Positions 1 to 64,000 of a DNA stretch of 64,000 bases are shown here, piece after piece. The DNA lies in assembly GCA_030265395.1 (NCBI GenBank), contig JARFYF010000064.1, positions 4,735,286-4,799,285 of the forward strand, in the 5' to 3' direction. The stretch comes from Rhina ancylostomus (lineage: Eukaryota). Position numbers and translations under genes: made by a program. Below the pieces are notes generated by a model, which was not told where the DNA came from, ran no database searches, and saw only the letters and a program-made list of their open reading frames with translations. How positions within the stretch are numbered: the first letter of the stretch is position 1; every line of letters begins with the position of its first letter.

Positions 1-245
1 GGAATTTCTTCAGCCAGCGGGTGGTGAATCTGTGGAATTCATTGCCACAGACGGCTGTGGAGGCCAAGTCATTGGGTATATTTAAAGCAGAAATGGATAG
101 GTTCTTATTATGAAAGGCGTCAAAGGTTATGGGGAGAAGGCAGGAGGATGGGGTTGAGAAGAAATAATAAATCAGCCATGATCGAATGGCAGAGCAGACT
201 CGATGGGCCGAATGGCCTCATTCTGCTCCTATATCTTATGATCTT
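1..245 (+). mobile_element. CR1/HER1-type LINE 3' end (in LDB3 intron)
   Basis: ORF2 C-terminal remnant (NFFSQRVVNLWNSLPQTAVEAKSL) followed by the typical elasmobranch CR1 tail 'atgggccgaatggcct..ttctgctcctat..cttatg'. Confidence 0.85.
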
Positions 246-949
246 CATTCCTGTTCCACCAGCACTATAAATACACTCATGGAACCAGCCCCTTCACCTC
301 CCTTTTATCTAACAGATCTCCCAAGTCGGGATTAGCCAGCCCTTCAGTTCAAAATTCTACACCTTCCTGCTCCTTGCACGTTTCTGTACACCAGTATGTA
401 CAACAGTGTGAATTCACAAAGTTACATCTCACTTCAAAAACTTGGAGAGACACTTAAGCTCATCTCTAATACTCTCCCAAAGGTCCTTTGGTACATTTCT
501 CTTTCCATACAAGTTCACGTTTTGATGAGTTAAGGAGTCCATTCATCAGACGGGTGGTATTGAATGGAAAGGGCAGGTTTTACCAGGTAGTACAGCCACA
601 AAGTTCACTGGAACTTGCGCAAACTACCTCTAGCATGTGAGACGTCTGGTTCTCTTCATCTGCTCAGTCTCTCAGAGGGCGTGCTCCATTGCCCTACAGT
701 GAAGTTGCTTACTAAGTCACAACAGGAACTGAGCAAGAGCGGCTGTTTTACTTTCTGGGTTACAAGTGACCTTGGCAGGGCGGCAAGAACATGTTATGGT
801 GTTTGCCAAGCTCAATGCAGTACATTGAGGCAGCTCCTCTATTAATTGAGGCGTACTTTTGTTTTCTTGTTTCTGGTGTTCTTTATTTAAAATGGTTATT
901 TGCCTTGTGTTTCATTTTCTTTTATCCTTGCTGATAAAGCCGGAAGTGA

Positions 950-1099
<150 letters not shown>

Positions 1100-1145
1100 T
1101 AGCAGCCTCCTGAAGCCACAGACATTGATTAAAAAGCATGTAAAT

Positions 1146-1430
1146 GCGGCACAGCCAGTAGAGCCGCTGCCTCACAGCGCCAGAGACCCAGGTTCGATCC
1201 TGACCTTGGGTGCTGTCTGTGTGGAGTTTCCACCTTCTTCCTGTGACCGGGTGGGCTTTCTCTGGGTGCNNNNNNNTCGTCCCACATCCCAAAGATGTGT
1301 GGGTTCATGGGTTATTTGGCTGTAAGTTGCCCCTAGTGTGGTAAAATCTGAGGGGAGCTGATGGGAATGTGGGGAGAGTAGGATAAATGGGATTAATGTA
1401 GGATCAGTGTAAGTGGTAGGTAGATGGTTA
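1146..1430 (+). mobile_element. HE1-like tRNA-derived V-SINE, 3' tail missing
   Basis: tRNA-like head with B box GGTTCGATCC, V-domain 'gtctgtgtggagttt...cctgtgacc..gtgggctttctctgggtgc...tcccacatcccaaagatgtg'. Confidence 0.85.
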
Positions 1431-1443
1431 ACACGAGTGCAAA

Positions 1444-1529
1444 GTCTCCTCCATCTTTTGTGCGGCTATAAGAACGTTGTGCTGGCTCTGCGTACAAACC
1501 TGGGTGTGCCCCCAGAGCGAATGTACCAC
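1444..1529 (+). repeat. Copy 1 of an 86-bp local duplication (copy 2 at 3408-3493)
   Basis: Ungapped manual alignment with 3408-3493: 76/86 identical. Confidence 0.9.
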
Positions 1530-2370
1530 ATCTCTCTCTGATTCTAACTCTCTTGAAACAGAAATTGCCGAAACGTAATTACAACACCTTGTTTACATGC
1601 TGCAGCATTTTCTGTTTGTATTTAAGACTTCCAGCGTCTGCAGGTTTTTGTAATAAACAGGATGTTCATTTTCTGACCTTCCCAATGAACAAGATGCAAA
1701 ATTGGTCCATTTCCAGCTCACAGCAGATACAGAAGTGGAAGGGATCTGTTTAAACATCGTTGACTGGAGATTCACCCCAGTCAGTAGGACTGATCACACG
1801 TTTGGTGATGCTGAGCAGTGCACCCCATCTCCACAGTTCAGTTCCACAGAACCATCATTCCAGTAGTAGAGCGAATCACTACTGCTGCCACTTAGCACAT
1901 TACACGATAGGCATATGTACAGGGTGGTGTTTCCACATAGCTTTCTGAGAGGAAGAGGGAATTAGTTTTACACGTGCTTGTCATGATAATTAGTTCATTC
2001 CTTTAGTATTAGATTGGTCGGTTAGAATACATGCAAAAGGTTTACGCAGTCAGCATGGTGTGAAATCCACCTGAGCCTGACTGTGACAGAGAGATGAAGA
2101 ACTTCCTCATTAGCACAGAAGGAAGATTGAAATAATTTGAGAGCCTTTACTCACATCCTGGTAGGTCCTGGGCCCGGAACTGGGTGCCTCTCATTCCTCC
2201 CGGACAAGCAGTGATGGCTACAGGAGGAAGGTGCACTCCACCTGAGGCTGCTGTGAAGTTGTGCATGAACCTTGGTGGTGGGATAAGAAGTATTCGTAGC
2301 TCCTGTTTGTACATTGACCTGCAGCAGTTAAAGTTTGATCCTTTAATGTTGTAATTTGCCTTTTTCTCAG

Positions 2371-2460
2371 GTGTGCCATGTGAACCTCGAGGGCCAGCCA
2401 TTTTATTCCAAAAAGGACAAGCCGCTCTGCAAGAAGCATGCTCACGCCATTAACGTTTAA
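2371..2460 (+). CDS. LDB3: LDB3 last coding exon
   Basis: Acceptor tttttctcag|; [29 protein letters not shown] (TAA 2458-2460), in phase 0 with the previous exon, completing LIM3. Confidence 0.95.
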
Positions 2461-4390
2461 ACATCAGGGACCAGCAAAGGAAAGATCCTGGCGGAGAGAG
2501 CATAGCTCTTCCAACCAACAGAACCAACAACTGCCTTTTAAGTCTTTTTATTCTTTTTTTTTGTTTTAATGATGTTTCAAAAAATTTACCTAAGATTGTG
2601 AGTGATTGAAAGAAATTAGTTGCTGGGTGGGATGCACAGTCAGAACAGTATCATCCCCCAATGCTTTGTCAGGCATACTCACTACTAACAAAACACATTG
2701 CACATAACTGGAAAGTTTACAGAGTTAAGCTTGATGAATGCTATTCCTCTGATCCTGATTTGATGGCTATTTTTACTCAAAGCCAGCAGGTTTCCAATTG
2801 AATGATATATTGTCTGCACCTGCATTAAACAGCCATCTTTCAGACTGCATCTGCACTAACTGTGTTCAATGGCCTAGTCCTGTCCTTTCTTTATATATAA
2901 GTGCTCTGCCTGGCTCCTGGATTTAATTTGATACTCTTTGGTTTTCTGTGTCTTGTTTGAGTTTGTACATGGATTCATTGAACTGCCTTAGCTGAGCATT
3001 AACAATGTTTCAGATGCATTTTCTTGTTTAGATTTCTTTAAGACAACTACCTAAGGAGTAAAAGCCTTTTTGTGGGTATGTATGATCATGGCTGGCCTCC
3101 CAATTCTGTCCACAATTTCATGCCTACACAGTGTGGAGAGGGGAGGTAGAGTTTACCTGTTTGCAGTGTGGAGCAGACCGCACACGATTCCTTCAGTGCT
3201 GCAATCTCTGATTCCATATTTATGTTTAAATAGTTACCTAAAGCCTTAAAACAAGCCTGGGCAGGCTGGTCCTATGCCGCAAAGCAAACGGTATGCTCCG
3301 TAAGGCTAACTGGCATTTTTTTGTTAGCACTGCTGATTTTTTCTTTAATGCTGAGATACGCCGAAAATTGGTGTAACCAAGTTTAAGTGCAAATTACACT
3401 GAACTCAGTCTCCTCAATCTTTTGTGCAGCTATAAGAACAATGTGCTGGCTCCGCCTGCAAACCTGGGTATGCCCCCAGAGTGAACGTACCACTACTGGA
3501 AGTCTCTGCCACTTGCACTCTCTTGCAGGGCTTCGACAGGAGACAGTGATTAAACTGGCTGTTTTGGATGAGAGGATACAATTAATACCTATAATTTAAC
3601 AATGTTGTTATTTTAAACTTACTAAGGAGGTGTTGCTGTCCAATAATATCAGGCATATGGTTCATTTTTTAAAGTTGCTTTTTTTTTGAGTTACTTGCAG
3701 CTGATGGACAAGACACTCTGATTAAAAATACTTAGATTTCTCAAGTCACGTTAATCAAACAATTCCAAGTTACCATACTTATACAAAAAGAATATATTGT
3801 AAAGGAGTCTTTATATTACATTTTAACCTACCAGGTTGCTCTGCTTCATGGTAGGTTTTGTGTATGGTGACATGGAAACGAGTTTAAGCAGAAATGTGAA
3901 TTGAGTGCAGGTTCTCCTATAAGTGCTACCCCCACATTATTAGGAATTTATTCTTCCAAGAGATTCTTCCATTGTCCGCATTTGCCTATTTTGAGCTGGA
4001 CAAGCTGGAGGGATTTATAATTAATTAATTCTCTCAATTTATGGTTCCCTTAACGCTTCCCAAAAGGGTGGCGTTGATTGGGCCAGTTTATGTCTGGATC
4101 TGCCTTGGCTTTTTGTCGACTGGAGTCCGATAGAGATAAATGGAAATGGAATATCATTAGTTTGCCCACCCCCTTGTGTGTCACTTAATCACATACAGTA
4201 TTATGAGAAACTGTGGTAATAAGATATTTGTATTATTTTATTTCCTGAGTAACATCAAGCAGTGAGATTTTATCTCCTTTTAGTTTCTTAATATAAGTTA
4301 GTAATACACTGTAATATTCCTGCATTCAAACATAAACTAGTNNNNNNNNNNTTGCCTGGTAAAACATTAAAATAGTGTCTTGGTTTCTGA
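2461..4390 (+). other. LDB3: Probable LDB3 3' UTR; candidate polyA signal ATTAAA 4366-4371
   Basis: Repeat-poor, U-rich sequence after the stop. ATTAAA is followed by GT-rich 'gtgtcttggtttct'. The 3' end is inferred only. Confidence 0.5.
3408..3493 (+). repeat. Copy 2 of the 86-bp local duplication
   Basis: See 1444-1529. Confidence 0.9.
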
Positions 4391-6409
4391 GGTAGAGACA
4401 CATCATGTGCCCTGCTCAGTCGACCTGCTTCTTAAGCTGGCTGGCTTGCCCTGACCCCATTTATTCCAACATCTCTTTGATCATGTTACTTCAAGACTGA
4501 GTTCTCTGAATCTTTCCTCACCTGCCCCAAACTTGCCCTCATCTCTATTACGTTATAATGCAGTATGAAATGGTTCTTTGTATGTAATTAGTTCTATAGA
4601 AATCTAGATCATTGTAACTGTGACTCCACTACCCTCTGTATCTTGCTTCATTTCCATCCTCTACTAAGGTTTTTGCTTTAATCAAGAAACAAAATCTGCA
4701 GATGTGACAATCTGATGTAAACACAGAAAATGTTCGACTTAAGGTTCTTGTATTCCTCGTGCTGACAACTCTGATCCCCACCCCCAAACACCACAGTAGA
4801 TGTCTCCTCTCCTCTCCTCCTCCTCTCATGCTCTCTTTCACCTACAGACTCAGAGAAGGATTAATGCGCAGAACGAGGTCACTCTGTCTATTGCATCTCC
4901 ATTTCTGTTGTTTGTTGAAACATTAGGGTTATTTTTGCTTCCTCACAACAAAGAGAATGGCAAGATCACAAGTCACTGCCAACAAGCTATTGTAAAATTG
5001 GTCTGAGCAGCTTGTTCATGTGATGTATCTCTTCTGCTTATTAAACACAGTTTAAAAAGAGAGGAACGGAAGAAAATACTTTAGCTTCAATTCACAACTC
5101 TGAGAGATCAGCAAGGACCAAGGTGAGACTATTGAGCAATCTGTGAGTCAGTAGAAAGGAAACAACAGTGTGATTCAGTAAAAGAATGCAGCAGTGAGAC
5201 ACGGGTGCTGAAAAGAAGGCACTACTTCACCTTGATTTTTATTGACCTTGAAGATAATGGTCAGGATCCCAAGCCAAGCAAGGATGGATAGAAAGGCAGG
5301 CTTCTTTTTAATGTAAATAGTGAATTTTCACAGCACCATAAGGCAGGTGTTTATATGCTTGAATTATACATTAGAGGTACCTTCTGCATGATTTTTTATA
5401 TTCTGGCAGCTGTCTCCCCTTTGGGGAAATGGCACTCCTAACTGTGATTCACCTTGCCACGGGTGTCATTTCCCCATTATGTTTCACCTGTGTGATGATG
5501 TCATCATTGTGCACAGCACACAGTTCTCACTAACCTCTGTCGACTGCTACTCACTCACAGTAAAACAAAGAGTGCATTACACAGGGGGCAAGTAACTATG
5601 TGAATTAAAGGACCCTGAGGTGAGATGAATTTTATCGTCACTGACTCTCCCAAATCGATTTACAAATGCTTCCCTTTAACAGACAGTCTAAAGAAATCTT
5701 TGCATTAGATCCTACAAACTGAGGCCCTGGTGATCACAGCCCAGGGCTGACTGGGCCACCACAAGGTACGAAAGACCCCATTACCCAAAACTGCAGCCAG
5801 ATTACCCAGCACAGAATGTGTTAGGACCACTTACACGATGCTGATGGTGGGGACTGGTGCAAGACCCGTGGAATAAATGGGTGCAAGTTGCTAACCCTGT
5901 CAGATTCCAAACTGGGGCATGAGCACCAGGGACCAGATGTTGAGAGAAGAACTGATGGCACAAGCCTGAAGCTCAATGTGGTAGGCAGCTATAGAGAATA
6001 AATGGGTGAGCTGGGATGCAAAATAGTGAGGAGTAAGAGTGGAACAAAGAGGGTGAGCAAGTGGAGACCCTCAGGAGGCACTGTGGAGAATGGTCAGTAG
6101 TGTGGGGATTAGAAGACATCAGATCTAAAATGTAAACAGTCGGCGCAGTGGAACATAAAGGTGGTGTCACCTAGCTTCAGGAGAAACATGAATAACAATC
6201 AATTCAAGCATACTGCAAAGGAAATTGTAAAGAATAGGCATTTTAAGATCCATCTTACTGTATAGCAGTAGTCAACATGCATGTGCAGAAAATGTAATGG
6301 ATACAAAATTAACTACTACACTAATACTGCACCTGGTTTGTTATATTAATCCTTTCAAGGCTTAGACAAGTCTATCTAAAATCTTCTTTATCATCATCCC
6401 CCTGCAGAT

Positions 6410-6705
6410 TGGCCAAGCTTGTAACTCCTCTAACTTTTTTGTAACCCTCATCTGTTCACCTACCATTGGTGCTCATGTGTTCAGCTGCCTGGGCTTCTCC
6501 TCGGGAATTCCCTCAAGCATCCTGCTGCCCCACTCTTCATACCTGCCTGTCCATGTGTGACCTTTCTTAAAACCCATTTCTTTGACCGAAACCTTGTTTG
6601 CCCTTCTGACTCCTCCTTTGCCTTGCTGTTCATATTTTGATTTCACTTCCTGTTAGGGGTTGGGACTTGATACATGTTTAAAAAGTGAGTACAAATATAA
6701 GTTGT
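6410..6705 (+). mobile_element. Decayed L2-type LINE 3' end
   Basis: 'ccattggtg..c.tg..ttcagctgcctgggc...ggaattccctc...cttaaaaccca.ttctttgacc' and tail 'tacaaatataagttg'. Confidence 0.6.
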
Positions 6706-8384
6706 CCACAAATTGGACAACTTGTAATTGTACTGCAAATATTGTACCTTGTATTCATATCTTTAATTTGTCTGTGTTGATCGCTGACAGCTTCTCCCAT
6801 CTGTAAGCCTCTAGANNNNNNNNNNNNNNNNNNNNNNNNNNNNNNNNNNNNNNNNNNNNNNNNNNNNNNNNNNNNNNNNNNNNNNNNNNGGTGATGTACA
6901 TTTTTGCTGTTATGCGCTTATGGAACTTCTCAGTGGCACACCCTAGAACAAAACCTTTGGTGCCCTACAAATGCTTTACTTTCATAGTGCAGTCACTTTA
7001 ATGGATGAAAATCCACCAGTTCAGAGTGAGGTCCACACAAAAAAAAGAATGACCAGATCATTTGTTTCTGATAGAGTTAATTATGAAAGGAATTCAGATC
7101 AGAGGACTGGGAGAACACCCTGCTCTTCTTTAATTTGAATGCTTTTAAGTACAGTGAGCTCAACATCAAGCATTTACTGTGTTCACCTCTGGCAATCGGC
7201 ATTGAAGCAGAACAGCTGTATTTTTGAATTTGAAATTTGTTATAGCAATCGTCAACGACTATACAAAACAAGCTCAAAACTGAAATATTTCCAATTCAAA
7301 AATTCTGCAGCGGTGATTCCAGTCAGAGCCAAATAGGCAGGAGATCTTTTGTTGTTTTGGGAGCAAGTCAAATCTTTCAGAGTAAGAGGAGAGGATTTGA
7401 ACTTCAAGTGGTTACAGTAACAGGGCACAAACTAAATTAGCAATCTAAACAGACTACCAGTGGGTACTAGAGTGTTATATATTTTAATCTGAACAAGTTA
7501 TCTATACCCTATCAAACATTTACTCTAAGCACTGAATTTTACCATTCATCTTTGATTCATGTGACTGGGAAAGAGGTAACATGATTCTGTGGGAAATTGG
7601 GTTTGTATTAATCTCATCACATAGAAAGACAGAATAACCAGAAAATGAAACCAACTCTCTTTCCTTCTAACAATCATCCTCATAAGAAATATAAATGGGG
7701 AAAGGGAAGTGTGTTTCTATTATTATCCCTCAGATGGGATAGGTTCATCTCTTGTGATCAAGCAGCATGTATGTGGGTAAAGTTTTGTTGATGCATTGCC
7801 TGGGGAGAACTCAAGACGGATTAAACAAAATAGCAGAGAATGATGTGAGATTCAATCAGAAGTGTGCAAACCTTCCTCCCAGTTTTCCCTCTGTGTGCTT
7901 CCCAGTATTGAAAACATAAACTCACTCCACTTTCAAAGCTGTATCTCACAAGTTGATATGTTCAGAATCCAGATTGTGCAGAATGTTAATATGAAACGAT
8001 TGGAACTTTGAATTTTGCATGTAACTTTAAATATTTATGGGTTTGTTATTTATTTTATATATTTAGAAGTGTGACTAAAATATCTCAGTTCATGGTAGCT
8101 GCTATTGAATTCTCAGCATCCAGGTTTGTGATACGTTCAAATTTTAAGCGTCCAATATTTATTTGCCCTACAAATACAGTAGGAAAGAAGATTACAGCTG
8201 CTTAAACATTATGTTTAAAAGTTACCTGAACTGACAAGTTATTGTTGTCTGGTTTGTGATAAAAGCTTCTCCTGCTGTAGTTGCTTAAAGATAAATAGTG
8301 CAAGTTGGAAAATGCAGGGGCCTGTTCTCTGAGCCACCTTCTCTTTGAGCCCAGCTATCTGCTGTGAGCTATAGATTATAGAGT

Positions 8385-8670
8385 TTATTCAATATAAGTA
8401 ACCACATTGGGAGGGTCTGGAGTTACAGATAGGCCAAACTAGTTAAGGATGTTAGTTTTCCTCTCCTGAAGTTCATTAATAAACTTGATGGGTTTTTAAC
8501 AACAATCAGTAGATTTGTGGTCATCATTACTTAGACCAGCCGGTTTCCCAAATCAAACTGAATTTGAATTCCACTGTTGCTATGCTAAGATTGGAACTCA
8601 GGTCCCTGGATTGTTAGTCCAGATCTCTGCAATACTAATCTGGCATTTTAACAATTATCTCACTGCCATA
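8385..8670 (-). mobile_element. Decayed 5' (tRNA-like) portion of an abundant chondrichthyan LINE/SINE family
   Basis: Reverse-complement similarity to 45520-45830 and 63025-63290 ('ggactaacaatccagggacctgagttcc', 'aattcaaattc'). Confidence 0.55.
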
Positions 8671-9319
8671 GCTGAAACTGGTGAATGTGCAACTTGTTCC
8701 AGGCAGTCCTTGGTACAGAGTGAGACATTTGTGTGCTGATAATAGCAGTTTAAGGATGCCTCAATCTGCGGCCCTGACACTGCCACTTGTCATGGCTTCT
8801 GTGACCACCTGTGGTTTGGCTGTGAACTTGGCAGACTGCATGGACTGACAGTCTTGCCTGAGTAGCCACAGGCCAAAGTCCATCTGCTTGATTGCCAGTG
8901 ATATAATCTTACCATATCCTTTCAGGGGTGTTGTGGGGAGACCCAGGTGTTTTTAACCACCTACCCCACCCTGCATCACCCCTTCCCACCTCTGTTATTC
9001 ATAATCCAATCCTGTTTGACCACAATATTTCTCATGGGTCAGCGTGCAATTTCAGCTACAACTACGTGTACAACAGCTGTGTCTGAAACGAGCAGGTCAG
9101 GTTTTGACACTGCTTAAAAAGAGTAAATCAGATAACAATGTGATGTTAAACAATACACATCAAGTGTAACAAATATGGGGGAAATGTGATTTCTAAACAA
9201 TAATTAGTCTTCCTGTATTTTACCTCAAAATCTGGAGTCTAATATTAGACATCACCTAAAATGGCCCTAATGTTTTGTTTTGGAAACTATTTTTCTGAAA
9301 GATGATAAATAATGGAGAA

Positions 9320-9650
9320 AACTTGCAGTTCTCGAGTGCCTTTCACAACGTAAGGATACCTTAAAGCTTAGCAATGAATGAAGTACTTGTAAAGTGTTGT
9401 AGGTTAAAGAAATGGCCAATTTGCATTCAGCAAAGTCCCACAGAAAACAATGGGATAAATGACTAACTTAATGGCCATGTTAACTGTGGGATGTAAATAA
9501 CGATTCATTCAAAAACACAATTTCCAATAATGCTTCACATGCTCGGCACTGCACTGTAGAGGCAACTTAGATAATGTGCTCTTAAATGGTGCTCAAACTC
9601 ACAACTTTCTGCCTCAGTTGTGAGGGTCTTACTATTGAGCCGAGGCTGAT
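9320..9650 (-). mobile_element. Decayed SacSINE1/Deu-SINE-like element
   Basis: 'gtgcctttcacaac...aatgaagtactt..aagtgt..tgtagg...ggccaatttgca..cagcaaagtcccaca' plus reversed tRNA head 'ctcacaactttctg.ctcag...actgagcc'-like. Confidence 0.6.
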
Positions 9651-11029
9651 AATATTAGATGAGATTCTGATTGTTTGACAAAATAGACTTCCCTGAAAAG
9701 TGTTGAGATGATTGTTGATGAGGGATAATAATATTGTAGGCATTACATACAAAAATCAAACTGATTTATACCATGTGAGATATTGTGTCGATGGCTTAAA
9801 TCACATAAGTCCTTTGGGCATCATAATGCTTATAAATGTAGAGTTTTAAAATGCTGGAAACTAGCATCTATTCATAATGAGATAAAAATGTTTGTATGAT
9901 GGTGTTACATTTGATTTACAGAAGTCATGTTTGATAAGAAGCTTTACTTTTGGTTGTTTTTTATTCCATGTTTTACCTATTAGGAATGATATCTTTAAGG
10001 TCTAGTTGTCTGTGAGCAACGTCATTAGAAAACACCGTATGCTAGGACTTGGAAGTTGTACATGATCTGAAAGTTAACTTGCAGTAACACAATCATTAAG
10101 TTTGGGTAGTAATCTTGCAGGAAGATGGTGCAGCTCAGTAAATATATTTGTAGAAGCTGACGCTAATTGATATGATTTACATAATGCCTTGCACTGGGAA
10201 AACACCTGCAATTTTCCAGGGTTGATCACAATGAATTATTCATTGCAAGTTCCCAACCCATATTGGGCCTGGCACAAAGGAGCTGCCAAAAAGGAAAGCT
10301 GCATGCATCAGCAACTCTTAAAGGCTGCAGCTAACATTTAAAGGAACATGGCCTCTTAGATTATTGTATGCCGGGTAACAAAATATTGCCATCCTGGACA
10401 GAGGATCTAAATCTATAGAAGCAAAAAGGGTACCTTGCAATTATTAATAAGAGACAAGAAGTGCCGTGTTTGGCCAAACAACCAGAATTGTTCATTGGTA
10501 TGATGTAGTGTAGGGATACTGTCTGAGATGAGTTACTAAGAGACCCTGCAACCATCCATCCACTCCCAATGCCAAAGCCTTTTCCTTTCTCCCCTACATA
10601 GCTAGCATGCCCAATAGGAAATGCAGGAAGTGGCAGCAAAGGTCATTATTGATTATCTGGCCCACTCAATTTAGATCTGAAAGGAGATGGTAAGACTACC
10701 CAGCAGATGGCACAAGTAGTCACAGGCCAAGGTCACTCTATATTTAGAGTCAGCCCCATGGCCAAACCACACACAATTGCTTGCAAATTACAACTGGTAC
10801 CCCTGGCACCATTCATCTAACATAATAACACTCACAGCATGATGCAAAATCATCTGCCGACTCTGTAGAAAGGCTGCAGAGTGCCAGCTGAATGCTCTCA
10901 ATGCCTCCTCTGCTTTGGGAAATAAACTAATGGTGTCTTAGGCAGCCTGGTCAAGCAATTGCTGTCTTCACTGAGAATGTGGATCTAGAAACTCCTCAAT
11001 GACTGGAAAAGTACACTCAACCGATTTTA

Positions 11030-11540
11030 CCATAGAATTGTACAGCACAGAAATGAGCCTTTTCAACCCATCTCATCCGTGCTGCCTATGGTGCCTATCC
11101 ACGACAATCCCATTTGCCTGCATTAGGCCCTTAGCCATCTACTTTCCTATCCAAGTACTCAATGGAACACCAATNNNNNNNNNNGCCTCTACCACCACCT
11201 CTGGCAGCTCATTCCAGATAACCACCATCCTCCATGTGAAAAACTTACCCCTCAGATCTTCTTTAAGTCTGTCCTCTCTCACGTTAAACCTGTGCCCTCT
11301 CGTTCTAGACTACCGTGCCCTGGGAAAAAGACTCTCACTATGACCCTCATAACTCTGTAAAGTCATCCTCCAGGCTCCTACGTTCCAGTGTGAATAAACC
11401 CAGCCCGAGAGGTTCACCAGGATGTTGCCTGGAATATAGCTTTAAAAGTACAGCNNNNNNNNNNNNNNNNNATCTTCTGCATTCTCTCTATTGTTTAGCA
11501 TAGTGTCCAGGACTGTACACAATGCTCCAAGTAACTCGAT
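11030..11540 (-). mobile_element. CR1/HER1 LINE 3' fragment
   Basis: Reverse of CR1 ORF2 C-terminus and tail ('gcctctaccaccacctctggcagctcattccagataaccaccatcctc..tgtgaaaaacttacccctc'). Confidence 0.8.
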
Positions 11541-13840
11541 GGAGATGCCATGTCAGTTCTATTAACGACTTATAGCAATAACATTAAATCATGTGAAAGG
11601 CCCAAGATATCATGTGTGATAGTCCTTGCATGTAAGAGTGCACAAAAAGGTGCTAGCAGATGAGATCAGACAGGTCGGGGATTATTTTTAAGTGGGGTGG
11701 GAAAGGGAGGGATATTTCAGAATAGGTGGGGTTTGGTGAGGGCAGAGTTAGCAGCAAACTGGAAGGTTTTTTTGGAATATTGAGGAAAATAATATAAGGA
11801 GATGGGGCATTGAGGGAAAAGGTATCAAGGGGATCAGGATGTCATGGGGCAGGCACACGTTTGGAAAGTAGAGGGATCAGAAATTCATGAGGTGGATGTG
11901 TTCAAAGCCGTGAACAACTGGCAACGGTGGATTGGATGCACAATCTGGTGGTGCTAGAAGTTGAACAAATGATCACTTGGTGGGGGGATAGTCAGGGACA
12001 TGTTCATGGGCCCGAATGACAACAATGAAGGGCCAGGAGTTGTGGGTAGGTTGGGGGGAGGGATGGTTGTGGGGGTGGTGGGGGGGGCAGCACTTGGAAG
12101 CACCAAAGATACAAGGTGGGAGTAAACCAAGGAAAATTTTCCAGTGCTAAAGCCTAACAGAAGATCAATGCCTTAGAGTCTTTAGCCATGGACTAGGTAA
12201 GGCTGACCCTTTTAAATAATCCTCTGCATTTCCATTTAAGGCCTGTTTCTATGTGAGTGGCTGGTACAGTATGCAGAACTTGAGTGTACACATTTGAAAC
12301 AAAGTCACTGAAAAATTCATAGCAGCCGCCTTGTGTGTGCATGCATTCCATACAGAGAACTATTGAAACTGCATGATCTGCACCCAAAGGACATGATTCC
12401 ATTTAGCGATTGGGTTACAATATAAATCCCTTCCTTGCACACAAAAGTGTTGCAGTAAATTAAAAGAATTTGTTGAATGCAAAATAAGGTGGCACTGCTC
12501 AATATTTGCAGGTAGCATATTATCTAACAATGCTAGGAATCCAAATCCTGTTCTGAAAACAATAAAGTTCAGACAGGTGACTGACCCCAGTGGACATGTA
12601 TTCATGGAACATAAACTGGCTCAATCCTGACTCAGCACCTTTAACAGATCTATTCCCAAAAGTTTTTCCCAGTTTGGTAGGCTGGGGCAGTCAATATAAT
12701 TGGTGACCTCGTTTCTGGTCAGTCATGCTATGGTATCTNNNNNNNNNNNNNNNNNNNNNNNNNNNNNNNNNNNNNNNNNNNNNNNNNNNNNNNNNNNNNN
12801 NNNNNNNNNNNNNNNNNNNNNNNNNNNNNNNNNNNNNNAACCCTTCTTTCACCTTGTAGTAAGTCTGTCAATATAGAATTACTCATTAATTGGACTCGCT
12901 AACTGCCACAGGATTTTTCATCTTAACATCTTGCTCCTTCAGTTTTTTTTTACAACATATCTTCAAAAATATTGGCAATGCTTCACAGCTTGTTTGCCTA
13001 CTAATTTACAGATGTTTGGTTCTTGGGTTTCACGTAAATATTACACTTGAAAGAGAAAATAAGTGGTTTTTTTAAGAAATGCAATTAGTATAATTAAAAT
13101 GACCAACAAAATCAGTAATAGAAGTTGGTCTCAGATACACAGATAAAAGCTCCTTCATTGGTCATGAACTTTTAAATCCACATTAGACAGACAGGGAGGG
13201 AATGGACAAATCTTATCTTAACCAGGTGGAACATGTTTAAAATGGAGTTGTAGCTTTTGGCAAGACCATTTTTTGCCAGACTGAAAGGTCTGGTGTAAAT
13301 TTCAATTGAATATATCTGGATGTGAATCTGATACTGTAGATCCCAGCCAGTCCAACAGCAATTCTGCATCATTTCTGTCTTGTGCCTTAGATGCTTGGAT
13401 TTTTTTTTCCAGACTGCTTATTTCTAAAACCCAGCTTACTTGCAATCTGATGGTTCAGACAACAATTTTTTGTTAATTCAAAGATAGCTGTCTTTCAAAC
13501 CAAGAAATAACCAAGCTGGCTTGGTATGTATCTCTGCACATACAAAAGAGGAAAGTGTAAACCTAGAATTCAATTTAAAGGAACTCTTTCTGTCAGAGTT
13601 ATGCAATGAGTAATCCTTTTTCTAAAGTGAAAAGCAATTATTTCTGAGTCGTTTCATGACTTTCTGGAAATTCAAGCAGGCATTTCTTGGAATGAGCCAC
13701 CATTATGCCCCGATGTGATTTCTATGTTGGGACATATGATTATGTCATTCACAAACAATGTGCATTTTGGAACATTGTAGGTGAACTTGGACCATGTTGT
13801 CTTGGGGTACTTGTTGTTGGGCACTCCTGGGATAATGTGG

Positions 13841-14043
13841 ACACACAGGCGACTGCAGATGCTGGAATCTAGAGCAACAAACAATCTGCTGGAGGAACTC
13901 AGCGAGTTGAGCAGCATCTGTGGGAGGAAAGATGCGGGGTTTTGTCCTGACACAGGGTNNNNNNNNNNNNNNNNNNNNNNNNNNNNNNNNNNNNNNNNNN
14001 NNNNNNNCCCGCTGAGTTCTTCCAGCAGATTGTTTGTTGCTCT
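13841..14043. mobile_element. Fold-back Penelope-derived element (centre in N gap)
   Basis: Inverted arms AGAGCAACAAACAATCTGCTGGAGGAACTCAGCG / CGCTGAGTTCTTCCAGCAGATTGTTTGTTGCTCT; flanking imperfect direct repeats ctcctgggataatgtgg / ctcttgagacaatgtgg. Confidence 0.8.
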
Positions 14044-17000
14044 TGAGACAATGTGGTTTGCTAGCACATAGTGGAATTGATAGGCAAGTACTTTAGCTCC
14101 ATCTTTAATAGTGATAACTCTTGCTGAAAGACTTGAGTCAAGTGGGGGGAAAATAACTGACAGAAGACCAAGCACTTTCTTCCTTTGAATATCTGTACAT
14201 CTGTCAAGATGAGGTGCCAGCTCAATAGATATTAAATGAGCCAAACGCTGAAGGCTGAGTGCAGGAAAGTGAGATAAAAGTGCACTGTGCATCAAGAGTG
14301 CACTGAGGTAAAAGGTCAGCCAAGATCTTATTGAATGGTGGTTCAGGCACAAGGGGCCTCTCCTATTTCTTCTGTTAGTACATAAACAGCAATAATGTTG
14401 AGCAGAAGTTTCCAATTTAACAGGTCCTTTAGATGGTTAATATTTTTTGGTGTATAGAGATTTGGGAATTCCATGTAAACAACAATATGAAATTTATACT
14501 GATTCTGGACAGCAGAGGTTGAGCAGCCACTCTTAAATAACACAAGGCTCAAATGTACTTTGTTTCTTTTATTAGTTTGATGATGCTTTTACATGATAAA
14601 ATACATACGAATGAGGCAACAGAAGAATGCTGGGAACAAGGTGTAATGTTACCTTCACTGTAAGAATGGCAACTCTAAAAAAAATATAAAACCAAATATA
14701 TCTTAAAAGTAATGTTGATACTCTGTTGAAAATTACTTAGAGACTCTTTGTACTGTGGTCACCTCACAGCAAGACCAATTGTGCTTATCAATAGAGGAAA
14801 TCCATTAAAAATGACATTGTCTTATTTATACCTTCTAACCAGCAAATTATATTGTTACACCTCAGAAATAAACTAGTATTCTCAGCACAGGCCTGAGGAA
14901 AATGGACAGAAGTCAATCATGTCAAGACAGTGCCCACACTAGGTTTGGTTTTCTCATCAATAATGTCTGATTTTGTGAAGTAACTTACATGTTTTATATC
15001 TGCACATGCTGCTGTGATATGTAAAAATGAAAAAGAAATAACTATATAATGTTTTCTGCAATTAACTAATGATTTAACTTTTGTCTTTAAATATAACAAT
15101 TTGAAATTTATACATCCAATAACAAGATTAAGATTAGAATAAGCTCCTAACAGGATTTGTCTATTCAAATATTTTTCCTTATTGTAATTATAATAAATAC
15201 AGATTAACAAATCTAATATTTTCTTTCATGATGTTGGACAATTACTTCCCCGGGGCCATTCTTGAACTTACCATTGGGAAAATGCAAAATTCAGCATATT
15301 ATGAAAAGATCCATTATTTTTTAAATATGATAGATTTGTAATTTAGTTCTCCAATTTACCTTGCTTTGTTTGTAAAAAAAAAGCCAAAAATGGTAAATTG
15401 GATCTCTTGGTGCATCTGATCTACTTCTTCCACATACAGAACATTTAATTCATGCACATTTTGCAGCAAAGACCTTAACAGATTCAATTTATACTTGTAA
15501 GAGAAGATGAACAAATGTGTGAACAGGATGTAAACTGCCTAAAGGTCATTTAATTTTGGGTTTTTTTGGGCTAAAAATGTGTGCCAACTTCTGGCTATAG
15601 GAATGTTTTTCAGTCTAGATGTTATGGCATGGGGGTTGGAAAAGGCTGCTACTGATGCCATTGCTTTCACATCTGCGATAATAACCACTTTATGAGCATG
15701 TGGCATTAATTAGGATGATACTGCCTTCTACCATGGGTGATTAATTTGAGTATTATTTTTAGAGTGCTGAATGATGAATTAGTATACTGAAAGTATCACT
15801 GAACACCTAGAATTTTAAATTGTGCTATGGATTTTTAAATATGTTTGTTTTTTTATATATAAAATCATGCTATTTGCCTGTGCTGTTGCAAAGACACTTC
15901 TTTAAAGTTGGAAATTAGACTGATACTGCAAAAACAATTTGTATGTAATTCTGATTGGCCTCTGTACCGAAGAGTTCCAAACCTTCTGTCCTGTAGAACA
16001 TCTGGACTGCATTGAATGGCTGGAGGCCAAAGGGTTTGTTATTATTTTCAATTTTGCATGACGTTGAATGCATGAAAGATATGTCTCTGACATTGTATCA
16101 ATAAAAAATAAACTTACTTGAAGTCAGTGTACTGTGTTTTGTTGTCAGGGTAACTGGATGAATAACAATGAACTGTGATCAGCCACATTACTTTGTTTAG
16201 CTTTTCAAAGGAAAATCACTGCACATGTGCACACATGCTGACCTACAAAAGTTAAAGCAGCTAACAGATTCGCAGAAATCCGTCAAATAGCTGACAACTC
16301 AATGACAAACAACTTAAAAGCCACTCAAAATAAAGATCTGTAGCTAAGTTTCTGGTATCAAAATGTACCTACTACTATTTATTTGAACTTCAGAATTTTG
16401 ATTTGTGTTTTGGGATCACATTCTGCAGTTCAGATTAGCAAAAACTGACACCAATGGACTCTGGCAAAAGCCAATGTCTGTAATTAGGACATGAACAGTA
16501 TCCAGTGTTCTATTGATGATGATCTGGAAGAGGAGTGGGAAATAAATGAAATATCAGGTTTTGTTTGCAGGAGTGACTTTAGGAACTTTTTGGAGATGAA
16601 AACAGCTCTGATGTATATTACTTCCAGGGAATTTTCACTGTAATTATTAAACTTAAACTTTTTGTGTGCTTTAGAGTACTCTGACGTGCATTCTTCTGTG
16701 CTTGGAGTTTGCACCCTGATATTCCTAGCGTTTATGTTGTGTGCCATCACTTTCTTCAAATTTGTGTTGTAATCTCTCATCAATATAATTAATGTTCCCA
16801 AGTTTGCCTTTTCTGAAGTTTGCCAGTGGCCTTCTTGCTTGAAGGCTGTGTATTCCCCTATATCCTTGGAATTTATGATGTGAACCGTCAAACGTCTATA
16901 GTCTTTTTCCCCCTCAGAAGTTAATTCATGGAATGTACCAGCATTTATTGCTCATTCTAATTACTCATGTGAATGTGTGGTGAAAATACTCTTATAACCC

Positions 17001-20000
17001 AATTAAGTAGGGATTTCAACACTTTGAGCCAACAACAAATAAGAAATGGCAATTTCCAAGTCAGGATTATGTATAACAAAAGACAACTCCAAGTGCCTGC
17101 AACCCTTGTCCTTTTGGTAGAGGTGGTGGGTTTGGGAAGTACACCGCATAAGTGTTGCTAAGTTAGTGCAGTGTGTCTTGTACCAGTTGATGAATTTCAT
17201 TGACAAAAGTCTTTTGTGAAGCACTGTGATCTCAAACATGCTTATGATTTAAATTTGACTAGGCAAATTTCTCAATGAACAGCCTTTGAGGAGATGGGCT
17301 CCAGATGAGTGTCTCTATACTTCTCCATCACTGCTCTGTGTGCTTTCTTGATTCTCCCACTAATGCTCAATGGCAAAGGAAAAGCAACTAGTCCATCCAT
17401 TTCTTGAAGCAACTGGTTGACAGACTACCTGCACCATTTTGGAAACTCAAGGGACCTCCAAGTCTTTACATATGCAAAGAGACCAATATGGCTCCCATCA
17501 AATACTTATAGCCACAAAATGATAAAGCAGTGCATCTTTTTCAGCTGCTTAGCATTTCAGTTAGTGCTAAGAATCAGAGTCACAGACTTAATTCCTGATC
17601 TGTGTACAATTGGCAACAACATCCCTTGTGAGGGAGAGAGGAAAACAAGCCTGAAGTCTGCTCTTTTGTCATTATCCAGTGACCATTGAAAAGCTGACAC
17701 TGGATCAGATTTGGCTGTAATATAGCTTGGGAAAATTCAATGAAGTAGAAATATCTCCCCAGTTACTTGTACAGCTGTGTGTCAGACTCCACTTTCAAAA
17801 TTTGATTCCTTTAATGTCAATGAATGCATATTCAATACAAGCAAGCAAAGACAATTTTCTAGACCACTAACTTTCATATACCTGGACAAGGAAAGACTTC
17901 TTAATTCATTCTTGTCAGGTACATATGTGACCTCAACATCAAAAGATAAAGGAAAAAGTTAATCAAAAAATACAATGGATTTCAACTCATGTGCACACTA
18001 GGTTTTGAATAGTATACAGGCATTTATTTAAGCAGAACGCTGAAAATTTCCATGACCATTGTGCAATCTGGGAAGGCTTAACAACAAAATGACAGAACAA
18101 GACTGCACAATACAGCCAGAGCAAGTGGACTGGGACATTTAAATGTCAATCACATTTATAAGGTTTCTTCTTTGTTCTTCATCCCAAGAAAATTTTGTTC
18201 TACAAGTTACTATAGTGTGAGCTGATAATGGTGCAACAAGGTTGACCATACCTCTGGTGCCTGTGTGAAGGACAGGATCCAAAATCTTTCTTCTCAACCA
18301 AAAATACATTAATAGTGAAAGAAACATATGCAGAATGAAATGGCATCAATTAGTCAGGGCAGATCAGGAGAAATAAAGAGGGAAAGAAAGATTGGATTCA
18401 GTGAGGAGACAAACAAAAGCTAAATCCTTTTTAAAAACTAACTACATTTTAAATACCTTAGGAACAACTTATAATCTGCAAGAATGAAATTCAAGTATAA
18501 ATTGCTCCTGTTCCAGGCTGGAAAAATTGAGGGACATTGCACAACCATAAATCTTGTCTTAAAAGGGCCCTATACTGTTAACTGCCAACCCTAGCTTTCT
18601 GCAGCAGGTTTGATTTATGTTAACAATATAATTGTGGCAATGTTTGAAACTCAATGATTCGTCATTGAAGATCTGCTACTACAGTTGAATGGCACAATTT
18701 GCTGATTTGCAACTCACATCATACCTCTCCCGCACCAGAATGTGATAGGTTATTTACAGCTTCTTTGGCTTTAACATTAATCTCGCCAAAATTCTGGTGA
18801 AGTCCAAAATNNNNNNNNNNNNNNNNNNNNNNNNNNNNNNNNNNNNNNNNNNNNNNNNNNNNNNNNNNNNTCTGCTTCCCAAAGAAGATAAAACAGGAAT
18901 CCAATCTTCATGTAGAAAATACAAGTGTGCATTACAAAATACCAGTTTATAACAAGTCGACTTGGTTCTTTGGTCAGTTTGAGGGGACAGAGCCGGTGAA
19001 TGCAATCACAATAATCTTTTAATTAACATGGTTTGGTTCTGCTGAATATTTTCATTGCCCTTATTTATATTACATCATTCCAAGAAAACTATGCCAATAA
19101 TCCAATAACACCTAATTTCAATGTGCTAAAACCTTGCTTTGTTTACTTTTAACAACAAATTAATTACCCTGCAAAAAAAATCACAAAATTGGCCAAGTTC
19201 AGAGTGAAGCAGTTAGAATGGTTTACTCCCACTAACACAGAACTTGCACAATTTCCAGTGGGACCTCAAACAATTTAGTGCAGCCTGTGATACTTTATTG
19301 CACATCAATCAGAGAAGGACATCAGCCTTTAAACTCAGGCTCTGCATGGCAGCCACATTGCAGAAAAATTACATTGTTGTCGCCATGGAGGAGGCATGGG
19401 CTGCAGGGAAGGAGACAGCTCTCACACTCATGCAAAGGCACATGCAACAAAATGCGGCAGGGAAATTCAGCTCGTCAATAGCATTTGGAAACCCACCAGG
19501 CCCATCATAAAAAGAGCCAGGCATAGTTGCCTCCTCCAGGACAGAGAATCCCTGCACAATGGAGCTGTGCTGAAAGAAATTTCATGTCATCATGATACTT
19601 CAGGATGATCTGCAGACCACTGTTTACAACTGCAGAGTGGAGATCCTCACTAGAAAGAACATCTGTATTTCATGCAACTGTTCTTTAAGTGAGATCCCAA
19701 TTATCAGGAAATACAGAGATGTTGAAGCTAGTCATGAAAGTAATTGGATCAAGGATCCATTCATTCACGTGATATAATCCGTGCAGAGCTGCACAGTAGG
19801 ACGAGGGACTTTTAACGTATCATCCAAGCTCCCTCTCCTGATTACCACTGTACTGTCAGTAATGATTGGAGGTTAGAGAGAATCATTTAGCTTGCACTGG
19901 AGACTATGGCTCATTAGGAGAGGCATTTTCTATTACAGCTATATTCCCTTATAGCCCATGCTGACAGTATATCTTTCCTCTGCTGAGCTGGGAGATGAGG

Positions 20001-21559
20001 CTGTGATGGTGAGCAGGGGCATCTCCTATCAGTTGCCTTCTGCTCCTCTTGCTCTCCGGATTCAGCCTCATGGCCCTGAAGCTCTGGGTTCCCTGGGTTT
20101 TCTTCCTTTGAAATCAGTCTTTGGTTTGCAACGTTCAGTGGCATGCAGTAACTGATGGTGAAGTCTCTTCATCTTTCTCCACGTGATTTTTCACTATGAT
20201 CTTGGTACTTGAATGGCTCTCATAGTTTCTGCACTCAGCTGCCAAGGTTGGAGAGAATACTGGTGTGAGCTGTCAAGACGTACCAGAGTAGACTTTGTTC
20301 CTCCAGGCAATGGTGGCTTCTGAAAATGACCGACAACACAGATTTCCTCAGGTTGAACGGGTCATGTGCTTCCCAAAAAAACAAAGCATTCACAATAAGA
20401 AAATTATTTATGCAAATTTACACAAATTCTCCCATGTAGTTTTAAAGCATTTTTCAAGATAGCAATAATAATAATGTTTCATGGTGTACATTAATGGCTG
20501 GAGAGAGTATATATTCCATTATACTGGTATTGTAATTACAGGTAGTGTAAGTGTGAACATTTGGTGAAATGACTGAATTATAGCAAATGTATGTACAGCA
20601 ATATAACATGGGTAGCTATAGAAACTGGACATTTCTGAGTTATGGAGAAATTGGCTCATGGAACCCTTACATAACCTGGGGACCGCCATAATTCCTTTGC
20701 AATACTGTGTGTGGGTGAGCAGCAGATTGGGAGACATGGCAGACATCTGTTCTGGTTAATTGGAAAGATCTTGCGATAGGGAAATTGAGTCAATATGACC
20801 TTGGCCTTGAAAGAGAAGGCAGTCAAAACATGCAAGCATGGCTGTAGGTCTTCCTGCTGAGTGGCACAACCATAGTGATGACAGCTTTAGAAAATCTGAA
20901 CCCATCAACAAATTGTTCATTAGAGTTCCAGATTAGATGTGCTGTCTCTGAAGACTCTCTGTGAGTAAGGACTTAAGTGATGGGATATCTTTGTCTCCTG
21001 TCCCAAGGTTCCTGACCCACCCTAACTGGCCAGCCTTGACCATAAAGATATCTCCAATGAGAGTGCAGCCAATTGTGTTACCACTGAGGCACATGTGGAC
21101 TAAGAAAGCACCTTTGGAAGGTGCCATTGCAGCTTACATTCATTTATAAAACCACTGAGTCATGTCTCCCAGTGTTGGCAGAATATACCAGAAAAACAAG
21201 AAGCTAGAATGATTTGCTCCTGGTTCTATAATGACAATTCCACATTGATCATAGTTTGGAGCTTTGAACTCCAATTTATGTCACCCCAGGCAGAAGTGGG
21301 TGCTATATATCATTAAGCATGCACACAGCATAGGAAAAAGTTTGAGCACACAGAAGTGTAGCAGATGGAAGTGAATGGCATAACTTCACCTAGAAATGAT
21401 TGTTAATGCAATCTACTCTGAATAAAATTTAATTTTGAGTGGTTAGCGGCTAAAATATGGGCACAATGCAATTCAACTTCTAGGCTCTAATGTCGAACCA
21501 GGGACAGGGATGCACCAAAATTAGCATAAGCAAAAGAGGAGTAATTAAAATAACGAACT

Positions 21560-22560
21560 TAACTGTAACACGTTCCCTGGATCTGATGTAGGTGACAACA
21601 TTGCAGATGTCCTGTTACAACTTTCTAAAATTACACAGACTGCAGAAGTGTTCTTTCAGATTAGAAAATTGCATATGCCAATTTTGAATTTGTGAAAGAA
21701 TGGGTTGCCAAGAGGTTACAGATCAGATATATAAATAACTGGAGTCTATAATTGTTAGATTGACTGAACTGCTTGAAAATGTTCAGTTGATCAGACAGAT
21801 CTAGCAGAAGTTTGTATCGGCCAAGTCAATTAGCCTGATCATTTTTCTAAGAGAGGTGACTAAAATGGTGTAGAGTATTTATTCATGTTCCTTATTTAGA
21901 CATAGAAAAATCTTTAATATAGTTCCTCATAAGAAACTATTAGCTTGAGTTACAGCTCAAGAAATTGAGAGCATATTATTTGCCTGCTTAGGAAATGGCC
22001 TGACTGGCATAAGGAAAGATAATGTTCAGGGTGTGAATTATGGATTCTCACAAGGATTAGTGTTTTAGCCTCAACTATTCACTGTATTAATAAATGAATT
22101 AGACAAGGAGATTGAAAGCTACATATTCAAGTTTACCAAAGACACACACAGACTGCAAAGGAAGTAGACAGAAATATTATAATCAAAAAGCAATGTTAAT
22201 AGATTCAGTGTCTGGGCAAAATCACAGCAAATGGAATTCATTGTACGTCAATTCTTTCAACCAAGAAAAAAGACAGTATACAGAGTGCTTTCCAAATGGT
22301 GGAATGCTAAAAATTGTGGAGACTGAAAAAGAGTTAGATCTCCAAATTCACAGATGGTTAAAACATAATTGACAGATATATAAAGTAATCACAAAGGCTA
22401 ATAAAATGTTGATGCTTGAATTTAGAGGATTGGAATACAAGGGATCAGTAGTAATCCTGCACCTATACAAAACTCTGGTTTGAACGAGCCTCGAATACCA
22501 TTAACTGTGGTTGTGTGCCACACCTTAGGAAGGATATATTAGACTTCAAGGGAGCATAAT
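21560..22560 (+). mobile_element. Decayed CR1 ORF2 (reverse transcriptase) fragment
   Basis: Frameshifted RT motifs: VPHKKLL, GFSQGLVF*PQLFTVLINELD..FKFTKDT (from GVPQGSVLGP..FADDT), LYKTLV..LEY. Confidence 0.8.
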
Positions 22561-23072
22561 TTAATATGAACAGAAATTACACAAACAAAGAATTTGGGAG
22601 CTTGAAGTTGTTTTTCCTTTGAGTTGTCACAATATGAGGGAAAAGGTAATATAATATATAAATAATATATAAAAGACAATATAAGTAACCCTCATTAACT
22701 TTTGCTATTTTTGTCCTGTTTATGCCTCTATACTTTTTTTGTTGTTTTACATCCATTGTACATAATATTTTTGCACCAAAAAAATGTCACACAATTTCAG
22801 TGCAAAAGCCTTCCAAACCTGACCTTTCCTGGCACCTTTTGGGTAGCACCAGTACAAGAATTAACTTTTTCATAATCCAGTCACAGTTACATATGCAAAA
22901 AGATAAGGCTCCAAATGTTCATAATTTATATCAGTGATTTGGAAGATGGGAATGGAGGTTAATATATCATAGACTGCTGACGATGTGAAGCTCCTTGGCA
23001 GTGTGGCTTTGAGAACAATGGCGAGCAACTCAGGGAGATACAGATAAGTTGAGTGGGTATGGACATGGCAGG

Positions 23073-23279
23073 AGACACAAGGGACGGCAGATGCTGGAAT
23101 TTGGAGTAAAATATAAACTACTGGAGAAACTCAGCAGGCCAGGCAGCATCTGTAGAAGGAAATGGTCAGTTGACATTTCAGGTGGAGACCCTACATCTGG
23201 ACTGGCTGAAGGGTCTCAGCCCGAAACATCAACTGTCCATTACCCTATACAGATGCTGTCTGACTCTGCTGAGTTTCTC
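23073..23279. mobile_element. Fold-back Penelope-derived element with two decayed hammerhead motifs
   Basis: Arms 'aactcagcagg..aggcagcatctgta' / 'tacagatgctgtctgactctgctgagtt'; centre holds antisense and sense '..gaagggtctcagcccgaaac..' motifs; TSD-like 23058-23072 vs 23280-23294 (12/15). Confidence 0.8.
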
Positions 23280-23475
23280 TACAGAAATGGCAGGGTTCAC
23301 CGTAGCTGTACTAGGTCTTTGAAGACCCATTCTTTTCACGCTCAAATCTAAAAATCAATAATTTATCCAATCCCAGGTTACCATGATAAGGGCCAAACAG
23401 ATGGAATATTATGTCTCAGCCCGCTCCNNNNNNNNNNNNNNNNNNNNNNNNNNNNNNNNNNNNNNNNNNNNNNNN

Positions 23476-23792
23476 TTCAAGAGGCGGTGCCTCAAGAAGG
23501 CAGCATCCATCACTAAGGACCCTCACCATTTGGGACATGCCCTCCTCTCCTTACTAACATCGGGGAGGAGGTACAGGAGCCTGAAGACCCACACTCAATG
23601 ATTCTGAAACAGCTTCTTCCCCTCTGCCATCAGGTTTCTCAATAAACCCATGAACACTACCTGGTTATTCCTTCTTTTTGCGCTATTTAGCTTGATAATT
23701 TATAGTACCTTTATGTCTTTGAACTATACTGCTGCCACAAAACCATAAATTTCACATCATCGAAGTAAGTTATAATAAATTGGAGTCTGATT
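23476..23792 (+). mobile_element. Rex1/Babar LINE 3' end
   Basis: RRCLKKAASITKDPHHLGHALLSLLTSGRRYRSLKTHT..SFFPSAIR, then 3' UTR with AATAAA and a tctgatt tail. Confidence 0.88.
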
Positions 23793-23989
23793 ATGTAGAA
23801 ACATTAGGTCACCCGCTCTGGTAGGAAGAATGGAAACAAAATATTTTGTGTTAAAGGTGAGTTTGAAAGATGTTGCTCACTAAACAAAAGCAATTGCCTT
23901 TGTATTCAAATCACCGATGGTTAACATCAGGTACAGCCAGCAGCTTGCAAGGCAAATGATATCCCAGGCAGTGTTCCAGATCCTCCCCT

Positions 23990-25140
23990 CAGCGACCGGG
24001 CCTCCGGGATGTGGGTCCGTCTCCTCACAGCCCGCACGCCGCTTGCTGTTGCACAAGCAGGGGTGGCCTCCGTCCCGACCCCCACCCCGCCAAAGGATGC
24101 TTACCAANNNNNNNNNNNNNNNNNNNNNNNNNNNNNNNNNNNNNNNGGGCCGGGGGCCGGGCGCCGCCACCGGGAGCCCGGCACAAGGGCGGCCGGGCGG
24201 CCGCCGCGCCTCACGTGATCCCGGAGGGAGTTGACGTGACACAAACGGGGCCGCCAGGGCGAGTTCCGACCGGAGCCCCGCCGGCCGGAGGGGGAGAGAG
24301 CCCGGCGGGGAGTGGGGGCCGGAGACCAGGGGAGCCGAGCCGCACCACCCACCAGCGCGGGCCCGGCATCGTTACCCGCCAATTAGCGTCGTCTCGACGC
24401 CGGCGGCGACTTCCGGCACATTTCTGCTGTCGGGTGGCGTCATCCTGCCTGGAGCCGCGCTCGCGCGCGCGTGTGGGTGTGTGCGCGCGCGATCGACCGT
24501 CGGGGGCGCGCGCGGCGGCGGGAGGGACGGAGACGGGGAGGAGGAGATCAGGGGCTAGCGGTGATTGCGGAGCCGGGGGGGGATTTTATCCTGGAACTTA
24601 CTGCTTCGGATAAGGAAGGTCGCTGCCGGGACGGGGAGAGGACTGGGGCAGTGCTGGTGGAGGGAAGGCGCCGCTCCGGTGAGTGGGGATTCTTCCTCCA
24701 ACAAACCCCCCACCCCCCGCGGTTCTCGGAGCGAAGTGTTTAAAGAGAAAGAAGGGGGAGGGGAACAGGTCCNNNNNNNNNNNNNNNNNNNNNNNNNNNN
24801 NNNNNNNNNNNNNNNNNNNNNNNNNNNNNNNNNNNNNNNNNNNNNNNNNNNNNNNNNNNNNNNNNNNNNNNNNNNNNNNNNNNNNNNNNNNNNNNNNNNN
24901 NNNNNNNNNNNNNNNNNNNNNNNNNNNNNNNNNNNNNNNNNNNNNNNNNNNNNNNNNNNNNNNNNNNNNNNNNNNNNNNNNNNNNNNNNNNNNNNNNNNN
25001 NNNNNNNNNNNNNNNNNNNNNNNNNNNNNNNNNNNNNNNNNNNNNNNNNNNNATGTCGGCGCAGCTTTATTTTCGACGTTAGAATCTGTTTAAAATTATA
25101 TATTTTTTCTCTTTGCTTCCAGCAGTGATCACGATGCATT
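23990..25140. promoter_or_regulatory. CpG island / promoter
   Basis: Only very GC- and CpG-rich segment of the window. Motifs: TCACGTGA 24211-24218, TGACGTG 24232-24238, CCAAT 24379-24383, ETS ACTTCCGG 24409-24416, GC boxes. Confidence 0.92.
24420..24678 (+). other. BMPR1A: Putative non-coding exon 1 of the gene downstream of LDB3, likely BMPR1A (start approximate)
   Basis: No ATG in the segment; strong donor CCG|GTGAGT at 24679-24684. Gene identity rests on vertebrate LDB3-BMPR1A tandem synteny and the long non-coding 5' intron of BMPR1A, not on coding sequence. Confidence 0.6.
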
Positions 25141-26384
25141 TAGTTCAGCACAAATGAGTTCGATTGTTAAATCTGTGGCTTTCAGTGTGCATACAATACG
25201 TGTTCTGTGTGAGCCCATGTCCAATCTTGTTTTTCTTGTGTTTGCGTTAAGAGGTGATGCAAAGATTTGGGTGTTCGGTTCGTCAACAGTACTGTTTGTG
25301 TCATTAGATTTCTGATTGTTAGGAATGCAATGCCTTGGGTTTGTGAACAAATACTACTTGTTTCCAAGTTTTAGACTCTGGAGATTTAAAGAGGTCCAGA
25401 TTAAATTTGCAAATTGAATTGTTCAATTAAAGGGCAAAATGTTTGGTTAATCGTTAGGTGTAATAACGTTTCGAAGTCAAAATATCCATGCTGTCATGTC
25501 AGAATGGGTATGAAAGGCCACTTACTGTGATGGTTGAAATGTTTGGGGCAGTTAGTTAGCGACTTCTTGATGCATAATTACACTTGCTTCTCCCTTTTGT
25601 GGGCAAGTTTTGCCAGGTCTGATCAGGGAGCCTGCTGTGAGTAGAAAAAAAATGGTAGTTATTCTCGTGAGTTGACTGCAAGGTGGCATGGTTTGTGATG
25701 AACAGGGTTAAACTGTCTAATTCCACTAAATGTTCACATCATATGTGGTTAGAAAATTTGTTAGTAATGAGATGCAATGTAAGTTACCAGAGCAGTGTTG
25801 TGTAAAGGTGTGGAATTAAGTTCATGTTTTTTGTTATATGAAAATCTATATTATAGAAGGAATACCTTCCTCAACTGTGCATTGTGGTATCAGAATTTGC
25901 TTTGGTTTTGAGAGCAATCAATCAACCTATTTTGTCAGAGGATGATAGATTGGTGGGAAAAAATCAAGTCAACTAATGAAACTTGTGTATCTCTGGCTGT
26001 AATTATTTAAATTTGTGCCCTCTTTTGTAATTGTATGTTGTGAAAGTGAATTTGGATAAATGTAGGTAGCTCTCATAGCACTGGTGTTTATAGAAGATGT
26101 TACACAATCAAGAGAAAACTACAAATGGTGCTTGTAATATCAGAATAAACATGCTTCATTGGATGGATTATTTTTTACAAATTGTTTTTAGAGTTAAGTT
26201 TGGCACCTTCTGTGTTGTCTTATTGTTTAATTTTAATTTAGTTTGAGAATTTTATCTATTGATTTGGGATTGTTGCATTAAAGAGAAAGAAGAACATTTC
26301 ACTAAGAAGTATTCTAAGTTTTGTTGGATCAAAAATACCAGCTTCGTGGCACATACCTTTTATGTAAAGACGTAACAGTAAAAG

Positions 26385-26950
26385 ATGCAGTCCCTTGTAT
26401 GCTGTGTTACTCATAGCTGATCCTGTATATCAAGTATATTATCTTACCCAATTCCCATATTCCTTGACTTCTTGGTATCGAAAAATCTGTCAGTTTTGGC
26501 CTTGGATGTATTCAACAACTGAGAATCCATGGATTTTTGGGATAGTGTTAGAGATTTACTGCCCTTAAAATAAAGAATTTTCTCATCTCTGTTTTTGTGC
26601 TGACCCTGGTTCTAAATTCTCAAGCCTGAGAAAATGGCCCATTGACATCTACCATGTCATTCCCTTTAAGAATCTTGAATACTTTCATGAGATTACCTCA
26701 TTTTCTAAACCCCATTAAGTAATGGATAGTCCTACTTGATCTTTCTTCATTGGGCAATACCCCAAACCCAGTCATCATTCTAGTGAATCTGTTATGCGGA
26801 GACCAAAACTGCACGCGTTTGCTACAAAAACAAAGGATAAATGTGAAATGACTTTCTAATTCTGGTACGCCCACTGCCTTGCAATAAAGGTCAAATACTA
26901 TTTGTCTTTCTAATTGCTTGCTGTACTTGCATATTTACTTTCTACATCTC
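26385..26950 (-). mobile_element. Decayed CR1 3' fragment
   Basis: Reverse CR1 ORF2 end ('aagaattttctcatctc', 'ggagaccaaaactgcac', 'cttgcaataaagg.caa'). Confidence 0.65.
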
Positions 26951-27590
26951 ATGAGCTTTTAAAAGTAGTAGTGAAATGCATGTTATTCTGGCATTTCTGT
27001 CTCTTTAATATTTCTGCTAATTGTTGTGTAAATATTTCTTCGTAAATATCAGTTCAAATGTATATTATGAACACATATCAGCAGTTTTGAACATGCTATG
27101 AATATTTTCACTTTTGTTATTTTTGATGCAATTTCTCCCAAGTGTTTCCCATGGTAGAAGCTGTTAACAGTACTTTGCCATTTTTATATTATTCTTTTTG
27201 ATTTTGATGTTGGCAAGTTGAACTTAATGATTTTCAAAAAATAAAAATAATTCAAAAATAAAAACAGAAATGCTCTAAATGTGCAACAGGTCTGTCAACA
27301 AAGACATTATGAAAGATATACACCAAAGCATTTTATCTTTATAGGTGTCCATCAGTTTATTTCTAAGATTTTCATTATGTGATCTCTGGAAACTAGTAGG
27401 CTTTTTGAAATTTCATTTGTTTCTTGATATCCTCATTTATTTATTGATAAAAACTAACATTTAATGCTTTGTTTGAATCATTTCGCAGGTCAGATTTATA
27501 CCATCAGAGCCTTCGCTAGTATATTGCAAAATGTTGTGGTACTCAGAAAAATCCTGAAGTTTAGTAATGTAACAGCAGATAGAATAGCTT

Positions 27591-27800
27591 AAGAAATGCA
27601 CACAAAATGCTAGAAGAACTCAGCAGGTCAGGCAGCATCAATGGAGGGAATAAATGATTCATGAATCCTGATGAAGGGTCTCAACCCGAAACATCGATTG
27701 TTCATTTCCCTCCATAGATGCTGTCTGACCTGCTGAGTTCTTCCAGCATTTTGTGTGCATTGCTCCAGATTTCCAGCATCTACATTCTCTCTTGTGGCTT
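27591..27800. mobile_element. Fold-back Penelope-derived element
   Basis: ~60-bp inverted arms 27595-27657 / 27702-27761; TSD-like CAGATAGAATAGCTT 27576-27590 vs CAGATAGGCTAGCTT 27801-27815. Confidence 0.85.
27664..27699 (+). ncRNA. Minimal type I hammerhead ribozyme motif
   Basis: AATC-CTGATGA-A-GGGT(CTCA)ACCC-GAAAC-ATC-GATT: stem I AATC/GATT, intact core, 4-bp stem II, AUC triplet, loopless stem III with a C-A mismatch. Confidence 0.7.
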
Positions 27801-27964
27801 CAGATAGGCTAGCTTTATGTTTAACACATTTAAAAGCGTTTAATTATGTGAACTGCATTTAAAAGTTAATTAAAATTCTTTCATTACTAATTGATTAGTG
27901 TTTTGATTATTCCCCTTGATTTTTGAAAACTTCAGTTTAATTGAAGTATATTGTCAGAATCCAA

Positions 27965-28280
27965 CACAGGAACACAAAAAAATTAAGAGCAGATGCAGGC
28001 CATCAGACCCTTCTTGGCTGCCCTGCCATTTAATACGATCATGGCTGATCTACGCTGGCCTTACCTCTTCTGTTCTATTTCTCCATACCCCTCTGTTCCT
28101 CGATCTTTCAAATATTTATCCACCTCGACCTTAAATACTTCTGAAGATCTAGCTTCCACCACCCCCAGCAGGAGGGAGAATTCGAGAGGTTCATCAATCT
28201 ATGTGAGAAGAAATTTATAAGTATCTCAGTTTTAAATAACTGGCACCTTGCTTGAGACTCTTCCACTTGTGAAAACAAGA
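27965..28280 (-). mobile_element. CR1/HER1 LINE 3' end
   Basis: Reverse tail 'aggccatcagaccctt...ctgccatttaatacgatcatggctgatct'. Confidence 0.75.
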
Positions 28281-28639
28281 CTTTTGGGATGTTGGCTGAA
28301 ATTGTGATGGGTGAATTAACGATAGTTGAGTCTTTCCATGTTAGTTGAAGCTTTATTTGGTAAATATCTTGTCAAATTTAGTACCTCTTTAGGCCATCAG
28401 TGTTAATGCTTCAAGTAAAAACACACTTAAAAAGAATGAAACAAAATAAAAATGTTAGTTAAGACAAAGCCCAATTACTGTAACCTTGTATTAATAACAA
28501 GAAAGGAAATAACGTATAGAATTTGGAGTGAAAAGGAAAAAGAAATTACATTTATGAAACTCGTTTCACACACTGGTTTGTCACAGTTGTAATGAAACTA
28601 TAGTCAATCTGTGCATAACAAGCTCCTATAAACCAGTAT

Positions 28640-28910
28640 TGTGATAATGACCAGATTTTGATTTGTAATTTTGAGTGGGTTTTGCCTTTTTGCAAAATGG
28701 TGTCATGGAATCTTTTATGCCATTTGAAAGTGCAGATGGAATCTCCATTTAACATCTCTTCTCATCCAAAAGACAGCAGCTCCAATATTGCAGAACTTGT
28801 CAGTGTAGCATTGGAACAGGAGTCTGATTTATTGTGGGCAAGTCTGGAGTGGGATTGAACCCATTGCCTCTGTTGGAGTGAGAGTGCTATCAACTGATCC
28901 ACAACTGACA
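28640..28910 (-). mobile_element. SacSINE1/Deu-SINE-like element
   Basis: Reverse Deu domain ('gtcatggaatcttttatg.c...tttaacatctc..atccaaaagacagca') and tRNA head ('ggagtggga.ttgaaccc...agagtgcta.caactga.ccac'). Confidence 0.7.
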
Positions 28911-31900
28911 GTGAGAAGTACATCAAGCTTCACTGGCATATTTATATTGTTGAAATGCCATCTGCTGCAGCAGAATAGATTTGTCCTGGGGCAGCCCTTG
29001 TTGGTGTGGCCTGTCAGAAGTTCAGCAATTTTTTTCTTCCAACTGTGATCATTCATCACTAGGGGCCTGTCATAATTAAAACCAGTTCTGGAGACTGTTT
29101 TCAACCAAATGGAGCTGGTATTTAAAACAAGTTATATTTCTAAAATAGAGGGTAGAACTTGGAAGGGAAAATAATGTTTAAGAACAAATCAATGGTATTA
29201 AGATAGAATGGAAAATAACATTAGAAAAGCTAGTTTAAAAACAGTTGAGAGAATGGAAGGAGTGGATGAGCAGAATACATTAATAGCATCCAGCCCTCTT
29301 AAAAAAAAATCATTTCATTGAGATCACCTCTTAATCTTTGAAACACTCCAAACATAGGCCATTCTACTCAATCTTTCCTCAAAGGACAGCCCTCTTGTTC
29401 CAGACATTGATTCAGTGAATGTCTCACTGCAGCCCCATTTTAAGCACTTAATTCCTTCCTTGGGTAAGGAGACTCAAAATTGTTCAAGTTACTCCAGGTG
29501 TGATCTCATCAGTACTGTATAATTGAAACAGGGCTTTAATATGCCAATGAAAGCTAACATTCCATTTGCCTTTGGAGTTGCTTTTGAGGTCTTGATGCTA
29601 GCTTTCTGTGATTCCTGAATTCATCCAAAACAATACTGCTTCTCTACTTATGAAGGTAGGTAGTTCACATTTTCCTCCATTTATAGACCTTTCCCTGTCA
29701 CTTAACTGGTCAATTCTCCTTAGCTGCCTCTTTGCCATCTGTTTATACTTAGTTTCTCAAACACCGTTTATTGATACAAATTTAGATACACTTTATGCAA
29801 TGCATTTTTGGTGTATTTGCAGAAATTTCCTGATGACTTTTGGGGTCCATTTTTAATATCAAAAACCAGATTAAAATGAAGTAAAATAGAACAAAATGCT
29901 AAAGAGAAAAGCTTTATTACATATTATACATTATAAGGGCTTTTCTTGTATTTGTAAAAATGTGTATGGATCAATGTAATTTGGTCAAGCTCTTCCTCCA
30001 AGCTAGCTGTGAAGGAAATGACCTTGCATCTGGGCTTCAGCCCCCAGACCCTTGCCTTCAGGCTGTCCTCCAGTTCATGCTCCATGATTAGGGGACAGAT
30101 GAACACGTTCAGATGCAAAGGTCTTGAAACTCTCTTGCTTTGAGTTAAGGATTGGGGGGGGTGGGGGGCACATTCTGTATCCCAAGCTATCTCCTGCTCC
30201 CAGCTGTGGCCTCACATTTGGGTTCTAATTAAATTTTCTAATAAATTGCCAGGTTTATAATTGCATTCCTTTTTTATTGATTTACACCCACTTTTAAATG
30301 CATTTTAATATAACTAGATATCACTAATGTAATTGTACAAAATGAATAGGAGGGACAGATGTAAATTAGATTAAAGAAGGTAAATTGCATTTTGTGTCGC
30401 AAAATTTCACCAGAACTAGATATCTGACATTCTGCTCACTTCAAAGTCACTGCTGCACACTGTAAAAAGCTCAACACATTCTTGCAGTACCTTACTAGTT
30501 ACTCCTTGTCATCCTACAAATAACTTGCTTATTCCTCTTTTTCTATCAGGTCAATAATAAATCCATATTATCATATTACTCCCAGTCCTATGAGCTGCCA
30601 TCTTGTTGACAACTTCCTGTGTGAGACCTTTTCAAATTTCTTCTGCAAATCCAAATATACTCATTGGATTTCTCTTTGCCTTAGAAATTGCAATTTTTTT
30701 CAATTTCAACTGATAAGCCCAATTGCTGACATTCAATTTCTTTAGCATTAATATGAGAATGAATATAAATCTTACATGCAGGTATCACGAAAAGTAGAGT
30801 TTGGTAATTTTTATTATTAAATTCCTTGAATTTTTGTTTAGAAGGGTGAATTAATTTTAGAAGCATTAATTTCTTCCATATTCAGATGCAAATCTTAAAT
30901 TTTTCCCATCATCAAACAAAATATAGGTCCAAGAGTGCCCCAATTGTATCAGATGCTACATGCTCTACTGACATCTTGGATATGCACCTTTAGAACTATT
31001 ATCTGGCAGGGGAAAAAAAAACTGAATGCCACGCAGTTTTTTAATTTCCAAGGGTGTTTTGATTCACTGTTGGGTACTGTAGTGAGGACTATTTTTACAT
31101 GATAGTAAATGGGAATATTGGGTCAGTAATCAGCCATGCTCCTGCCATTGAGTGAGAAGTGGTTAATCTGTGTCTTGTCATTATGTACAATAATAGATCT
31201 ACTCTTTCCTATATCCCTTGTACCCTTCAGTTGTCAAAAATAAACTACTGTTGTATTTAAATGCAATAATTAATTTTGCATTACATTTTATATACAGAAG
31301 TGTTTTTAAACATTACTCCTGAAGAGCCCAGCTTCAATTTCTAAATTATGCTCCCTGGTTTTAATTTCCAGTGACTGGGGGGTCTAGTTTCCATCTACCC
31401 TATTAGTTTTCCTTTATGTCTTGTAAAACGTTAATCAAATTATCCGTTAACTTTCAGAATTCCAGTTGTTTATATAATTTAACCCTTTTATTTCCCTGCT
31501 TGTCTTAAATAAAGTGTTTACCAAAACTTGCTTCCACGGCCACGGGTTGTGTTGGAGGTAGGGGGGTAATGTTTTAAATCAGCAGGAGAAGAAATTTGAT
31601 TGCCTTATTTATGAAGCGGGGAAGGGGAATTGGAATTTTTATAGATCTTGGAATTAAATGTTTTGACATGAAATTTCAAGAAGCTATTTTACATCATCCA
31701 TGTGGCAAGTAGTCAATCGTGGTATAGTATATGGTTGTGCTGTTATCCTGGCTAAGCCAAAGTAGAATAAGGCATGATAACAATCTGTTTTGCAAAATAA
31801 TAGAGCAAAACGCTGCAGAATGTGTCTGAAGAAATAGATGTTTGTTGTTGTGACAACTGGTTTAGAAAGCATGTCAAAACCAATTGTAACTTGTTAGAAA

Positions 31901-32149
31901 TTCAGCTGACTGTGTCACTCTGGGGAGATAAAAATAGTTTCTCATTGGTGTTAAAACATTACTGAATATTCCAGCAGAATAAGAATATCATGTGTTTATT
32001 TGGCTCCAAATCATAGCCATTTGTAGTTGTCGTATCTTCCACTTTCGTTGACCTTTCTACCCATCTTCTTGACTTCTACCTCTGTTCCAGACTGTAACAG
32101 TTCAATATTCTGTAGGGCTTTTCTCACTGGGGGGGAGGAGGAGGAGGAG

Positions 32150-32405
32150 GATGAGGGGAGACATGATAGAGGTATATAAAATGTTGAGAGGGATAGATAG
32201 AGTAGACAGCCAGCGCCTCTTTCCCAGGGCACCAATGCTCAAGNNNNNNNNNNNNNNNNNNNNNNNNNNNNNNNNNNNNNNNNNNNNNNNNNNNNNNNNN
32301 NNNNNNNNNNNNNNNNNNNNNNNNNNNNNNNNNNNNNNNNNNNTGATGGGCGGCACAACACAGTGGGCCGAAGGGCCTGTATTGTGCTGTATTGTTCTAT
32401 GGTTC
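32150..32405 (+). mobile_element. CR1/HER1 LINE 3' end
   Basis: MRGDMIEVYKMLRGIDRVDSQRLFP; tail 'gtgggccgaagggcctgta.tgtgctgta.tgttctatg'. Confidence 0.88.
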
Positions 32406-34149
32406 ATCATTTGCTCATCTGCAAATTAGACTCTCGGGTAATCGTGGTATGCGGAAACATGGCAGACAGGTAGTAACTGTACTTCAATCTTGTAGGAGCC
32501 TTCCTATATGACTGTGTTTATTGCTGCCTGCCATGCCTCGATTGCTAAGGTGCTTGTGTATCCTCTATCTTCAGTTCATATTATAGCTTTTCAGTTTACT
32601 TCTGGCACCTCTGTGCCTTCAAGCATATTGTCCTTTTTCAGCTATCATACTTTCAGTTTAATTAAAAATTCTTCTCAAATCCAATGCCAGCTTCCACATC
32701 AAAATGGCTTTTTTAAATTCTTGGCTGTGCATTTAGCAATTCTTTATTCACAGGCTGGGGAAGGGAGGATGCTTTTGATAGGGTAAACCCAGTTTGACCA
32801 TGGGGATAAGCTGTAAACTGTAATTTGGTCAATGAGTGAATGAGAGCAGTCAGAGAAACAGAATTTAGACACAAGAGTGTAGAAGTTGTGACATGCAGAG
32901 CAGGAAGACGTGCCTGACAGGCCACGTCTATTTTCTTTTTATCTGTCATCTCACTTTCTAACTGCTGACCTGCTGAGTATTTTCAGCAGTTTCTATTTTT
33001 ATTTTAGATTTCCAGTATCTTCATTTTTTGAATTTTCATTTGCTTTCGATAGCTATTTTAAATAGTCATAATTTTACTCTATCCAGGAGGATAGATCCAG
33101 GAGGAAAGCTTGAGGTTCATTAATTCCAGTGAAGTATTTAAAAAAAAATCTGTTCATCAGCTAGAACTAACTTGCTGAAAGAAGCTCTTCTATATTCCTA
33201 TTTAGGAACAATGTGTATTCCTGGGAAAGGTACAGGGGAGAGGCTGGTGGAATGGAATTATATGATTTCAGTTTCATTTACAAATGAGAAATGATCAAAG
33301 CATTTACTATGTTGCTTTATCTGTGTTATGCTTTGTGCTGTTAATTTCCTCCAAATTTTGCTAATGGATTGATGTCTTTGGGAACATAAAATATTATTTT
33401 GTTTTATTGCATAAAGTAATGATGAACCACATCCATCAAATAATCCAAATGATTCTTCCAAACATATTTTTAAAAACATATTGGCTATCTGGCAAATACA
33501 GCAACTAATTTGCATGATAAGCTCCTCAAACAGCTGAGATAAATAACCGGTTAATGTAATTTTGTGATGTTGGGATACTGGGAGAACTTGCTGCTCCTGT
33601 TTTGAATAATACCAAGAGAAGCTTTGTATTCAGCTGAACAAACAGACGTAGCTACGTAATCTTGTATACATGGCAAAGAATTTCCTGGAATTACCACACA
33701 GAAATAGTGCCCTTGGTGCAATGAGTCTGTATCGGCATTTGTTCTTCACACAAGCAACTAGTCCCATCTGTATTTACTTTACTTTTGCAATATCCATTCA
33801 TTTTTTTAGAAAAATAACCTGTCCAAAGAGCTGAATTTCCAGAGGTGAAGAGAGATTGTTTGCCTTTCACATCAAGGCAGTATTTGACTAAGCAAAACAT
33901 GGAAACATTTAAAACAAAAACTGAGCATTTAGCCTTTGGGCCTACTCCAATATTCAGCATGATCATGGTTAGTTATCCACTTCACTGTCCTGTTTCTGCC
34001 TTCTCCCCATATTCTTTGATCCCTTTGGCATTAGAATATATATCTAATTCTTGAATATATTTAAGGACTTGGCCTCTACTGTCTTCTGAGGTAGAGAATA
34101 TTATAGTTTTACCTTCTAAATGAAGAAATTTCTCCTGGTCTTATGACAT

Positions 34150-34830
34150 CAAGGAACCCTGGCAAATTTGAAGTTGATGGCCATCAAGGGATGAACAGAA
34201 TGATTGAAGTTGTTCCTTGCACAAAATAAAATAGTTACTGGAAATCAATTATCCCAGCCCTAGGACACCTCTGCAGGAGTTCCTCAGTGCAGTGTCCCAG
34301 TCATCTTGTCATCCCAAAGGCCTTCCACCATCTACAAGTTAGGAGTATGATGGAATACTCTTCATTTGCCTGGATGAGTTCAACTTCTCTGAGGAAAGTC
34401 AACACAATCTAGGGAAAAAACAGTCTGTTTGGCACTCCATCAACGTTCATTCCCTCCATCATCAGTGTACAGAGGCTGCAGCTTATACCAGCTACAAAGT
34501 TCCCTGCTGTTACTTTCCTAGATCACTCTGACAGCACCTCCCAAACCCTTGATCTATGCCACCAAGAAGGATGAGAGGAACAGGTCCATGGGAACGACAC
34601 CACCGGCAGGTTTCCCTCCAAGTCGCACTCCATCTTGACTCAGAAATATCGATGGTCCTTCATCATCACTGGGTTTAAATCTCGGACTCTCAATGTAACA
34701 CCGCTCTGGGAGTACTTTCATTTGAAGGATTGCTGTGGTTCTAGAAAGCAGCCCACCATCACCTCTGGGATAATTGTAGATGGGCAATAATGCTTAGATC
34801 TCCAAAAAATGAATAAATTTAAAGAAAAGT
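34150..34830 (+). mobile_element. Decayed 3' half of a second abundant chondrichthyan CR1/Jockey-group LINE
   Basis: AGVPQ(C)SVP motif, then the family 3' region 'cattccctccatcatc...acagcacctcccaaaccc...tgggaacgacaccacc.gcaggtt.ccctccaagtc...gatgggcaataa'. Related pieces at ~41490-41910, 51800-52900 (-), 55560-56330. Confidence 0.7.
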
Positions 34831-36404
34831 TTATGCCTCAACCATTAACCCTGTAAGCAAATTTTATAGGGATATGGGGTGAAACCAAGAAGTGGGTCCT
34901 GAATTTGAGTGATCAGCCATGATCATATTGAATGGCAGAGCAGGCTCAAAGAGCCAAATGAATTACTACTACTACTTCTACTAACAATTTCTGTTTCTGT
35001 GGTGCTTGCCTAATCTGCATTGCATTCAGAATTAATAGAATCATTGAAAATTTGTTCCATAGCTCTTGGTTCACTTGTGAATTAATTTGCTCCTTAACAG
35101 ATTAACTCCTTAACATTCTGCCTGGACCTGTTGTATATTCCCAGCATCTTCTGTTTTTATTTAATTTACAGTATAATGTTTTGCTTTTCAAACATGTATT
35201 TAAATATGGCTTTATTTATTTAACATCTAGAGGTAATAAGCTACATTGTTTGGAGAAGCATTATTTTCAAATAAGACATGCGCCGCAGCACTAGCTCCAT
35301 AATATATAACATGGAATGGATTGAACTTTACAACAGGCAGTCTTCAAAGGCTAGGGTGTAGTTCCTTGATTTTTGTTTTGTTTTCATCCTTCACTTACTG
35401 CTATCTCTGCATTCTCATGTCCTTTCCCTACACATTATTGCCAGAATGTGTGCAAAAGAGCGAGAGGCAGACAGATTTTTTCAGTCCTCTAACCACAAGT
35501 TTTTAAGTCCTCTAACCACAAGTGCTGCTGGTGAACCAGTTTCACTCCTAGGCACTGCAAGTCAGTCTCAACTTTAACCATTGATGTGTGTCTACTTTTT
35601 GTTCTCCAAGAATGACTGTAGGCTTAGTTCTGATCTTTCTCATTGCTAGGCTGTGAAAGAAAATAAGCTTATAATCGGAGGTTCTCACAATTAATTTACC
35701 AGACATTCAAACATAACAAAACTTTCCTCCAGAACTCTGGGCAGCAGTTTCCACGTGCCTTCTGCATCTTCATCCTAATCTTGTTTCCTAGGGTCACTTT
35801 TTTCAGTTATCTTTAATATTTGGTAATTTGTATTTTGTTACTTCTGTTGGCCTCTGGGCTGCTCCATGTTAGCATAAAATGTGCATTGTTTTTATATTTT
35901 CAAGTTTATATTTTTTAGTTTTCTTTGTGTGTTTTTGCTGAGAATAAAGCAGTTGCATTTATGGAGTTGTGGGACAAGAGCTTGTATTTAAACACTCAAT
36001 GCATCGTGTTACTGCTATTTTATGCACTATATTGTTTGCAATTTCTTGGTATTAATGGCTGTAGTCTGCTAGTTAGTGTGTTTTGCAACTCTGATTCAGT
36101 TGTTGCAGTCTTACAAATTCAAATATTGGCTGGGAGAATCCAAGCATGTTTGTTCCCCTAAAGTTTGGAGAGTGCTGGAGGGCATGAACAAAATATTTTT
36201 AGTATATAGTGGAGTCATGGTTCTTGTGAAAAAATAATGTATGTATGAATGAATATCTTTTTGGGAAATAAGTTGTACGCTAATTGCTCATGTAAAGTCC
36301 CATGCAAAATAATCTGTGAAAGTGCACGTTTGCTGTGGACTAAATCATTGATAGAGTAATTGGTTATGTATTGAAATTTACGGGTGTGAATATAATTGAA
36401 TAGC

Positions 36405-36805
36405 AAAAAACTGAATTCTAGAAATCTGAAATAAAGACAAGATATCTTTATTGGTCACATGTACATCGAAACACGGTGAAATGCATCTTTACATAGTGTT
36501 CTGGGGGCAGCCCGCAAGTGTCACCATGCTTCCAGCACTAGCACAGTATGCCCACAACTCCCTAACCCGTACGTCTTTGGAATGTGGGAGGAAGCCAGAG
36601 CACCCAGAGGAAACCCACGCAGACATGGGGAGAATGTACAAACTCCTTACAGACAGCAGTCGGAATTGAACCCGGGTCTCTGGAGTTGTAATAGCATTAC
36701 GTTAACCAGTACACTACTGTGCCTGAAGTACTTAACAGGCTCTGCGGCAACTGTGGAGAGAGAAAGAGTTAATATTTCAGGTCAAGAACCTTTCATCAGA
36801 GCTGA
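36405..36805. mobile_element. Older Penelope-derived element split by a SINE; antisense hammerhead motif at 36766-36804
   Basis: 'gaaatctgaaataaagaca' left of the SINE, 'tacttaacagg.tc..ggca.ctgtggagagagaaa' right. Minus strand reads AGCT-CTGATGA-A-AGGT(TCTTG)ACCT-GAAAT-ATT-AACT. Confidence 0.7.
36441..36723 (-). mobile_element. Full-length tRNA-derived V-SINE with Rex-like 3' tail
   Basis: Minus strand starts GGCACAGTAGTGTACTGGTTAAC..GACCCGGGTTCAATTCCG (A/B boxes), V-domain, ends 'gatgtacatgtgaccaataaagatat'. Confidence 0.88.
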
Positions 36806-39800
36806 ATACAAATATATTTGGGGAAAGTGTGGATTCAGTAATTTTGTGAATTTTTAAAAGTCTATTAAAAAGTGAAGTGATAGGTATTTGACATGCTTAA
36901 TGAGCACATGGCAAAAATTCAAATCAATCCCAAGTTTCTGTTGATTATTGTGACACCCTGGATGCCGCACAAGCTTTGAATCATGGATGATTCTCAGGCA
37001 GAGGGACTTGGTGACACCTTCTTTTCAAGGTAAAATCTCTTGTACCTTGTGTATCTTATTGGTCTCCAGTGCCAAAAATCATGCTTGTGTAAAATTCTGT
37101 TTAAATACACAGAAAATGTTACAAAACACGAGTCCCACAATCTCCCATGTCTCAACAGGCACTTCTCTCCAGTACCTTCTTGGATGAAGCAGTAGAGATA
37201 GCAGTGCGGTTTCAGAGGCATCATTAATGACAACTGGTAACAAAGCCAATAGCTGCAATAATATCACACTATTGGAGAGATTGAGAGGAATCTGGAATTA
37301 GATTGGGTAGGATAGTAATCCATGCAGGGCGTGACGAGCTACTGGAACTAGACTTGAATATTTCTTTGGGGAATAAAACAGATTTTGACCTGGTATGCTC
37401 TTTAAAGAAACAATTTTTAAGAGCTGGCATGACCTTTGCATCCAAGTACCAGCCAGATCTGGGTATACTTCTGAGATCAAACTTTATCAGGCTTTTCCAC
37501 ACAAGTACCAAAATAGGCATGCTTGAAAAAGAAATCAAACTCAAAATGTGTGATGCCCCAAGGTCCAAAAGTGTGATTAAAAGATTGATATTTTTCAGAC
37601 AGTTGAATATTAAAGTACATATTGCAATTGATGGTGATGGCATTTGTGTGCCTAATGTTCATCACATTTTAACTCCCTCACCCCACCAAGAGGTCCCTGC
37701 TGATTTACTGAGCAACTAAATTATCTGGTGACTATACAATAGTTTCTGAAAGGTTGTTATCTGTTAAGCTAATGGTTTGAATCTTGGAAATGTAGTGAAA
37801 ACCGATTAGGGATATGGTGGATTGCCAAATTAGGTATTTCTGTCTCTAAGCAGCATTTGTATCTCTAAGCAGTACTGTAATTTCTGTTGCATTACCGCAG
37901 TGGCTACACTTCAGAAGTGCAAATTGACTATGGATTGCTTCGGGAGGGTCTGAGGTTACTCAATCAAATATTTTCCTTTTCGGTTTTTTGCAGCTTATCG
38001 TTGGGAATCTTGCATTCTAACCAGATTCAATGTAAGTAATTTTCTTAAAAGCTCTCCTCCAATCTTCCAATTTTTTTTTAAATTTGGAAATATAGACACG
38101 TTCTGGACCAGAGGGAAAAATCATTACATTTCTAGAAACTTGTAATTATTAATCACATTTTAAATTATCAAAATCCCCATTTCTTCCACACCACTGATAT
38201 CTAGTACTCCCCAGCCTGTCCGGCCGAATCTAGTCATTTATCACTCCACATTAAGTAGTTAAGTCCAAACAAAAGTCGTCCCCAAAAGATTGTTTTATAT
38301 TTAAAACAGAATTACTAATATGCCAGTTTGCTTGAGAAAACTAGAAAAGCTCTAGCAGAATTTACATTCCTTTTAATTGTTAATTTTGCAGAGGACAATC
38401 TGTTTTTGTTTCTACTCAACTGATATCCTAGAAATATGAAGTGAATTCCATTTAGTCAGTACAGATATGCAGTTTTGCAGCCACATTCCATTTTCCCTCC
38501 AGTGTTAAAGTAGGCTGTCTCTTGCCATATCAAAATATTGCTGGTTACAGGTGAATTATCACAGCAAGATGGGGAGACATATTCTTCCTCTGAATCATTG
38601 ACTAGTTTTTTTCAGCGTTGTTCTGGAATGCAATCATAAGAACAGGTTGGATGAATTCTTAGTGTTGGATCTCTGAAGTGTGGAGGCAGAGTGACTTTGT
38701 CTTTGAAATTAGAGAAATTGAGAAAAGCAACCCATAGTAGTTGCTCAATGTGTTTAAAGACCACATTTCCAAAGATGTTTGCAGCACAGAATTTGTTACT
38801 TTAAGCAGGTGAGGTCCTGATAGTAACAAGAAGAACATCAATAGTAGCTTGCATTTGAATAGTATCTTTGATGTCCTAAAATATTCATAGCATCAAAGGG
38901 ATATTAACAAATAAAACTTGACATCAAGTCATATAAGGAAATTTTATGGTAGATAATGAAAAGCTTGAACAAAATAAGGACATAACTGGCAAATTTTCAA
39001 ATTTCTCTAGTTGATGTCAGTGTTGTAAATGTACTGGAAAGCTTATCTACAGTCACAGCTGATTCTAGGACACAAGTCTTCGGTATAGATTTCATATAGT
39101 TCCATAACCTTTGCTGCATTCATTTCTCTTGGTTGCTTCTTGAGATCACATTGAGTGAATCAAATGGCTAAATTCTGGTTACTGTGATGATTCAGATCTC
39201 AGGAAGAAACCAATTACTTGGCACTTCAGGATTGACTTTAGCACTTGTGCCGGGCTTTGTCATTGAGAATTACAATGTGCTGGAACTTCATTTTCCTTCT
39301 GTCCACTGCTTAATTGTGCATCATCATTCATGACAAAATGTGGCAGGACTGCAGAACTTTGATCTGAACCATTGATTGTGGGGTCAGTTAGCTTTGTAAA
39401 TTGTACACTTTCTTGTTTTGCTGTTGATGGTATGTGCTTATCAGGGGATGTTCCATTGTCCACAAATGACCAGATGCCATGAGGCTTCATGAAGATCTGG
39501 AGTCAAAGTGGAGGGCTCCCAGGGATATCCCTTCCTATCTATGTAGCACTACACTGACTCATCTGATGGGTTGGCCCTGTTGGTGGGACAGGACATTCCC
39601 AAGGTTTGTGATAGAGGAATCTGGCATATTTTCTTTAATGTATGATTCTCTATGTATGATTATTAGCCTGTTGCTTGAATATTCCGTCTGCTGGACTTCT
39701 CTCCCAATTTTGGCACCAATCTTGAAATGTTTGATGGGAACTTCATAAGGCTGGCTGGGCTGGGAGGAACATTCCCCCAGTAGTTATGTTTACTTAACAT

Positions 39801-42384
39801 TTTAGTATCTTTGTTATTGGTGTTTAGCACTTAGTACATTATTACATTTATTCTGTAACTGTGTTGCATAGTCAGCTCCAACTTGGGTTGATATAAATTG
39901 GCTTTTCCTATTTTCAAGCCACTGGTTTACTTTTATCTGATTTAACAAAATTGATGGGATATGCAGTCTAAATCTGTTGGAATGGATTCTTGGTACTTTA
40001 TCTACATTCATATTTGTAGTTTCAAATAGTTATGTAATATGCTATTTATCTTCTATAAGGGTGCAGATAGATATAAATAACTGGTATTTTCATTTTAAAA
40101 TTTCTGATCTTTTCATTATAAATTTGGTTTCATTTTGAGCTGTCTTGATATTCTGTTTGCTAGCCAGTATAATCCCATTATAACTGATAGAACTCTGGTC
40201 ATCTTTAGATTCAATTTACAGGAATCTTACCAAGCCATTTTCATATCATTTGCATTTTCTTTTGTTTGCTGCTTTCTTCTATAGAGTAAAACTTCAATAG
40301 TTTGCTGTTTGATTGTTCAGAAATCTCATTGGTACAACATCTGGCTTGTTGGGGTCCTGGTTCCCCCTCTCCCTCTAAACTTGCCAGCTCTTGGTTCCTA
40401 CTCTCCTTTCGAAGTGGCTGGAGCCCCAGTTCCTGCACTCCCTTTAAACTCACTGGTGTAAAGTAACAAATTAATGGAAGAAAAAGAAGTGGAGAGGAGA
40501 AGAAATTTAGGGACCAAAATCTGTTGCCTGATGCTTTGGTAGCTGAAGAAGGTATTGCTACAAATAAATTTAAGGCTATAAAGGAAAGAATTAGAGTAGA
40601 AATATTTTAGTCTTTTAGCAATTACAGGAGGAGTGAGTCAATGGAGTAATTTGAAAAAAGGATATGTGGAACAATCCTTGTGTTGGAGTGTTAATTGGAA
40701 TGATGTCCAGCACCACCAAAGTCCTGTGGTTTGCTATGTTTGCATTTTCATGTATATGACCAGTGTCCAGATGAAGACCTAATGTAAACTTTGATACTTT
40801 GTTTCTCAGAGGCAGGATTAAAATTGATGATCATTGTAAATAAAGTACATTTATAAACAGGCTTGGAAGCAGAACAAAATTTGACACAGCATTAATACTG
40901 CACAACAGAATGTCTAAACCACATCAGAAATATGTTAGATTATTGTAATTGTATACTTGTTATAGTGAAGTCATTCATTTTGCATCTGCCACTTTTATCT
41001 TCATTGGTTATTTTATTTTTTATTATTTTAGTTACTCATGTAATTAAGGTATTTTGAACTTTTTAAAAAAAATGCACTTATCAGGTGTAATTAGAAAAAT
41101 TCTTGTATATTTAATGTGTTGATTTGTTTCTCTTAATGATACCACTTTTCATTTAAGTAAAAATTATTTCTGTCCTCACGGCTTTTGCTGCTAACTCAGT
41201 TGGAGCTTTTTGTCAATTGGATTAAACATTGTTGATAGCTTGTGTGTTAAGTGTGTGAGAGTAAAGTTTGGGAGCATTTCTTCTGGCATCTGGAACACTT
41301 GAGACAATTTTTCTTTAGTTTTTCCTGTACACCAGTTTAATTTTTATAAATCTTCAAAGCATTTGAAAGCATGCATAAATCAAAATTGCAAGTTCTCTGT
41401 GCATGACAAAGTAAGAATGTCCAATAAAACTTCAAATATAAAAATAGGGGCTAAAATCATTATCTGCCCACCACAACTTCTGAAAGTAGTCTTACCTAAT
41501 ACCAGAATGTGATTGTGAATGTGTGCAGCTCTAACAACTCTCAAGAAGCTTGATACCATCCAAGACAAAGCAGCAAGCTTGACTTGAATCCCATCCCAAC
41601 ATTTTAAATGTTCATGCTCTCTACTACTAGCACAAAGTGAACTGCAATTATTTGCATAGATAACTCCAGCAGCAGCATCGATCCCACTATCTCTTCATCC
41701 AAGAAGGGCAAGGGCTTCAGCTACATGGAAACACCACCAACTGGATGTTACCTTCCAAGCCATTGTCCATCCTGACTGGGAAATGTATTGTCATTCCTTC
41801 ATTGTTATTGGGTCTAAATACTAGAACTTCCTCCCCAGTTGCAATGTGGGAGGACCTTCAAGAATGAGCAATAAGCTGTGGCCTTGCCAGTGAATCCCCA
41901 GATCACAAAACTTGTTAAACATGTTGAGTTGTCATTTCTTTTTCCTTTTAAGTTGTCTTTCTGGAAACCATAACATTCTTTTTTTTGGAAATTTTCACTT
42001 TAATATCTTTATGTAACTGGCTTTGGAACTTGCTTGATTCAGAATCTGATGCACCATCTTCAGGTACTTGTTTTGTAATGTTTTTGAGTTGTGTAAATCC
42101 ATGCTACCTTTGATCCAGAAATCTGGAGTCAGTATCGTTGCAGTAACATTTGGTCTATTGAATCTGCCAACTCTAGAGCAATCCAATCAGTGCCATTCCT
42201 CTACCATTTTCTTGTAACCTAGTCAATATTTTCAAATGGGAAAATAATTGCTATGTTTCCATTTAATCAATGTCATTGTAAAAACAAATTTCTTCCTCCA
42301 ATCTCACTGTTTCTTTTCCCATTTTAAATTTGTCTCTCCTGCTCCCTGAACTATGTAATGCTAAAAAAAGCTTTTTTCTTTGGA

Positions 42385-42620
42385 ACGCAAGAAAATGGAG
42401 CAGGAATAGGCCACTGAGCACTTCGAGCCAACCTTGCCATCCATTATGATCATGGCTGATATATGCTGGCCTCAACTCCATTTCTGTGCCAGTTCCTCTC
42501 AACCCTCAATTCTGTGTTTCAAATATTTAACCATCTCCACCTTAAATGTATCAAATGATCTGGCTTAACTGTCCTCAAGGGTAGAGAATTCCAAAGAGTT
42601 GCTCTGAGAGAATAGGGTAT
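42385..42620 (-). mobile_element. CR1/HER1 3' end
   Basis: 'ggagcaggaataggccac..agc.cttcgagcc...tgatcatggctgat'. Confidence 0.75.
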
Positions 42621-43809
42621 TCATTTACCCATCTCTGTTTGGCCTTTCTAAATGTGCCATGATTCTATCATTATCTATCATATACGGTCATATTAATTCT
42701 ATCATATCTAAGAGCAGATAAATCTATTTCGACACCAAATTTTTGGAGAGCTTTGAATAAGTTGCTATAATGCAAGCTAATTTCAAATTATTGGGAAGAA
42801 GCTAACAACATAGATTTTTAGTCACTGGGAATCCCTTTATGGTAGGGGTGAGCCTGGTGAGGACAAGGAGATTTCAGAACGTGTTTTTCTATTAGGTGCC
42901 ATAATATATTTCAAGTTTACTAACTGACTGAACAGGCCAGTGGCATCCTAGCTGGTTTTGCATTTTATTTACAGATTTGGTACCTTTCACTAAGGCCTGT
43001 AATGGATATGAAGCCAGTTTGGGTTATTTTTCTATAAGTTGCATTACTTTTTTTTGTTCTCATGTCTCCATTCTGAATCTAAATAGATGTTCGTAGGTTG
43101 ATTTTGTTTTGTTCTCCAAGTTCTTGTTCTTTCTGAAATACATGAAGTTTTGTCTTACCATACAGTTAAAGGAGGAAAAATCTTGAAACTGAACTCTTAA
43201 ATTAATTGAGCAGTTGGTGAAGTACTGTCATGATGAACGAATGAGTTGCAAGTATCAACTTTCAAAAGACTTTCAATGGGTGACTGGACTTAAATGCACT
43301 TGTCACTCAGTCACAGCATGTGGAGCTAGGGGACAAGTGGCATAATGGAGGAAAACTGGCTACTAAATAGAAAGACAGTAATGACTAACATGATTTGGTC
43401 TGTAAGAAGGTAAATACGCTATTCTACAGGGTTTGGTGCTGGGACTGTTGTTCACCATTTAAAAAATGATGGAACTTTGGAATTGAAAGTATGACTGTGC
43501 AGCTGAATGATGCAGCTAATTTGTCTGAGATGCAGCATGATCTCCAGTGCTGTCTGTGTTGAATTTGTGTATTCTTCTTATGACAGCTTGGGTTTCCTCA
43601 GGGTGCTCCTATGGATAACAAAAAAAAGCAATACCTTTAAGGCCACTGGCTGCAGTGACACACAGTGGTCAACTCCTCCAGAGAAAGAATAACTTCTGTA
43701 TACATTTCAGTTTGTATGTTTTAGCTTGTCAGAACAAACAGGAGTTACTTTTGATTTATTGCAACATTACATAGAGAAAATAACCTATCTTTGGACTTTT
43801 CTCACCATC

Positions 43810-44090
43810 CTTGGCAGTTGTGGCTCACATCGCAACAGTAAACAGTAGAATTGGCAGCACAACTACCCATGTTCCCAACTCCCTAGTGTTCCTGACCCTG
43901 ACCCCGGTTCTGGCTGCAGCCTACTCTCATTCCTGACCCCTGGTGTTCCCGACCCTGGCACAGGCAGCAGACCTATCCACATACCCCACCGCAGCTCTGA
44001 CCGGATACCTATCCATACTCCAGGATCTGGTGCCAGCTGCACATCCAGCCCACACTCTCACCGAAGCTTCGGCCATGACACTATCCATAT
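43810..44090. repeat. Degenerate C-rich minisatellite-like tract
   Basis: Recurring 'gttcctgaccc', 'cctatccat/acc' units. Confidence 0.5.
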
Positions 44091-45519
44091 GTTAACGTAG
44101 CTGTACGTTAACTTGCCCACTAAAATACTGGTGATCACAAAATTTGGGGTGTTATATACACTGAAATTACACGCAAGATGGATGNNNNNNNNNNNNNNNN
44201 NNNNNNNNNNNNNNNNNNNNNNNNNNNNNNNNNNNNNNNNNNNNNNNNNNNNNNNNNNNNNNNNNNNNNNNNNNNNNNNNNNNNTACACGCAAGATGGAT
44301 GCAATTTTACATATTTGTGAATAATAAACATGGTAACTAATAGATAAAAACCTCCCCAGGCTTCTGACCATGGTTTCAGCCGCACACCAACTATTGATAT
44401 TTCATTACTTGCCAGCACAAGAAATAAAATGTAATCCATCTCATGGCAAATAGGATTCACTGCCCACCACAGGCAAAGGGTCTGAGGAACGCTTGATGTT
44501 TGTTTACCAACTCTTCTGGTAGTACATGGCCAATCACAGGAATACAGGGATCTGTGCATAGTAAATCAGTAAATAATGAGAACTTGGTATGTTGTCCACA
44601 AAGTATTCACCTAACAGAATATTAGCTGTTACAAAGTCTGTTTGCCAATAACATTAGTGGGAAAGTGTGCTACTTAGGTCTTGTATAAGGATTACTTGGA
44701 TCACATTTGGGATGATATTGACTACATTTTTAGCTGCATCAGGATTACTTTTTTTTATTAATTTCAGCAAAATGTTAATTAAGTTCATCTGATTTAGAAG
44801 GTGTGCTGTTGGACAGTTGGACAGAATTCAAATGTGATTCTGATTTTTTTGGGACATTGGAACATACTGAAGTTGGTTTGGGTATATTCAGTTTTGCATG
44901 CAAATTGAAATAAAGGTTTTTTATTATTCGTAAAAGAATTGGAATGTTTTGATACCTGGTAACAAAGTTTTTGAGATGTGGTATTTGTGGAAGAGAAGTT
45001 TTGACTCATGTTTTCAGTTTTTGCTAGTAGTTTAGAACAATTTCTTGTGGAGTTTGCACTGTGGAGCTAAAATCCCAGATTGTTAGTTTCCATAGGATTG
45101 CTTTACGACTCTGGGGGGAAAAGGAAGGTGGAAAAGAGTCTCCAAGCTCGGGTTACATTCTACATTCCGCAGTCTACTTTGCTGTGTGTCTGGAGACTTG
45201 CTGGCTACGCTTTAAACATGTAGTTAATTTGACACTGCTCTGGCCTAACCCCTAGTTTGAAGGGTAAGCAGGCAGTGAAGAACGAACTTTGTGTTTCAAA
45301 ACAAAATCATTTTCTGACTGTCAGTATTTCCCTTTGCGTATTAGTTTCAATTTTTGTTTTTAAAAATAAAGTTCTATTCAAACTTTTTTTTAAAAGAAGT
45401 CCATAATTTTCCTTGAAGGTGCAGTGAGCCACTATCTTGAATGACTCCAGTTCTTATGGTGAAGGTACTACCACTGGGGAGGGGTTTCCAGGATTTAGTC
45501 CCAATGAGGATTTGGTCGT

Positions 45520-46653
45520 GGCACTGTAGTTAAATTACCAAACTAGTAGTCCAAATGGGTAGACTAACAGTGCAGAGACCTGAGTTCATATTCCACCACA
45601 ACAGCTGTGGAATTTAAATCCAGTGAATTATCTGGAATTTGGGGAGGGGGTAAAAAATAGCAACTGGTCTTCATAATGAAGACCACAAGAACTACCGGAT
45701 AGTTGTAAAAATCCATCTGATTCATTAACATCCTTCAGGGAAGGAAATCTCCAGTTAGTAATTTGATCTTCATGTGACTCTAGATTTACCCCATTAATTT
45801 GACTCTAAAATGGCCCATCAACCCATTTACTAGTTCATTCAAATGAAGAAAGAAAACAACTGGATGGGCCATCTGACAAAGTCACTCCCATGCTGCATGA
45901 CTTTTCAAAGTCCTTGTGAACATCTGGGGACTGCTGTTAAAAGATGCGCCATATACTAATCATAGTTGCACTTGCAGAATCATATCTCATTGCCAGATAC
46001 TCCATCATAATACCTAGATAAGTCCTGACCCACCGGCAGGACAAACACGTCAAAGGTGGGGACACAAAAGTAAATAAGCCAGAAAGAGTAGCCCTAGGAG
46101 CCCTCCACACTGACTCCATACCTCATGGCATCAGGTAAACATGGACATAGAAACCCCCCCCTAATTTTCGGAGTTCCTCAATGTTAAACAACGGGAAAAC
46201 AATGAAAGTAACATGCAAAGGAAATGTATTCCCACGAAGGGACTTCAGTGTCCATTGGCAAGGGTTGCTTGGTAGTTCCAAGCTGAGCTGTTAGAGTGGA
46301 CTTGTGGCAGGATGTGATTGAACCATTAGGAAAGGTAACCTACTTGACTTTGTCCTCACATATCTGTGGCAGATACATTTGCCTATGGCAGCATTAGCAG
46401 AATCAGCCAACACAATCCATTGCTGAAACAAAGTCCTCTATTCACACTGAGAATGGTTCCATGGTGTTATGTAATACTATAATTGTGCTAAATGAGATAG
46501 ACTCAGAACAGATCTGGCAGCTCAAAGTTGGGAATCCTTGAGAATTGTCATCAGCAGCAGAAATGCACACCACCACAATTGTTGGTCTAAATCCTGGAAC
46601 TCCCTATCCACGGGAGTACCTTGCAGTACATGGGACTGTAGTGGTTTGAGAAG
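45520..46653 (+). mobile_element. Internally deleted LINE: tRNA-like 5' end, endonuclease remnants, 3' end
   Basis: PDIVI.ESYL-like 'catatactaatcatagttgcacttgcagaatcatatct', RQD..KGG, 'GNLLDFVLT', and 'aaatcctggaactccct' 3' motif. Confidence 0.6.
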
Positions 46654-47034
46654 NNNNNNNNNNNNNNNNNNNNNNNNNNNNNNNNNNNNNNNNNNNNNNN
46701 NNNNNNNNNNNNNNNNNNNNNNNNNNNNNNNNNNNNNNNNNNNNNNNNNNNNNNNNNNNNNNNNNNNNNNNNNNNNNNNNNNNNNNNNNNNNNNNNNNNN
46801 NNNNNNNNNNNNNNNNNNNNNNNNNNNNNNNNNNNNNNNNNNNNNNNNNNNNNNNNNNNNNNNNNNNNNNNNNNNNGAGTTTAGTTTTTGGGGTTAATGT
46901 TTAAGATCTAACATTTTTACTTCTAACATTCTAACATTTTTACTTTTATTTTTTGTATTATAAGTAATTATTAATAAAGTAGTTTTTAACATTGATGCAT
47001 GCCTCGGTGTGGTTTTAGTTGCTGGTTCGTAACA
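46654..47034 (+). mobile_element. Probable solo LTR (5' part in N gap)
   Basis: T-rich segment with AATAAA 46973-46978, ending sharply in ..GCTGGTTCGTAACA, the typical LTR 3' terminus; lies between LINE fragments. Confidence 0.5.
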
Positions 47035-47049
47035 CAGGCAAGTGAATAA

Positions 47050-47810
47050 TTTCCATTGTTCTCCTGTCCTGTGCCTTGTAAGTGGTGGAAAACTTTTCAG
47101 GTTTTAGGTGGTGAGTCATACTCTGCAGGAGGATAAGTGGTTATTTGGGATGGTCATTGCTTGGCACTTCTATGGCATATATGTTATCTGCCACTAATCA
47201 GCCCATGCCTGAATGTTTCAGATTTCATTGATTTCAGATTTTCCTGAGCTCTCTGAAACTGTACTTGGTCAAATACTTCCTTTATGCCCAAGGCAGTCAC
47301 TGTTATGTCGCTTCTGGAATTCTCTTCATGAGCCCATGTTTGGACCAAGGCTCTGGTAAGGTCTGGAGCCCAATGGTCTTGGGAAAATCCAAATGAGGCA
47401 TTGGTCGGCATGTTTTTGCTGAGTAAATGCTGCTTGTTTGCACTGTCAACAATATCTTCCATAATTTTGCTGATGATTGAAAGTAGACGGCAGTAGTTAG
47501 TCAGATTAGACTTTGACTACATTTTGTGAATAGTACAACCCTGAGTAACTTTCCATATTGGAAGATAGTTGCTGATGTTGTAATTATAATAAAACATTTT
47601 GGTTGGTGGCACAGTTAGTTCTGGAGTGCAGGTCTTTCAGTATTATAGATGAGATGTTGTTGAGCTTTTGCTGTATCCATTTGCTTTTAACCACTGTTGG
47701 GTATTATTTGGCATGAATCAAATTGCAAATAAATTGGGTTCTGTGATGATGGAGATCTCAGGAGGAAGCCAAGATGAATTATCTATTGAACACTTCAGGT
47801 TGAATGCTTT
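47050..47810 (-). mobile_element. LINE RT fragment (CR1/Jockey group)
   Basis: ORF 47184-47462: SFGFSQDHWAPDL..LVQTW....VTALGIKEVFDQV = QFGFR..HS..D / LDIKAAFDRV RT motifs. Confidence 0.8.
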
Positions 47811-48257
47811 AGTATTGATATATTTATATCTTGTATTTATAGATAATTTTGAAAAATTGTTCCGTTACAGAAATGAGTATCAAGTATGCTTTTATTATGC
47901 ATATGAAAATGAGTGAGAGGATATATATGGATCTTAAAATCCTATTTTAAGAGGGTAGCTTGTGCTTGCAGCAGAGAAGTTTTGCAACACAAATAAGAAA
48001 CTGGTTCAACTTATTGTATTCTTCACTTTTGGTGCTAAAGTGCACTTCAATTCATAGAATCTTAACTCTTTTAGAAACATTTTATTGATATTTGAGCTCC
48101 CATATAACTAGGATTGCAACCACTTAATGCATTCCCTTCAGCCTGATCTAATCTTGTATTGAATTTTGTGTAATTTTACAAGTAGACTATACTGACCTCA
48201 GATGTTTTGTTTGAAAATAGTCATTGATAAAAGAAGAAATGTGTGTATTTCTGTAAT

Positions 48258-48399
48258 AGGGAGACACAAGAGATTCTGCAGATGCCGGAATCCGGAGCAA
48301 CACACAAAGTCTTGATGAAGGGTCTTGACCCGAAACGCTGACTGTTTAATTCCTTCCATAGATGCTGCTTGACCTGCTGAGTTCCTCCAGCACTTTTTA
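48258..48399. mobile_element. Penelope-derived element with decayed hammerhead and perfect 16-bp TSD
   Basis: AGTC-TTGATGA-A-GGGTC(TT)GACCC-GAAAC-GCT-GACT at 48308-48343; TGTGTATTTCTGTAAT at 48242-48257 and 48400-48415. Confidence 0.85.
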
Positions 48400-48409
48400 T
48401 GTGTATTTC

Positions 48410-48730
48410 TGTAATGCCTTGCCCCTTTCAGAACATTTCAAAGTGTTTTACAGCTGGTGAAGCACTTATGAAGTTTAGTCACTGCTGTAATGTAGGAAAT
48501 ATGGTAGCTAAGTTTTGCACAGCAAACTCCCTCCAATTGTAGTCTGATAATCTCTTTGTCTTGTTATTTGAAATATTAATCAAGGACACTGGATAATTCC
48601 CTACCCCCAGTACTGAATGATCAAAGGATCTTTTTTGTCATCCAAAAATGGTACTTCTGACCGTAGAGCAACTACTCAGTGCTTTCTGATCTTTGCATTC
48701 TACGGTCTGAAGTGGGAACTTTATTTGAGA
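48410..48730 (-). mobile_element. Decayed SacSINE1/Deu-SINE-like element
   Basis: 'aaagtgttttacagc..tgaagcact...agtcactgctgtaatgtaggaaa..ggtagctaa.ttt.gcacagcaa'. Confidence 0.7.
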
Positions 48731-49384
48731 CCTCTCTATATTACTTACTCGTATACTTCGAATGCCCCTCTCCTGCACTGCCTCCTTGTGAATCAGATCA
48801 GCATGGAAGAGCCACTTTCTGTGTTAAACAGGCATGTAATGGAGCCAGTCCTAGAAATGTGCTTGATTAGAAAGTTTTGGTGGCATTTGATCTACATCTG
48901 TGCAATTTAAAAGGGCTCTGTACTGGGAGTCCTGCTTAGGCCCCCTTTGTTACTTACAGGCTTTCCTATTTACTTACCCCAGCCCCTGCTCGCTCCTTTC
49001 ACCCTGGGCACAGATCAGCCAATCCATTCCCTCCCTCACCAATAAGTTTTGCTGCTTTGCAATGACCAACTTGCAAGCTGTTAGCAGTGCTGATAAAATG
49101 TTAGACAAGTGTCTTCAGTGTTAAAGCTAGGCTTTGTAGGAATGAAATAAGTTTTTTTTTGTATATGCAGATATAGTAGAAATCCCCTTTTACCCATCTC
49201 AAAAGTCTTTGGATGCTCAGTCATTTGATGTATGGATTATCTGGTCAACAAATTATTGCAAATCATAGGGCTTTGTGAGCAAATTCCTTACTGCTTTCCC
49301 TATGTTATAAGGCAAAAGTGATCTTTTATTAGATATTAAAAGGATGGGGAAAGAGATGGGTAAATGAAGTTGAAATACAGATCC

Positions 49385-50000
49385 TGTGGCTTAGATGGAG
49401 CAGAATTTGTTAGGTGCATCCAGGACAGTTTCTTGAAACTATGTGTGTAGTCCAGTTAAGGATGGGGCCATACTAGACCTTGTATACAGGAATGAGCCTG
49501 GCCAGATGATTGAAGTTTCAGTGAGGGAGCACTTTGGGAATAGTGATCATAAATCTGTAAGTTTCAAGATAGTTATGGATAAGAATAAAACTGGTCCTCC
49601 AGTATAAGTGCTAAAGGGGGTGAAGGCTAATTAAAACAGCATTAGGCAGGAACTGGGGGAGTTAGATCGGGAGAAGCTGTTTGAAGGTAAATCTATTTTT
49701 GACATATGAGAGTCTTTTAAAGGCCAGCTGGATAGAGTTCACGACCAGCATGTTTCAGGGAGGATACAAGATAAGATGGCAAGGTTCAGGAACCTTGGAT
49801 GACGGGTTATTGTAAGTTTAGTCAAAAAGGAAAACAAACCACGTGAAAGGTTGAGGAAGCTGAAATTGGACAATGCTCTTAAGGAATATAAAGGAAGCAG
49901 GAAAGAACTTAAACATGGAATTAGGAGGGCCATGAAATGTCCTTGGCAAGTGGAGTTAAGGAGAATCCCAAGGCACTTTATGTATGTTAGGAGTGAGGAA
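49385..50000 (+). mobile_element. CR1 ORF2 internal fragment (endonuclease C-terminus and tether)
   Basis: LDGAEFVRCIQDSFL...GAILDLVYRNEPGQMIEVSVREHFGNSDH, then RKELKHGIRRA. Confidence 0.85.
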
Positions 50001-53000
50001 AAGGGTAGGTCCACTCTTGGAGAATGTCTTACTTCAATTGCACAGGGCATTTGTGAGACCACATTTTAAGTATTTGTGCTTATCCAATGAGGAGTGTTCT
50101 TGTTGTGGAGAGAGTGCATACTGGCTAGACCTAATTTGTATGCTGCTTTCTATGTGTCTTTGATTTATGTTGCATTTTGATCAGGATACCAAGGAAAAAC
50201 TCCCTTGTTCTTTAAAGAAATGTTTTATGCATGACAAAGAGGATAGACAGGACCTCACTCAGAGATGGTACCCTGACAGTGCACTAATTCCTTATTACTG
50301 CACTGGAATGTTAGCTTAAATTTTGAAATCAAGCCTCTGGAGCTAGATTGGAACCCTGTCCTTAATATTGGACTGCTGGATCTAGGAATTTTATTATGCT
50401 TTCAGATTTGTAGAAAGCACTTTGTTTTATTAATATCAAGAAGTTTAATTCCATTTAAATTTGTAATTGCATTTACATTCTTAAAGTAAGATTGAATTTG
50501 CAAGACCTCCTATTGTTTCTGACTCATTAGGCCTAAAACTAATCTGGTAAAAAATCTAACTTGGAAGAACAGATAAGGAACCAATAGGTCAAAGACACTG
50601 CTTGAGAAAGAGAGATATAGTAATGGATTGATGGAGAGCTGGATACTGGTCCACCTCCAGCAAGAGGTAAACCATTTTGAAATGTACCATTTGTTAAATA
50701 GTAAATGCGTTTTTCCATAATCCCAATTGGGAAAAGAAGGCAATGTAAAACAATGTGCAATGCTGCAACAATCATCAACCTTATACTGATTTTTTTTTTG
50801 TTTAGGTTTCTGTTTGTTTATGCCACACCAAAGGAACCTACAACAAAAAGCAGATTGCTATATCCAAGCAGAATGACTGCTTAATTTGCACTGTTAGCAC
50901 CAAGTATTGGCATCTGTTTCCCCAGGTCTTCCATAATATAGTTTGGTTATTTCCTTGTAATGAGCTTTGCCTTTTATGCTATTATAAAACTTACTTTCAG
51001 AAGATGATCTTATGACTTTAGTTAAGGGGACAGATCTGTTGAAACCGCAACATTATTCTGCAGTTGTTGAAATTTCTTTGTTCAAATTCTTGTGTTCCTT
51101 GTCATTGTCACCAGTAAAGAATACAGTTCAAAAACTGAATTTGTTCATGCAATGTTTGTGCCTCCCTCTACATTAGAGAGCTTTAAATTCTCCACCTCTT
51201 CACCATCACCTCTTTTGCCTGTCCAGTGCTTCTCTATGGTCAGGCTGCTTGTCTTGATATTCAGTCCTAGATAAGACAGAAAATGTTCCCTCTGAACATT
51301 GAAGAGACTAAAGGTTGAGCCACAGATGCTGATTTCATTTCCATCCATAGCTGACATTCTACTAAACAAAAACTATGAAGTGCAAAGTTCCTATTATTTA
51401 TTAATACCTATTTGCCTTGATTTTTTAAATTACACAGACCTGCAGGTCCTCTGGGGGCATGTTCACTCAGAGACCTGTAAAAATGGTTTGTAATGATTGC
51501 TGAGTTCTTTAATGATAGCTCATTGGCTCAACTCTTGTATCAGGGTTTTAAAAAAATCTGATCTGTGACTGCTGATAGCCAAATGTACTGGTTCATAAAA
51601 ACTCTTCTGTGTTTTGCTATTCCTGTATTTGTTTCTTTCAGCCTTTTCTATTATTGTTCCCTTTTTTCACTTGATGACTTCCTTGCAGTATATTTGCATT
51701 TTTGCCATCAGCTACTGCACCTCTCAAGTCTGTTCCTTGTAGTAGAAACTCTTAATTGCTTCTGCTTGGGAGTTTGAAGGGATCTGGGTCAGTTCTTGGC
51801 TGTAAGTGATATTATTCCATGGATATCATCTCTGGCAAGGTCAGCATTCACCATCTCTAATGACCATTGAAAAGTTAGTGGTGAGGCTGCAGAGTGCATG
51901 GTAAAAACATTCCCATAATATTGTTGGGTTGGTAGTTTCGATGTTCGACCAGCAACAGTAACTGAATGATATATTTCCAAATCAGGAAGGTGGATGACTT
52001 TGAGGGGTGGTGCTGTTCCCATGTATATACTGTCCTTATTCTCAGTGTACTGTTGAAGAAACCTTTGAGGCATTTCTTTAATGCACTTTGTAGATATGCA
52101 AATCCACAGTCATGGTACGGAAGAAGTGAATGTTCAGGGCTGTGGATTGAGTATCTAACAAGCATGCTGTTTTGTCCTGGATGATGTGGAGTACTTTGAG
52201 TGTTGTTGGAACTGGACTTGACTAGGCAACTGGAGAGAGTACCATTACGCACTTGTTTTGTAGCTGATGGAAAGAGAGAGGTGAGTCACTTGTTGCACAT
52301 TTTCCAGCATAGGCCCTACTTATGCTGATACAATATTTATGTTCCAGTTACATTTCTGATCCTCTAGCATCTGGATGTTTTTGTGTCTATCCACTGAAAT
52401 CAAAGATTGATGGGTAGAGTTTTCTTTGTCTGCTTGGCACAATATTTGTAATGGTGGGTATCAGTTTTTATGGTAAAGGATCAGTCACAAAGCTTCACAA
52501 GGCTGTGGCATGGTCACTTCTGCTGTGGTCTTCCAAGCTGTTGATTCAGCAATGGTAATGCTGTAAAATGCCATAGGAAAATAGTTTCCCTAGTAGGAAA
52601 TGACCATTAGCAAGCATGTGGGGTATAAATTCTACTTGCCATTTATCAGCCCATATCCAGCACAGACTTCTTCACTATTTGATCAGTTATGAATGGAACT
52701 AAGCACTGTGTAATCATTAGTAAATATCCACACTTCTGACTGTATGATGGAAGGGAGATCATTCATAAAAATGGGATATTGCCCTGAGAAATATTTGCAT
52801 TGATGATGAGGGACAGTGGTGATTGATTTCCTGCAACAATGACTCTTCGTTTTGGCATGACTACACTACACCCAGTGGAAGATTCACCCTCGCCTCATTC
52901 TGGGATGTTGCTGGAGTCTGAACTGTTTTCACCTTCTCATATGATCAGCTGTTTCTTGATATCTCATACCGTGAACTGAAATACTGGCAACTGCCCTCCT

Positions 53001-54549
53001 TGACATTGCAGACCTTGCAAGGAGAACAAGATGGATTGTTCACATTGTATTCTGGGCAATTATGTTTCGAAGGGCTGTAGTTGCACCATAAATGGTGGTA
53101 CATTTAATGATTGTCAGTTGTTGACCGGTGGATAGCAAAGTCTGTTTCATCAATAGCCGTGATAATAGTGAGATCAAAGACCAGGTTATACTGTTGCATT
53201 TTTTCCTCGTGAAAGAAGCACCTTATTTTTGGATAAAGACACATAAGTATTAACATTTCTCTCACACCTTAATTGTGCAGATTACATTGTCCAGCAGCTA
53301 AAAATAATTGCCTTTGATCTCGCGTTTAATGACAATTGTGGCTTAATTTGCAGTGTTAGGTAAATGAAACAGGAAGTATAAATACTCAGCAGATCAGACA
53401 TCATGTGTGGAAAGGGACATACAGTGTTTACAAGTCAATGATCTCTTGTGCAATATTTTGATTTTGGGTTATTGTTTAATTGTGGCAATTGTTTAAATTC
53501 AGCATAGGATATCAGTATCTTTGGATGGTCAAATAGAAATGGAAACACTTTGCCTCTATAACCTGATAACATAAAGTTTCTGAGCTTTGTGTCTCCATTG
53601 GGTTGCTTTTTCCTATCATAGTAATCTCCTCAATTTCCACACACAAAGTCTCCATTTCAGACTTCATAATGTAGTTGGCATGTTTGTGTGGTGTTCCTTC
53701 ATGAGATTGACAGTCCTGTATGGTAATCCACTGTATGTGAGAAGCAGCCAGAGAGTGTTATGCTTGATAGAATCAACAGTAGCTTTGATATCGACATAAA
53801 CTATCCAGATAGCATGTTGAAACTTCCACCTAGTTCTATTGCATGAGGAGATTCAGTGTAGTGTTAGCAAGCTGTTTGCCACTGCTGGTCAGAGTAATTT
53901 GATGCCACACTATTATATCTGCTCTACTTTCTATTGCAAAATGACAATATGATGCTTTTCTTCCAGTCTGCTGGTATAGTGTGTAGAAAAATCTTGACTA
54001 TTAATTTCATGGCAGCTGGCCCAGCAGATNNNNNNNNNNNNNNNNNNNNNNNNNNNNNNNNNNNNNNNNNNNNNNNNNNNNNNNNNNNNNNNNNNNNNNN
54101 NNNNNNNNNNNNNNNNNNNNNNNNNNNNNCTCAGTATTTCTAATCTGGTATTACAAATTCTTGGTGCACTGCTGCTTTTCAACCCTCACTTGGTGCTGAG
54201 CAGATAATATTTGAACTTTGATTGCCATTGTGGTAGGTGGAAATGAAGGTTGTTAGGGATGCAAGGTTGGGGCTGATCTGATCTAGGAGAGGAGTTCTTT
54301 CCATTGTGCTGAATTCTACATCCAACACTGACCAAGCAGCCATTAGCATCTGTGATTGGACTAAAAACATTGCAGTAAGCTTTCCAGAGTTGCCAGATAC
54401 CTGGACAGGCTTGGCTGGTCTTAAAATATTCCACGACATTATTTGGAGTTCAGCAGAGTCGTTCAAGTTCATTGGCCAGCATTTGTTCCTTAATCAATAC
54501 TAGAGTGATAGATGATCTCATCATTTAATCTGATTGGTTTCTCAGGGAC

Positions 54550-54750
54550 CTTCCTACACTACACAAAGGATGTGGTAGTGATGGAGAGAATACAGAAGAG
54601 ATTCACCAGGATATTGCCTAGAGTGGAAGGCTGTATTTAGAAGGAGAGATTGGATAGTCTGGGTTTATTCTCACTGGGACATAGGAGGCTGAGTGGTGAC
54701 CTTAGAGGTTTATTAAATTGTGAAGAGCATAGATAGGATAGATAGTCAAT
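54550..54750 (+). mobile_element. CR1 ORF2 C-terminal fragment
   Basis: KDVVVMERIQKRFTRILP...LDSLGLFSLGHRRLSGDL. Confidence 0.8.
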
Positions 54751-57700
54751 TAATTAACTAAATACATGGAAAAGCCCCAAGTTATGAAACCTGGCAAATA
54801 CAAGTTCTGTTTTTCTTTTCTGTCTCCTTCTGTCTTGCATTTACTCTCTCCCATTTCTCTTTCCTTCATATTGGTCTTAGTTTTACTTATTGAGAATTGT
54901 TCATTTGGGTTACAATTTGTAAATATGCTTCTGTGATATCCTAGAAGCGTTATTATTCACTGCACTGATTAAAACTACAGAGTACCTGCTCTGATCATCA
55001 TAAATCTTGGTATAATTTGCCACCTCTTGCCATCAAAAGTGAAAGTTGTGCAAGTCCAAAATGGTGAAAGGCCTTTAATTCTGAAATAAAAGTGATGTTG
55101 AAATCAGAATTTGTCACTTCCCCACCTATTGTTGCAGGCAAGGAGTCAGAAAACAGTTTGAATGGAAATCAGCATTTCTGCATTATAGATGAGTAGGACA
55201 ACTTGGACTATTTTTTTGACTATTTAATTACAAGTTTGATGGTAGATTTGTGACTCCCAATGGCAATTTAAAATATTTTTACTGTCAAGCTTCTGAAGTT
55301 TGTTTAGAACATATGGTTGACTATCTGAGATTATGATGTTAATTCTCAGTTTTGAATTTCCTTTTTGTTTTGCCTTTTCTAATCTGTATGCACTCATGAC
55401 AGATACATGCACCCTAATTACAATTTCCTGTATTAAAATGAGGGAACACTTTTTGCTGGTTTGACACAGTCCATATCTAAATACTTTCAACAAATACAGT
55501 TTAAATTTAGTGAATGAAATGACTTAACATTTTCAGATGTTAATGCCTAGGTCTGTCTGAATGTATGTTTGTGCTGGGGGCTGTGTTGATTGCCCTCACA
55601 CAGATGCCTGGAGTGCCTCAGATCAGTGTCTTGTGCTGAACCATCTTTAATTGCTTAATCAATATCCTTTTTTTTGTTATTGGGTTAAAAAGAGGGGTGC
55701 TTCCAGATGAAAGTCCATTTTTTTTCCCCCAGTTGACGCTCCTTAGGCAGTGAAGCAGTTTGCCCTTGCATGTGGCGGGTTCTGGGCAAATGTCTGGCTT
55801 GGACTGATAAGCAAGTAATATGTGGCACAAGTGTGAGGAAAGAGGGANNNNNNNNNNNNNNNAATCAACAATCAGCACCAATTTACCATCTTTTTAAGTT
55901 ATCGCCCTCGACCTCCATGAACACACTGAACAGTTGTACCTTTTCCAAGTTTGCTCAACTGTACCACCTAAACCTGAAACCTTTTAACACCTAGAAGAAT
56001 GAAGGTATCAGATACCTGGGAGATTAGCATTTGCAAACTTGCCTCAAAGATGTACACCGTCTTGACTTGGATATAAGTTCTTTCCTTCATCTTTGCTCGG
56101 TCAGACTCCTGGAACTCCCAGCTAACAACTGTGTTTATGTTCTGTTTACAGCAGTGCTGAAAGTTATGCTGTTCTAAGTCACAAAATATGCTGATTGTTA
56201 AACTGTCTGCTGAGGAACACTGAGAGCACCTTCACCGCAGGAATGCAGTGGATAAAGAAGCTAACCCATTTTGGTGAAGGCAGTGTGGCTGGAAAATAAA
56301 GGCTGAATGAAATGCATGAATTCAATGCTTGAATAAAAATTACTGTTGGATTTTACCATCTGTTTCTAAAAATTGTATTGATTCCATTTATTTTGAAGAT
56401 CATTAATTTAAATGTAAAATCCTATATCCTGTGGAGAAAGATATGTGTCTTTAACTAAGATGATCAGAAAATTTCATTGGTAGACGTTTGGAGAAATTGA
56501 AATGGTATGAAGTATATTTAGATCATCATCCCAGCTATAGCATAGTTTGTCACTAAGCTGCAGTTGTTATTCAAAAGCAGACATTTTAAGATTCAGCTAC
56601 ATGATAATTGCTAAGTAAATCTGAATTTTTAAGAGAAGATAAAGATTAAAGGGGAACCTTTATACTATTTATTTCCATTCAAGAGAAGGAAATTTAGTGC
56701 AACACAATGATTTTGTCCATCTCAGTGGAGTTATTTCCTTGTGGAAGAGTAAATGTTATTTTGAAATTTTTTTTCCAAGAGAGCAAGCTTGAAAGATATT
56801 TCTGATGCAGTGAGAATTGTGCTATTTCAGCCACAGCCCCATTGTAAATGCTGCTCAGTAACAGCATGTTATATTGTTAATGAAAATCCTGATCATAATT
56901 TCATAGTTGCAAATTTTTTGTGCTCTACATGTTGTGCTCAGATGTGTATGTAGGTATTCACTTACAGTATTTAAATACATGCAGTGCCTTTTTGTTAAGA
57001 AAATAACGTTCAGGTAAAACCCCAGTAAGCCTAAAAGTATATGAAGTTAAAGTTCTGTAAAGTTTCTATACGAATCTGACTGCTGTAAGGGCATATAGTG
57101 AAATAAGAGTAAATGATCCACTTGAATGCCATTGTGAACAATTGTTTGTAGAAGAGCAAAACTTTGATACATAGTTAAAACCCAACTCAAGCCTGATCCA
57201 ACCCGGCCAATCTAAATTTGTCCTATGCGCAAGGATCTAAATTGTATTTTTTTGGCTAACTGACCCACCTTGAACCCTCCATCAGCATGAACCCATCTAG
57301 CCCCATGATTACAGCACACTCACTCAAACTAGCACTGGCAGCTCCAAACCCCTATGTCTTTGTGCTCAACTTTTAAAACTTGGTCCCCTAGTCCACAAGC
57401 ACGAGACATTTTATGAAGAATCATCAATCTGAAACAGTAATTATGTTTCTCTCTCCATATTCTCCATTTTCTGTCTTTATTTCTGATATCCATCATTTAC
57501 GGTTTTTCACTTTTTGTGCTATAATGCTTAAGTTCTATAATTACTTCCGGCTGTAAAGCACTGAATGTGATGGCGTAGGGGAGTGTGCTAAATTTCCTTT
57601 AAATTACCATACTTTTCAGTATTAATATAATACACCAAGGCAAGGCAGCTAAATGGGTATGTTGCACACTGGACTGTGCAACTGAGCAATGTCTATGTGT

Positions 57701-58936
57701 ATTCAGTTGTTCAGAAATGTAGTCACCCAGCATCCTGTATCTCTAAATAGAGATGCTTCATATATTAACAACTGTAAATTCTTGGTACATTGAGAAATAT
57801 AAATATTGACAGGGTGTCTTTGATGAAAATTATCCCAACAGAAAATGTTTATATTGTATACTTGAAGAGCCTAACATGAAAACGTTTCAAGATCTATTTC
57901 AAATTGAGTTTACTTTGAACTTAGTCTCTGAAGTGAAATACAGCTAGATCAATGTGTTAAACTCCGAACTCTGATCAGTTGGAGCAAATTTTATTCTGGG
58001 GATGTACTGGTAAAAATATATGGTTCACTTCCATGGACTTAGTAGCAACATGTTTTTCATTCTGAGCCTGGCCACTTTTTTTGCAGTTAAAATGTGTAGT
58101 TTTGCCTGACTTACTGTATTTGCTATGAGTCACGGTCCCGTGGGTGTTCGTAATTGTGATGGGGCCTGCACTTCTGGCATGCTGTCTTTATGTTGCAATT
58201 AAGCATTGTCCAGAGTTAGAATAGGCATTGCATTTCTGAACACAGTTGAATTAAAAGGGACTGTTTGAATTTTTTTTCTCTTATAGACTGAGCACTATAG
58301 AAAGGCCTTTTTTTTCATTCATTAGCCTGAAAGGGCTTGCCCCTGTAATAGTTTGTTGTGTGTTAGCAAGCTGTTTATATTTGAAATTCATGGCATCCAG
58401 AATCTCTCTCAATCTTCACATATCTGAATTGAATTGGGACAATTTAAATGTTTGGACGAGGGGGAAAGCAGTTATATTGGTTTGGATGCTTTGTTGTAGA
58501 TGGATGTTAATGAAGGTTATTATATTTATCATACATTGGATCTTTCTGCAAACAATTTGTTTTCCATGATAAATCACTCTATGATGTATTAAAAATGTTT
58601 CATTTGATATCCTACCTTGGAACAGATGATCCTTTGTATCATCTTTTCCATGATAGCATTGCACTGCAAGTTAATTCTCCTATCATTGCTGATGGCATTG
58701 CAGCATCTCAGATTTGAGTTTCCTTGCACTATGGCTTGATCTGCTTGGTTGGAGCAAAACTCCTCACTCCAACCAAGTCAATTTCTGTGCATCCAAAATT
58801 ATTGTAGATGTTTCCATTCAACTAAAATATCAAATCAAAGTATTATAATGAAGTAAAAAATGCAGCTAACCCCTGAGCACACTTGTTCTTGACTCCCCAT
58901 GTACCAAGGTAGTTACTGAACTTTTGTTTGATTTTT

Positions 58937-59445
58937 CAGAATCAGAATTGGATTTATTATCACTGATTTGTCTGACGTGAAATTTGTTGTTTAGCAGCAG
59001 CAGTAATAATGCAAAGGCATAAAAGTAACTATAAATTACAAAATAAATAGTGCAAAAAAAAGAATAACAAGGTAGTGTTCATGGACCGTTCAGAAATCTG
59101 ATAGTGTAGGGGAAGAAACTGCTCCTAAATCGCTGAGTGTGGGTTTTCAGGCTCCTGTACATCCTCCCCAATGGTAGTAATGAGAAGAGGGCATGTCCCG
59201 GATGGTGAGGGTCTCTAGTGATGGATGCCACTTTCTCGAGGCATGCTTCTTGAAAATGTCCTTGATGGTGGGGCAGATTGTGCCCATGATGAAGGTGGCT
59301 GAGTCTACAACCCTCTGCAGCCTCTTGCGATTCTGCGCATTGGAGNNNNNNNNNNNNNNNNNNNNNNNNNNNNNNNNNNNNNNNNNNNNNNNNNNNNNNN
59401 NNNNNNNNNNNNNNNNNNNNNNNNNNNNNNNNNNNNNNNNNNNNN
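58937..59445 (-). mobile_element. Rex1/Babar LINE 3' portion
   Basis: Reverse homolog of 23476-23792 and 61555-61950; tail gaatcagaat. Confidence 0.88.
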
Positions 59446-60534
59446 GAATCAGTGTTAGTGTCTGAGCACTATTTCCTGCAAATGCTCTGGATCAGGTATG
59501 GAAAAAAGATACAATCTCCCAGGCTCAGGTTGCTTGTGATTAGGTCAAGTTTTAATCTTATACCCAAGCAGATCTCAATTCCTCTCCACAATAGCAAGGT
59601 AGGCAAATCATTGGTTACCTCAATATTGAGCCAATTAGAGTGCTGTTCATTCATCAATTAAACCTTTGCCAGATTCTTTCAAGAGTTCCATTTAGTTGCT
59701 GTCATCACTGTTTCTCCGTGTACCTTCAACTTCTTCCTTTCATATAATTATCCAATTACATTTTGAAAGTTACTTTTGTTCCAATTTCACTTCTAGATCA
59801 CATCACAGAAACTTGGAGGATTTTTTTCCTCTTCTCGCTCTTCCGGTTTCATTACAAATAATCTGAAATCTCTGGTTTCTGGTCCAGAAACTGTGTCTTC
59901 CTCACCATCTCCCTCATTCACTCCTGTTAAATTTCAACCCAAACCTCTCTGCTCCCAAGAAAATCAATCACAGCTCCCTGGCCACCAAAACCAATCGTAT
60001 ATTGGTCCCATCACCATAAAAAGCCTATTTCCACCTCCAACGTCCTCCAACTCTGCCCTGCCTCCACACATCTGCTGGTCCTCACTGCTCTTCTCAAATT
60101 TTTTCTTTTTAATAAATTTACATCTTGGTCTTCTGGTCCACTGTCCAAAAATCAATGTTAAATTTGTTTGATTACAGGCCTGTAAAGTTTCAGCAACCTT
60201 TTACTTAAGCATGTTATATAAATGCATTTACTTTTGCTTAATTCTTTCTTCATTTGACTGAAATTCCTTACTTCTGTACCATTTTGGTAATTATGACCTT
60301 CTTTTGTTCTTGGATTGACATAGTCCACTAATCTCAGGCAGAGCAATCTGAGAGATGTTCAGAGGGTGAGCAAATTTACCGCTGATATACAACATCTTAT
60401 ACTGTTGCACTGCTTAACTACAACCTCTAAAGTAACCCCCCAAAAAAACTTAGCAACAGAGTCAGAAAACAACTGTCTTCTCCATATGTGCAAAAAAAAA
60501 TTTAATGCTCACATATACTGTATACAGGCAGAGA

Positions 60535-61553
60535 ATCACAAAGATTACAGTATGGAAGGACAATATTTGGCAGAGTCCATGCCAACTCTATCCAAGAGTG
60601 ATCCAACTAGTCCCACTCTTCCAACCACTTTCCATAGTTCTGCAAATAGCTTCAACTAGTTATCCAGTTCCTTTTGGAATGCCATAATCGAATCCACTTT
60701 ACCACTCCCTCCAAAGTGTATTCCAGATTCAAACCACACTCTGTTTGAAAGTTTCCAAATGTTATGTTTGGTCCCTCAGCTGTCATAATTTTAAACAACT
60801 TCATTAGATCACCTCACAAGCCCATATGCTTCCGGGGAGAAGCCCAACTTCTTTATTCTATTCAGTCAGTGCTCCTTTGACTCATTCAAGTAAATCTCTT
60901 CTGCACCCTCTATAAAATGCCTTAATATTTTTTCCTGAAGTGCAGCATCCAGAATTGAATGCAATACTCCAGCTGTGGCCAAACCAACACTTTGTGAAGG
61001 TTCATTGCAACTTTTTTCCTTGCATTCTATACCTTTGTTTATAAAGCTCAGTACCCTCTCCAGCTTTACAACTACTTTCTCAACATGCCAAACCAATTCC
61101 AACAGTTTAGTTACCCACAGATCTCTATTCTCAAACCCCTTTTAGCACGACGTCCTCTAATTGGTAACTGGCTTATAGTCACATGTACCGAGGCACAGTG
61201 ATACACTTTCTTTTGCATGCTATCCATACAGATCATTTCATCACATCAATAGAGGTAGTAGAAGGGAAAAGCAATAAAATTAATACATTTCTAACCCAAA
61301 TCTATACATTGTCTCTCCTCATTCTTCCTACCAGAATATAATATTTTGCATTTCTCAGTGTTAAATTTCACCTGCCTAGTGTCCAATCATTCCCACCAAT
61401 TTAAATCCTCTATCCTTCTCACAGTTTACTGTGGTGGCACATTTTGGTGTTGTCTGCAGATTTGGCAACTGCACTGTATGCCTAAATCATTAACAGAGTA
61501 CATCAAGAAAAACAGTGGTCCATATAACTAGTTCCTGAGGAACACCACTATAT
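60535..61553 (-). mobile_element. Decayed CR1 RT-to-3' end fragment
   Basis: Reverse GVPQ motif at ~61535-61548 and ORF 60866-61102 (HVEKVV.K..RVL.FINKGIE.K). Confidence 0.75.
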
Positions 61554-62230
61554 GAATCAGAATCAGATTTATTATCACTGACGTAGATGACGTGAAATTT
61601 GCTTTTTGTGGCAGCAGTATAGTGCAAATTACTATAAAATTATGAAAATAAATAATGCAAAAAGGAATATAGTGTTCATGGACCCTTCAGAAATCTGATG
61701 GCAGAGGGAAAGACGCTGTTTCTGAATCATTGAGTGTGGGTCTTCAGGTTCCTGTACCTCCTCCCCAATGGTGGTAACGAGAAGAGGGCATGTCCCAGAT
61801 GGTGAGGGTCCTTAGTGATGGATGCCACCTTCTTGAGGCACTGCCTCTTGAAGATCTTGATGGTGGAGAGGGTCACACCTGTGATGGAGCTGGCTGAGTC
61901 TACAACCCTCTGCAGCCTCTTGTGATCCTGTGCACTGCAGCCTCCATACTAGGCTGTGATGCAACCAGTCAGAATGTTCTCCACCTTACATCTATAGAAA
62001 TTTGGAAGAGTCTTTGGTGACACAACAAATCTCCTCAAATTCCTAATGAAGTAGAGCAGCTGGTGTGCCTTCTTCGTGACTGCATCAATGTGTTGAGCCC
62101 AGCAGAGATCCTCCAATATGTTGACACCCAGGAACTTGAAACTGCTCACCCTTTCCACCACTGACCCCTCAATAAGGGCTGGTGTGTGTTCTCCTGACTT
62201 CCCCTTCCTGAAGTCCACAATCAATTCCTT
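61554..62230 (-). mobile_element. Rex1/Babar LINE, 5'-truncated
   Basis: ORF 61949-62224 IVDFRK...VERVSSFKFLGV.I..DL.W..H.....KKA.Q.LYF.R.LR.F...FYRC..E.ILT.CIT (DUF1891 region); (TTCTGA)n tail. Confidence 0.92.
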
Positions 62231-63299
62231 ATAACATTATTATGTAGGGTCTACATGTGCAAATGAAAATCAAGAAACCACAGATACTGAAAATCTGAAA
62301 TAAAAGTAGAAAGTGCTGGAGAAATAGAAAATACTGGAAACAGGGTCTTTGAGCTGAAATGTTAATTCTGTTTCTCTGTTCACTGTCCATTCATGTTGTA
62401 GTGTATAACATTGTACAACAGCTTGTAACACCTCAAAGCATTATTCAGCTGTTGAGCTGAAGTTGATATGTACCAATTAAATTTCTGACTAACTGCAAAT
62501 GAATTTTAAAAAATTCAATTGTCATTAAGGCCAAAAAAGAGAATAAGTCAGCAGAACAGTAATTAAAAAGGTTCTTTTCTTCCTTTCTATCTCCCCAAAG
62601 TTACCAGTGTTAAACTGTCACAGAAGAAAATGAATAAGCCATTTCTTTCAGCATGCTTATTGATTTTGCAACTAAGTCAAACAATTCAAGCAGACAATAT
62701 TTTCACAGCAGCATGATCTTTAAAATAAACTGTTCTGATTAGAATGTTCCAATTTTACTCTGAATTTTTGAGGCTGTGTTGTAAGTTCCTGGAAATATTT
62801 TTTCAGAGGCCTCCTTCATCTGGAATCACTTGCACTTGTTCTGCAGTTCTTCCAGGCATTTCCCAGCATTCATTTTTGCCCATAGTGAATCCAGGCCTTG
62901 AGGTTCCACCATGCAGTCTCAAATTCTCTATCTTCATGCTTGCTTTACTTGGCTTTGATCCTTAAGAAGAATTCAGTAATGTAAACAAACCACTGTGCTT
63001 TATGATGATCCAAATGAAAAAGCAGGGGTATAGTAATGTAATGGTTAAGTCAGTGAATCAGCAACAAGAGTTCTGGACCACTGAATCATGGACATGTATT
63101 CAAATCCACCTTGGCAACTGGGGAATTTAAATTCAAGTTATTACATAAATATGGATTTAAAAAATAACTTTCTAATATAACTATTTTTAAAAAAATAGTC
63201 CCTGTAACAGGATCCATGGAACCACCAGAATGTTAATAAAAATTGTCTAGTTTCTAATGTCCTTCAGGGAAGGAAATCTGCCACCTATAACCACTCCTT

Positions 63300-63756
63300 G
63301 TTTCTTGGTATCGAGGATTACTTCTATTTCAATTTTGTGGGTTCTGTGGTAGCTAATTAAGCCAGTGTAGGAACTGCTGACTCTTCCATAGATGGCAGAG
63401 GAGGTGGTTCATGGGGCAGGCATTGTGAGGTTAGTAGGGTGGTCCTGCCACTGACACAGGGCTTTTGATTCCAGTGCATGGCCATGGTTCTCAATACCAT
63501 CAAAAATACCCCTCTACCACTCTGAACGGTCATGGGCCAGTGATTCCCGGGAATTGGTTGAGATGTTACACATCTTTAAAGAAACTTTGAGCACATCCTT
63601 GGATTTGTTTCATTGTCTACCTGGTAAACTATTCTCATGGCAGATCTTGAAATAGAATGTATGTTTTGGAAGTCTGGTGGTAGGCATGCAAATGACATGT
63701 CCGGCCAAATTTAGCTGACAGAGAGTAACCAAGGGTTTAATGCTGATAATGTTGAG
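63300..63756 (-). mobile_element. RTE-clade LINE 3' end
   Basis: Minus-strand translation QLNLAGHVICMPTTRLPK....KDVLKVSLKMCNI....ESLAHDRSEW, typical RTE/BovB C-terminus. Confidence 0.85.
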
Positions 63757-64000
63757 ATCTAGTTTGTGGCTCCATTTGACCCAGTTCCTTAGTTAAGAAT
63801 GAACACCACTATTGCCAACAGCATCCACATCCTGTGAAAGAATAAAAAACCAAAATTGACATTTGGAACAACTTTACGATTGTGAGGAAGCACTAATGAG
63901 AGAAATACTAAATGATAAAATGTTGAGGGAAGTATGCAACACTATCAGAGAGAAAGAAAATTTAAATGATGTATACTGAGAGTGACATTAAAAAAAATTA

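Follow-up and report, generated by a model that had tools for sequence, protein, structure and literature searches.

Positions 27576-27815 of a 64,000-nt stretch of the Rhina ancylostomus genome (the window, by which we mean the whole stretch analyzed) fold back on themselves around a hammerhead ribozyme motif. Such a locus raises the question of whether it is a ribozyme-bearing retroelement in its own right, a ribozyme at work inside a host intron, or a by-product of a larger element's insertion. A first-pass annotation had read it as a non-coding, non-autonomous ribozyme retroelement. Our analysis indicates that it is very probably a small head-to-head insertion, now decayed, of the end piece (pLTR, made up of hammerhead, arm, and tail) of an endonuclease-bearing (EN+) Penelope-like element (PLE), whose fold-back was likely made during insertion and not inherited from a hairpin parent.

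Layout of the insertion and its relatives

The window element and three related insertions are listed below; family positions (+/-) are numbered from the C of CTGATGA.

27576..27590, no strand: left target-site duplication (TSD), 13 of 15 positions identical to the right copy
27592..27650, minus strand: inverted 5'-truncated pLTR arm, tail-less, family positions ~+35 to +100
27651..27667, no strand: junction filler, containing the 12-bp palindrome 27656-27667, source of the AATC read as stem I
27664..27699, plus strand: minimal type I hammerhead motif of the pLTR, decayed
27700..27764, plus strand: pLTR arm, stopping at the family's first 3'-end cluster (+85 to +105)
27765..27800, plus strand: ~36-nt PLE tail, stopping at the second 3'-end cluster (+126 to +134)
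27801..27815, no strand: right TSD
48242..48415, plus strand: sister insertion of mirror geometry (inverted tail, hammerhead, tail-less arm)
23072..23275, no strand: fold-back insertion from a sister subfamily, the left arm carrying the tail
13840..14042, no strand: fold-back insertion of another subfamily, split by an assembly gap

The earlier physical description stands. The ~60-bp inverted arms are present, 27592-27650 matching the reverse complement of 27706-27764 at 55 of 59 positions, and the imperfect 15-bp direct repeat (27576-27590 and 27801-27815) is indeed a TSD. The hammerhead motif is also as described, with both core boxes and stem II: AATC (27664-27667), CTGATGA (27668-27674), an extra A, a GGGT/ACCC stem II with loop CTCA, GAAAC (27688-27692), ATC, and GATT (27696-27699). 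With its core boxes, stems I and II, and the extra base after A9, the motif is of the minimal, Penelope type. Two features had been overlooked, namely the tail at 27765-27800, found on the right arm only, and the junction palindrome, which includes the AATC. Relative to an intact copy, the window hammerhead differs at 6 of 38 positions, and one of these changes hits the CpG of the ACGU dimer palindrome. One-strand A-to-G editing between the arms was tried and rejected, their four differences not being of that type.

The sister insertion at 48.3 kb is tail-left, where the window copy is tail-right, and is bounded by a 16-bp perfect direct repeat (48242-48257 and 48400-48415). Its AGTC/GACT stem I is borne out on the plus strand, but C3 has become U and U16.1 is altered. 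The AATC/GATT of the window copy had been taken as a paired change that preserves stem I. This reading did not survive a count over the 125 of 171 motifs that retain the upstream CA: the pair was G-C in 111, A-C in 8, G-T in 4, and something else in 2, with A-T in none, and AATC is half of the 12-bp junction palindrome. Older pieces of related hammerhead-bearing PLE ends lie at window positions 36750-36810 (minus strand), 32960-33030, and 53380-53440.

As a pattern, the motif is borderline. The two core boxes at this spacing match once in the window against 0.06 expected, and 6 of 100 shuffles contain at least one match. Rfam assigned no family to the window at gathering score, and even at E up to 10 no hammerhead appeared, only generic hairpin look-alikes. 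The motif is real because of its family: the intact 31-nt core has 122 exact copies in the genome, against 0 for a reversed control. Exact matches to the arms number 338 and 934. About 32 loci were found in 344 kb of sampled DNA and only 3 in 80 kb from distant contigs; the copy density is about one per 10-27 kb, which for 2.2 Gb amounts to a number on the order of 100,000.

The Penelope-like parent

The window piece is 87% identical over 133 nt to the hammerhead end of two longer loci, L033 and L081, which run in order through RT motifs, a CxxxxCxxC linker, GIY-YIG-type motifs, a stop, a 334-nt pyrimidine-rich 3' UTR, and the hammerhead end. This terminal sequence is accordingly linked to a PLE-type RT ORF with DKG, GxxMG, and YxDD motifs. 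C-terminal to the RT, L033, L034, L040, L043, and L196 carry motifs that we take to be of GIY-YIG type. L196 (G000:C2762), likely a young sister subfamily, preserves a near-intact tandem junction in which endonuclease, UTR, hammerhead, arm, tail, and ATG succeed one another; an acceptor-like site lies just before the ATG. The ATG, 167 nt past the core, opens a 738-aa frame with a DKG motif that matches Pfam RVT_1 at E 5e-5, under the curated cut-off. Homologues of this frame number 363 among 7991 candidates; RVT_1 is present in many of them and PF01541 GIY-YIG in some, and the nearest named protein relatives come from Mobula and Chiloscyllium. A PDB sequence search with the 738-aa frame gave 0 matches, and Pfam matched 0 of 3 broken-frame pieces of L033. 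The window's own subfamily passes from the tail into a homologous ORF start in L360, and in both L196 and L360 the end piece also stands ahead of the ORF, the partial tandem of a pLTR. The linker zinc finger CxxxxCxxC recurs in L033, L196, and the homologues P0003 and P0022; because of it, the sequence of the putative parent points to the Neptune or Nematis type, following the clades of PMC8557442.

The window copy has the anatomy described for EN+ PLE insertion units in PMC8557442 and, for Adineta Pen2a_Av, in PMC3846280: a pLTR, an adjacent inverted 5'-truncated copy, an optional one-sided tail of 30-40 bp, and a TSD. It departs from the rotifer units in measuring ~210 bp overall without ORF sequence and in its 15-bp TSD, against 8-10 bp in the rotifer examples; its family, too, is set apart by numbers on the order of 100,000. 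The metazoan PLE pLTR hammerheads of PMC4209133 share with ours the core boxes, the extra base between A9 and G10.1, the G10.1-C11.1 pair, a 5-bp stem I, and, in intact copies, the palindromic 15.2-16.2; like our family, they occur mostly as single truncated copies, some close together on opposite strands. Stem II is 4 bp here versus 7-8 bp there, and the window copy has lost the palindrome. Cartilaginous fish do not figure among the hosts that we saw named in PMC4209133, and our literature search, confined to papers and preprints, returned no description of this family in cartilaginous fish or of the 5' hot spot considered below; Repbase, Dfam, or supplementary data may contain one.

Two sets of composite loci were also observed. 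L039, L050, L055, L057, and L059 (e.g., L039:35-3072) have ~3 kb of a composite repeat in common (77-87% identity): a PLE 3' piece is embedded in a different repeat, and LINE-like RT fragments lie on the opposite strand. The composite seems to have carried the PLE piece along as cargo when it spread. In the chimeric insertions L360:650-1600 and L365, an ORF-start fragment is followed by an end piece that starts at the hammerhead edge or close to it, suggesting that the template was switched after the 5' stop.

Ends, arms, and lineage of the insertions

Ends were mapped in two sets picked regardless of upstream sequence, comprising 90 intact-core copies and 100 exact-arm copies. The 190 3' ends fall into two clusters ~35 nt apart, with 96 at +85 to +105, 80 at +126 to +134 (+134 being the reference limit for this mapping), and 14 elsewhere. 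The two clusters mark the PLE tail, attributed in PMC11167929 to a pair of internal RT start sites. As in the Anolis Poseidon element PAc of that study, two RT starts bound the tail at a similar distance behind the hammerhead. The ray/shark parent differs from PAc in having a zinc finger of Neptune/Nematis type in its linker and an ATG placed ~165 nt behind the hammerhead; the ATG of PAc is within the hammerhead.

A profile search retrieved 83 head-to-head fold-backs. With 37 from loci picked by fold-back queries and 8 beside gaps left out of the tail count, 38 were kept; the tail was on one arm in 29, on neither in 6, and on both in 3 (P 7e-4 versus independent ends). Inner ends of the partner arm are spread over ~80 nt, junctions differ between copies, and both mirror geometries occur. 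Across 63 pairs, minority letters common to both arms of an insertion number 29 (shuffled mean 7.4, maximum 16 in 500 shuffles) and private ones 263, an excess of shared letters indicating that the arms of one insertion come from one source. The shared letters include subfamily letters and so are compatible with two-strand priming or snap-back alike; snap-back synthesis or later gene conversion could also have produced them.

The end positions, from which alone we infer two-strand priming and the nature of the 5' stop, suggest the following route. The PLE protein would nick both strands ~15 bp apart, and a cDNA would be primed on each strand, each from a different one of the two internal start sites. 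Both would stop early, often at the hammerhead 5' edge, which would be the likely RNA 5' end or a strong stop. Their two 3' ends would then be joined by microhomology or filler, here a 12-bp palindrome, and the window copy would have decayed neutrally after insertion. PMC11167929 describes two internal RT starts, cutting and extension of both strands, and a predicted dimer.

The fold-back of the same element might instead have arisen by snap-back of a single cDNA or by self-priming on antisense RNA, the latter being the origin to which PMC3846280 attributes head-to-head palindromic junctions. The junction palindrome of the window copy agrees with such an origin, as do junctions lying exactly at stem I in L163, L008, and L236 and the minority letters shared between arms. 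The joint 27666-27699 also occurs in contigs of both runs X1 and X2. When an empty site was sought in a related organism, run X2 contigs covered the repeat, not the unique flanks; run X1 contigs match both flanks of the element exactly, none spanning it. Three observations fit snap-back less well: the outer ends occupy the family's two 3' sites in opposition and in either direction, a tail on the inverted arm also occurs together with a tail-less hammerhead arm, and inverted segments, too, often terminate at -2 to -5. We consider it a possible but doubtful origin, and two-strand priming is the reading we prefer.

At their 5' ends, the copies pile up at the hammerhead edge. This hot spot was first seen in the intact-core set, where 22 ends fell in -6 to -2 (6.0% per nt versus 0.8% elsewhere; 34 of 90 copies censored by gaps). 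The arm-selected set served as an independent test and gave 15 ends in the same interval (4.9% versus 1.1% per nt; P 3e-6; 12 of 100 censored). The bin just inside, -1 to +7, was raised too (2.2% per nt). At the predicted cleavage site (+21 to +32) there was no excess of 5' ends, with 7 in 1157 positions at risk (0.6% per nt), and Anolis PAc likewise gave no sign of ends at that site (PMC11167929). Thirty non-inverted hot-spot copies had no common upstream sequence. A TSD lay within 12 nt of the 5' end in 7 of them (at 0-3 nt in six), compared with 9 of 870 control pairs, and was not found at that threshold in the other 23; in 9 of the 30, a G precedes the start, as looked for in a test for a cap-derived G. 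The site reads CCAGTCC, which we take to be initiator-like.

This pile-up fits copying to the RNA 5' end after internal priming. Among candidate causes, which include an RT stall or snap-back at stem I and a splice acceptor, we favor the RNA 5' end, judging from end positions only. PLEs are described as having internal promoters in PMC2377424. Were the hot spot a splice acceptor (pyrimidine tract, CAG, then TC), short copies would derive from spliced RNA; an AG does follow a pyrimidine tract at -4/-3 in the window's subfamily and in L196, and helix I is where the Penelope intron of D. virilis ends (PMC4209133). Yet no upstream exon is shared, the best 60-nt pair among 406 scoring 25, and six of the seven visible TSDs sit 0-3 nt from the start, so that we regard splicing as improbable. 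A few sense segments, in L028, L030, L332, and L354, start at +25, as if RT had skipped the hammerhead between two GTC repeats brought together by stem I; these copies are too few for testing.

Having favored the RNA 5' end, we can extend that reading tentatively, to a version that we rate as rather unlikely in its entirety. The hammerhead 5' edge would be the PLE transcription start, the tiny copies would be strong-stop cDNAs primed in the 5' pLTR and run to the RNA end, and a PLE dimer would insert one per strand from the two start sites, perhaps from two RNAs held by the hammerhead palindrome. If this were true, the ribozyme would be a start marker and dimerization handle, not a cutter, and the stumps would form a very large fossil record of Penelope integration.

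The short copies do not form a lineage of their own with fixed structure and diagnostic letters. Between 37 short copies, which start at the hammerhead, and 92 long ones, 0 of 123 variable columns differ (smallest P 0.056). Variable junctions and the lack of diagnostic letters together indicate that short and folded copies were made repeatedly from the sources of the long copies, and the separate non-autonomous ribozyme retroelement proposed at first is not upheld. A dedicated hairpin-shaped element of this kind, retrozyme- or SINE-like and replicating as a unit, would account for the many TSD-flanked copies of like overall shape and for the recurrent 5' start, and vertebrates do have non-autonomous PLE derivatives (bioRxiv 10.64898/2026.07.22.740005). 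It is already contradicted by the ~80-nt variation of the partner arm's inner end, by the two mirror geometries, and by the failure of any letter to separate short from long copies; we hold it to be very improbable. Non-LTR retrozymes, as described in the same preprint and PMC7229834, resemble the window element in being non-coding and PLE-pLTR-derived with a type I hammerhead. Their defining trait is a tandem array of units, each with a hammerhead, and they have their own family consensus, whereas the window holds a dispersed inverted stump with a single motif and no separate lineage.

Hammerhead decay and the putative host-gene setting

Of the 100 arm-selected copies, 58 cover the whole motif and were scored for decay. 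Differences were found in 49 of 580 cells at non-CpG core positions (8.4%) and in 118 of 1160 cells at other positions (10.2%; P 0.26); excess conservation of the CTGATGA/GAAA boxes among copies, which the first-pass annotation had named as its own test, is therefore not seen. CpG positions differed in 172 of 464 cases over the 58 copies, the G of ACGU was altered in 28 copies, and 19 of these neutrally decaying copies kept all 11 core positions. The copies therefore decay neutrally. ACAU in the window copy is an ordinary CpG loss, so that this copy is likely dead. Selection is visible only between subfamilies: their majority sequences retain the boxes and stems and vary in loop II, N7, and the linker. 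The one exception is a subfamily of 12 copies (among them L081:1007-1138, L170, L257, L259, L370, and window 13840-14042) with the majority core CUGAUGC-A, in which C replaces A9; this is a tolerated insertion variant or else a ribozyme lineage that kept spreading although dead.

Structure prediction also suggests that the window hammerhead is likely inactive, although its 11 scored core positions are all intact. It lacks the palindromic stem III for dimer pairing, with ACAU where the family has ACGU; the predicted self-duplex energy is +3.4 versus -1.7 kcal/mol, and the cofold -21.2 versus -33.7. In the folded element, predicted pairing is 0.27-0.36 for stem I and 0.85-0.99 for stem II. The earlier suspicion that the ACGU to ACAU change may cripple the ribozyme is in keeping with this predicted weaker dimer. 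Even intact minimal hammerheads are reported as silent as monomers and weak as dimers (PMC4209133), or as needing the PLE protein and being dispensable for insertion in vitro (PMC11167929).

A CpG island at window ~24.1-24.8 kb (24147-24772), with a donor-like site near 24678, is likely the non-coding first exon of a downstream receptor gene. A TGF-beta-receptor GS-domain exon, plausibly that of BMPR1A, which it resembles, shares the strand of the element and lies ~170 kb downstream; BMP-receptor coding motifs were absent from the window and from ~100 kb on each side. The element plausibly lies in the first (long 5') intron of BMPR1A, through a putative splice link. Because copy density is high, this position carries no information, and the window copy has no evident host-gene role. 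That it is an active or co-opted intronic ribozyme acting on host pre-mRNA is extremely improbable: its sense orientation in a likely transcription unit, intact core, and well-paired stem II must be set against the broken dimer palindrome, the weak predicted stem I, the monomer silence (PMC4209133) or PLE-protein dependence (PMC11167929) of intact minimal hammerheads, and the survival of the full core in neutrally decaying copies as well.

As one of roughly 100,000 decayed stumps, the window copy matters little by itself. Such hairpins mimic MITEs, microRNA precursors, and selected ribozymes, and call for caution in annotation. The PLE family is a usable natural experiment on the formation of inverted ends and tails and on the role of the hammerhead. 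A one-sided tail and a 5' stop at the hammerhead edge, not at the cleavage site, are countable signals, and the end statistics of the family offer a modest lead on Penelope integration.
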